DNA of 63,669 nucleotides, filler included, from Squatina squatina (lineage: Eukaryota), in assembly GCA_031763465.1 (NCBI GenBank). It is 3 parts of 3 records of this genome, joined end to end, with 100 filler letters (N's around TTAATTAATTAA, not from the genome) between each part and the next. Parts side by side here need not be neighbours in the genome. Positions count along the whole stretch, not along the records: positions 30,139 to 50,998 come from JARFOE010000115.1; 2 more parts are not named here. One strand, written 5' to 3'. The position numbers and the translations under genes were made by a program. The notes below the pieces were generated by a model, which was given only the letters and a program-made list of their open reading frames with translations, was not told where the DNA came from and searched no databases. How positions within the stretch are numbered: the first letter of the stretch is position 1; the number at the start of each line of letters is the position of its first letter. Shown here piece after piece: positions 1-63,669 of this stretch.

Positions 1-472
1 TTTCCTGCCCAGTTTGCATTGTGAAGAATCTGACTATTCGGCCACTAATTGTGTCAACTCCTTCAGATGCCCTCCAGCCTCAGCCCAGGGTTTCCACAGC
101 TGGCGTCATTGAATAGAGCCCGGCAAAGCACAAAAAAATAATAAGTGTACAGATGGACACAGAAGCTGTATTTGGAGTGACCTAAGCAGTGTGTGCAGAA
201 AGATCCCATTTAAGGCCTGGGAGGTGTCCTGAGAGCTGCTGGCTTCCTTTTGGACAGTTTCTGCTCTTAGTCTCCTGAAAGGAGTGAAGTTAGTTTAGCG
301 CCCATCAGGGACCGATGAGCGCTGAAATTAAGACACTTTTTAAAGCTGTCAGGATTTTTTTGACAAAGACACAAATTGCAGGACTTAAAGGTTCAGTGTT
401 AAAACAGGCGCAAAAATGACACCTTTTGGTCCATTAACGCCAGTAACTCAGGGAGGTTCAATTTTGTGCCCT
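1..472 (-). mobile_element. Terminal part of a PIF/Harbinger-derived non-autonomous DNA transposon, same family as 957-2132
   Basis: The reverse complement of 430-472 (tagggcacaaaattgaacctccctgagttactggcgttaatgg) closely matches the start of the element at 957 (tagggctcagtccctgagttactgacgctaatgg). The inner boundary is uncertain. Confidence 0.5.
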
Positions 473-956
473 ATGTTTTAAGTTTTATTCTGATATTTAT
501 GATTCTCCCTTAATCCCTGGTGTAAGTCCCAATTTTAATTCACTTCCTGTACAATGATTTAAATGTGATTTATATTCCCTGCTTTTTATGGCCTGCTTTG
601 CTGTCTGCAGGAACTCTTCAATCTGATTGGTGTATCAACCAGCCTACTCCACAGATCCCCTGTAGAAGGAGTCAAACTGAAAATGACTACGGAAAAGAGG
701 AAATCTGTGCTATAGAGCCCGCTTAATCAATGTGAGCAGCTTTTTTTGAGGTCAGCGCTGAGGAAACGTACCTTCACAGCTGACCACAAAACTGGGCCAC
801 TGTCTCTCAGAAAGGTGGGGAACTTCGCTTTAGAATTTTAGAAGTTCTAGGCCAGGGTGCACGAAAATTCAGTCCAAAATGGAAATGAGATCCACCATTT
901 TGAATCAATGGGTGCTTGTATTTGAATTATTCTGATACCTCAATTATAGCCAAAAC

Positions 957-2132
957 TAGGGCTCAGTCCCTGAGTTACTGACGCTAATGGACGAATAGAT
1001 GTGTTGTAAGCTCCCGTTTCAGTGCTGCCCCTTTAAGCCCTGCAATTTGGGACATAGAAAAAAAATTCTGGCAGCTTTAAAAAATGTGCTAAAGGGCACT
1101 TAGTTAGCGCTGGTTATCTTAGTTTCTTTCAGCAGGGCAATTGTGCAATGCATCTAAGGAGCTGCTATCAAGTGTCAGGCCACGTCAGACCTTAAAGGGG
1201 TTCATTTTGAAGACACTGCAATGCTTAGGTCAGTCAAATCCTAGGTCATTGGTGGGTGAGGAGGGATTGTCTTGTCAATTGCTGTGCTTGGCAGACATAA
1301 AGGATGGCGCCCTGCACCCTCGGGATGCCGGTTATGCTGGCAAAGCCCACACTCTGTCTTGCTGACCTGGCATCTGAAAACTCGCCGATCATACCTTATT
1401 TGATGTCACCTTCCTGTCCGACGTCTCGGAGGATGATGCAGGGCTGCGGCGTGTGCCACCAGTGACATTGCTGGTTGTGGCAAGTGAAGGGGTCACTGGG
1501 CGTGCTGATGATGAGCAGCTGGTGCTGCCTGCTGCCTGGCATCATCTTGGTGTGCCCTCATCTCTCTCGCATCCAAAAGGAGGCGATCCCTCTACATCAC
1601 GTACCTCCTGTAGCGTCGGTGGAGTTCCCACTCCAACATTAGTGATGCCTCCCATGGCCGAATGGTCAAATTTAAAAAATTCAAAAGTGGCTATGCAAAA
1701 CCACTTTTTAAGGTAAATGAACCACTTTTGCACTTTTTAACAGTGCCTACAACTCCATTTAGTTAAAAAAAATGCAAATTAAAAAAAAAAAGTTCTTACG
1801 CTGATTTTCTTGAAAAGAAATACTTAAAAGATCACTCCCCAACGGGTGACAGTGCCCAAAAAACTGGGCGTTGTCACTGCTGAACTTACCGTTCACCAAC
1901 GCGGCCGAATTGTTGGGCGGGCGGCCATCTTGGACGCCGCGGCTCATGATGATGTCTCTACCGCCGATCACCGCACTTGGAGCGTTGCTGGGGCAACGCT
2001 CCTTTAGCGCCCAGGATCGGGGGACCCTAAAAGGTGAGCGAAGCATTTTACGCAGAAAATTGGCATTAGGCCGCTACCGCCTGTTTCGTGCTACTTTAGC
2101 ACAGACATTGGCGGACGAATTGGCTGCCCCTA
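957..2132 (-). mobile_element. Internally deleted PIF/Harbinger DNA transposon with a transposase remnant
   Basis: Minus strand 1350-1303 translates to VGFASITGIPRVQGAI, the segment just before the first catalytic Asp of Harbinger/HARBI1-type DDE transposases. The Asp and downstream sequence are absent. The ends are imperfect inverted repeats (tagggc... and ...gaattggctgcccctag), and the interior is GC/CpG-rich. Confidence 0.65.
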
Positions 2133-2650
2133 GTATTTACAGCACAGAAACAGTCCATTCAGCCCAACTGGTCTATGCTGGTGTTTATGCTCCACACGAG
2201 CCTCCTCCCACCCTACTTTTTGTAACCCTATCTGCATATCCTTCTATTGCTTTCTCTATCATGTACTTATCTCGTTTCCCCTTAAAAGCATTTATGCTAT
2301 TCACCTCAATTATTCCAAGTGGTAGCAAGTTCCACATTCTAATCACCCTCTGAGTAAAAAAGTTTCTCCTAAATTCCTTATTGCATTTATAAGTGACTAA
2401 TTTTGAATACCCTATAAATCCCCCGTAATCTTCTCTCTGTCTACCCTATCAAACCCCTTCATAACTTAAAGACCTGTATCAGGTCACCCTTCAGTCTTCT
2501 CTTTTCTGAAGAAAAGAGCCCCAATCTGTCTTTCCAGATCGTTATAACCTCTCAGTTTTGGTATCATCCTTGTAAATCTTTTTTTTGCACCTTCTCCAGT
2601 GCCTCTGTTTCCATTTTGTAATATGGAGACCAGAACTGTGCACAACAGGC
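2133..2650 (-). mobile_element. CR1-clade LINE, 5'-truncated 3' end
   Basis: The minus-strand translation includes KKRFTRMIPKLRGYN..ERQIGALF, a typical CR1 ORF2 C-terminal region. The 3' UTR (acagcacagaaacagtccattcagcccaactggtctatgctgg) recurs at about 40345-40450. Confidence 0.8.
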
Positions 2651-3074
2651 TCAGATATAAATCCTGATTTATGTCGACCTGAAACGTGAACAGTGGCCGT
2701 TGAATGATCCAGAACAAGACTGTGGTGCTCGCCCTGCCTTGTCTTTATATGCACACAAAAGCATTCACAGCAGAAGTTTACAATTGTAATCACCGCAGAA
2801 ATGCTGTGCTCGGCCTGGTCATTGCTAATCACGAATTGAACTCTACACAATAAAGATCTCAGTTGATTGCCTCCTTTTTTTAAAAGCAGCTACGAGCGCC
2901 ACCATTTGTGATTAGGTTATTAAATATTAAATTTGTGTTAGGAGCTGACGATCTCTGGCATTTTTATTGTGTAAATATAACCAAGGTCCATTCAGAATAT
3001 GCGGTTTTAGAAAATGTGATTGAGTTTGGGTTTTCAAAGACAGCTTGTATGGTTTTATTGGTAACTGTGTGAAG

Positions 3075-3178
3075 CTGAGGCACAGAGTTTAATCGGGTAG
3101 ATTTAGAGAAAATGTTTACACATATGGGGAGACCAGAACTAGGGGCCATAAATATAAGATAGTCACCGATAAATCCAT
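3075..3178 (+). mobile_element. CR1 LINE fragment (ORF2 C-terminus)
   Basis: gagtttaatcgggtagatttagagaaaatgttt...accagaactaggggccataaatataagatag encodes the CR1 RTRGHKYKI motif. Confidence 0.65.
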
Positions 3179-3349
3179 AGAAGATCCCGTGGCACTATTT
3201 CGAAGAAGAGCAAGGGTGTCCTGGCCAATATTTATCCCTCAATCAACATTAAAACAGATTATCTGGTCATTAACACATTGCTGTTTGTGGGAGCTTGCTG
3301 TGCACAAATTGGCTGCCGCTTTTCCCACATTACAACAGTGAGCACACGT
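3179..3349 (+). mobile_element. SacSINE1/DeuSINE-like SINE fragment
   Basis: Deu-domain-like sequence aagatcccgtggcactatttcgaagaagagc...cagattatctggtcattaacacattgctgtttgtgggagcttgctgtgcacaaattggctgccg, with other copies at 14715 and 26400. Confidence 0.75.
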
Positions 3350-3629
3350 NNNNNNNNNNNNNNNNNNNNNNNNNNNNNNNNNNNNNNNNNNNNNNNNNNN
3401 NNNNNNNNNNNNNNNNNNNNNNNNNNNNNNNNNNNNNNNNNNNNNNNNNTTACTGAAAGCTCCCTGACTCATTAGAGTATTTTGGAGCTAAGAAAACATT
3501 GTAAATGTAATGATTAAGCTCTATTTAGGAGGTTGTTTGAGACAGCAGTAGTTACATCTAAAATAGTAACAAGAGGCAGCAGTTGTGACATAATGGAGAG
3601 CACTAATGTATCTTCTGCATATGTATATA

Positions 3630-3741
3630 GGGATAGTACGTGAAGGTGAAGTTGAGAAGATCAGCCATGATCTTACTGAACGGCAGAGCAGGCTTGAAGG
3701 GCCAAATGGCCTGCCCCTATTTCTTATGTCCTTATGTTCTC
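3630..3741 (+). mobile_element. CR1/HER1 LINE or HE1-type SINE 3' tail
   Basis: gatcagccatgatctt...gagcaggcttgaagggccaaatggcct followed by the (cttatgt)n tail. The same tail occurs at about 23240, 61150 and 62740. Confidence 0.75.
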
Positions 3742-6700
3742 GGTAATATTCACCTTTAAATTAAAAAAAAATAACTTTCAAAAGAACCAATTTATTCCAT
3801 TTGTAAACAAAGCTTTCATAACTCTGTTATGACTTAGTCACGAGTCACTGAGTCTTTCTCTATAGGGTTTATTCTACGATCTTGCATTCCCAGTGGGGTG
3901 CTTTGCTCACAGGAGCAGAGGTCAAAGAATTGGGCTACAGTGTTGTTGTCCAGCTCCAACCCTTTTTGAGTGTGGTTTTCTGACTAGAGTCGTAGGATTA
4001 TAGAATCTTCCCTTGTCTGTATTCTACTGCAAGAAGCCTGGAATACTAAGAGCCATAATTACTCTGTTTCTGTACAGAATGAACGGTACTGACTTATTAT
4101 TTTTAACATGCTTTGATGGAAAATCAAATAGTTCTTTCTGCAGTGATAATGTAAAGCATTGTAGTGTGGGGTATTTTTACAGTCTTAGAAAATCATGATG
4201 GCGTGTAATTGAATTACAAAGTAATAATCTAATTGAGGCACAATTCCAAGTCCTTCACAAGAGAGTAGAGGATAAAAAAAGCAGTAAACAGGATTATAAA
4301 TTGGCGCAATAATAAAAAAACAAAGGGTTGTAATAAATAATACCAGTCTAGTTGGTAAAGTTGTATTTACAGTGGCCATTTTTTTGGCAGCTGCTCACTT
4401 TTCTGATGCCTCTAATCTTTGGATGTTTTTGTGGATTTTATTTAAATTGCCTTTTTATTGTAGCTGAAACCTTTAGAGTGGCAAACATGAAACTAATCAA
4501 GCACTTATTCAACTCCCCTTTAATTACGATAAATGGGATGTAAGATATTATGACACTGTCTTCTCCCAATTACATTGCATTGCTGGAAGTACACTCACTC
4601 AGATGCTNNNNNNNNNNNNNNNNNNNNNNNNNNNNNNNNNNNNNNNNNNNNNNNNNNNNNNNNNNNNNNNNNNNNNNNNNNNNNNNNNNNNNNNNNNNNN
4701 NNNNNNNTGCACAAGTTACTTTATGGTAGTTGTCATTAACACAACTGTATCTAGAACCTTTTGAGAGTACAGGTGGCTATCAAATCTGACGAGAATTCGA
4801 CGTGCCTGAAGTATTGCCTTTGAAACTGTTGGTTTGGGTTTGGTTAAAATGTGGCCTGAGTTTTTTCACATTACTACAGACGGACTGTACCACTATCCTT
4901 CAGGTTGCAATTAGTCAAAGCTGAGGTAAGACAAGTTTGATCTACATGATTTTAGCTAGCATATCATCAAGTTTAATTTAGGGGTTAATATAACGCATCA
5001 TATAATAATGACAGATACAATCAGTGACAAAGAATTGTGCAGTAGTTTATAATTATCTGATCCAGACATCTATTTTTTATTAACATAGTAAGAATATTGT
5101 TTTATAGCGGTAGATAACTTTGCAGACTAAACAAAATGTTATTAATCTTTCAAAACTGGAAGAGCCAAAGGAAATCTTAGGCCAGGATGGCTCTGACCCA
5201 GTTCACTTAACCAAAAAATGATGAGCAAGAACAAGGCAGGAAGGGGGAGGGGAAGAAGGAAGGAGCTCATCAGTAAACATTTAAGTTATGGCAGCAAGCT
5301 CTGAAAGACTGTTTCTCCATCCTGATACCATAATCTTCCCTAAACGAGAAAGAATCCCACAGACATCCAGCATTAAAAGGAAATAGTTTCACTCACTGCT
5401 GTGCTTTGCTGTCAAATTAAGGGGAACTTTTCTGTATTCAATCAGATAAAATGTTCACTGATTCAAAGTTGGCTGCAATCTCCAACAGACTCACTAACAC
5501 AGGAACTTTGGTATGTGGTGGAAAATTGAATTTTTCGTTGGTTTTGTGTGATCAAACATCTGTTAGTGATTGAATTAATATTTAATACACCATTGCGGTC
5601 CTCTTTTTCTTTTGTTATGATAATAATAAGTAATACAGGGTGAGAAATGGTTTTCCTTTAGTGTGGAGTTCTGCATGGTTCATGTTAATGTGTGTAAAGT
5701 GTCAGCTTGGCTCAATTCAGCACTCTTGCCTCGACATATCTGCAAAAGCTGATTGGCCACTTTAGAAAAGTTGACATGGCACCAATAAAGCTGACAACTC
5801 AAAAGAAGCTCTAAATATATGTTGAAAGCACCTGAAAACAAGTAGTTGAACTAAAAGTGCAATGCGAAAACAGACGTGTCATAACTTAAGCTGTAGGTTT
5901 ATCCAATGGTCGGTTATATGTGACGAGAAGAAAACTAAAGTATGTAAACATTTTATATCAGTGGTGGGTTCAGAAATATCTGAAAGGGTGATGTAAGTGT
6001 CCTGATGATACAAAATGTAAACATAAATTTTCTAATTGCCATTAGCTAGAATGGAAGTAGAGTGAAGTGTCACTCATGTCTGCTGGATGGGATGAGCACT
6101 GGTCCTAAACAGAGCCCGAGGGCAAAGATAAGATTGTGCCAACCAGCCACACCACCACTTGGCCAAATAGTACAAGAAGTTTAATGACCATATCATGAAA
6201 CCATCATGTCACTCTNNNNNNNNNNCCTCTAAATGTTACTGAGGTAAAACACATAAGTCTGAGAATAGTTGGCACTGCCAACACTTCAGAGTACTCGTTC
6301 CACCCACTCTGTCCCTCCCAAGCACCAGCACAAAGACATTATAGAATAAACCAGAGGGGAGTGCACTGAGTGACATAGAACACGAGTGGCATAGAAGGAG
6401 GAAGGAGCTGCAGTTGAAGTAACCTTGATGAGTTGCTACAGTGCATCCTGTAGATCCTGCACACCACAGACTGAGTGCACCAGTAATGGAGGGGATGGAT
6501 ATTGAATNNNNNNNNNNNNNNNNNNNNNNNNNNNNNNNNNNNNNNNNNNNNNNNNNNNNNNNNNNNNNNNNNNNNNNNNNNNNNNNNNNNNNNNNNNNNN
6601 NNNNNNNGAACTATTTAGCCTCTTGTAAATTTGGAGAATCCTGGATGAGGAATTTCATAATCTGCATGCAAATAATCCCAAAGGACCCAACACACCATCT

Positions 6701-7649
6701 GGAAGATTCACTGTGGTACAATTTTTTGTTTTTTATAAGTACCACCTCATCAATTACTTTACAACCTTATAACTTCAAGTCTGTTACTTTGTCAACAGTA
6801 TTGCATAATCAAGTCTCCAAAACCTGAACATCAAGACATCAAAAGCATGGGTGGCATGTGATGAATAACTGCACATTAAACTCCTTTTCATTAATTTCTG
6901 CCTCAAAGGCAAATCTGCTAATGTTGTCATAGACTAATTTACACTGTGAGAACTTGCAGTTACCAGTTGTTGTGAGCCAGGAGGCAAAAGCTAGACTGTT
7001 TCCATAGTAAACAGAATTTTACAACTGATCAGATAGTAAGGTTCGGTCCTTCCTGCTAGATTTCATTTTGGGTGACTTTTCAGCTTGAGGTAGATGTGGT
7101 CCCAAGCATGTGATCCTCACTAAACAGAAACATAGCTACTGGTGTCAGTGAACTAAATCATAGGTTACAGATTATGGCTTTCTAAGCCAAAGTACATCAG
7201 GGGGCATTTTCAGAGATGAAAATTCGCCTTGACTGTTTTGTGCTGAGACAGCCTCGATGTGGCGGCTGAGCTGTAGACTGAGATTGGACAGGTCTGACAG
7301 CAATAGCCATGGGCAGGAAAAACAAGCTGAAAAATAGAAAAGTAAAATTCAGAGGCCTAGTCACATCTGGATTTTATCATCTCTTTTTTTCTGGGTAGTA
7401 TTACACTAAACAATTATCTGCAGATCAGGAGACAGTGGGGACTTTAAAGCACCGAATTACAGAGAAAATTCAAGGAGATGAAAAGCAGCACATGCATCCC
7501 ATCACTTTAATGAAATCAGCCTGACAGTCATGCCACGGCACTCAGGCACTGTCCTAACTATTACCGAAACAACATGTAGGAAAAGGGGGCTTCTTTTTAT
7601 CTCATAAAGCTAAAATCTACCCCCATGTTTCTTTTCTTGTGAAGTGAGT

Positions 7650-7930
7650 GACACTGTAGGGACAGAGGAATGTGCAGAGAGAGTCCACAGCAGATTAATT
7701 GGCTAGTCCCAAAGTTCTTTCTACAGATCGGTGAGTTGACAACTAGAGGCCATAAATTGATCATAAACTATCAGCAAAGGAACAACGAGAAAGGTTAAGA
7801 GCAATTTTGTTGGGGTATGGAATCCCCAACCAGAAACAGTGGCAGTAATCTAATGGATGGAGAATCAGGGGCTGGCTGTGTGTTGGGAATATTGAGGGGG
7901 CAAATCTCCGTCCTTATGTTTAATACCTTG
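7650..7930 (+). mobile_element. Old, degenerate CR1 fragment
   Basis: acaactagaggccataaattga (TRGHKL motif) and downstream tggaat...ccagaaacagtggc resemble the CR1 ORF2 end. Confidence 0.45.
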
Positions 7931-10379
7931 TAAAGCAGCTCATTCGGTCGTGTGAAGAGATGGTGGAAAGAGTGATCAATTTATGAAAGACATTTCTCCT
8001 TATGTAAGGGCAGATTACATGGCCTCGTGCTCATGCATTTNNNNNNNNNNNNNNNNNNNNNNNNNNNNNNNNNNNNNNNNNNNNNNNNNNNNNNNNNNNN
8101 NNNNNNNNNNNNNNNNNNNNNNNNNNNNNNNNNNNNNNNNGCATCCAATAACAGCAATGGCTCCAGTCAATATTTACTGCTGTTGCTGCCTGTGGATCCA
8201 ACAGTTAGCCGAACAAGTCAGCAACTGATTAAAATCAATTTGATTCGCTGCACCGTTCCGCAGACTGAAAGAGTGCGTGATGGGTTTTGATGCAGTAACC
8301 TATGGGTGTATCATTATTGTCTGGCTAAGGCACAGTGCAGCAATCATCCCTAACTGCGACTGTCTCCAGAGGAGGTTCCCTTGGCCTGGTCTGTGCTCAG
8401 TACACTTGGCTTTTCTCTCATTAAATCATGGCAGGTCAAAGAAAAGCCGCCTGTTGTGAACCTGGAGCAGGAAGGAATGAATTGATAATGAGCCATGATA
8501 CACTGTGTTACCATTCAATACAGTGCTTTACATATTCTTCATCTACTGAAGAGAATCTAAATCCTTTCTCCACTGGCCAGTCTTTTAAAACACTTTTTTT
8601 AGTCTGACAGAAGGTCAAACATAAAGGACAAATTATGTTGCCAACATTTATTTTCAGGCAAATGTTACTTAAACAAATGTTTTTCTTTTGCCTTTTGTCA
8701 TTTGCACCCTTAAAATGAAGATCTTGGGCTACTGTTATAAATAATTACAATTTAAAAGAAAAAGATTGAAAGGATAGGCAACAGGTATAGATATGGCTTT
8801 GAAAGATGACTCCATCCGAACTGCACAATCACAAATGGCATTTGCATTATAGGGATCAAAGGCAGATCCACCCTAACTGTAAATGTGTATAATCTGAATC
8901 CTCCATTGCGTTAGGGATTTTGTTTGCGTCTAAATGAACAAGTGTGCTGGTGTGTGAAACTGCAGTGGGATCGATCATTTTCCTGGACAGGGGAGTNNNN
9001 NNNNNNNNNNNNNNNNNNNNNNNNNNNNNNNNNNNNNNNNNNNNNNNNNNNNNNNNNNNNNNNNNNNNNNNNNNNNNNNNNNNNNNNNNNNNNNNNTGGG
9101 CCTCATGATTGAAGAGGTACAAGGCCAAACCTTGTACCAATTGTACCAGAGATGACAGGCACAAATTCCAAAGCAAGACAGTTTAATCAACAGACAGATG
9201 GTTTAAGAACATGAGACATCTTTTGGGAGGAACTTAAGTCAAGATTCAAACAAAGAACTCGAGGCTCTATTGACTAATGATTTTTAGGGAAACCTCGATA
9301 GGCCAAAAGGTCTCTTCAATATCCCATTCCAGGTCCACCCCTAAAAACACAACAAAAGTATTGACCGGAGGGCCTGCCCCTGGCAATCGGTGGTGGGCAT
9401 AATTGAAGTTAGATTGGCCGAACACTCTTTCAAGAGCAGTTCCCATGCTCACCGAAGGAGGTTCTAGATAGACGAAGTGAGGCCAGAAGTCACACGCACA
9501 GGCTGGTTGTCCAATTGTGATTGGTACAAGCTATTGTATGTTTTTGCTAAACAACTAATGTGTTATATTCGTCTTTCACTCTGATTAAACACAATATATC
9601 CACCAAATTGGTTTACAGTTGATTCTGATTATTAAAGTGAATCTGAAAAGACTCCAATTATTCATGTAAGATGAGATCGTAACATTTGAAATCAAGGGGA
9701 CAACTATAATGGAAAGGGGATGACTCAAGAAAAACACAGTTGCTTGAAGTACTAATATTTGAATGACGATCAACATACTTACAAATAATAGCCGTGTACT
9801 TAACGCTAATCAGAACGGGCGCCATCCACCTCAACAAGGTAGCAATTTTCTTTCATTATAGCCATATCTGGATAGAAAAATGTAGGATTCCACTGAGCAA
9901 ATTACAAGGTGTTAATAATAATATAATTGTAGCAATCTTCTAACTTTTTCTTGAACCTATAATCAGCACAAGTAGCTTCTGGAATAAGCATACAGTTTGG
10001 GTTAAGAGGCCATATCATATTTTTTAGAAGTGTTCTTTAAAACCACTAAAAGTAAGGCATGCTACAAACTGCCTTGTCTTTTGCCTTGTTCAATGATTTT
10101 ATTAAAGGTTTTGTGATGTCAGCTACACAGCACTTTTATGAAGCCATAAACAAAATGATGAATCATGATGTCATTGCTCTCCAATCAGGTCACTCTAATT
10201 TGAGTCATGAGACACCTTTCAGTCTGTTAAATAGTTGATCTAACAATCTAATAATTGGGGCATAAATAAACTACTGTTGTGGCAGCTCGGTGTAACTACT
10301 TCATTAAAGGAAGTGGTACAATGACTACAAAGTGCTTTGCAAGACACTTCCCTACGTATATTTTTTCCTCTGTCTAATT

Positions 10380-10770
10380 TACTTTCCCTTTTTGCTGACA
10401 GTGCTGACTCATGCTAGAATAGGTTTCCAATATCTCATCCAAGAGACTAGTTTTCATATATGAGCCCAGACAGTGTCTGCTGGTAAATAGATTTGGCTGT
10501 GGAGCCATCATAGCTGAGCTCGATGCTGTCCTCACCCAATATCCACATAGGTACACTTCTGAGCAGTGGTCACTGGCTATCAATCACCAACAGTGTCTTT
10601 GGCTAATATTCTCTGCATAGCCCAGAAGTACTAAGACCAGTTTTAGCATCCCTGGTGCCACTTAGCTTGGAGTCAGCTAACTGAGCACAGACTAGGGATA
10701 AAACATCCTGGTCTGTGTTGTTTAGCACCACACTGGACAGTTTAGCAACCAAGCGGACAGCTTGTTTACT
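10380..10770 (-). repeat. Unclassified dispersed SINE-like repeat
   Basis: Shares blocks (gaggacagcatc, cactgtctgggctc, aatggccacttg-like) with 48050-48330 and 60520-60830. Confidence 0.55.
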
Positions 10771-11559
10771 ATGTATATAAAGAGAGGAGGGCATGATGAT
10801 GGTGGCTATTCATTACTTTTATTTTCTTTTTACTTATAAAATAAGATTAAAGCTACAAATAAAGCTTTGTAAAAAATGAATGCTGCAGTACTATGGCCTT
10901 CTGTGGCCATAGTTTCCATGGTGATCAGCACCGCAGAGTGGTGGCAGAGTTTTGTGGTAGATGTTCCTAGTTGTTACGAGTGGATTCTGGTCATTGACAA
11001 TTCAGGAGCTGACAATTCTCCTATAAGTTAATACATTAGCAAAGGCAAGTATGGCCACCATGAATGTTTAACCAGTTTGGATATTCTGGGTATGAAATTC
11101 AACTTTAGCGAGGCTACAAAATGAACGGTGGAAGATCAGCTGTCCATGATACACCTCACCTGATTTTCATTTCCATTGAAGTCAATTGTATTTTTCATGA
11201 CAGTGAGTATTGGGAGGCTATTTTACTATAAGTGACAGCACAGCTAAGTCTGATACTGCCTTCACCCCAACTGCCACACATCCTGTGCNNNNNNNNNNNN
11301 NNNNNNNNNNNNNNNNNNNNNNNNNNNNNNNNNNNNNNNNNNNNNNNNNNNNNNNNNNNNNNNNNNNNNNNNNNNNNNNNNNNNNNNNAGGCAGACAGGT
11401 CTCCGAACAGGTGCCTTCAGGCACAAAGAACAAAGTATTACATCCATTCTCTCCCCACAGTTTATTGCTTTCTATGAAGTTTTTTTTTGAGGGGTTCAGT
11501 TTTTTTTTGCGCCCGTCCTTTTTTCGGGGTAATGGTGGAGGGGTGACGATCGGTTCCCT

Positions 11560-11897
11560 TTTCACTTAATTAGCTGCATGTTTACAATGAGATTAGAGCC
11601 CCGCAGCTATCACTAACCCAGCACAGCGAGTGGCCCATCTGATTAAGGACTAATTTATTTAAAACGATCATTTACTGCTACTGGCACTTTCATCAACCAA
11701 TCGCGTTGTCAGGACGACAGCGCCACCCGGCCAGAAGTCCCTGATTGGCTGAAAGTTTCGCCCCCTTGTAAAGTTTTGCAACCTTTACTACAGTTCCATG
11801 CCTCTCTGACCCTTTAGTTGGGGAAGTTGCTTAGTTTGGTAAAGGATCACTTTCTCTAGAGTTGTAACTTTTTTTTTATGTCTTTTTATTGCCCGTC
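11560..11897 (+). promoter_or_regulatory. MSX2: MSX2 proximal promoter and 5' UTR
   Basis: Immediately upstream of the start codon and CpG-enriched. CCAAT at 11697-11701, reverse CCAAT (ctgATTGGct) at 11741-11750, and several TAAT/ATTA homeodomain cores at 11566-11660. The transcription start site cannot be determined. Confidence 0.6.
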
Positions 11898-12273
11898 ATG
11901 ATGTCTTCGCCACAAGGCTCAACATTGAAGGATAACAGCGTCTCTGACCCGCAGATCCAAAGGGTTGCTGAAACTGCTTTGAACGATCACAAAGTCCAAG
12001 TGTCGAGTCTCCCCTTCAGTGTCGAAGCGTTGATGTCCGATCGGAAGCCGCACCGAGGTGGTTTACCTCCTTCGGATGGAGCAGGCGGCAGCACTTCGCA
12101 AAAACTTCCCTCCAAACCAGTGGCCAGGGAGTCGCAGAGCCCGATAGACTCTTCCTGCTCGCTGGAAGGTTTTATAAAGACTTACGACAGTTCGTCAGTG
12201 AAATCTGAAAACTGCAAGGAAGAAGATTGTGTCCCGTGGGGCAAAAATTCAAGTTACTCGCCGCCTCCAAATA
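11898..12273 (+). CDS. MSX2: MSX2 homeobox protein, coding exon 1
   Basis: MMSSPQG...KVQVSSLPFSVEALMSDRKP (eh1 motif FSVEALM at 12015-12035)...SVKSEN...PW...YSPPP, followed by a phase-1 donor A|GTGAGT at 12274. The VSSLPFSVEALMSD and SVKSEN blocks match MSX2 as I recall it. Confidence 0.92.
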
Positions 12274-12964
12274 GTGAGTTTGCTTCAGATTAATGTATCT
12301 ACTTGATCTATGCTGTTTGTATATTTATTTCGTTTTATAAATGCTTTCGAAATGTTTGAAGCTATCATTGAGACTAAAGTATAGAATATTGGAAAGCTAT
12401 TGCGTCAGTAGCACATCTCTTTAAATGTTCGTGGTGATTTTCTCTGACTGCAGAACTCGGTGATGCTGTGAGCACCAATTCTGCACTCTCAAAATCGGGC
12501 TGCCGACCGCTGTAACTAAACGTGCTGACGGCCAATTAGACATTGAAAGCAACGGGTAGACAACATTAATTGATGTGAGCAATTTGTTCAAAATGCTCCC
12601 AATATTGGCAGTGTTATGAAGAAAGGCACACTCGTGACTGCGTTTTAACATTAGATTTGGCGGGGCAGTTGTCAACTTTTGCAAAAGAATTGAATATGTA
12701 AGTAAATAAACAATGGATACTTCAATCCAATCATAATAGTGTAAATATTCTGTACAGTAATTTCCTAAGAAAGATTAGAAATATATTGCGGGTGGAAATG
12801 ATTTCAGGGTAATTATTACTATTGATGGTGTATGTTANNNNNNNNNNNNNNNNNNNNNNNNNNNNNNNNNNNNNNNNNNNNNNNNNNNNNNNNNNNNNNN
12901 NNNNNNNNNNNNNNNNNNNNNNNNNNNNNNNNNNNNNNNNNNNNNNNNNNNNNNNNNNNNNNNN

Positions 12965-13366
<402 letters not shown>

Positions 13367-13523
13367 AAAAAATCATTATAGAAGACTCAAAACTTTCAAA
13401 TATATTTGAAACGATGCCAGCGCTTTTAACATTGTTTTGATCGCTGTCCCTTTGAAAGGGATATTATGTACTATTTTATATATATATGGAGATTTATTAT
13501 TTCTTATATACCTTATATTTGTG

Positions 13524-13529
13524 AATAAA
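13524..13529 (+). terminator. MSX2: Candidate MSX2 polyadenylation signal (second AATAAA at 13681-13686)
   Basis: AATAAA about 160 nt after the stop codon, following an AT-rich UTR. Confidence 0.45.
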
Positions 13530-14714
13530 TTAAATAATTGTTGAATATTACATTATACTGGTCCATCTAGTTTTCATTATTACATCCCTGGTACATAAAC
13601 ATAATTACACCTGGAAACAAACACACATCGGGATAACGTGTTCTACTGAAACGTCTGTTAACTCTTTGCAGCCTTGTTAAAATAAAACCTGATAAATGCC
13701 TAGTCTTCTGTACAGAAGGATAGCCTAGGAATCGAGTTTATTTTCAGTATTTAAGGCCAAGTTCCTTCATAATGCTATTCCCCAAAGTGTTGACAAACTT
13801 CTTAAGTGTCATTTTTCTTGTGTGACAAGCTAAAGCAACAACATTTTTATATATATATATATATAAATAATTAGTTGTTCTCAAGGTGAAAATAATGCCA
13901 TTTTCCCAATTTGACATCCATGCTTTAATGTGATATAGTGCAGGATTTAGCATTTCAAAGTTGTCTAATTCAAATGTTAGTCGAATTTGGCTACATTAAT
14001 GAAGCAGATAGCTAACATAATGAAAACCTGATGAGATCACATCTTGGATATTGTTTCCTGTAGCACATGAGTGGACATGGTACTCTTGAACTTGTAATTC
14101 TAACCTATGCAATCTTTTCAGCATTTGACTTTGATAAAAAAAAATCAAAAAAGTAGCTAATCAAAGTAAATATGGAGCTCAAATCCATTTCATTTCACAT
14201 GTATTTTAACTTCTGGCAGAATGCAGTAAATTGTGTAATTCTGAAGGTTAGATTTCAACTCGCTGCCGCAAGGGATCTTTTCCACAATATCTGTTAGTGC
14301 AAAACTGATAGCATTTTTATTTTTTTAGTCCATTAATGACATGAAAGTGGGACGATTTTCTAAGGGTTTTTGTTCAATCATTATTATGGTCATATATTAA
14401 TATAAAACTGTAGACAGTCTATAATCAATACATCCAGTCAATTGGAATATTAAGGTCTTTATTTTGGAGTTCATATTGCATTATAGGAGTAGGCAATGTT
14501 ATTATTTTATGGGCACTATCAATACAGTTTCCATTGGACATAAACCCAGAATGTAAAACTATCCCCAATTTGGCACTGACGGCTATATTTCTCAGGGAAG
14601 GTAAAGGATGCGTGATGTTGCAGTCATGGAGATGTCACACTGGCAGAGTACGAAGTGCTTGTCTGAGATGGTCTCCTGTGCTGTAAATTTCTATGATTGG
14701 TTTTAGGGGCATGG

Positions 14715-14970
14715 CATTGAGTCAGAAAGTTGTGGCGATTCTAAGTCAGAAGGTTGTAGGTTCAATTCCCACTCCAGAGACTTGAGTGCCTAATCTAGGC
14801 TGACACTTCAGTACAGTACTGAGGGAGTGCTGCACAGTTGGAGGTGCTGTCATTCGGATGAGGCATTGAGCCCAGGCCCAGTTTGCCCTATCAAGTGGAC
14901 ATAAAAGATCCCATGGCACTATTTTAAAGATGAGCAGGGGAGTTATCCACGTTGTCCTGTCAATATTCAG
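14715..14970 (+). mobile_element. SacSINE1/DeuSINE-like SINE, tRNA-like head plus core
   Basis: B-box-like ggttcaattccc at 14759-14770, then cagtactgagggagtgctgcac...ggatgag...aaaagatcccatggcactatt. Confidence 0.75.
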
Positions 14971-15864
14971 CATCTGAAGCCAATTAGAGGCAGTATGGTT
15001 GTNNNNNNNNNNNNNNNNNNNNNNNNNNNNNNNNNNNNNNNNNNNNNNNNNNNNNNNNNNNNNNNNNNNNNNNNNNNNNNNNNNNNNNNNNNNNNNNNNC
15101 TGTGGCTGTAGCTGGGGGCAAAGTAGAGCACCATACAGACATACTTTATTAGGTTCCTGTAACTCTTGAAAGGTTTTTTTATACTTTCTTTGATTTTGTC
15201 TATTGCTTTAAAAGGGCTCTACGACGGTCTAAGAAAGCCGTTGCCAGCCTTGAAAGGGCCATATGCCCACTTAAAAAGACCTCTTGTAAGCCTAAGGGGA
15301 CATATGCTGGTCTGAGAGGACCCTATGTAAGTCTGAGAAGCAATTTATCTCTGGTGGCTTATTCCACCATATGGATCACTTTCACTGTTCCACCACAAGT
15401 TTCCCATTGCTATAATGGAGGTGTATCATCACTTCATTGATCCACATGCTTACAGGGCACAGTTCGTGTCAGATGTATCTTGAGGAGCAAATGACACCCA
15501 CATCAGCGCTGACCCTGCTGTGATTACTGGCATCAGCTTTATTTGCATGAGGGTGAGCTCCTGTGTTGGAAATGCCTCTGACTGGGAGCTCACCCCTATA
15601 TGGAGGAAAACAAGTTATTCTAAATTGACCGAGACCAACTATACAATTATCAATATATGCAGCAGACATAGTCAACAGGATCCCCCTTTACTGAGTTAAC
15701 TGGAGTGTATTGATAAATAGATGTTTATACAGTTTTAGAACAATAAACAATCTTATGATATCTGCATTACCCATACACCTTGGGATCAATGTATTGTGGT
15801 TTACTTTTCAGTTCATTTTTTCTCCCTAATCATTTGTTCAGTAATTACAGCATGCCCTTAGTCT

Positions 15865-16063
15865 CATCCTTGTTTTCAAATCCCTCCATGCCCTCGCCCC
15901 TCCCTATCTCTGTAACCTCCTCCAACCCTCCGAGATATCTGCACTCCTCCAATTCTAGCCTCTTGAGCATCCCCGATTTTAAGCGCTCCACCTGTCGAAG
16001 TCTTTCCCTCCCTGCCTCTCTTTCTTTTCATTAAGATGCTCCTTAAAACCGACCTCTTTGACC
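15865..16063 (+). mobile_element. L2-clade LINE 3' fragment
   Basis: tccttgttttcaaatccctccatgccctcgcccctccctatctc (LVFKSLHALAPPYL), ending ctccttaaaaccgacctctttgacc, which is a typical L2 ORF2 C-terminus. Confidence 0.75.
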
Positions 16064-16163
16064 NNNNNNNNNNNNNNNNNNNNNNNNNNNNNNNNNNNNN
16101 NNNNNNNNNNNNNNNNNNNNNNNNNNNNNNNNNNNNNNNNNNNNNNNNNNNNNNNNNNNNNNN

Positions 16164-16797
16164 AGTTCTATTTAAGAATGTGTTCGCGGTTATCAATCAC
16201 GACAGCCGCCTCTTTAAAGACTGCCTTAATCTGATTTAATTGCTCATCTAGCGCCGGTGCCCCCTCAGGCTAGAGCCGCCTCGCTCAATTACACCCAAAT
16301 GCTTAGCAATCAATAAATAAGTAATGACAACAAGTTTGAGGATTAGGTGGCTCTGAGGAGTCGAACTGGAAAAGATTACAAGAGGGGAAAAAAGTCACGT
16401 TAGCGACACTCTTAATGATTAAACATACACCACATAGACAGTGAGACGGTTGACAATCCTTGCATGTTCTTTTAGGCTCTCCAGCCTGCATTGTTTTGTT
16501 TCCCTTTATAGTTACACTATAACAGACACAGTACAATACAACAACACAAAGCTTTTCCATTTGTTCCACCTTAACTCATTGGCACGATGTGGAATCCCAG
16601 TTCAAGCGTGCAACTTATTGGCAAACTATTTATCAATGTGTCAGGCGTTTCTGCATCTATCATAGAGTGCGCAAAGACCTCTGGAACAAGGCAGATTCCG
16701 GAGCGGAGCCACCGAGCCATAGGTTTAAATGAAATGTACATTAATATCTTTCCACCCAAGTACCACCGAGACGAAACAATTACAAAGGTTCAATCAA
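16164..16797. promoter_or_regulatory. Candidate MSX2 enhancer: GCCG/GCGCC Smad-type motifs clustered with TAAT sites
   Basis: GCCG at 16205-16208, 16253-16256 and 16275-16278 around TTAATT at 16236-16241, with further TAAT/ATTA sites. Repeat-free and CpG-retaining. Confidence 0.5.
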
Positions 16798-17384
16798 NNN
16801 NNNNNNNNNNNNNNNNNNNNNNNNNNNNNNNNNNNNNNNNNNNNNNNNNNNNNNNNNNNNNNNNNNNNNNNNNNNNNNNNNNNNNNNNNNNNNNNNNNNN
16901 NNNNNNNNNNNNNNNNNNNNNNNNNNNNNNNNNNNNNNNNNNNNNNNNNNNNNNNNNNNNNNNNNNNNNNNNNNNNNNNNNNNNNNNNNNNNNNNNNNNN
17001 NNNNNNNNNNNNNNNNNNNNNNNNNNNNNNNATTCTGTGGGGATGCTCGGCCACCTACCACCATTACTGTGGCTGAACTGGTCCATTCTATGGAGAATCA
17101 CTCTGTGGTTTTATCAAACTCGAGAGCAGCATTAGACTAGGTGGCTCAAGTGGAGAAATACACTTGATAGGCCGAATGGCCCGTTTCTCTACTGGAACAT
17201 TCTAGAGGGCCAATCTTTCTAACCCTTGCCCCTGGGGCTTTCCAAGGGAAAGGGATGGATGTCTGGTGGTGCTTGGCCTGTGACTGCCATAGGTGCAGGC
17301 CTGACAAAACCAGTTAAATGAGGTGAGATGGCGTGCTCTGCCTACTGGCTTCATTTTCTGTCTGTCGGGAAGCTCAGTACAGGG

Positions 17385-17600
17385 GCAATCTGTGTAATCA
17401 GACAAGAATTGATACCAAGCCAAAGAGTGGAATCATTAGGACAGGTGACCAAAAGCTTGGTCTAAAAGGTAGGTTTTAAAGAGCATCTTTAAAGGAGGAA
17501 AGAGAGGCGAAGAGATTTAGCGGGCGAATTCCAGAGCTTAGGTCCTTGGCAGCTGAAGGCACGGCTGCAAAGGTTGGAGCAATTAAAATCTGGAAGGCTG
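17385..17600 (-). mobile_element. L2-clade LINE 3' fragment
   Basis: ggtgaccaaaagcttggtctaaaaggtaggttttaaagagcatc...gaattccagagcttagg...agctgaaggcacggc is the reverse complement of the same L2 end seen at 15865-16063. Confidence 0.7.
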
Positions 17601-20600
17601 AGGAGGACGCTACATGTATCTACACATATAACCAAACCTCCCTTTAAATCACTGCGACATCTTTTTTCAAATGGCTACTGTAACATGCAGTTGCATTTAA
17701 TATGTCTGATTTTTCCATATGAAGATATTAAAGATAAGCAAAATGGATTGGACTCCATTTATCAACAACATTGCATTGTCTGCATTGTGAAACCTGTAGT
17801 CAGATGAGTGTGTAGGGAAGCATTCAGTGTGTTTCAAGCTATCCAGCCATGTTGATTGAATACAATATCGTTGGTGGGGGTTTGGGGTTGTTGTGAAGTT
17901 TGTCACCATCAAGGTTGATTGTATTTCAAATCGGGTTTTAACATTGAGCACGGACTGAGTTGTGGGTGGATTATACTGTATGCAGTTTAGGGGTCCCTCT
18001 AGATTGCTCTTTGTGCCTTGAACCCAGTCTCTGGGTGTCCATTGTGCACCAGTGGAGAAAGTTCTGTGTACAAACTGTTAACATTTGTTTGCCCAAGAAG
18101 GAGAAAGTATGTCTGGCATGAATAGTGTGCTTGACAATGAGTCAGCAAGACCTCCAAATTCCAGAATGTATGTAGGCGAACTGAAGCAATAATGTACATT
18201 TAATAAGGTTAATGTAGGTGTGATAGAAATGATTAGTATTGAACCAGACAGAACTGAGAACATGTAGGAGGGACGGAATCCTCAATGACTCGTTTGCCTC
18301 TGAACTGTCTTATTAAATAATGTCTGAAATCAAGAGATTTTTCCTTTTTTGCAAGTTGGCAGTTTGAATTGTAGCACATACATTTTGAAATCTACTTTGT
18401 TCTTTTGTTGCAGCCTCCTCGAGTAGTATTTCAAAATCATTTATATACCCAGGCAACTTTAAAATATTTGTAAAGTATAAGTGGTTTCCTCAATCAATTG
18501 CAACTGACGATCACAGGAATAATCAATATTCACATCGCCACCCTTCCCTCCACATTGTAACTAAACCATTCAAAAATACTTTCCATCTTCTAGTAGTATT
18601 TATTTAGTCTATTAGAGAACCTTTTCGAGTTTACATTTTTTAATCCTTTCATATCGACGAATGCAAATGTCAGCTGCCATTAGGTTACTCTAAAGGCAAA
18701 TGCACCAGTCACAGCTGATTGAATGACCAGTCAGTAAAATTACTGTATATCGAGAACCCACAGATTAAACAAACTTTCCAATGCAATTTCAGCTCCAAAC
18801 CAAACAAGAAATAAGTGTAAATAAATATGCCATTAAATCCAGCTCACTTCATTGTTGTTGAATGATTACCTTTTTAAACTAGGTTGTAGGTAGGTGTAGG
18901 TGTAATTGCCCTAATTAATTACTCAGAATAAATCATCTAAACCGCTGCTGGCACAATCTCGAGCCAGCTAAAGGAAATGAACTTGTTTTAATGGAAAATA
19001 AAATGTTTTATTATCATTCCTTCACAGCCGACCTGCGTCAGTACATAATTTCTCTACGTCTCATCTGTGGAAAACCGAACTGCACAGAGAACGCGACATC
19101 TAATAAGTAAAGGTTTAGTGCTGCAGCTTATGTCCGTAACAATAAGCAAAAACTATTCTCTACTTTAAACTACTTTTTGATATTCCGTTTTTGAAATATG
19201 AATTAATTGGACCACATTTACATAAAGTAGCATTACTTTTTCGATTTGTGGGGTAAAAAGCTTTTGACATACCAACCAAGAGCGAATCTTCATAAACGCA
19301 ATTTCGCTAGACATAGCACCCAGCGCAAGATCCAGACATAAACTAATACATAATGGATAACATTTGCAGAAGGAACGTGATTGCTACCATTAATGTAAAT
19401 AACATTTCTATTACTATTAATGCTCCAAGAACCTACCGCTAGCCTCTAATCCACTTCATTAATAATATAATATTTTATGACGACGGACAGCTGGTTTTGA
19501 CACAAAAATTAACCATTGAAGAAACTGAGTCTCCTAGAAGTACAAATGATGAATACGGCTCTGAGATATCTGAGTCTTCTGTTCTCCGGCAGGCGCTCAT
19601 GCCAACTTAAAATGCCTTCTTTATGATGGTTTTTATTCGAACCAAAAAATTGTAAGTAGGCCTTTTGACTTTTAGGGAAGCTGCCTTCAAAGCGGCGGCA
19701 CTGTATTCAATCAGAACTGAAGAATCTTTAATGTTACATCACCTCTTGAAAACAGAAACTTCGGAATAATGCAGCACGTCATCGTGAAGACGTTAGAACC
19801 GTAATCATTGCTCGGAACTATACTTTTGCTATCAATACAGGATCTAGATAAGTATGAGAAGGGATATGAACAGCGTTGTAAAGATATATACAATAATGGC
19901 CAATATATTTTATGCGCTGGACAGTCTTTCCGCCAAACTTAGTAAGTGGTCAGGCCTGATTGATTTCAGTTTCGTTGGACAGTCACCTGTGTTTTCAGAT
20001 AACAATAGAGAAGAAGATTATTCAGTTTGTACAAGCGGCAAAATCAGAATTTTGTACTGAATCTCGCAATAATCGACTCGAGTATCAAGCAGTAGAACAA
20101 CACTCACACTGGGGGTTTAAAACGTGCTGACCCTGCAGTGATGTAGGCGGCACGCCCATTAATCATAATTCAATATGAGAACAGTTTCACGATTCTCCAG
20201 AACGCTGTGCATGTGTTCTGCAATAGTGCAATGTTGCCACACGGCTATCCATGTAAGCTGCAGCTTTAATAGTGCATTTTAATTAATGACACCAACTTAA
20301 CACGTTTGCTGCTTTGATCGTCCAGGCGAACAAGTTCTGCAAGAGAGAACAACCTCGTGCTGAAACTTTGTAACCGGGCAGGTGGAGGAGACACGAAGTC
20401 GGGGGAAATGGTAGCATTTAGCTCTGTGAAATAAACCTAAGGACCCCTTTTAAGGAGCAAATCAATCAATATTAGGGAATATTAACACTCGAAATTATTC
20501 AGTTCGACACAAATGTTCTTTCTGAAAGTAGATCAGCAAGTTTTTTTGTCAGAACTTTAACGATGTGTAGAAGTCAAACAGGAACAGACAAACCTTTTAA

Positions 20601-23072
20601 ACAGTAAGCGCTCGAAACATGAAAATAAGACTGTTGCTAACTAGAAATACCGTGTATATTTAAACATGAGTGTGAGCGCGATATATGCGAACTAACGGCT
20701 ATAGCTCTAGCAATAGCTGGTCAATCCGAAAACTCCTGCTGAAATAGGAGTAACAGAGTGGCGCATGTGAGATTGCGGAATAACACGGTATTTCATTTCA
20801 AATGGCCAATCACAAACACCCTCGAACTGAATCGAACGCAGTTTTGCACTGATTGAAATCAATAATTCAGGTATCTGCCGTTACAGTTTATTTGTGGCAA
20901 ATGTATTTTAATTCAAAATGAAACCAGAGAATCTCTGACTCCATAGGTGCTTCATTTTTTGAAATAGCTGTGACTATGGGTCGCTATTTGAGTCTAAACG
21001 CAGCTACTACAATTACAAATAACTGCGTGTTTTATGTCACCCTCAGAAATGCAAGCCGCTTCTAACTTAAAAATCACAGTATTTGTTAAATACCAATCAA
21101 AAAAGAACTCTTTAAAGAAAGATGTCTATTGGGAGTGGAATTTCCATTATATTACTCACATCTTGGACGTTTTATGGAGAACATAGCTTTTTTATCTTCC
21201 GTGCGTCCCCTAATACCTGTTATGACTACTTGGAATATACTTTACAGGTTACAAGATGTTTATATGCAACCGGTATGAATGCACAGATATATACCACACC
21301 AACTAATCTATCATTAGATTCCGCATCGTATACTGTATGAATGTACCTATTCCACAAACAGAATGGGTAAGGTGCAGAATTGATTTTTTTTTAAAATCAA
21401 TAATACTTTTAAAATCTCGGTTCTGAATTACTTTAATGCTGTTGCTTAATAACTACATTCGACATTGCACAGAAGATCATTGAGCCACAAGACCGGATAA
21501 CAATTCACGATAATAAACTTTCACTTAGACAGTGCCTTAACATGATGGATTTTAACTATAGCTACTATATTTCTTTAAGCAATTATAGCTCAGNNNNNNN
21601 NNNNNNNNNNNNNNNNNNNNNNNNNNNNNNNNNNNNNNNNNNNNNNNNNNNNNNNNNNNNNNNNNNNNNNNNNNNNNNNNNNNNNNNNNNNNNAAAAAAA
21701 ATTGAAAAAAATATAACAGTAAATTAAAATGTGATTCCTAGATTAATAGTGGATGAACCATTAAGGAAGCTCCGTAAGTCATATTTGACATTTCAGATAC
21801 TTGGTGCCTGCAATACAAATCCCTTAAAATCCACAATTAGGAGTTATGTAGTTTTTCCAGTAACATATGGTTTCAATAACCAAGGAATATTTCAAGAAGT
21901 CCACATACAACAAAGAAAGTTAAGAAGTCAGGGATTTTGTAATCTGTTGTGGGTCTCAATAATCATCTTGAAACTATCAGTTGCAAAGTAATATTCATTA
22001 CATGTGTATATNNNNNNNNNNTATTATATTCTCAAAATGTACTGTTTTTAAGCTTTCTTCATGAATTCCATACTGCCGACGCCTTGTTAGCTAAAAATTC
22101 CAAGCCATTCCTTTGTAAGTATCAAATAAGCAGTTACAATAAGTGATTTCACATGGGCTTATTTGTTACTGTGGTCTTATGGATTGTTTCACGGCTTTTT
22201 ATGACCTATATGTAGGGTTCACTTTGGCAAGAAGCAATTGGTATTCATTTTGGCATAAAAATATTAATTATACAGTTCATTTGGAATCAATCATAGTTAT
22301 TGTTTTGTTNNNNNNNNNNNNNNNNNNNNNNNNNNNNNNNNNNNNNNNNNNNNNNNNNNNNNNNNNNNNNNNNNNNNNNNNNNNNNNNNNNNNNNNNNNN
22401 NNNNNNNNNGGAAATCAAATATTGATTAATTTTGAATACTTACCTCAGTGGAACACATTAAGTCCCAAAAAGCCAACTGTATTGAATCACCTGTCATGTA
22501 AACTCTGCATTTAAAGTGATTCCAGTGGAGACTAGATGGCCTCTACACAAAACGTGGTTCAATGCATTTACTGTTTCACATTCAGTCGATTGAATTACTC
22601 CAAATAGAATCAGCATGCTGAAATCACAAAATTAGTCAAAAGAAANNNNNNNNNNAAATTATGTTTGTTTATCAAAATGATTTAGCATTACCAACAGTGT
22701 CCTATTTCTATTTTTTGAAAATATGTTTTTTATATAAAGTAATAAATGGTCATGGGTGAATTCCAGACATTGATGCTGGAGACACTTTTGGCCCATTCGC
22801 CACTTGCCTATATATGAGTCCAAAACCATTGATTTCCTCAGGCACATTTGTAATACAACCTCTGACCAACTATTATTTCACATTTAAATATACAAATAGA
22901 TAGCTAGATAAATAATCACTTTGCTCACCACTGTTTCTGCTTGTGAAAAATGAAAACATTTCTTTGGATTGANNNNNNNNNNNNNNNNNNNNNNNNNNNN
23001 NNNNNNNNNNNNNNNNNNNNNNNNNNNNNNNNNNNNNNNNNNNNNNNNNNNNNNNNNNNNNNNNNNNNNNNN

Positions 23073-23327
23073 GACTGAGATGAGGAAAAAGTTTTTCACC
23101 CAGAGGGTCGTTAACCTATGGATTTTTCTACTACAGAAGGCAGTTGAGGCCAAGTCATTAAATATATTCAAGAAGGAGTTCTTATTGCTCAAGAGATCAA
23201 GGGATATGGGGAGAAAGCAGGAGCAGGGTGGTGAATTTGGATGATTAGCCATGATCATATTGAATGGTGGAGCAGGCTCGATGGGCCGAATGGCCTACTC
23301 CTGCTCCTATTTTCTATGTTTCTATGT
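23073..23327 (+). mobile_element. CR1/HER1 LINE 3' end
   Basis: TEMRKKFFTQRVVNLW...AVEAKSLNIFKKE, then the 3' UTR and (ttctatgt)n tail. Confidence 0.9.
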
Positions 23328-25760
23328 GTCAATCTAGTGAAACTTTGTGCTACCATCACTAAGGCAAATATATCCTCCCTTAGTTAAGGAGACTAATACT
23401 GTGCACAGTGCTGCAGGTCTGGTCTCAAAAAAGCCGTGAACAATTGTAGCAAGAATTTCTTATTCTTGTACTCCATCCCATTTACAATAAAGGCGAGCAT
23501 GCCATTTGCCTTCCTAAATGCTTGCTGTACTTCAAGCTAACATCCTGTGTTTCCTGTACGAGGACCAGCACTGAACAATTTCTAACCATTTAAAAAAAAA
23601 CTCTGTTTTTCTATTCTTCCTACCAAAGTGAATCACCACCCATTTCTGCACAGTATACCCCATATTCATTTTCTGTCTCACTGATTTAAACTATCTACAT
23701 CCCTTTGTATTCTACTCACAGCTTACTTTCCCACCTCACCATGTACCCTCAGCAAACTTGGATACATTACACTCATAGTCCATTCATCTAAATCATCAAT
23801 ATAGATAGTAAAAAGCTCAGTCCCAGGCACTGATCCTTGTAGCAGCCACTATTCAAAACCTTCTAAACTGGGAATTGACCAGTTTATCCCTACTCTCTGA
23901 TTCTATCCATTATATAACCCTTTCTCCATGTTGATGTATTACCACAATCCCATGACCCATTATCTTGCATCACAATCTTTAATGTCACACTTTGTCAAAT
24001 GCCTTTTGGAAATCCAAATATACTACATCCACTGCCACCCCTTTTCTACCCTACAGGTTATATTCTCAAAAAACTCTACTCATTTTGTTAAGCACTATTT
24101 CACTTTCAGAAAAACATGTTGACTCTGCCTAAGAATATTTTAATTTTCGAGTTGCCCTGTTACTACTTTCTTAATAATGGATTCCAGTATTTTCCCCATG
24201 ATTGCTGTCAGGCTATTTGGCCTGTAGTTTCCTGTTTTCTCTCTCCCATCTTTCTTGGATAGCAGTGTTAAATTTGCTACCTTCCAATGCACTGGGACCG
24301 CTCTGGAATCCAGGGAATTTGGAAGATCACAACAAATGCACCACTTTCTCTTCAGCCTTCTGCTTTAGAACCCTAGGCTATACACCATCAGGTCCAAGGC
24401 TATTTGTTGGCGTTTAGTCCCATTAATTTCTCAAGTACTTTTTCTCTACTGTTCTTAATTGCTTTAATTCCACACTCTCATTAGCCCCTTGGTTGCCATT
24501 ATATTTATCTGCTTTTTCTATCTTCTACTGTGAAGACAGATATAAAACATATGTTTAAGTTCACTGCAATTTCTGGACTCCCCTTCAGGTTTCTCCAGTC
24601 TCAGTGGCTAATGGGATCAACACGTAATTTTACTACTTTCTTCCTTTTTACATACTTGTAACAAGCTCTTACTATCTATTGTTACATTTCTTGCTAGGTA
24701 CTTCTCATATGGTATTTTCTCTCTTTTTATCAATTTTGGTCATACTTTGCTTGTTTCTGAAGCTCTCCCACTCCACAGGCTTACTATTATTCTGCAAATC
24801 ATTGTATGCTTCTTCTTTTAATCTCATACTATCCTTAACTTCTGGAGTTAGCCATGGACGGATTACTTTTTCCATGCAGTTTTTATTTCTCAGTGGAATG
24901 CATATTTGTTGTTTGTTTTGGAAAATGTATTTCAATGTTTGCCAATGCTTTTCTACCATCATACCATTTAATCTCATTTTCAATCTACCTTAGCCAATCC
25001 GCACTTCACAGCAAATAATTGGCTTTATTTAAGTTTAAGTTTAAGACTCTCGTTTCGGATTTAATATTTCACTCTCAAATTTAACGTGAAATATTATGAT
25101 AACTCTTCCCCAGCTGATACTTTACTATGAGATTACAAATTAACCCTGTCTCATTACACAGTTAATCATTAAAATAGCCTGAACAACGTGGTTTTGTTCC
25201 AGAAAACTTTCAAATGCATTCCATTAAGTCTTCCTCCAGACTTCCTTGCTAATTTATTTGCTGCGAATATGAAGATTAAAGTCCCCCACAATTTTTACCT
25301 TACCTTTGTTAGAAGCTCCCATTATTTCTTGATTAATAATCCATCCGACAGTATATATTTTGTAACTGGGCCTGTAAACTTCTCCAATCAATGTTTCCTG
25401 CCCTTTCTTACTTCTTACCTCCACCCATATGGATCCTACTTCCTGATCTTCCAAGTCAAGACACCTTTTTCACTACTGTCCTTATGTCATCCTTGATTAT
25501 CAGGGCTATTGATCTCTCCTTTTCCATTCTGCCTGTCTTTTCAAAATATCAAGTACCTGGAATATTTAGTTCCCAACCTTGGTCACCTTGCAACTACGAT
25601 TCTGCAAAGGCAATCAGGTCAGAGACATTTATCTATATTTGTGCCACTAAATCGACTATCTTGTTAGGAAAGCTTCATGCATTCAGATAAAGAGCTGTTG
25701 ATTCAAACGTTTTTACCATTAGCCTTTGGTTTCACCTAGTTTGCTGATGCAGTACTATGA
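23328..25760 (-). mobile_element. Long degenerate CR1 LINE covering the AP endonuclease to reverse transcriptase regions
   Basis: Minus-strand ORF pieces VGSIWVEVRSKKGQETLIGEVYRP...IVGDFNLH (endonuclease) and W..LK.IF...Q..CIP...PWLT.EVKD (tether region), with RT-like segments at 23400-24300. Many stops and frameshifts. Confidence 0.85.
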
Positions 25761-26230
25761 TTAAAGTCTCTGGCCTCAAAATTGTGCCAATTACCACCTG
25801 GTGAAAAATGGTGGTCACCACTCCAGTGCTCTTCTCCAAAGTGGGATTCGCCGGCCGCCAATTATTATTGCAGCGCTGGCCCTGGAAATGCAAATGAAGA
25901 GGTCGTGACCTCAGTCGGTGTGCAACGCATACTTAATGTCAGCACAGTGAACTTTGACCTCTGCTGAGTTCAACACTGGCTCCTGAATTCACCATTAAAA
26001 CCGAGCCTTCAGTATCCTGCCAGAGACACAGTCAGCCCCATTTGATCGGACATACACATCTTTCAAGCAGCTTTACATCTTAAGCTATTGGACTGGATTT
26101 TTTAAATTTTATTGAAGTAGTGGCTTGGTGNNNNNNNNNNNNNNNNNNNNNNNNNNNNNNNNNNNNNNNNNNNNNNNNNNNNNNNNNNNNNNNNNNNNNN
26201 NNNNNNNNNNNNNNNNNNNNNNNNNNNNNN

Positions 26231-26380
26231 CGGAGGGGCAGTACTGAGGGAGTGCTGCACTGCTGGAGGGGCAGTACTGAGGGAGCGCTGCACTGCTGGA
26301 GATGCCGTCTTTCAGATAAGATGTTAAACCAAAACACTCTGTGAAGTTAAAGATCCCACGACAGTATTTGAAGAAGAGTA
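26231..26380 (+). mobile_element. SacSINE1-like fragment with an internal 30-nt tandem duplication
   Basis: gcagtactgagggagtgctgcactgctggaggg is repeated, followed by tgccgtctttcagataagatgttaaacc...gatcccacgacagtatttgaagaagag. Confidence 0.7.
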
Positions 26381-26399
26381 AGTGACTTCTCTGTTTCCT

Positions 26400-26690
26400 G
26401 AAAAGAAAAATAAAGACTTGCATTTATATTGCCTCTTTCACAACCTCTGAAAGCACCTTACAGCCAATTAAATACTTTTTAAATGTACTCACTGATGCAA
26501 TGGAGGAAATGCGGCAGCCAATTTGTGTGCAGAAAGCTCCCACAAATAGCAATGTGATAATGGCCAGATAATCCGTTTTTTCGTGCAGTTGGTTGAGGGA
26601 ACTCCCCTGCTTTTCTTCGAAATACTGACATGGGATCTTTTGAATACATCTGAGAGTGCATATTAAGGCTCCACAATTCCATACCATTCC
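26400..26690 (-). mobile_element. SacSINE1/DeuSINE-like SINE including its 3' tail
   Basis: Reverse complement of the core at 3179-3349 plus the tail ...atataaatgcaagtc. Confidence 0.75.
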
Positions 26691-29600
26691 CCTCCCTCAA
26701 GAATGGTCACTTGAGATATTAGAGACCTGACAGTGTTCTTGAAACCAGCCCTCATTGTGAGTCAGAGTCACTGAGTAGAATAGGGGGAGAAACCTGGCTG
26801 AAAAAAACAAATTAGATGCAACTGTTGTGGAAATCATTTGCCTGTGGATTCCTTTGAATTTTTCAGTGGTGATGTGAAAAGCATAAATGCACTTAGCATA
26901 GAAACCTCATGTGATCAAATACTTCCTTGCCTTGCCTTTAAACTGCCATATAACTCTTACAATGAGGCAGTCATTGACATGACAGAATATTATATAATTT
27001 AAAATACACTGTCACTTTAATTGTCTACAGCAGTCTGAAATGATTATTGTCCCAGACTCTTGCTGTGTAACTATCGATGACAATTTGAGTCAAACAGAAT
27101 CCATGACTCCAGTTCCTCAGATCTAAAAACTAGCCTCCAGCTCTTTATTCCATGCTCCACAAAATCTTCCAAAGTATATGGGATCCTGATGAGCACCTAG
27201 ATACAGATGGCGGCAGCAGCAAAGAATATATTCTTTGTTTACGCTTGAAGTGTTTAATCCTTGGTACAAAAAAAATCACAGATGTTGAATTGAACTTAAC
27301 TGTCAACAGTAACCAGTGTTTGAGAAATACGCACCCTTAAAACTACTTGCCTCATCTATAAAATAATCAATTCACCTCAGCACTGGAAGAGAGATCCTGC
27401 TGTTTTATTTCCCCCTCATGCGAAACATTCTTGATTTTTGCTGCTCGTGAGTTCAGGGTTGTCATACTTGTGAACAAAATTTAAAGCTTGCACTGACCAG
27501 GATTATTTCTTTATTATTCCAGGCTTTCCATTTTTCTAATTGAGCCAGAATATCTGGATATTATTGGGTGGCTAATTTTAAATGACTGAAATTATTGTAA
27601 TCTACCCAATTGATCATCGGTGATGGCATACTGCATATGATTCACATCTTTCAACTGTTTGTCGCAGTCATTTTTCCTATTGCATAGAACCGTGTCAAGT
27701 AAAACATGTTAAATATTATTAAAATATGAGTCTGAATATCCATGCTTTGAAGATGGTATCAAATCACATAGAAAAATGACTACACTGCAACCAGCTTGTC
27801 AAATAGCCCACATTCCAGTTTCTCTAGAGAAATTGCAAGACTGTCAGGTTTTCTTTCTCTTGCCTTATCTCTTCTGGACGTTGTAGGATATTTACTCCAG
27901 TGGAATTCACCTGCTGTTAAACACATGCACCGTATGAGTCTTATTCTGAAATGCAGATGTATTTTACTGTAGCGGTGAGCAATTTACAGGACAGTTATAC
28001 ATTTTGCACTGATACAAAGTGATCTCAGCTTTCCATCAACGTAAAAAAATATGGCTTAGGTGTGAAGTCATTTGGGCAGATGGTGTGTGGTCACTTTGAG
28101 GAAGTAGCCTCGCACCATTTTGACTTTGCGCCGCAATAGGTGTGAAGCAAAATTGATGAGGTTCTCTACCAGGGAACTTTTCAAACTTCATTTCCAAAAA
28201 TGTAATGTTAGTAAGGAGCCAACTATCCCACCGGCTTTTTGCTAACTTTGAGAATTTAGCTGGCATTTAGATACCTCAATGGTGAATTCTATTAATTGTC
28301 ACCAAAACAACTAGGATCTGCAAGCATTGCTTCAGTTTTAACAGATGCAGGTTTCAAATATGTACCTGTAGTAGAACAATGCCCTTAGAGTGTTAAACAT
28401 TTCTTCCTGTTCCAGATAATTATAGTGAGACATTTTATGGTTCATGACACTGCTCAAAATTTAATTCACGCATAATCTAACATAGTGTAATTGCTCAGGT
28501 GTAATTAGGAACAGAGTATGTTTTCATACATGTAATCTGTGAATTTACAAGGTTCATTGAATGCATTGACTACATTTAAAATAAGTGCTCACTGAATGGT
28601 CAGGAAATACAAACATTCACAGACTTCACTTGATAATTCTTTAACTTCACTCAACGAACTATGATAATTCAGGCTTATAAAGTTCAAAGTAATGAAAACA
28701 TGCCATAATTGCACTTTTGCTTAATTTGATTGCTCAACAATGTTCCCTCTAACTTTTGCTCAAGAACCNNNNNNNNNNNNNACAGCAATTTGTTAGGCTG
28801 CACCTTACATCTTCTTGCGAGAACCAATTATGAAACATGTATGCTGGTCTCTGTGAAGTCTGTTTGCAATTTTCTGAAATCATGCTGTAATTAGAAAGTA
28901 TTTCATGGCCCATTAATATCAAATAATATTTTTTGGCAAAGCTAGGTATTGTTAGCATCTAATTTACAAACCATTATTCTTTCTGGGTAATTACGTTTTA
29001 ACTCTTCATATCTCATCACGTGGGTTAAAAAGACCGTGCAGCATTAGACACTGCATGTGACCATAGAGAGCTTTGACCAACTCATTTTCTTTGTGCAGTA
29101 CTGGAGTTCTAACTAAAACAGTCAATCATGGTAACATCTTCTGGCACTCACTGAGGCTCCTTGACACATCTTCAAGTGAGGAAGATCAGATTGCATCAAA
29201 GACATGACAGTATGTGAGTTCTTGTGATAGCTCAGCAGATAAATGAATTTTTCGGTGTAGTGCGTCGTCAAATTATGTAGACCAGCAAGGTTCTGGGAGG
29301 GGTTTTCCTCCAGATCCCACCTGAAATTGGATCACAGCAGAAATGGGGTAATGAGACCTTCCTTTTCCTCATCATTCTGACCAGGATTTCCCTCCCCCAC
29401 CCTCAATGGGAACACTGCTGCTTGCTCCTTCCTCACCTGCCATGCACAAATGGGCCCAGGTCCCAGTGGATATTCCTCCTTTCCACTCATGTCACTGCTG
29501 CTTCTTGGGGGCAGGGGGAAGATTGCAGTGGGTCCTGGGGAGCAGCTGTAACTGCCTTGAGCAGTCCCCATAGAGGGAGAGAGTCCAGTAGCATCCTCCT

Positions 29601-30038
29601 CTCTCTTGATTGTGACCCCAGTGACTTACTTTGGTTTCCACTGAGGCCTCCGGTGGGTCTTGGTTTCCAATCTTTGGGGCACGTCTGACCCTTTAATGTC
29701 CCTCACTGGATCTTATGAATCTACTTTCTTTTTCACTTACTTCGAGCCTGCCATGCATATTTAATTAACCCTGACCAGGAAAATGGGTCAGGTCTAGGAC
29801 GGATATCAAGGGACAGGCGGATGTCCTGTATTGCCGGAACTCCGTGGTAAAGTAATAATGGATACATAACCCTGCCCAAGGGATATGTGGAGGAATCTCT
29901 GGCCATATGTAACTGTATTAGACATATTTATATGTATAATATATATATGAAAAAAGCAATTGGGCAAATATTCAAACAATAAATATTATGGGGAAAGGAC
30001 AGGAAAAGGAAATAAATTACTTTTCAGAGAGTGTGTGC

Positions 30039-30138
30039 NNNNNNNNNNNNNNNNNNNNNNNNNNNNNNNNNNNNNNNNNNNNTTAATTAATTAANNNNNN
30101 NNNNNNNNNNNNNNNNNNNNNNNNNNNNNNNNNNNNNN
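30039..30138. other. Artificial scaffold linker 44N-TTAATTAATTAA-44N
   Basis: A palindromic 12-mer (30083-30094) with stop codons in all six frames, centred in a 100-nt spacer. An identical structure occurs at 50999-51098. Confidence 0.93.
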
Positions 30139-30290
30139 AATTCCAAATGTATAAATAAATATAAATGTGTTTTTATAAACGCACTCACAATTTCACATCA
30201 AATCTTCTCCACATGTGGCCTTAGAAATTTAGCAACATGTCTTTTACACAAAGTAAAATGATTATTAATACAAAAATAAATAAAACATAC

Positions 30291-30409
30291 CTTATGATTT
30301 CTTCCATGTTTATCTAGCAAGGAAATTATAGACTTAATGTGTCCTTCTTTGATAATGTTCAGTGCTTCAGGACTTTCCACAAGAACACAGTGTAAAACCT
30401 CAAGAATTC
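30291..30409 (-). CDS. RYR2: Ryanodine receptor 2 internal exon (about human exon 18)
   Basis: cag|GA ATT CTT... translates to (G)[39 protein letters not shown]|gtatgt. 119 nt with canonical splice sites. Confidence 0.93.
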
Positions 30410-30449
30410 CTGTTTGGTAAAATGAAAATTAATTAGTTCAATGAATGCA

Positions 30450-30820
30450 CATGCCCTGCAATGTTTTCCCTTCAAGTATTTTCCAATTCCCTTTTGAAAA
30501 TTACTATTAAATTTGTTTCCGCCACCCTTTCAGGCAGTGCATTCCAGATCACAACAACTTGTGTAAAAAAAAATGTTTCCTCCTGTTACCTCTGGTTCTT
30601 TGACAATCACCTTAAATCTGTGTCCCCTGATTATCGACCCTTCTGGCACGGGAAACAGTTTCTCCTTATTTACACTATCAAATCCGTTCATGATTTTGAA
30701 CACCTTTGTCAAGTCTCCTCTTAACCTTCTCTGGTCTATGTGGAGAATAACCCCAGCTTCTCCAGTCTCTCCACATAACTGAAGTCCCTCACCCCTGGTA
30801 CCATCCGAGTAAACCTATCA
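30450..30820 (-). mobile_element. CR1 LINE 3' fragment within an RYR2 intron
   Basis: KVFKIMNGFDSVNKEKLFP...IRGHRFKV. Confidence 0.85.
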
Positions 30821-31015
30821 GCTTGTTGGTTTAGCCTCATAATTTAAATAACACACATACAAAAAAACTGGGCAGCATTTGCTTGTTCTTTGTGTTCTGC
30901 TTTGAGAAATGTTGGNNNNNNNNNNNNNNNNNNNNNNNNNNNNNNNNNNNNNNNNNNNNNNNNNNNNNNNNNNNNNNNNNNNNNNNNNNNNNNNNNNNNN
31001 NNNNNNNNNNNNNNN

Positions 31016-31078
31016 ATGGGCAGCACTACTGTACACGTTGAGATGATCAATGCACTCAAGAACTAGGTTAATCATTCC
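31016..31078 (-). CDS. RYR2: RYR2 internal exon (about human exon 16), 3' part lost in the gap
   Basis: ttgcag|GGA ATG ATT... translates to GMINLVLECIDHLNVYSSAAH, which continues the preceding exon in frame. Confidence 0.9.
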
Positions 31079-31363
31079 CTGCAAGTGAATATATAAAGAT
31101 ATATTTGTAGATCCCTTTATATCAATTTTCCAGCATTTTTTTTCCTGCATGGGTTTAATTTGTTATGCACTAATAAGCCTGATAATTTCTGATTTGGCAT
31201 TATTACAAGAATGTCATTTGATAGGTTTTAGAATCAAATGGAAGTGGGCTGTAGATTGTGCACCCAATTTTTTTAGACATAACTTATTAGCATAACTTCA
31301 GGCTAAATAGATCAGCAAAGAAAGGTAACGAGAGTCAAGCAGCGCGAAGCGTCAGCCGTTTAC

Positions 31364-31547
31364 CTCTTCCTGGAAGAGATTTTGTCTGTTCTTCAGTGCT
31401 CTCAATCTGTTCTGTTTCTCTTCATGTTCCAGATGTTCATCAGGTGGCTGAAAATAGCCAATCAGATCCTGCAAACTCAGGCTGACTGATTCAATGGGCA
31501 AATCAACAGCTGTGGATTTCCCTTTCTTATTGAGAGCATCAAGGCCC
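31364..31547 (-). CDS. RYR2: RYR2 internal exon (about human exon 15)
   Basis: ccag|G GGC CTT... translates to GLDALNKKGKSTAVDLPIESVSLSLQDLIGYFQPPDEHLEHEEKQNRLRALKNRQNLFQEE|gtaaac. 184 nt. The residues match RYR2 better than RYR1 or RYR3 as I recall them. Confidence 0.93.
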
Positions 31548-32437
31548 CTGGAAGCAGAACCAAATATTATCTGCAACTTTAATATCCCACCGTCAATGAT
31601 CAAGCGTGACTCTGATTACTTAATAAATTTACTGACAAAGTGATTTGTCAAATTGAAATAGCATAGGGTAGAAATTCTGTTCCTCCATGGGGCAGAATTT
31701 TGGGGAGAACCAAAGTTTCCAACTTATTCACAAAGCTGTAGCAAATTCTAATCATGAGAGGGGACCAGGGGATTCTTCTGCCCATCCCTGAAGGAAGGCA
31801 CAGGTGCCATCTGTGCCACAAGTAGGCCCTATCAGGATTCCCTTCACCGTGCACATCCAAGTGGACCTTAGTAAATAGGAGGTCGTGCACATGTTCCCAC
31901 CAGCAGGGAGTTCTCTTGCTTCTTCTTGCTTGCCTGCTGTCTTTGGAGCAACCAGGCCAAAGGCTCCCTCTCTCAGAGCAACAGGCTTCCATTCCTAGAT
32001 TACATTGTTGATGCTGGGTGGGTGCTCCAGTTACAGCAAATACAGGTTCAGGCCCCCACCCCTATTATGTTAACGACCCCATTCGTGGGATCTGGGATGG
32101 AGTCATTATGGGAGTAGAGTGATGGGTGAAAGTTCCGCCCACTGGCGATGCAATGGCTCATGATTACCAAGCTTACTTTATGATGTTAAGCATTTTGATG
32201 ACAAAGATGAGGAAGTATATTCCAGGTAGCACCTCTGGTAAGAACTAAAATTTTCTTCAACTGCCATTCAAAGGGAAAGGACAGTCAAGGGAATCTACTT
32301 TTAATTCAAAATATTCCGCATTTTACGAAAACAAAAANNNNNNNNNNNNNNNNNNNNNNNNNNNNNNNNNNNNNNNNNNNNNNNNNNNNNNNNNNNNNNN
32401 NNNNNNNNNNNNNNNNNNNNNNNNNNNNNNNNNNNNN

Positions 32438-32570
32438 AACTCTCTCTATTACCTCATCAAATAACTCGATCAAGTTGGTTAAACACGATTTGCCTTTAAC
32501 AAATCTGTGCTGGCTTTCCTTAATTAATCCACACCTATCCAAGTAACTGTTAACTCTGTCCCTGATTACC
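32438..32570 (-). mobile_element. CR1 reverse transcriptase fragment
   Basis: IRDRVNSYLDRCGLIKESQHRFVKGKSCLTNLIELFDEVIERV carries the QHGF..GKSCLTNL RT motif. Confidence 0.9.
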
Positions 32571-34569
32571 CTGGGAGGGATCAAGGGTTTCCTCAGTGGG
32601 AAAGGAAAAATACTGAACAGCAAGTAACCCTGATGCTGATCTTGTGCACCTCTGCATGGATGGTTCAGTTGTAAAGGAATTGGTCACAGTCTGGACATGG
32701 GGAAATGGTGCAGGGGGAAGTTCGAAAAGGAGAGTGGGGGGAAAAAAACAAAACATTCAAAAAAATCAAAACATGAGTCACGGATTAAAAAAGAAATAAT
32801 AATATTAGAATGAGTTCCTCCAAAATCCAAGGTGAGTGGTGTTATTTGGTGATGTAATGCATATGTGGAGTGCATTGGCAGACTAAAGGTAACGCACAGT
32901 TGCAGCAGTGTTACTGCAGGGGTTTTTGAACAATCTTACCTTGTGCTACTTCACTTCCAGAACAAATTGGAGCAACACTCCAGAGAGTTTGCTGGAATGC
33001 GGCATCAACCTGCAAACTGCTACAGCCATATGACAAATGCTGCAAGAGAACAAGATCAGTTCAGCACTGTCTTGAGACTGCCAGGTCACGCTTAAATACA
33101 TTAACAGAATACTGATATTTTAAAACATCGTCTTCAACCAATCAAAGGTGTAAATATTACGGCCTGCAAACCTGCTACCAGCATTTATTCTATTGCTTCA
33201 GTGTTTCAATAAGACAAATATAATAACATTTGCAGGAAGATAGTTTAACATGTTTGTTCAGTTTATGCCTGCTTTGTTTTATCAAAATACAAGTGGATTC
33301 AGACTTCCTATAGCATCACGTCATCTAGCCAAATAGGTAAATAAGCACTGCATTGTTACATGTGCTACAAAGCAAATCACAAACTAACGCTTCTGCACCT
33401 CTCAGACAATGCGTGAAAAATGGAATCAATGCTAATCAAGAATTCCAGGCTACTCATTATCATAAAAGATATGGGGATGTTTTCACATTTAATTAATTAA
33501 TTAACTGAAATCTAGCTTCAATAAAAAATGAAAATGGAAGCATTCGCTCCTCACTGTGTATAACTTTCTGACCATGATTACCAATTAATCGCTTCCTACA
33601 CATTTAAGGGTTTTTCCTCCATTTCCTGCCAATTCTTCTCTCCCCTTTCCCTCGCCTGCAGCATTGACTTGTTGCTGGGTTATGTTCCCACAAGCATCGG
33701 TCACTCTTCTGACCCCCAACCAAGTGGCCATTTTACATGTGCAGGCTATTCTATCGTAAACTACTTTAAAGGAAAGCTTTAAACCCGAAACNNNNNNNNN
33801 NNNNNNNNNNNNNNNNNNNNNNNNNNNNNNNNNNNNNNNNNNNNNNNNNNNNNNNNNNNNNNNNNNNNNNNNNNNNNNNNNNNNNNNNNNNTGACGGTCA
33901 TCCAAGGTCCGCACTCTCTGTTCCAGTGATTCAAGTAGATGTCAAAATCCCACAGCACTATTCAAAAAAAGATCAGGGAGCTTTCTCACTGTTAACATTT
34001 TTCAATTAACCAATATCACCTAAGAAAAGATTACTAAGTTAAGGCATCCCAAGCAACAGGCCGTGCCCATGCCAAGAGGGCAGACAGGTTCCAACAATTC
34101 TGAGAGTTCCACGCGGTAACAAGCCTCTTGGGGTCATGCAAGAGCAGCCTGAAATGGTTCCGACATCGATCCTTTCTCCCTTCAGATAAATGAACTAGCT
34201 TCCTCTTGAAATGTCCTCCAATGGCAGGACTGAGATCTGGAAGTATCCATCTGAGGAATTGGTGGCACATTGTTGGACCACTACACTGTTCCTTTTTCAT
34301 GAACTTGTTTTATATGTGAGGGGGTATAGCCAAGAAAGAAATGGGAAGCAGTTTACTTTTAACAAGGAGCTCATAAGAAACGTGATTGAGCATCATAAAT
34401 CAAAGTGGTGAGCGCACTGGGTAGCTTCTGACAAAATAAGCTCTGTCATTAACTGTGAGTGTAGGCATGCTAAAAATAAAAGCTGCAAATGCTACATAAT
34501 GCATTTTACAAGCATGCTACAGTTTGCCAGGAGCGGTGCGAGGGTCAGTGAAGTATTTGTTTTGCTTAC

Positions 34570-34584
34570 CTTCATCATGAATTT
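34570..34584 (-). CDS. RYR2: RYR2 15-nt microexon encoding KFMMK (about human exon 5)
   Basis: Minus strand reads ...gcttacacag|AAA TTC ATG ATG AAG|gtaagc. Phase 0-0, on the correct strand and in the correct order relative to the other RYR2 exons. KFMMK lies in the RYR2 N-terminal stretch QVDVEKWKFMMKTAQG. Confidence 0.85.
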
Positions 34585-34739
34585 CTGTGTAAGCATACAA
34601 AATATTTTTGAAAAGTTAGTTTACATGAGTATTTNNNNNNNNNNNNNNNNNNNNNNNNNNNNNNNNNNNNNNNNNNNNNNNNNNNNNNNNNNNNNNNNNN
34701 NNNNNNNNNNNNNNNNNNNNNNNNNNNNNNNNNNTCTAT

Positions 34740-34910
34740 TTATCACCCGATACCTCTCCCCCACTTCACCTCTGCCTTTAAACTCACCTTCATGATCAAA
34801 CTTTTAATCACCACTTCTAATAGTTTTGGCTTGATCTTGTTTTTTGGTCTGATTACTCTTCAGTGAAGCTTCTTGGGATATTTTTATATGTTAAATGTGC
34901 TAAAAAGAAA
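34740..34910 (+). mobile_element. Degenerate L2 3' tail
   Basis: aaaactcacctt...gatcaaacttttaatcacc...gtgaagcttcttgggatattttt.atgttaaatgtgcta. Confidence 0.45.
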
Positions 34911-37900
34911 GTGTCTTGCAGAATAAAGAACCAGACCATTGCTCCAATTCTCTTGTCCTCAAAAGAACAGCTGGGTATCCCTACATGACAGTGCTGTCAA
35001 TTTCAAAAATAACTCTTTGCTCATTTACTGGCTCATTGAAAAGAATCCTGCAGGCAGCTTTTCCACTTCAGTCACCAGCCTTATTTGCACTATGGTTGTT
35101 ACAGACCAATATCTCTTCTGGATATCCGGTTAGCACTGGAAAGCTTCGCTCAATAAGCAAAGCATAGTTAATCTATCAACATCTGCCGAATTTCTGCCTC
35201 TGGCAAATATTTTCTTCTTAAAAAAGAGAATTCCCATTATGAAAATTGAGCACGCACTTTCAGTCACAATACATTAGTTCATCTAGCTAATAGCAGGCTA
35301 TTGTACATTGCATTGCTTGCACCAGACAAAACACCTGACAGAGAGTCACGTGATGCGTATTATGGGTGGAGATCAATTGTAACTGATCTGGTCCCACATT
35401 TGTTCTTCATCACAACCTGATTGCACACAGTTACAGGGAATATATAACTCTAAAATTGGGTCTTGTGTTGTTTTTGCCCTCATCAGTGAGGGATGTTCTA
35501 TGCTTAGGAATGGAACCATTCCAATTTCAGGTCCCCTGGGGGGTGGAATTCAGCTGCCCTGTGCTGCCAACAGTAATCCACAACTTAGTGCACCATTGGC
35601 GCCCGGCGCTGATGCTGTTTTAAAAAAAATCATAGAATTTGTCATCTTTTTTCAAAGATTCCTGGAGCAGCACTGATGGCTCCCATGGGATGCAAGTGGG
35701 GTGCTCTTGCTGAACCTGCAGTAAATTCCACATGAGCCTCCTGCAGACTCAATTANNNNNNNNNNNNNNNNNNNNNNNNNNNNNNNNNNNNNNNNNNNNN
35801 NNNNNNNNNNNNNNNNNNNNNNNNNNNNNNNNNNNNNNNNNNNNNNNNNNNNNNNGTATAACATATCAAGTAAGCCCGCCGAAGAGCCACAGTCTCAACC
35901 CCCTCACTGAAAGCTGGCAACCGCATGGTTCCTGGCTACAAGTGAGTTTCAATTTTTTTTAAACTTTCCTGGTGAGCTCCTCCTGGCCCCACAAGGACAT
36001 CTTGGGCTTCACCTGCCCCAGGCTTTCGTCCCTTTCCCAATCGCAGACTTTCCGACCCCTCAATCCTTACTTACCTTAGTTGGGATCCAATATGTGGGTT
36101 CCTGGCGGTGACCAGGACACCACCACCCCCCAACCGTACAAATTTTTATTCCAACCTGCTGGCAGTGATGTCGTCCCACCAGCTTCGAGCAAAACTGAGC
36201 CCAAAAATGAAATGTTGCATGTGACTAAAAGCTCAGTCAAAGAGGTGTTTGTCTGGTTCACAAAAATCGGGAGAGATGTATAATGGGCGGCCAATCCGTT
36301 ATCGCCAAAACTTAAAATTACCCCCAACTTCCACTTGCTGTTTATAAAATGAACAGGGCCATCCTGGCTCCTGGGCACGGCTGAGACAAGTGACCATTAT
36401 CGAATCAGTTGTGATATTCTGACCTGTTTGGCGTCAATACTCATCTCACTGCCGACAGACTACAGCTTTTTTTTTAAACTGTGCAAATTCACTTACTTTT
36501 AAATCTCAACACTAAAACAACACTCAATTCTTTTCTGGAAGAATGTTTTTTTAAAACATCTGAAAGACGAGTTCTTTCTGGAGGTGGGGCTATTCCAGCA
36601 TCCATGGGATAGAGAAAGTACACTGTTGAAACTAGGGGTCCTACAGATTTAATAAAAGGCTTCCCCGTGAGAGGAAGCAAGAGAAAAACAATTGCAAACC
36701 TGTCATATCAGTGAGCTGTGGAGAGGCAGTGAGATATAAAGAAAATGAGGATAAAGAGAAAGACAGAATAGATGAAAGCAGGAAAGAATATATTAATGTC
36801 ACTTAACTATCAGCTGTGACAGCGTGATGGACGCCGTTTGCTCATATGTGTCGACAGATCAGGTGAAAATCTCACACGTAAGGTTTAGCCAAAATTGTAT
36901 CCCTCGTTATGATTAACTGGGTGGCATTCACAATCAGCACTGCACAGCCCAATCACAGTCGAAAATNNNNNNNNNNNNNNNNNNNNNNNNNNNNNNNNNN
37001 NNNNNNNNNNNNNNNNNNNNNNNNNNNNNNNNNNNNNNNNNNNNNNNNNNNNNNNNNNNNNNNNNNAGAATGTGACCCTACAAGTCGACTGGAGAATAAT
37101 ATCATGCTATTGCGCCGACACATAAACATGCAGTAGCTAGAGGGTATTTAAGAAAAAAAAACCCATATCAAACAGAAACATATGTCTTAGCAGGAAGAAG
37201 TTGATGGTTGTAGCTTGAATATTTTAATATTTGTTAACAATGTATCTATTAAAAATGAGATTATTGAAACCACCAGACAGCTGTCTGCAATTCAAAGTGA
37301 TTCATGAACCTTTGCAAAAATACAATGTTGAAATGAGATGGAAAAATAAAGCCCACAAAGCCAGTTTTTGTTCTAAGGGTGAGTTCACAAAGTGCCATAT
37401 ATAGCACTGGCCTGCATAATGAACACAGAGAACAAAAATGTACGTATAGGCCTAAGAACAAATTCGCCAAGGTGAAATAGAACAAGAACTATGTAGAATT
37501 CAAATCATGCCGCAATCTCACCTTTCTTTACTCAACTAAATTTAAAATCTAATAGTACAGAGCTGAATTTCAATTCCAGGCTTAAATCCCAACGTCAGCT
37601 GAAGCTGGATCACGGTAATTTGATTGGGGAAAGCTCATCACTTTTCAGCTGAGCATTTAAATGAGGTATGGCAAGAAAATAGAACGCTCCATATCAGGAG
37701 AAGTAGGGAGGGTGGCGGTGGGAGGGAGGCTGAGGGCGAGAGAAACCCATTGTTGTCCATACTTCAGAGTAGTAATGACAACTATCGCTGAGGCTATCAA
37801 ATACCCCATCCTCCCAGCTGAAAGGAGAACAGAAGCAGTGGAGGCAACCATAAAGAATCGACACAAAACAATGGAGAGTAGCCACTCAAAAATGCATTTC

Positions 37901-38078
37901 TGTTTCAACCACCCTACAGTAAAAATTAAGGAATTAAAAAAAAGTTAGAAGAGCAAGCCTGTGAAACTCTTTCTTACAGGGCATTGCCTTGTTTGTTATT
38001 TTAGCATCAGCTCATTTAAAATAAGCAGGTTAAAGCTTGTGTTGGAATTGCAGACAGAGAAAAGTTAGACAAACATAT

Positions 38079-38590
38079 TGGGCTAACAATTCGGTAGCGC
38101 CTCAAAAGTACCGCCCCATTAGCGCCTGGCGCTGACCTTGTGAAAGATTTCCAGAATTCGGTAAAAATTTTCTAAGAGGCAGGAGAAACGCTAAATGAGA
38201 TGCTCCTCCTGCCTCCGCAGACGCCAAAGAGGTGTCCCCACGGCGCAGATCTCGGCAGTGGCTAGGAGTGACACTGCCGAGATGCTGGAGCTCTTCCCTT
38301 ATTTAAAGGTGAGAGCTCCCCGCTGTGAGCTCTGCATAACAAAATCAATGCATACGAGCCCCAGGGCGTGCGACTGCCGTGCGATCAGCCCGGCACTCGC
38401 GCAGAGTGGCGGGCTGATCAATTGCGGAACTCAGCAAGCCATCTCATGTTTCAGAATGCAAAATTATGTCAGTTACAACCTATTTTAAATTCCGGCCACA
38501 CAGCATGCCTTAATTGGCGCACTGCACGCGGCCAGACTCCATGGGAATGACCCCTGCTCCAGGCTATGTCAGCGCCTGGTGTTGGAGCAG
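38079..38590. mobile_element. GC/CpG-rich non-autonomous DNA-transposon-like repeat
   Basis: Begins abruptly with gggctaacaattcgg, similar to the GG..CAATTCG ends at about 2115-2132, 54381 and 55468, and contains ttagcgcc subterminal motifs. Confidence 0.45.
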
Positions 38591-38690
38591 NNNNNNNNNN
38601 NNNNNNNNNNNNNNNNNNNNNNNNNNNNNNNNNNNNNNNNNNNNNNNNNNNNNNNNNNNNNNNNNNNNNNNNNNNNNNNNNNNNNNNNNN

Positions 38691-38894
38691 GCTGAGAATG
38701 AGGTACTGCACCCCCAGTAATGCTGAGTATGAGGTACTGCACCCCAATAATGCTGAGAATGAGGTACTGCACCCCCAGTAATGCTGAGAATGAGGTACTG
38801 CAGCACCAATAATGCTGAGAATGAGGTACTGCACCCCCAATAATGCTGAGAATGAGGTACTGCACCTCGAATAATGCTGATAATGAGGTACTGA
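38691..38894. repeat. Minisatellite with a 30-31 nt unit (taatgctgagaatgaggtactgcacccccaa), about 6-7 visible copies
   Basis: Direct head-to-tail repetition that runs into the gap on the left. Confidence 0.95.
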
Positions 38895-40339
38895 GGATAT
38901 AGGAAAATAACTGGGCTGATATGTTCTTAGTGAGTATATCCCAAGTTGATATGGGCCTTATTGCTATCTAGTCCATTGGATCTTGTTGCACTTGAAGTGT
39001 GCATGAGTCACAAATGCAGGTTTGGCTTTAAGCAGTCATCTGGGATAATGCGATTGTTCCGATTGCTGAATGTTCAAGCATGGAAAAGTTCTTTTGAAAT
39101 ATTGTAACATGAATGCACAGATAAAGTCTGCCCAAAGGAACCATTTAAACACCCCATCGTATCCCATAACACTGGCATAGCAAAAGGGCAACAAAATAAT
39201 GGTTTGATATGGCTGCCTGCACCTCACTTAAAAGCTAGACTGAGAATGCGGAATAAAATCTGCAAACAATACATCAATAACCAGCTGACACATTTTCATC
39301 AAACAATACATCAGCTGGAAGTGATCCAAGAATATAGATTTTGGAATGGAAATCTTTCTCAGTTGAAAAAGAATCCTCGTCATAGATCACAACCACAGTT
39401 AAACATCTCATCGGCTTTGCATTCTAGATATGGTTGACACTGCACTCACAGTGGATATAAAGCTTTCTAAACTGACATTACAGATTGAATCTTCCATCAC
39501 ATGCTGAAGATTCATTAGATTATTTTTCTATTATCCTATAGATGGTCAATCGAAAGTAATTGTTAGTTTGTGGCATGGTATTATAGTATCTATCATTTTA
39601 AGCATTTCTTGGGCAAATCCCACGCAACCATAAGAATGGCAAGAGCGACTAGAATAGAAGCAGTAAATGTGAACTGGAAGTGTCCATATGTTACCCTGAA
39701 CGGGCACTAATTATCCATTGGAGTTGGGTGTTCTTGATTAATAAACTTATTTTCAATAAGTTTGTTGGATATTTTCACTATCTTTGAAAGGGACGCCTAA
39801 TGGCAATTAAAATTAAAATAAGGTTTGGCACACATGAAAATAACACCCTGGATTTCTGTATTTTAGAGCCATTGAATGCTTCAGGCTAACTATTACTGCA
39901 CAATGTAGCTGAGTATTCCAACTGTTCACCGATGAGAAAAATTATCCGGAATCATGAGATAAAAATATTTCCTGCATTGTAATAGCAATGATAACTAACT
40001 ACATTTGGTACAATATTCTCCTGAACATTCATTTTATTAATGGGTATATATATATATATATTTTTTTTTAAAGGAGCTTCGACAAAGATGCCAATATTTT
40101 AGGCATTTGTCAAGTGGCATTTATTGGTTCAATGAAGGATGAGTTCTTCAAAGAGCTGTGGACAACCTACTTTGAAAACTCCATTGTATAACTGCATGTT
40201 GTCTCCCACTGCAGCAGCCACTTTCATCAGGCTGCTAATTTTTCAATTGCTTTTTTTAAAAATTGAAATTATTCCAAATATGATTTTGTGTTATTTTTAA
40301 AAGAAATCAGACTCAGACATGTGGAATAATGAAGAAGTT

Positions 40340-40455
40340 CACATAGAATTTTACAGCTGAGAAACAGGTCATTCGGCTCAACTGGTCTATGCTGATGTTT
40401 ATGCTCCACATGTGCCTCCTCCCACCTTACTTCACCTCACCCCACCCCATCAACA
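40340..40455 (-). mobile_element. CR1-type 3' tail, same subfamily as 2133-2650
   Basis: gaaacaggtcattcggctcaactggtctatgctgatgtttatgctccaca. Confidence 0.7.
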
Positions 40456-41353
40456 AATATGAAAAAGACAACACTCCATTCCCTACACAACACCATATGC
40501 CTAACTCTCTCAGGGGCAGCTGAAGTAGTAAAAACATTATGTTTTAACCTGGATGGCCGACAAAAGTACGATAAAACAATCAGATTGGCAACTTAAACGT
40601 AAAAGGTCAAAAGTAATGAATAAGAACAGTCAACAAATTTTTCGACAGAAGAGGGAAGCATAGGAAGAAATTTTATCTTAAACATGCCCATTAATGTCTT
40701 ATTGTAAAATAGCTTTATAACAATTTCTGCTAGGTCTGTAAAATGTTCCTGTGCCAACTTCAGAAGAAGACCCAAAACTCAAGTTTTCTTTCACTTGTCC
40801 ACTTCCCATGCAAAGCAGACTAGAACCCTTTGAGATTCCAGCCTCATTATTATCAAGATGACAAGTTGCGCTACTTCATCCAAAACGAAGAATTGAGACC
40901 CACAGAATCCAGAACAGTTATGTAAAAACTGGATAACTGGGCCATAAGTTAAATATATTTATACACACACACACTCACTCTTTTGGTAACTTCTTTGATA
41001 TAATTTTATGCATTTTATTTCCTTTCACTCGCACACATCTTTCTTGACTAAGAAGACTGCAGACCAGTCTCTCTTCATTACCATTACACAGCTGCTAGGA
41101 GGTAGGTCCCCGAGGTGATCAATAATCTGATTTTTCTCGCCGCACACCTCCCCATCTGCTCTGCACCCTCCCTGTATGAAAGCACCAGTTCTTTCCATTA
41201 AATACCTTCCCAGAACATCATGGTTGAAATCTTAACTCTCCACAGAGATTCACNNNNNNNNNNNNNNNNNNNNNNNNNNNNNNNNNNNNNNNNNNNNNNN
41301 NNNNNNNNNNNNNNNNNNNNNNNNNNNNNNNNNNNNNNNNNNNNNNNNNNNNN

Positions 41354-41458
41354 GTTAAAGGCACGACATAAATACAAGTTGCTGTTGTATTGCACTTTGG
41401 AATGTCCTGAAGTCGTGAAAGGTGCTATATAAATACAAGTTCTTTCTTTCTTTCTTTC
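41354..41458 (+). mobile_element. L2 tail followed by a SacSINE1-like 3' tail
   Basis: gttaaaggcacgacataaatacaagttgctgttg, then gtcctgaagtcgtgaaaggtgctatataaatacaagt(tctt)n. Confidence 0.6.
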
Positions 41459-43582
41459 AAGAGTCAAAATCTTTTACACGAGACATATAAGAGTTCAATC
41501 TCCCCTCCCCCAACTTCAACCTTCTCCTCCCTCCTCAAGAGAGCAGGAACACGTCTGTAAGCACATCCACAGATCCATCAATGTCACTGCTTTTTTGACT
41601 CAAAGTGCAATAATTAAAGACACTTCTGATATAAAATTGTGTGGCTAATCTACATTTGGGATATTTACGTCCATTATCAGCACAAATTGTCCATTAAGTA
41701 CATTTTAGGAATGCAATGCCATGTAACCAGATTACAGTTAAGTCACTCTTATCACTGCATTTGCAGTGTACAGATAGTTCTTATCACATGAATATTTTAC
41801 CCAGAGGAGAGGTGTTAAAATAAAAGCAATCTGCAAATGTACGCAATAAACATCATGGAAAGAAAACAGGCCAAATTTATATTACAAAGCTTCCAAATTA
41901 ACTGATTAAGCACTAAAATTAAACACCAATGATTTAAAAACTCAAATTTATAGTAAAAATAAACTGCTATATGGTGCAGGCTGNNNNNNNNNNNNNNNNN
42001 NNNNNNNNNNNNNNNNNNNNNNNNNNNNNNNNNNNNNNNNNNNNNNNNNNNNNNNNNNNNNNNNNNNNNNNNNNNNNNNNNNNNNNNNNNNNNNNNNNNN
42101 NNNNNNNNNNNNNNNNNNNNNNNNNNNNNNNNNNNNNNNNNNNNNNNNNNNNNNNNNNNNNNNNNNNNNNNNNNNNNNNNNNNNNNNNNNNNNNNNNNNN
42201 NNNNNNNNNNNNNNNTGTTAGACAATTTTTTTTTTTAAACAGTTCCTTCACAAGTGGGGTTTATTGCAATTTTTTTTTTTACACTGTGCCATTTAAATAT
42301 CCTATATATTGACCACATATTCTGTAATATTACCAGTGATGCACCATGTGTCTCTTACTCATTGATGATGTAACAGTTACTCACTTACTTCCCAGCAACC
42401 ATGTTCTTCCTTTTGCTTTCTTTGGTCTTCTTGGACATGCATTTGTCTTTTTTTAGCTCTTTTTCTCACTCATTCACTGCTCTATTTCGCTTTACGCACA
42501 TTCTTTCCTCCCACTGCTCTAGAGTTTGCTTCAACCATATCAAATTGAGCTCCGTTGACACTGACCTCTAATGGAGTGCAGCACCAATAATATCTTGGCA
42601 ATTGTTCCATCTCCAAGCAATATCAGATACTATTTTCATTTTAAAATGGAACAAAGCAATTAAAACAATTTTGTTTAAATGAAGACACAATAATGTGTGC
42701 ATTACAGTTTGTGCTTTTAACCTAACAGTTTTCTCATGTTTATGGCTAGATTACAGATTCCATATTCTCAGCCAAGTGTGGCAAATCACTCACTGAAAAA
42801 TATATGGGATTTCCACCGTGTTCTCTGATCAACTCAGAAGGTTGGAAAGTATACCAGTGGTACACTGCATACAGGATAAATCTATCGGTCTAGAGTTTTT
42901 TGTAAATGATAAAATAATATACAGAAGCAAAAAGATTGGCAAGACAGTAACAGTACAATAACTAATCTTACACTGTGTATAAATGGGTTGACTGTTTAAA
43001 ACAAAGATAGTGTCTGGAGTTGTTACAGCTCCTCTTAGCAGGTTCTTAAAACACATTATTAGATAATACATAGATTATTTATTTGGAGTTTCTATTGCCA
43101 TAGGACATGAAGGAAGGCTGGCTGAGTAGAAGACTGAAGATGCTGAGGAGTGATTATAAGGCTGTTTTTCCTTTGAAGTTCAATCATATTTCCTGAAGAT
43201 GACATATCCAGCTCCTTTGTCACTTTAATGCGACAATGATGTTTTACCCCCTGACAATGACGCCAATCCTCAATTACACCTTACAATGGAGCAGCAATTG
43301 CCTAACGTATCAAATAACACGGCATCTAGTAGTTAATTCAAAATTACTGAACCACCATCAAGAAAATATTTCTTCACCTGTCAACCTGTACACATTAATG
43401 CTTTGTATACCTGCTCCCAGAGCCATCAAAATATGTTTATCTTTACAGATTTCTGAGCAAAAGGCATTTGTCCCTTTCTGCACACTGAGGTTTAGATTTT
43501 CCTCTGTGACCGGGGTTTCTCCTCCAAGTGCGTTGGGGAAGGAGACCCTCCTACCAGTGTGACCCTGTTCCAAGCTCCGGGA

Positions 43583-43846
43583 ATTTCTTTTCTTCCTCTT
43601 CTCCTTAGGCAGTCCCTCCGGGTCGAGGAGACTCGTTTCCACTCCAGTGTTGTGGGTTCTGAGGTAACAAAATAGTCCTATACGGGATCCACAGACACTG
43701 CCACAAGTGGGGCAGGTGGTGTTTGATGAGGTGAGTGGGTGGGATGCTCGGGTTGTCGCACGCTCCTTCCGCTGCTTGTGCTAGGCCTCCACTTGCTCCC
43801 GTCGAAGAAGATTGAAGTGATTGTCACCATCTCGAATGCTTCCCCT
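43583..43846 (-). mobile_element. RTE-clade LINE 3' end with a C-terminal zinc-finger-like motif
   Basis: Minus strand translates to TTCPTCGSVCGSRIGLFCYLRTH, followed by ctcctcgacccggagggactgcctaaggagaagaggaag, an RTE-type 3' end. Confidence 0.75.
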
Positions 43847-43993
43847 CCATAACATAAAAACATAAGAACATAAGAAATAGAAGCAGGAGAAGGCCATTCG
43901 GCCCCTCGAGCCTGCTCCACCATTCATTGAGTTCATGGCTGATCTGATTCTGGCCTCAACTCCACTTCCCTGCCACTTCCCCTTAACCTTTCA
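43847..43993 (-). mobile_element. CR1/HER1 3' tail adjoining or inserted into the RTE copy
   Basis: (cataagaa)n tail plus gcaggagaaggccattcggcccctcgagcctgctccaccattc. Confidence 0.85.
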
Positions 43994-46042
43994 NNNNNNN
44001 NNNNNNNNNNNNNNNNNNNNNNNNNNNNNNNNNNNNNNNNNNNNNNNNNNNNNNNNNNNNNNNNNNNNNNNNNNNNNNNNNNNNNNNNNNNNNNNNNNNN
44101 NNNNNNNNNNNNNNNNNNNNNNNNNNNNNNNNNNNNNNNNNNNNNNNNNNNNNNNNNNNNNNNNNNNNNNNNNNNNNNNNNNNNNNNNNNNNNNNNNNNN
44201 NNNNNNNNNNNNNNNNNNNNNNNNNNNNNNNNNNNNNNNNNNNNNNNNNNNNNNNNNNNNNNNNNNNNNNNNNNNNNNNNNNNNNNNNNNNNNNNNNNNN
44301 NNNNNNNNNNNNNNNNNNNNNNNNNNNNNNNNNNNNNNNNNNNNNNNNNNNNNNNNNNNNNNNNNNNNNNNNNNNNNNNNNNNNNNNNNNNNNNNNNNNN
44401 NNNNNNNNNNNNNNNAGGTCATTGGTGGAAGTATACAATTTAGAGAATGAGTAGACTGTGTTTTGCAGGCTGATATCTGCTCGAGGCAAAAATTAATAGC
44501 CAATCATTGTAGCTTTTATAGGTAATTATTAATTTTTGGAAATCAATCTGTGTTTTTTAAGCTTAGAATGTGTTTTCACATGTTAATTTGTATTGCATAC
44601 AGGTTAGTATTGTATTATTATTGTCACATGGTTATCATAAATGGACTGAAGACTTGCAGAGTTGGTGTCTTGCTAGAGTGAAGATTATGTATGTGTCAAC
44701 TGGTGACCAAAAATACCATTTCACTGTATACACCCTTTAGAGCTACTCATGTTACAAGATTATTCTTGGTTAATATAGTCTTAACTTATACAGCAAGCTT
44801 GTTGATAGATTTTGGTACCTGACTTTGAGTGGGTTCCATATTTTAAGTTTTTAGCGTACTACAGTGGTTAATGTTCATTTATAGGTTGGTTTATAGGTTA
44901 GTAGAATCTGATGGTAATTTTAAATACTGATACGTGGCTGCTGGTGTATCGTGCATCAGAGTCTTACCTCACCTGTTAAAGTAGCGCTAATAACAAGGTT
45001 ATTGCAAATAAAACAATGGGATATTTATATTGCATAGTTGTTTGAATGTGAGCAGCTGACATTAAATATTACTAACGCACACGACAGATTATAAGGAAAT
45101 AAGGTTTTATTTATAATATGTTTTTGTTCAAGGTCATTTCACCCAAGTTCAGCATTCCATTGTGCAGAAAACCAGGGGGATAATCCTTGCCAAAATCTTC
45201 ATCAGCTAACACAACAGAGGCTCCTCTGATGTCTTGTTTGTGTAGTCCAAATGCTGTCAAGTATTGCAGCGTTAGCATTGCTTTATATGTACAGCAGATC
45301 ACGTAAACTTCTAGTTCAGTACAACACCAGCAGGCATTCGGGTTGTGTAGGTTTAGAATACTTTTATAGGTTCGCTATTCAAATCGACGGTCAGAAACTT
45401 TGTAAATACCCACTGTAAATCACTGAAGGTGACACGGAGACACTGATGACCTGTTAAAGATATGTATGCATGACATGTCACATCCCCGATCGGAAATACA
45501 AACACTTTACAACTCGATGGTTCACCCTCAATCTTGCGCTAGATTTTGTACCTCAACAGATCGCATTCACTCTGCCGCTACACATTAATTAGATTTTTTT
45601 TTGCACGACGGAACCTCTTTGAGCAAAATATTTAGATTGTATCGATGCACGCATAAAAATACAATGACCGTTCTGTTTTGCCAATATATGTTCTGTGAAA
45701 ATTAACTACATCGACTCAGGTGGGAGCACAAGACGAGCCCAAGCATTAAATAGATAGATGGGTTGCTACAACTGGTTCGCAAGACAGATGTTTACAGCAA
45801 CGCGGGGCAACTGCATTGCTTACAGGAACTGAGCAATGATCAGCATCACGGTGACTGTATGTGTGTCTGCAGCAGGGAACATGCTCNNNNNNNNNNNNNN
45901 NNNNNNNNNNNNNNNNNNNNNNNNNNNNNNNNNNNNNNNNNNNNNNNNNNNNNNNNNNNNNNNNNNNNNNNNNNNNNNNNNNNNNNTAAAAGGGGAGAAC
46001 ACAGCACAAAAGGGCATTGGATTTAACTAAAATTTGTGCTAC

Positions 46043-46077
<35 letters not shown>

Positions 46078-46158
46078 TATAGGTGGTTCTGATGGCATAA
46101 CACCTTCCTTTACATTGCTTTGTCATTCTTTATAACACTGTTTTCCACAATCACATAG

Positions 46159-46375
46159 GATGTACTGGTCTCGAGGAACTTATCGGAATTGATCCATCTT
46201 TTGAAGAATTTCAGTCAACACTCTTCAGTGAAGCTTCCAAAGGCCTGGAGCGTAGTGTTCAAACTAAAGAAGTGAATGCCCAGCTCGATAAGAATATATT
46301 AGTTTTTCTAACACATTTGTCTCCATACTTCATGCTAAAGCCAGCCCAGAAATGCCTTGAATGGCTTATTCACAG
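46159..46375 (+). CDS. HEATR1: HEAT repeat-containing protein 1 (UTP10) exon (about human exon 3)
   Basis: tag|GA TGT ACT... translates to (G)CTGLEELIGIDPSFEEFQSTLFSEASKGLERSVQTKEVNAQLDKNILVFLTHLSPYFMLKPAQKCLEWLIH(R)|gtaact. 217 nt. Not in the ORF track. Confidence 0.95.
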
Positions 46376-46703
46376 GTAACTTGACTATCATGATGCACCA
46401 ATGATTTATAATTTAGAAAACAATAGATTTTTTTCTTAGATGAACAGATTTGAACCTTATAAAACTTTGAATGTCCATGTTCTTAATCAAAGTGGCCTCT
46501 CACCAAACCTATTCCCTACGCTCGTCGATCAAACCTAGCTAATAATTTTTTATTTTGTGAAACAAATGTAAGCAAGGAATTCGTTTTTTCAAAGCAGAAC
46601 AAATATTTTGCTGAATAATACACCTTGTGATCATAATGTTGATTTAAGAATAATTAGAGCAATGAGATCTTCAGGGCTTTAACTTGTATGAACTTGTCAC
46701 TAG

Positions 46704-46845
46704 GTTCCACATCCATCTCTATAATCAGGACAGTTTGATTGGCTGCATTCTTCCCTATCATGAGACCAAAGTGTTTGTAAGAGCCATTCAGCTTCTTAAA
46801 CTCAGTGACCCAACTCATCGCTGGCACTGGCTGGAGCCCATACAG
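46704..46845 (+). CDS. HEATR1: HEATR1 exon (about exon 4)
   Basis: (R)FHIHLYNQDSLIGCILPYHETKVFVRAIQLLKLSDPTHRWHWLEPIQ|gtaggt. 142 nt, phase compatible with the previous exon. Confidence 0.95.
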
Positions 46846-47264
46846 GTAGGTAAATGTTCAAACAATGTAATTAGAGCGTGGACATATACAACTTTTATTG
46901 TGCTCAATTATGTGTTATCCGAAGGCTAGGAATACCTGATGTTCCTCATGGATTTTTGTAGTCATTTCATTTTAGGTTTTATTTCAAAAATGAGCAAATT
47001 ATCTCAGTACGTCCTCGAGTTTGTCACACTCAAAGCTCACACACACGGCGCTGTTTGATAAATTAGCCGAGTCTACGGAATGGAATTAACTGAAGGAAGA
47101 TGGATGTGTTCAGCGGTGAGTTAGAATGCTGTCCTTTCACCTCTAACGTAACTCACATTGACAGAGTGGGACTCTCCTCTTCCTCTTCCTATCTGGGAGA
47201 TGTGGGAAGCAGCGGGTTGCCACTTAATCCGTTCACAGTTGGGACCTGGATGCTTATGAAGTTA

Positions 47265-47551
47265 TGGAATAGAATGGTTACAGCACAGAAGAAGGCCATT
47301 CGGCCCATCGAGCCCGTGCCAGCTATCTGCAAGAACACTTCAGCTAGTCCCACTCCCCCCTCCTTGTCCCATAGCCCTGCAATTTTTTTCCTTCAGCTGC
47401 TTATCCAATTCCCTTTTGAAAGCCACGATTGAATCTGCCTCCACCACCCTCTCAGGCAGCGCATTCCAGATCCAAACCACTCGCTGCATAAAAAAGTTTT
47501 TCCTCATGTCGCCTTTGGTTCTTCTGCCAATCACCTTAAATCTGTGTCCTC
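47265..47551 (-). mobile_element. Relatively young CR1 3' end in a HEATR1 intron
   Basis: IGRRTKGDMRKNFFMQRVVWIWNALPERVVEADSIVAFKRELDKQLK, with an intact frame. Confidence 0.9.
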
Positions 47552-47760
47552 NNNNNNNNNNNNNNNNNNNNNNNNNNNNNNNNNNNNNNNNNNNNNNNNN
47601 NNNNNNNNNNNNNNNNNNNNNNNNNNNNNNNNNNNNNNNNNNNNNNNNNNNNNNNNNNNNNNNNNNNNNNNNNNNNNNNNNNNNNNNNNNNNNNNNNNNN
47701 NNNNNNNNNNNNNNNNNNNNNNNNNNNNNNNNNNNNNNNNNNNNNNNNNNNNNNNNNNNN

Positions 47761-47830
47761 AATCACACATTGTTACAAAGATCTGAACTTTATGGATTTT
47801 ATCTGTAGTCTGGTAACCAAGACTGTCAAG
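47761..47830 (+). CDS. HEATR1: HEATR1 exon (about exon 5), 5' part lost in the gap
   Basis: ITHCYKDLNFMDFICSLVTKTVK|gtttgt. Confidence 0.9.
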
Positions 47831-48049
47831 GTTTGTACATTCAAAACCGATTCAGATTTAAAAGTTTTAGCTGCACCATCAATGTAATTTGAATTTTCCT
47901 TCAATAGTTTTTCATACAATTTGCATAAAAATTTAAGCTTGTTTAAAAGTGTATTGTAAAACTACCATTGTAGGTGTGGTACACAGGATCCCTAAAGGCA
48001 CGGAAAGGTGTGGTAATGAATCATGCAGACTGGGAAACTCCACGACTCA

Positions 48050-48330
48050 ATGGCTGAATTGCACTGCTGATCTCACTTGTTGATAGTGAGGACACTACTG
48101 CTGGTTTCAGTGTCCCAAGGTCAGGGAGGTATAAAAGCAGCCTCAGTTGCCACTCCTGATTGCCATCTGTGACTGACACTGGAAAATGCACGTGCATTTA
48201 GGTCAGCGAGCACAGGATCAGGCTCGCTTGAGATGCCCTCCATGGTTGACTGTCTGGGCTCGTGTGAAGAATGGCCACTTGCCGAAATATGGGAGTGTTA
48301 GGAGCACTCGTAGGCTCATGCCACAACTTT
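48050..48330 (+). repeat. Unclassified SINE-like dispersed repeat, same family as 10380 and 60520
   Basis: caggatcaggctc...gatgccctccatggttgactgtctgggctcgtgtgaagaatggccacttg. Confidence 0.55.
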
Positions 48331-48419
48331 CAAAAGGAAAATGGTGAAAATTTGGATATCAAAAAGAAACAACAATTCTGTGATGTACTTCTCACTGTAT
48401 CAATTTCACTTTTTTTTAG

Positions 48420-48560
48420 GCATTTGCAGATTATCCTGGCAACACAGCACAGTTGAGGGTTCTGTTTTCTTTTTATGCATCCACCATTGTGCCAGCACTA
48501 ACTGCTGTGGAAAAGATAACGGACACCATAGTAGCCAAGTTGCTTCCCTATATCCAGAAG
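48420..48560 (+). CDS. HEATR1: HEATR1 exon (about exon 6)
   Basis: ttag|AFADYPGNTAQLRVLFSFYASTIVPALTAVEKITDTIVAKLLPYIQK|gtaatg. 141 nt. Confidence 0.95.
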
Positions 48561-48968
48561 GTAATGAATAGTGTGTGTATATGAAGTTAAAGCATGTGGG
48601 CACTTTGGTTTGCAGCTTATATTAAATATCCTGAATTTAGTTTATTCAATAGTTAAAGTCTGAACTGTCCTTTGCATTTGAGCTTCTGCACGCAGAGTTA
48701 ACCACTAACTCACTGACGGATAGATTGGGGATGGGTGGCCTTTGCTCCTCAATACCCCAGTATAATTCTTCAAGTCTTCTAACAACTCTCGGGGTCAAGT
48801 GTATGAAACAACAGCCCTTGTGCAGTGATCTCCGATTGTCCTCTCCCTGTTCGTCACTCATACTAATAACCTTTGAATGACACCCAGTGCTCCCATTTGG
48901 ATTATGCTGTGCTTGTCATCTGTATTGTGGGGTATTGATGTGTAATATGCTTCTCTTCTAATTTGTAG

Positions 48969-49180
48969 GGACTGAAGTCTTCATTGGCAGATTACAGAGC
49001 AGCTACCTACATGATAATCTGTCAGCTTGCTGTGAAAGTTGTCATGGAAACCTCTCTGATAAACACTCTGGCTCAGCTGATCAGCAAGGCACTCGTGAAG
49101 ATGCCAACTCTGATACGAGAGGGACTGAGTTGCCTGATTATTTTACTGCAGCACCAAAAGAGAGAAAATATGAGTAAAAA
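48969..49180 (+). CDS. HEATR1: HEATR1 exon (about exon 7)
   Basis: gtag|GLKSSLADYRAATYMIICQLAVKVVMETSLINTLAQLISKALVKMPTLIREGLSCLIILLQHQKRENMSK(K)|gtaagt. 212 nt. Confidence 0.95.
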
Positions 49181-50472
49181 GTAAGTGCAATATTCTGTTT
49201 TGTGCTCCGTAGCTTTATTGTAAACAGGAAGCGCCGTGGGACGTTTTACTATGTTAAAGGTTCCATATAAATGCAAGTTGTTGTGCTGGACAGTGGCATC
49301 TCCATTGTCCGCACAACAAACGCCTCATCCTTCATCAGATAATGGAATTTGGTAGATAATCAAGCCCCTAAATTGTGGTCTTGTATCTATGCTACATCAA
49401 TACCCAAGGAATGAAGACCAGTTCAATACAGATCTTAAACCGTTTTATTCACGAAGAAAATGAGACAAATTACAAGTAGCAAAAGCTCCACAGTGAGATC
49501 CTGTCTTGCACAAGCCTTTGTCCTATGAAGATTCTGACTGATATAGTTCTACTGTATTAATTATTATTAAAGTTATTAAGAATCAGAAATATTTGCGGGG
49601 GCATGGAGCCTCTAGCATCCAGCAGTTTGCATTTGCATTAGTATTTTATTTGAATGGGGAGGGCATAGAATATATATACTGCACACGAACTGGATAATTC
49701 CATAACTATACTTGGACATACAATTAAAAGCATATTCTTCTGTCAGTTCCCCATTTAGTAATGCAAATAAGGAAACATTCTCAGCCTCCAATTGCCCAGC
49801 TATCAGGAATTACAACAGTGAATCTGAGTGTGCTTTGTGGCACAGATTAGTATCCTCAAATTCAGTGGAATTTGAAATCATGTTATGGATACAATCTTGT
49901 TCGGTTTTTGCTAGATAAGACTGGCCACAATTAATGTAAANNNNNNNNNNNNNNNNNNNNNNNNNNNNNNNNNNNNNNNNNNNNNNNNNNNNNNNNNNNN
50001 NNNNNNNNNNNNNNNNNNNNNNNNNNNNNNNNNNNNNNNNCTAATTATGATAGAACAAATTAAGATATTGAATAAATTGCCATTTGCATCAGGAGACAAA
50101 ATGTGGTTTTTATATTTCCCGCGTGATAAATTTGTGGACTTATTTTTCATGTACTGTATGTTATGAATAGCAAAATACACAAACTTATTAACTTTCTGAA
50201 ATGGAAAAACGCTTTGGTCAAGCACCAGCAAGTTAAAAGACAACTTGTTTTTTCCATCCAAACGCAGGGTGAATAATTGGATTCCAATGCACGTAACCAC
50301 TTCCTGAATAAGGACAGTCTGTGTTTGAGGTTTTATTGGTAGATCATAAAACTCATCACGATCAGTAACAAAAAAAAGCTCATTTAAAGTAAATTTATAT
50401 ATTGTACAGATAAAGTATGGTTTTGTAACTCTATCCTTTTCATTTGCTAATTGATGAATATTGATATTTCAG

Positions 50473-50665
50473 ACCCATCTGCATGATTGCAATCATCTCT
50501 TCAAATTCTTGTCACTTTTGTGGAGCTACAATTGTAACCTTAACAACCAGTTAAACTGTACAGTAGGTGCCGTATTGCAGACTCGAGCCCTTTACTTCGG
50601 ACGCGCATTACTCGCACCACAGTATACAGGGCAGGGAAGCCAGATTGCACCTCCATCGTTGCCAG
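50473..50665 (+). CDS. HEATR1: HEATR1 mid-protein exon (about human residues 855-920)
   Basis: tcag|THLHDCNHLFKFLSLLWSYNCNLNNQLNCTVGAVLQTRALYFGRALL...SLP(V)|gtatgg. 193 nt, resembling the recalled human LFKFCSVLWTY...LNCSVKTVLQTQALY. Confidence 0.85.
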
Positions 50666-50770
50666 GTATGGTCTATCGAACATGTGTTTACTTCACTACA
50701 TTGGTTAAATATATTGTTTAATTTTAAAACTATGATGCTGCTTTATCACTAAGTTGTGATTCGCTTTCAG

Positions 50771-50943
50771 TGGTGGTCTCCTTAGTCATCAGTTTGGGCA
50801 ATCCTGTGAGAGACGTGCGCCGGGGAGCTATTGCCTGTCTCCAGACGTTAGCAGAAGTACAAGGATCTGTCTTTCATGTGGTTATTGATAAGCTTGTCCA
50901 TTTGGCAGAAGAGATTATTGCAGATCCCACTCATTTAAGTCAG
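50771..50943 (+). CDS. HEATR1: HEATR1 next mid-protein exon, after a 105-nt intron
   Basis: tcag|(V)VVSLVISLGNPVRDVRRGAIACLQTLAEVQGSVFHVVIDKLVHLAEEIIADPTHLSQ|gtaaga. HEAT-repeat signature. Confidence 0.88.
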
Positions 50944-50998
50944 GTAAGAAAGGAGACATGGGCTGTTCTATTTGCTGTTGGTAATTTTGTGCAATTTT

Positions 50999-51098
50999 NN
51001 NNNNNNNNNNNNNNNNNNNNNNNNNNNNNNNNNNNNNNNNNNTTAATTAATTAANNNNNNNNNNNNNNNNNNNNNNNNNNNNNNNNNNNNNNNNNNNN
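50999..51098. other. Artificial scaffold linker 44N-TTAATTAATTAA-44N
   Basis: 12-mer at 51043-51054, identical to the first linker. Confidence 0.93.
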
Positions 51099-51170
51099 GT
51101 CAGCACAAGTGAGGAACTCATGAGTGAGCACCTAGTAGTGATCATTATTTGTACTTGCCTTCCTTTTTAA

Positions 51171-51392
<222 letters not shown>

Positions 51393-54380
51393 GAGGAAGT
51401 TTTGCATGACTGGATAATTTTCGTGTCTGTTTTAAAAAGGTCTGGTCTCACAAGTGTGAAATTGTTGAATTACATTTATAAATAATTTGGGAAATTGCCT
51501 CATCTTTTTTTAATACACTTTCAGTTGAACACCATTAGCGCTCTTGATAGATTTACTGTGCACAAAGCACACAGCTTTCAATGCAGCATTTCCCTTTCTA
51601 ACAATGTTAAAATAGTTTAACTCCTTGGTTTACTCATTAATGTGACTGTTTTCATTTTACTGTTTTCACTTTCTAAAACCGCCAGTACAGCTATCATATT
51701 TAGTTGCCATACTTGTGTTTACAGTACCATGGTGAGACCATGCCTTTTTTAGGTTTTTCTTTTGGTTCCTGCTTAGTACAATTATGTTGCTGAGGATCCA
51801 AGCAAATTTTAAATTTAACAGAATGGTTCTCTTTCCTTTGGCTATCTTGGTCTTCTGAGGCACCCACCAAATACAGCTGAGGGAGTGCCTTACTCCTAGG
51901 CATTAGCCAGTGCCAGTTTTTGACTGACTGGATGTATGTATGTGCTGCGCCCATTTGGCTGAGCAGGGGGAAGAAGCTGAAATCTCGGTATTTGGCACCC
52001 AGTTGTTTCCTTCCTGTCTCAGGGCAGCCCGCGTGTTTATTTTTAAGTTGATAGCCGATGTGGAATAAGAAAACCCTTGCATTTACTTCACTGCAATTGG
52101 CTCCCTAATCCAACAGCACATATAACACTCCACATTCACATGGGTGTATGACGCCACCTGTTCGCCAAGTGTGGGTGTTTCTGCCAATGAAGGAAGCCTG
52201 CACATTGCCATTGTCTGCACTTACTAAAATATAAAAACGCCTTTCCCTTTGCTTGCTGTTGAGAAGTTTTTCAACTTAATCAGTAGCAAAATGGAGAAAA
52301 GGAGCTTGCCATGTAACCCACACCCTGCCCTTCTAAATGTAACATCCTGGAGCTCCAACACACAGTGACACCATGACGTCTGGTCATTCATTGTAACAGA
52401 TGTTGATGGCAGTAGAATAATTATGCAAACTTGGCGAGTCCCTAAGCTTTGTCCCTGGCCACCATATGTCTTGGTTCTCCAGCCTTAGGGCAAGATCTTA
52501 TGGTGAGAGAAATGACAAAAATGAAGTATTTTTGTCTTGGATTCAGTATGGTATTGACTTTTCTAATTCTGTAAGGGGTTTAAAACCAGCTCCACTCACA
52601 AAGATGATGTCTCAGCTTAATACAGTTATTAAGTCAGTTTGTCTAGTGCCCAAGGAGGAGCCAAACCATTCAATTCAAATACAAACACCTGTGTCNNNNN
52701 NNNNNNNNNNNNNNNNNNNNNNNNNNNNNNNNNNNNNNNNNNNNNNNNNNNNNNNNNNNNNNNNNNNNNNNNNNNNNNNNNNNNNNNNNNNNNNNCTGAG
52801 CAGTTACATGCTTAATTATCATCTCTGATGTGGGACTATTCTGTATAATGTGAAAAAAGAACTACAACTCCCAGAGTATATTTTGAAGAATTCTAAAGAG
52901 TACAGTGCATTGCCGACAGAAGGTTCAGCAGATTATATTGGTGACAGCAGGCTCTGAAAGTTACTAGGATCATCAGTCTTCCATGTAAGAGTTCCGCTAA
53001 AATGATGCTATTGCAATGTTGTGGAGTTCCCAGGCAGGTTAAATGCTGGAACAGTTTGTTCTTTAAACTCGTTGAAGTTTGTTACTTTGGCTGACAAAGG
53101 TAACTTTGTGTTGAAGTTGACAACACTATATTGGCTAACATGCAAGCTTTAACAAAGTTTGGTTTGTTTTCATTGTTAGATTTGAATGAAAAGGACAAAA
53201 AGGTTGTGATGTGCCCTTGATCATATCATTTCACACTCAGTTGGCAACGTTGCTAAAGGGTCTAGCAAAGGCACAGTTCTAATGCTGTACTGACAATGCT
53301 CCTTTAGCTTTTCAATTTGCAGCATGCAGTTTGTCACATTTGACTAGGATCTAGGCATCAAATTGCAAACTCGCAAGTACCATCTGATAAAAATATACAT
53401 TTTAATTTTTTACTTGTAATTTACAGAAAGCAATTAATTAAAATGTTCCTGTATGGTCATGTGGTTTCCCCTACCTCCCAAGCTACATACTAGTTTGACC
53501 AAAGACATTACCCTAACACATTATTGATTTAAGTACAATAATGGTTTTGATGATGCGTTGCAATAAGGAAATAGGCACAAATAATTTTGCCAAATTAAGT
53601 TTCAAAAAATCTAAGAAGTTAAGAAATACTCACTCCCTCCAGTAATTTTTTCCAGACTTATAAGATTCTACATTTATGAAGGGAACACTCTGCCACAAGA
53701 TCTTCCAACTTTACCTTTTACAGTCTGTTTCTGCTGCTGATTATTTTCTTTGGACTTTTCTTATTTCTAGAGAACAGGTGTCACTACATAAATGTCTTTA
53801 TTTGTTTCCCATTTCCTGAAAATATCTGGTTACCCCCAAAAAAGTAAATTGCAACAAAAAAAATCCTGGAAAATTGCCCCCAAACTTTAGATGTAATTAA
53901 GTCAAAAATAATTTTTGTTAAAACCAGATGATAGCTTCCAATGACAAGTTACAGTTCTATAGGAGCTCCCCATATGGCACCAAGTTTTATGTTTGATTGT
54001 TGTGAAATATCTTTATGTGCTTTCTTTCTTCAGTGCACATCATAGGCCTGGATTTTGTGGGGCCAATGACAGCGTACACTCAGTGTATGCCATCGTAAGT
54101 CTTGTAAAAGGCCCCGCAAGTTCCGTGTTTCTGCATATGCTGTGCATGTGCGAAAACTCGAAACCTGCAATCTATTTGTCCAACTACTGCTCAGCAAATG
54201 CCCACGAAACCCTTATGCCTGGTAAAAGCAGGCATAGGGTCTGCTTTCACCAGCATAAGGGCTAATAACAATCTTAAATTAAAAAATTTTCAATAAAAAA
54301 TCATGCACAAACATTAAAAATTAGTTCATGTAAATTTTGGCCCACATTGAAATTTTTTAAATTATTTTTTGAAAAATTTA

Positions 54381-55481
54381 AGGCGCCCAATTCGATTGCC
54401 CTAAGTTTCAGGCGCTAACGGATGAATAGTTGGACGTTAAGTTTTGGTCTTAGAACTTTAGGCTAAAGTCAGCCTTTTCAGCACTTAGAAAACATTTGTA
54501 AAATTGTCTAAAGAAACATGCAACTTTCANNNNNNNNNNNNNNNNNNNNNNNNNNNNNNNNNNNNNNNNNNNNNNNNNNNNNNNNNNNNNNNNNNNNNNN
54601 NNNNNNNNNNNNNNNNNNNNNNNNNNNNNCAGCACTTTGAGAAGGCTCTTAAAATTAACCTGATTTTTATTTAGACCAAGGGTGCTAATTTAAAAGTTTT
54701 TAAATGTTTAGGGGCTCCAAGAGGTCTGACCCCACGTCTGGGTAGTGTCGAATAGCGGCGCAACCCGGGCGTGAAATCAGCGTTGAGGCAAACATTTTTT
54801 AAATACTTTATAGGCCCTGTCACCTGGGATGCAGTTGGTGCCGGCATTTGACACGCGACGTCATAATGTCAAGCACCGACCCCTCAGTGCCCGCCCGCGA
54901 CCCCCCTGTGCACTGCGGGGGCACTGCCTCCGGATTTGGAGCCAGCCGTCCCCGCGACGCCACTGGCGCTGGTAATGACAGGTTTCTCCCGTCGTTGCCA
55001 GGGGCCTTTAAAGGCGCGTGGCGTGCTCGGCGGCTGCCACCTTTAAACTTCGGCCGACATTATTGTTGGCGATCGTCCCTGAGGAGACGACCCCCAACCC
55101 CTTGCCGGCACGCTCTCTGGCGTGCTGGCATCTTCTCAATGAATTCTGAAGTTACCTGGTGGTCCAGTGAGCCCTGGATCCTCTTTGGCCATGCAAGCCT
55201 GCAGCCCTTGCCTTTAAAGCAGGAGGCGGGGCCGCAGCTCGCGCATGCGTGATTGCGCCGACAACATGGCTGGCGCAACCCGGATGTGACATGGCATTGG
55301 CCAGGTCACCGCCGGAGCAGTGCCATGGCAATGCTGATTTAGCGTTGCCATGTTACACTGGCCCAAACGGTTTCTAAGAGACCAAGGCTGTGTCACTGTG
55401 CGTCGCTGGTAACATGTCGCAGATCTAGCTACAGGGCCCCGAATGCAGCGGCCGGTTTTGGCGCTTCCGAATTGGGGCCCC
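54381..55481. mobile_element. Harbinger-family non-autonomous element spanning a gap, apparently nested in or next to another repeat starting at about 54043
   Basis: The ends aggcgcccaattcg and cgaattggggcccc are imperfect inverted repeats. ctaagtttcaggcgctaacggatgaatag matches ctgagttactgacgctaatggacgaatag at about 970-998. GC-rich interior. Confidence 0.55.
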
Positions 55482-56189
55482 GATATGTCATAATAATAGA
55501 ATCATGTATGGGAACTAGATGGTGCAATAGGTTAACACGCTTTGGGAACTCCAGTGCAACGCCTTGCTTGATGTGAGCACGGATTGGTAAATTGGGTGTA
55601 CGGATCAGGTACTACTAAACTGGACCTTCGCCTTCAGTTGCCGTTGATGTTTGCGCCCAATGGTCCAATCCTTCTTCCCATCGAGAGAAATTCAGTGCTG
55701 GCAGAGTCTGAGAATTTGCCCCACCGTCCTTTTACCTACGGTGACTAAAACCTTTGAATCCTCTCCAGATAAGATGATCTGAGAGTCTCTCCTTTCTCAC
55801 TACCCTGACTGAACAGCTGCAATCTACTGGATCATGGCCACAAGACCAAGGCATAAAACTCACTGTCATTGGTACTAATCACTCATTCTCATTCAGGAAG
55901 GTTATTGGATTACTTGTTCAAAGGATGGAAATGATTCCACGTTTACTTGTGGGGGGATTGAGGGTGCATTGTTGGTGCAATTTTCCTTCAGTGCACTCAC
56001 AGAAACAAGCTTCGCTCACGGGGAACACACATTCAGAATTTGGCTTCTATGCTGTATGCCATCTTCTGCCTAATAAGACCGTCAAATCATGCAAATGTCT
56101 GATAAGTTCTCTCAATGGGTGAGTCTCTCTGTCAGCAGTGGAAAGTCAGAGAATTGCCCCTAATGTAGAGGGAGCTTTATCCAGAATCC

Positions 56190-56360
56190 AGTTCTAACTA
56201 TATGGACAGCAGGGGAGAGCATGACAAGAGAGAATACAAAGAGATTAGAGAGAGATGTCAAAAAAAAATGAGAACAGCAAAAAGTAACTATGAAATTAAG
56301 TTATCAAGGAACATAAAACAAAATAATATAATATTTTACAGGCACATTAATAAAAAATGG
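56190..56360 (+). mobile_element. CR1 ORF2 tether-region fragment, resuming at about 56975-57074
   Basis: EYKEIR...KKMRTAKSNYEIKLSRNIKQNNIIFYRHINKK. Confidence 0.7.
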
Positions 56361-56364
56361 AATT

Positions 56365-56975
56365 TACAATTTACTTGTACTTCTTGCAATTTAATATACT
56401 GTATTCACTGCTCATGACATAGTCTCCGCTACATTGGGGAGACAAAACGCAGATTGGGGACTACTTTGCAGAACATCTCCATTCAGTCCGTAAGCATGAT
56501 CCCGAGCTTCTGGTCGCTGTCACATTAATTATCCACTCCACTCCTACTCTGACCTCAGTCCATGGCCTCTTACACTGTTCTAATGAAGCTCAACGTAAAC
56601 GCGAGAAACAGCACCTCATCTTTCATTTAGGCACTTTACAGCTTTCTGGACTCAACATCGAGTTCAACATTTTCAGACTCTAACCTCTGCCCCTATTTTT
56701 TCACGAGGCAGCTGTTGATGATTCTGCTGTTCCCATTAACGCCTTCTCTAGACCCATCTTTTGTTTCTTTACTTGTCCCATCACCATCTCCTTTTGCCTC
56801 GCACCGTCATCCCTTTTGTCATTTAATTTCTTCTGCCTTCCACCCTATCACAGACTTTCCCTTTTGTTCTTTCCTCCCCCTTCCCGCTTTCCCTGCCCCT
56901 GCACTTGCTTAAAAACCTGCTGCAGTTCAAACTTTTTCCAGATCTGATGAAGGGTCTGTAACATTAACTCTTGTT
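56365..56975 (+). mobile_element. Penelope-like element: GIY-YIG endonuclease remnant and 3' region
   Basis: FTCTSCNLIYCIHCS*...YIGETKRRLG / FAEHLHSV...QRKREKQHLIFHLGTLQLSGLNIEFN, followed by a pyrimidine-rich UTR ending ctgatgaagggtc. Confidence 0.85.
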
Positions 56976-57546
56976 TTTACGGTAGAAGATACGACAAACT
57001 TCCCACTAATATTAAATAGTGCAGAGAGAGGACTAAATACCATCACCATCACTAGGGAAATAGTATTAGACAAANNNNNNNNNNNNNNNNNNNNNNNNNN
57101 NNNNNNNNNNNNNNNNNNNNNNNNNNNNNNNNNNNNNNNNNNNNNNNNNNNNNNNNNNNNNNNNNNNNNNNNNNAGCGTCTATATTTTGTAAAATTGACA
57201 AGAAGGTCTTCTTTGCAAATGATATAAGGGAATTTTTTAGATGCTGAAACCCTTACCAGTATGCAATCGTATCGTAAGCTGCACAGCACCTACAGTCTTC
57301 TTGCAAGTTCTCTTCATTTTAGCAACTCATCTGCATATTCCCATTACAGTTCATTATGTTATGGTTTTGTATGACTGACAAAATACAAAACAGAAGTGGT
57401 CTCCAGTGGTACAAAGGTTCCCAGAGGAGAATATATAGTCTTTGGATTTTGCAACAAAAGACTCGCTCCTGAATCCCGTCTTCCATTCATTCTCTTTCTG
57501 CTGCTGGTCCTGGTTAGCAGGAATCAGTCTTTGCAGTAAGTGCCTT

Positions 57547-57554
57547 TGACGTCA
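57547..57554. promoter_or_regulatory. ST7: Perfect CRE palindrome TGACGTCA in the putative ST7 alternative promoter
   Basis: Exact 8-mer about 320 nt upstream of the MFGTESS start codon. Confidence 0.5.
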
Positions 57555-57876
57555 CTCAATGTATGCAGCCTGTGCTATTGTCTTTCTCTGAGCTGTACTG
57601 TGTATCGCAGTGTCTGGTCTCAGCTCTTCATTCAGACTCACTGCAGCAAGACAAGGGAGTGATTGGTCTTTCATTTCTGTTGAATTTCCAGCAGAAGCTT
57701 TTGGCTTTCACTAGTAAGAGAAGTATAAACAGTATTTTGTTGAGGACTGCTGTGTGTTGTATCAGCTTTCAGGCTTGAACAAGGCAGCTGGCAGCCGCAG
57801 CGCCTGGGCTGCATTGTCTAGTTTCATGACCCCTGCTGTGTAGCTGCCTCATCTTTTTGCAGCATCTGAACCAGCC

Positions 57877-57898
57877 ATGTTCGGCACGGAGTCTTCAT
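57877..57898 (+). CDS. ST7: ST7 short alternative first coding exon (MFGTESS plus 1 nt)
   Basis: ccagccATG TTC GGC ACG GAG TCT TCA T|gtaagt, with a good Kozak -3 purine and a consensus donor. Matches the recalled ST7 isoform N-terminus MFGTESSLSMFLNTLTPK and lies between CAPZA2 and a clear ST7 exon. Confidence 0.8.
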
Positions 57899-59953
57899 GT
57901 AAGTACAGTACTGCAACAGTCCAGTGATTAGTAGCATCTTTAGCATTGTGCTAAAGCTTTGTTTTATTGTATGAAATGCAAGCTTCAGTCAGGCAATGAA
58001 TTCGCAGCTCCTCTTAGAATAGAATTCAGTGTGAAGCAGATCTGAAACATTCATGTCACTACCTGTTTTTGAGAATTTGAGAGAATAATTTTCTGGGTTT
58101 TGCTGATGATTTTGTACGAAGTGTGTTAACAACCCAAATGCGATCGAGGTGCACAAAATAACAAGAATAAGGCCTTTCTAGCAACAGCAATAAATCATGG
58201 AGCAAGGAGTGAAATGGCTGAATTTGGTACAGAGGTGCACTACCCAGAATCTACTCTTTGCTCATAAATTATTACAGTGACTTTACTAAAATACGTTTTG
58301 TTGAATATTCCGAGGCCTAGTGACAGGACTGAGTACTAGAGTTCATGAAGTTTAAAAATCCTAAAAGCTCCACATGGTTCCGCGTGATCTGTAACCTGCT
58401 CCCATAAATGAAGGGGGTAATGGTATTATTCCCGGCAGAGAATTGTCGACTGGGAAACAGGGACCCCCCTGCCTCCCTAAACATCATTTTTTACTGGAGA
58501 TATTATTGATGGGAGATCTGGACACTACATACAGACCCTGAGTGCTCTGGTGCCGTACTTAGTCTGTTTGGTAGGATGCTACAGCGTTGAGCTGCATGGA
58601 ATCATTTGAGCAGCTGGGCAATTGAATGTGTGTACTGTTGTGAGCTGTCCATCTTGGACGAGCGCCGTAGTTTGCCTGAGGCTGGAGAGAGCCTGTTATC
58701 ACGAAGTGAACTGTTATTTACACGGCTCCCTTGTTTGATAAAGCTGTCCACGCTTTACCCGGTTCACCCTTGTGTTTGCTGAAGTCTCTTGCTGCTGTGG
58801 TTACCAGATTGTGATGGCTGAAAATTGATAGCTCTTGCAAGCTGACATAGTAAGTATGGGTTTTTGATGCAGCCTGTGGGTGTTGTATTGCCCCAGCTTC
58901 ACATGCAGGAGAAGTGAGTTTGGCCGTTTGTTGGCAATGTGACTCACATTCAAAATAAAATGGAATTAGGCTGCCACAAAAAATAGCGTTTGAAATATTG
59001 TTCACAGCAAAAATATTGTGCTCTTCTCATGAGGTGCGATGTTATATTATGACACTTTTTAATTGTGACAACCTATTTGAATTAGGAGGACCTATAGAAA
59101 TGTTTATATTTTAACCTGTGGATTTTATCTTGAGTTAAATCCTGGTGGCTTCACACTTTCACTCTTTAAGGAGTCTAGGAGCAACGTGACAAAATGGCAG
59201 TTTTCAATGGGTTACTTTCATTTTTAGTTCCATGAATGAGCTTTAATGAAAGTACATTTCTGCAATTCTGCTGTTAAGAATTCATTTTCCCAGACTTGCA
59301 GCAAGTGTTTTTTTTTCCTGCTGTTCTGAGAATAAGGATGCGAACCTCCATGTATTTAAAATGCTGCAATTAGCACACTGTGCTTAAAGGATTAAATATG
59401 GGGTCTGTTTCTGGGCTGAAAATGCAGACATGGTCCTCGGGACTAACAGCTGTACATTTTATCTTCTGTCGTTCAAATAGAAATCTGCCATATTCCTTTT
59501 CAAACAATGCAAATTCCAATTAAAAGTCGGTTTCGTATACAGTCATTCCCTCCTAATGTCTTGATGGAGGCACCAGTCACAGAGATGGAAGGAAATCGTG
59601 CCTAGTTTATTGAGTGTTTATGTTTTTGCATTCAATCTGAATTTTTTTTAACAATAGAATGATAATGACTCAGAATCAATGAATTGTTGTACTTTAATTC
59701 TTAACTGATTTGTTTATAATGTTTTCTAATATAAAATGGTGCCTCGTACATTTCCAGGACTTGGCAGGTTAATTCCACTTTGGTACTTGAACTTCTAAAG
59801 AATGTAAAAATATTGTGTAAATTACTGAAACAAATAAGAGCGTCACCTCTCAGTTGATTTGGATTGCTGCATTTTTGGGTGTTGTGATATGTTCAAATCA
59901 GGATTTTTATTTGCTGCAGCTCGGGGCAGAAGACCAAAGGGTGATTATTAAAA

Positions 59954-60016
59954 TAGGTAGAAATTAATCTGATTGCAGAATTTTTTAGGTAGAAATTAAT
60001 CTGATTGCGGAATTTC
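59954..60016. repeat. Tandem duplication, 32-nt unit, two copies
   Basis: taggtagaaattaatctgattgcagaatt at 59954 and taggtagaaattaatctgattgcggaatt at 59986. Confidence 0.9.
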
Positions 60017-60519
60017 ATGAAAATAAGTAGTTTGAACTTAGGCAGTTGAGAAAATTGTTGCTTTACATAGGGTGTAATGAACAGCAGTTGTGACCTTAGA
60101 CTAATCAAGTGGCTTATGGCGCAATGGGCTGTGATTTAGCAAGTACTGGTTCTGTTGTTGGGATCGAGCAGCCAGTGATTGATGTTTTCATGAGAATCAT
60201 AACTTAAAAGATTACCTCCATAAGTACTGAAAATATAGAATAATTTGAGAACAAATGTACATTTTTATTTTGTGGTAGATATCCATATGGACCAGATGAT
60301 GCCACAGTACAGTTTAATTTGTGTACATGGTCTTACGGTATAGAAGATTCATTGTCGATTAGAGGCACAGAACTACTGGATGAAATGGTGAAAAGTACAT
60401 TGTATGCCTCCCTGCTGCCAAACTGGGGAAAAGTGTATAATATTGATCTGGATTGTGTTTATCAACTTAAAATATGGTGATGATTATTAAGATCTGAAAT
60501 GCCACACGTCTTCCCCAAT

Positions 60520-60830
60520 GGCTTCAGCTGAAGTGCGGGTGTTACAATTGCCTCAATCACTTGAGTTAGGGAGGAAAACTAAACCAGGGTTTGCTCTCTT
60601 GATTGCCATTTAGTGACCTGCGTTGAAGTGCATGTTTCTAGATGTCAAGTGAGGACCTGATGGGCTCAGTTGACTGTGATGTTCCTTGCAGTCAATAGCC
60701 TGCTGACACTCACTGCCAAGGCTCTTGAAGGATAATGGCCACTTGGGCGAGATTCTGGAGGATCCGGGGAGCCAGTGGAACTGTACCCAAACAACAGCTC
60801 AGGAGAGGAAACATAAGGGGGGAAAATTGA
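60520..60830 (+). repeat. Unclassified SINE-like dispersed repeat, same family as 10380 and 48050
   Basis: gattgccatttagtgacc...gtgaggac...gggctcagt...gctgacactcactg...aatggccacttgggcgag. Confidence 0.55.
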
Positions 60831-61111
60831 TTAGAAACAAAATCTAAAATGGCTGCAAGTCTCTGTGTCTAAACAAAATGTGATAACTTCTTCCAGTTAG
60901 ATGCTTCCTGCACTATTCTGGCCACTGTCTCCTGGAAAAATTTCAGTAAGAAGGCATTACATAATAGAGGCTCCTATAGAAGGGAGCTTCACGCATGGAG
61001 CATTTCATTGANNNNNNNNNNNNNNNNNNNNNNNNNNNNNNNNNNNNNNNNNNNNNNNNNNNNNNNNNNNNNNNNNNNNNNNNNNNNNNNNNNNNNNNNN
61101 NNNNNNNNNNN

Positions 61112-61240
61112 AGGGATATGGGGAGAAAGCAGGAATATGGCGATGAGATAGAGGATCAGCCATGATCATATTGAATGGCGGAGCGGGCTCAAAAGGCCAA
61201 ATGGCTACTCCTGCTCCTATTTTCCATGTTTCTATATCTT
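61112..61240 (+). mobile_element. CR1/HER1 3' tail
   Basis: gggatatggggagaaagcagg...gatcagccatgatcatattgaatggcggagc...ggctactcctgctcctat. Confidence 0.85.
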
Positions 61241-62643
61241 CCACTAAGCAGAATAGAAGAGGTTTGAAAAAAAACTCTTCACAGCTGCTACATTAGTGAA
61301 TCTGGCAAGTTTATCTTTGGTATTGTTTAACAGGCTTGTAAGCACAAGCCTTTAAGCATGTTAGCAGTTCTGCACTAATTCTTTTGATGGAAAAGAATAA
61401 GTGTCTGGAGCTGGCGGCACAAATATAACACAATAGTAACTAAAGAGGCATTTAGATGCTGTGGCTGGGGAGGGTAAGCTGTTTGGGCCAAATAACCTGG
61501 ATCTGTCTTTTCTTTTTGATTGTTATGCTTAACAAAAGTGTTACATGCCATTGGTTAGAGCACAGTTATGTACGTTCTAGGCATAATTTCAGGAGTGAGA
61601 GGATATATTGCTGTAGGGCAAAAGAAATAATATAGAAATGCAAATCTGTATGTAAAATGTGTAAATAATACTTGTCAGCTTATCAAGGGCAAACTGGTGG
61701 AGACTGACTGCATCTGTTCAGTAGCAGCAGCAGATTCACTTACAGAGGAAAGGTTTAGATACGCTGAGTTAGTTCAGAAACATAATAAGCCAAATTGCCA
61801 CCTATCCATGAGGCTGGAGCCAAAACACAATCCACAGAAGCTATGCTACCATATGACTGTGTGGAAATTAAACATGTTGCAAATGGCAAATTAGTGTTGT
61901 AAATTGGAATGGTTTTGCCAAGCCACAAGTTGACGAAATCGGAACAGGCCAGCAGCAAACAAAAAGGCTTTGTTGTTAGGAGCCTGCTAAAATGTTTCAT
62001 TTATTACACAAAACTGGTGCATTTGTTTGTCTAGAATGCAGTTTATTAAACCGTCCCAATCGTGCCAACTTCCTCAGTAGTTTTAATCTATTAAATTGTT
62101 ATGCATTATGTTTGTCTGGTGCTGCCAGTTTTGCCTTGTCAATTTGCAGACAATTACAGGGTGCACAGCTGGAGCAGATGAGTTTTCAGTTGGCTCATTT
62201 GAAAACGTGTTACTGTATGAACATTCAGGATGAAGATGGTCCTGTTTGTTGGACGTTTCTATTGCTTGAACCAAATATTTTAAATATATATTTCAGGTAT
62301 GTCATTGTAATAATCAGTGTTTTGGACTTTTGAGTCTTTTGCAGCTTCTAAAAGAGTTCCGGTAATTCAGTTTCACTAGTCAGGCTTGATAGACTTCTGG
62401 GATGAAGCAATACACGATCATGAGGTAGGTGATCGACTGGATTAGAGTTATGGGCCACATTTTGCTGCAGCAGGGCATCTAACGGTGTCTGTCGTTATTT
62501 AGACTTGCCCCGACACCCTTCAGCTCAAAAGATTTTCCCCCACNNNNNNNNNNNNNNNNNNNNNNNNNNNNNNNNNNNNNNNNNNNNNNNNNNNNNNNNN
62601 NNNNNNNNNNNNNNNNNNNNNNNNNNNNNNNNNNNNNNNNNNN

Positions 62644-62830
62644 TCATGAATTATATTCAAGAAGGAGTTAGCTATAGTTCTTAGGGCTAAAGGGATCAAG
62701 GGATATGGGGAGAAAGCAGGGACATGGTACTAAAGTTGGAAGATCAGCCATGATCACATTGAATAGCGGAGCAGGCTCGAAGGGCTGAATGGCCTACTCC
62801 TGCTCCTATCTTCTATGTTTCTATTATCTT
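62644..62830 (+). mobile_element. CR1/HER1 3' end
   Basis: atattcaagaaggagttag...gggatcaagggatatggggagaaagcagg...ggcctactcctgctcctatcttctatgtttcta. Confidence 0.85.
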
Positions 62831-63574
62831 CGGATGTGAGCTGAGGCTCCCTGGCAGAGGAAAAGTTGGAAAATTGGCCTATGGTATATTTTTCTGATAA
62901 CAGCGCATGCTGATCAAGGGGGTGAAGCTGCGAGCCTACGTCACACTATTTTCCTTATTTCCCCCCCACCTCCCTGACCGACGACGTACAGACACCCAGA
63001 CCGAGGCACTTACACCAAATTTGGGCAGTACTAACTAAATCGGCAGACAGCACATACCCTTTTATAGTTAGTTATTTGTTGTTTGAGGAACATTGGCAAA
63101 GAAAACCAAATAACAGATGACGGACAAGTTATACAAGAAAGATGTAGTGCCAGTGACATGTTTTGAGAGACCCTGACACTTTAAACAATTTGTTTCAGTA
63201 ATTCAGCAGACACAGTTTCTGCCCAAGTGACTGGAGCGTGACTTGTCTCCTGCAATGGATTATTTTCTGTTGATATGGCATTATAGAGTATTAGGCTTTT
63301 ATTCTTCAAGAGAAGGGAGAATAATTGAGCAGTCATTTTTTTGGCCAAGTGCTTTTTTTGCATACTCTCTGAGGTTAATCTGCAAGATTGTCTCCGGAAG
63401 CAACAGAATTTCTAATAATCACCTTTTTACATTATTGATTGAGACAATTTCTGTTCTTTCGACCTGGAAGTTGAAGCACAATTGTGAGGATTGTCAGTAT
63501 TCAGCTAATCCTGACTGTAGCGTATAATATATTCTGTTCGTTGGTCTCTTTTACTCTGTTCTATTCTTTTGAAG

Positions 63575-63669
63575 GTATACGTGGGTAACAGGAAGAGAAC
63601 CGCTGACATATTATGACATGAATCTTTCTGCACAAGATCATCAGACCTTCTTCACGTGTGAGACCGACC
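63575..63669 (+). CDS. ST7: ST7 internal exon, truncated by the window end
   Basis: Polypyrimidine tract and gaag|G TAT ACG..., translating to (R)[35 protein letters not shown] favours ST7 over ST7L (GKEP, as I recall). Not in the ORF track. Confidence 0.92.

Follow-up and report, generated by a model that had tools for sequence, protein, structure and literature searches.

The window analysed here is a stretch of 63,669 nucleotides (filler included) of the Squatina squatina genome, composed of three stretches, the second of which (30139-50998) maps to scaffold C115 of the assembly (G000:C115) and is itself divided into contigs of 0.6-2.6 kb separated by gaps. This second stretch harbours, on the minus strand, part of the ryanodine receptor gene RYR2, including a 15-nt exon that can be read directly from the window sequence at 34584-34570 as cag/15 nt/gtaagc, exactly where a preliminary description of this DNA had placed it. 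The features of the locus are as follows, numbered along the window.

33892-34634, no strand assigned: 743-bp contig carrying the microexon, bounded by 100-N gaps and equal to G000:C115:25210089-25210831
34615-34620, minus strand: ACTAAC, likely branch point, with the branch A at 34616 (position -32); from the sequence
34593-34595, minus strand: TGC at -11 to -9, candidate SRRM3/4-type element, also within a YGCY (MBNL-type) site; from the sequence
34585-34587, minus strand: 3' splice site CAG, with no further AG up to the contig end 50 nt upstream and an A-rich, weak pyrimidine tract; from the sequence
34570-34584, minus strand: RYR2 exon 5 orthologue, a 15-nt frame-preserving microexon (KFMMK); from the sequence, the match to mouse and the peptide of a catshark model
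34564-34569, minus strand: 5' splice site GTAAGC following the exon-terminal AAG, near consensus; from the sequence
34513-34517, minus strand: GCATG (AGCATG), 53 nt downstream of the exon, candidate RBFOX site within the first of two 8-mer copies
34466-34470, minus strand: second GCATG (AGCATG), candidate RBFOX site
32940-33039, minus strand: next RYR2 exon downstream, 100 nt, catshark residues 186-219, by inference exon 9
31364-31547, minus strand: RYR2 coding exon, 184 nt, scoring 109 bits against the full-length RyR2 chain, 67 against RyR1 and 61 against RyR3
31016-31078, minus strand: RYR2 coding exon, cut by a gap
30291-30409, minus strand: RYR2 coding exon, 119 nt
48969-49181, plus strand: UTP10/HEATR1-family exon, facing away from the RYR2 5' end (Pfam PF12397, E 1.7e-15)

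The contig that carries the microexon extends just 50 nt beyond it on the upstream side, to 34634; it contains no further coding exon of RYR2 and is tied to that gene only by scaffolding through 100-N gaps. Downstream of the microexon, 33 other matches to catshark RYR2 exons follow on the same strand and in gene order across ~180 kb of C115. By best-scoring protein, C115 corresponds to RYR2, C219 to an RYR3-type gene and C51 to RYR1, and the microexon locus is RYR2 rather than RYR1 or RYR3, the link running through scaffold gaps. The RYR2 exons of the window share 89-94% identity with proteins of sharks, rays and chimaeras, as against 83-85% with those of bony vertebrates, in agreement with the cartilaginous-fish host named in the preliminary description. 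RYR2 exons 1, 3, 4 and 6-8 were not found on the C115 scaffold, and an RYR2-type exon 2 lies on an unplaced contig; here the microexon is followed by exon 9, with exons 3, 4 and 6-8 missing, and in the catshark model KFMMK lies between exons 3 and 6. The single exon 4 candidate, a match to a degenerate pattern on an unplaced contig, was rejected for its lack of a pyrimidine tract and its repeat-like context, which resembles a LINE 3' end. Absence of exon 4 from so fragmented an assembly proves nothing; no clear exon 4 was seen in any of the 15 cartilaginous-fish RYR2 models covering the region.

Several further observations concern the surroundings. At ~590-680 of locus L016 (minus strand), a peptide similar to a LINE reverse transcriptase continues directly into the interior of a large RYR2 exon; the contig is probably chimeric. 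Lone copies of RyR exon 3, of RYR1 and RYR3 type, lie at C46:13810283 (L042) and C57:7180573 (L040), outside C51 and C219, and may be wrongly placed contigs or additional paralogues. A UTP10/HEATR1-family gene has exons within 46101-50997 (plus strand), 12 kb from the microexon on a compressed scaffold, with one of the four ORFs tested matching Pfam; in human, too, HEATR1 lies near RYR2. The other stretches of the window contain a two-exon homeobox gene (11868-13363, plus strand; Pfam Homeodomain) that resembles MSX, and the last exon of an F-actin capping protein alpha gene (51171-51389, plus strand; PF01267).

The 15 bases are almost certainly exon 5 of Squatina squatina RYR2. They are bounded by AG and GT and encode KFMMK in frame, and the exons flanking this site in the paralogues end and start at codon boundaries. 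A comparison with mouse, proposed in the preliminary description, bears out its recognition of the RYR2 KFMMK exon: 14 of the 15 nucleotides are identical to Ryr2 exon 5 (mm10 chr13:11890834-11890848). The pattern AG-[KFMMK codons]-GT has one match in the 1.5-Gb genome and none in the reversed control. Base composition predicts 0.32 such matches genome-wide, against 1.4e-6 for the 13-kb interval that precedes the next RYR2 exon; a single genome-wide match is thus unremarkable, but one within these 13 kb and on the right strand is not. The exon is the orthologue of a known mammalian exon, already annotated in one shark, and it adds to annotation and dating rather than revealing a new kind of biology.

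Among RYR2 gene models, KFMMK is present in mammals, birds, lungfish, coelacanth, bichir, paddlefish, gar, bowfin, eel, carp and catshark, so that the exon is, as proposed, common to cartilaginous and bony vertebrates and predates their split. A list in which 120 of 120 models contained KFMMK is biased, the query itself having held the peptide; ranked by an unrelated region, the list contains 35 of 120 models with it. Twenty-one cartilaginous-fish models were retrieved (the shark and ray cluster being covered for 15 of its 40 members), of which 15 span the region: one has KFMMK (Scyliorhinus canicula RefSeq isoform X4, XP_038670247.1), ten join exon 3 directly to exon 6, three have odd K/F-containing inserts and one has other filler. 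The expectation that automated annotation would miss the exon therefore holds for 14 of these 15 models and fails for the catshark; either annotation often misses the exon in cartilaginous fishes or the exon is often skipped, and it is already on record. The odd inserts, in manta, epaulette shark and skate models (P0286, P0288 and P0290; 12 residues, KFFCR and KFMK), represent either exons that have diverged or artefacts of prediction. Among the 65 distinct RYR2 models of spiny-rayed fishes that span this part of the gene, only that of Centroberyx has KFMMK, and several keep exon 4 alone, which suggests that exon 5 was lost in percomorph fishes and would be dispensable in a large clade. Full-text searches (subscription journals and VastDB excluded) brought up no paper dealing with exon 5 of shark RYR2 or with paralogous RYR3 microexons.

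A paralogous 15-nt microexon encoding KFMIK is located in the RYR3 gene of this genome (G000:C219:1379488-1379502, plus strand; L060:4489-4503). It follows exon 1 and precedes the GEACWW exon; its pyrimidine tract is strong, a TGC lies at -10 and there is no GCATG downstream. A looser pattern, designed after both exons had been seen, matches these two exons only in the genome, with none in the control. Three of four C219 exons compared with RyR chains in the PDB are best matched by RyR3 and one by RyR1. Outside the exon, the flanking sequences of RYR2 and RYR3 cannot be aligned (95 of 254 columns). In mouse, one Ryr3 intron is listed as holding a 21-nt annotated microexon and a 12-nt microexon 'Missing in GENCODE', both mostly excluded, the 12-nt exon being highly conserved in vertebrates (PMC7821500, supplement file 2, row 1590). 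Translated by hand, these encode LSDLSEW and FQRK, the intron being equated with that of the shark by peptide likeness, not by alignment. A pattern of the 21-nt type finds one site in the shark genome, TSDISEW, on the unplaced contig G000:C745905 (minus strand; L063:48-68), which has a weak acceptor, matches the mouse peptide at two positions left free by the pattern and is a candidate for a 21-nt exon like that of mouse Ryr3. This site is flanked on either side by a copy of the same 11-nt word. A search of representatives at 50% identity brought up, at the same loop, five additional residues in an RYR3-type fragment and an exon-4-like peptide in an RYR1-like protein. The peptides found at the equivalent place in cypriniform RYR3 models are KFIKR and RLIRR. 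A tortoise RYR1-like model (XP_074927339.1; P0325) has an exon-4-like peptide ending in DLDKW before the exon-6 equivalent, which suggests that RYR1 has a copy of exon 4; a scan of 50 kb of C51 for AG/GT exons of 12-24 nt gave no gene-strand candidate with a related peptide. No jawless-fish sequence was identified among the matches. Since RYR3 carries a paralogue, the exon is very probably older than the RYR2/RYR3 duplication, and the age first proposed for it, before the shark-bony fish split, is too conservative. This duplication is commonly associated with the genome duplications of early vertebrates.

In the protein, KFMMK corresponds to residues 99-103 of solved RyR2 chains, and RyR1 chains are 12 residues shorter in domain A. 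Exon 3 encodes residues 57-91 (PMC3990712), and residues 95-104 of mouse RyR2 are described as a dynamic helix that turns into a strand on deletion of exon 3 (PMC5314882 and PMC7570887, citing Amador 2013 and Lobo 2011); exon 5 therefore encodes the second half of this helix. The title of Amador 2013, as cited in the same two papers, calls the helix unique to RyR2. Since RYR3 carries paralogous microexons, these optional counterparts suggest that the helix is not confined to RyR2. It is likely that the ancestral vertebrate ryanodine receptor possessed a domain A cassette of two microexons, 21 and 15 nt, which RYR2 would have kept mostly included and RYR3 mostly skipped (with a 12-nt exon in mouse), some RYR1 genes retaining exon 4 and percomorphs losing RYR2 exon 5; in that case the 'RyR2-unique' helix would belong to the family as a whole, as an element that splicing can switch. 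An AlphaFold model of the trout RyR2 N-terminus was discarded (mean pLDDT 36.7), the 12-residue insert of PMC11452665 is located elsewhere, and the supplements of PMC12626420 (file 13 aside) and PMC12868881 contained no Ryr match.

The inclusion of the exon is best documented in mammals. A table of the MicroExonator study lists the mouse exon as annotated, in the cluster 'Included' and differential in brain, heart and adrenal, its inclusion rising in mid/hindbrain from E13.5 (PMC7821500). In the paper whose exon numbering is adopted here, the PSI of exon 4 falls from 0.89 to 0.03 without MBNL1/2 (PMC9476621). The form containing exon 5 only is reported to increase in embryonic and Mbnl1-null heart (PMC4356957), exons 4 and 5 are skipped or mis-spliced under CUG-repeat RNA (PMC8021116, PMC13232024), the function of the region being called unknown in the former, and an islet form without exons 4 and 75 is cited in PMC12109991. 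Since in mouse it is exon 4 that responds strongly to MBNL, and loss of MBNL1 raises the exon-5-only form, MBNL need not act on exon 5. Among gene models, exon 5 is found in 14 of 15 placental and 13 of 15 marsupial cases; in Hemibagrus and Tachysurus, RYR2 isoforms may have both exons 4 and 5, lack both, or have exon 5 alone, and in individual catfish and eel species KFMMK is present in some isoforms and absent from others. The microexon is likely to be mostly included but skippable. That it is skipped in some shark tissue appears rather likely, inclusion and skipping in sharks being read from gene models; models without the exon may be read-mapping failures.

The motifs noted around the exon are all present, ACTAAC at 34620-34615, TGC at 34595-34593 and GCATG downstream at exactly 34517-34513 and 34470-34466, the coordinates first given for the latter spanning the palindrome GCATGC. 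ACTAAC occurs once in 34300-34634, upstream of the exon at the branch position, and the site reads AACTAAC, not the full TACTAAC. Control splice sites were called by a simple script from this genome's 33 other RYR2 exons; once gapped or low-scoring sites had been dropped, 28 acceptors and 27 donors remained. Among these acceptors, of which at least one (on the chimeric contig) and perhaps two more are mis-called, TGC lies at -20 to -6 in 6/28; ACTAAY is present at 1/28 and CTRAY at 8/28. The TGC of the microexon begins at -11, close to its position in the RYR3 paralogue. Two GCATG within +1 to +130 occur at none of the 27 other donors, with a background P of 0.005-0.007 that rises to 0.04 for a 300-nt window, values that are uncorrected and concern motifs picked after the fact; there is no TGCATG in 34300-34634. 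Both GCATG belong to one repeated 8-mer (34512-34519 and 34465-34472, minus strand), the copies being 47 nt apart. YGCY occurs five times in the 200 nt downstream of the exon and is not enriched (background P 0.12). The GCATG pair is the sole mildly unusual feature of the cluster, which is weaker than had been claimed.

QKI-activated exons carry ACUAAY near the donor with a UAAY half-site. Here the one ACTAAC lies upstream of the exon instead, and no UAAY lies in the 14 nt upstream or the 20 nt downstream of it. The position of ACTAAC explains the motif, and a QKI role is not needed; the 'perfect' ACTAAC is likely to be a branch point rather than a QKI site. A QKI preprint names exon 75 as the RYR2 target, with activation from sites near the donor (10.1101/2025.09.04.674271), and the Ryr2 change in QKI-null heart is reported in PMC10202634 for an exon that it leaves unnamed. 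The microexon lies within the 3-27 nt range and preserves the frame, as SRRM3/4-type microexons do, but its mouse orthologue, differential also in heart and adrenal, is not a neural-specific switch, and the TGC, which recurs in the RYR3 paralogue, is common at other RYR2 acceptors and is at most a candidate SRRM3/4 enhancer. These results do not support the list of regulators as a whole: the factor linked in print to exons 4 and 5 is MBNL, which the preliminary description did not name. Dependence of the shark exon on RBFOX is less likely than not and dependence on MBNL is doubtful; SRRM3/4 dependence appears improbable and QKI dependence more improbable still.

The explanation that best accommodates these results, and is probably correct, is that of a mostly included but skippable RYR2 exon 5, recognised by default and tuned by tissue, that originated before the duplication. 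A chance match, or a contig brought into RYR2 by scaffolding error, is scarcely conceivable: a third of a match is indeed expected genome-wide, and the scaffold is rich in gaps with one apparently chimeric contig further down RYR2, but strand, order and frame are all correct, the expectation within the 13-kb interval is minute, the catshark model carries the identical peptide and RYR3 has its own copy of the exon. Independent origin of the RYR2 and RYR3 microexons, or the copying of one by gene conversion after duplication, is very unlikely. Five residues are a short target for convergence, invertebrate RyR representatives have short loops of other sequence, and jawless fishes are missing from the matches; against this stand the tandem layout common to both genes, a Trp-ending 21-nt exon followed by a Lys-ending exon, the exon-4-like peptide of the tortoise RYR1-like model and, for recent conversion, the unalignable introns.

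Two other accounts concern regulation. The exon could be constitutive in sharks, its motifs plain splice signals or chance and the models without it failures of short-exon mapping, as the strong donor and branch point, the nearly invariable inclusion in mammalian models and the three odd shark and ray inserts, which suggest that pipelines struggle here, would allow; but isoforms with and without the exon within single bony-fish species, skipping reported in mouse heart and the direct exon 3-exon 6 junction in ten of 15 cartilaginous-fish models make this rather unlikely. The original proposal, of a switch-like heart/brain microexon controlled by SRRM3/4 (TGC), QKI (ACTAAC) and RBFOX (GCATG) since the shark-bony fish split, has a low probability. 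All three motifs are in place, TGC recurs at the RYR3 exon, a GCATG pair within 130 nt is uncommon and mouse inclusion rises in the developing mid/hindbrain, but ordinary acceptors often carry TGC, ACTAAC occupies the branch position without a half-site and the QKI preprint points to another exon and to donor-near sites, mouse exon 5 is 'Included' rather than neuronal, and the GCATG value weakens in the wider window for motifs chosen post hoc.

Under the preferred explanation of a mostly included, skippable exon, the near-consensus donor and the strong branch point at -32 in an AG-free zone would permit default recognition despite the weak pyrimidine tract, and downstream GCAUG (RBFOX-type) and YGCY (MBNL-type) sites may raise inclusion in heart and brain, RBFOX and MBNL being the best candidate tissue factors. 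KFMMK would lengthen a mobile surface loop of the N-terminal domain A, which together with exon 4 could exist in forms with 0, 5 or 12 extra residues, and an effect of exon 5 on channel gating is plausible. The peptide, unchanged from sharks to mammals, argues for function; mouse models of heart disease in myotonic dystrophy show mis-splicing of exons 4 and 5, and in the exon 3 deletion linked to arrhythmia the segment takes the place of the strand that is lost. The RYR3 counterparts and the apparent percomorph loss offer natural comparisons. The exon was known in mammals and annotated in one shark, it is very probably older than proposed, and its regulation by the named splicing factors is unproven.

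SRRM3/4-dependent neural microexons are 3-27 nt long, frame-preserving and deeply conserved, with UGC close to the acceptor. The shark exon agrees in length, frame and conservation and has a TGC close to its acceptor, as do 6 of 28 other RYR2 acceptors, but mouse exon 5 is broadly included and not neural-specific. Among the closest known systems is exon 5 of the mammalian RYR2 exon 4/5 cassette, which has the same length, peptide and gene position (alternative region: PMC4356957, PMC8021116, PMC13232024, PMC9476621), with the difference that no RYR2 exon 4 was found in the Squatina assembly. Catshark RYR2 isoform X4 has the same KFMMK between exons 3 and 6, in a different assembly, and is silent on regulation. 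At the protein level, the exon corresponds to residues 99-103 of the dynamic helix alpha2 (residues 95-104) of RyR2 domain A. The RYR3 microexons (21 and 12 nt in mouse; KFMIK in shark) differ in that the mouse copies cluster as 'Excluded' and the shark copy has a strong pyrimidine tract and lacks downstream GCATG, but they have the same tandem layout as RYR2 exons 4 and 5 and encode similar peptides.
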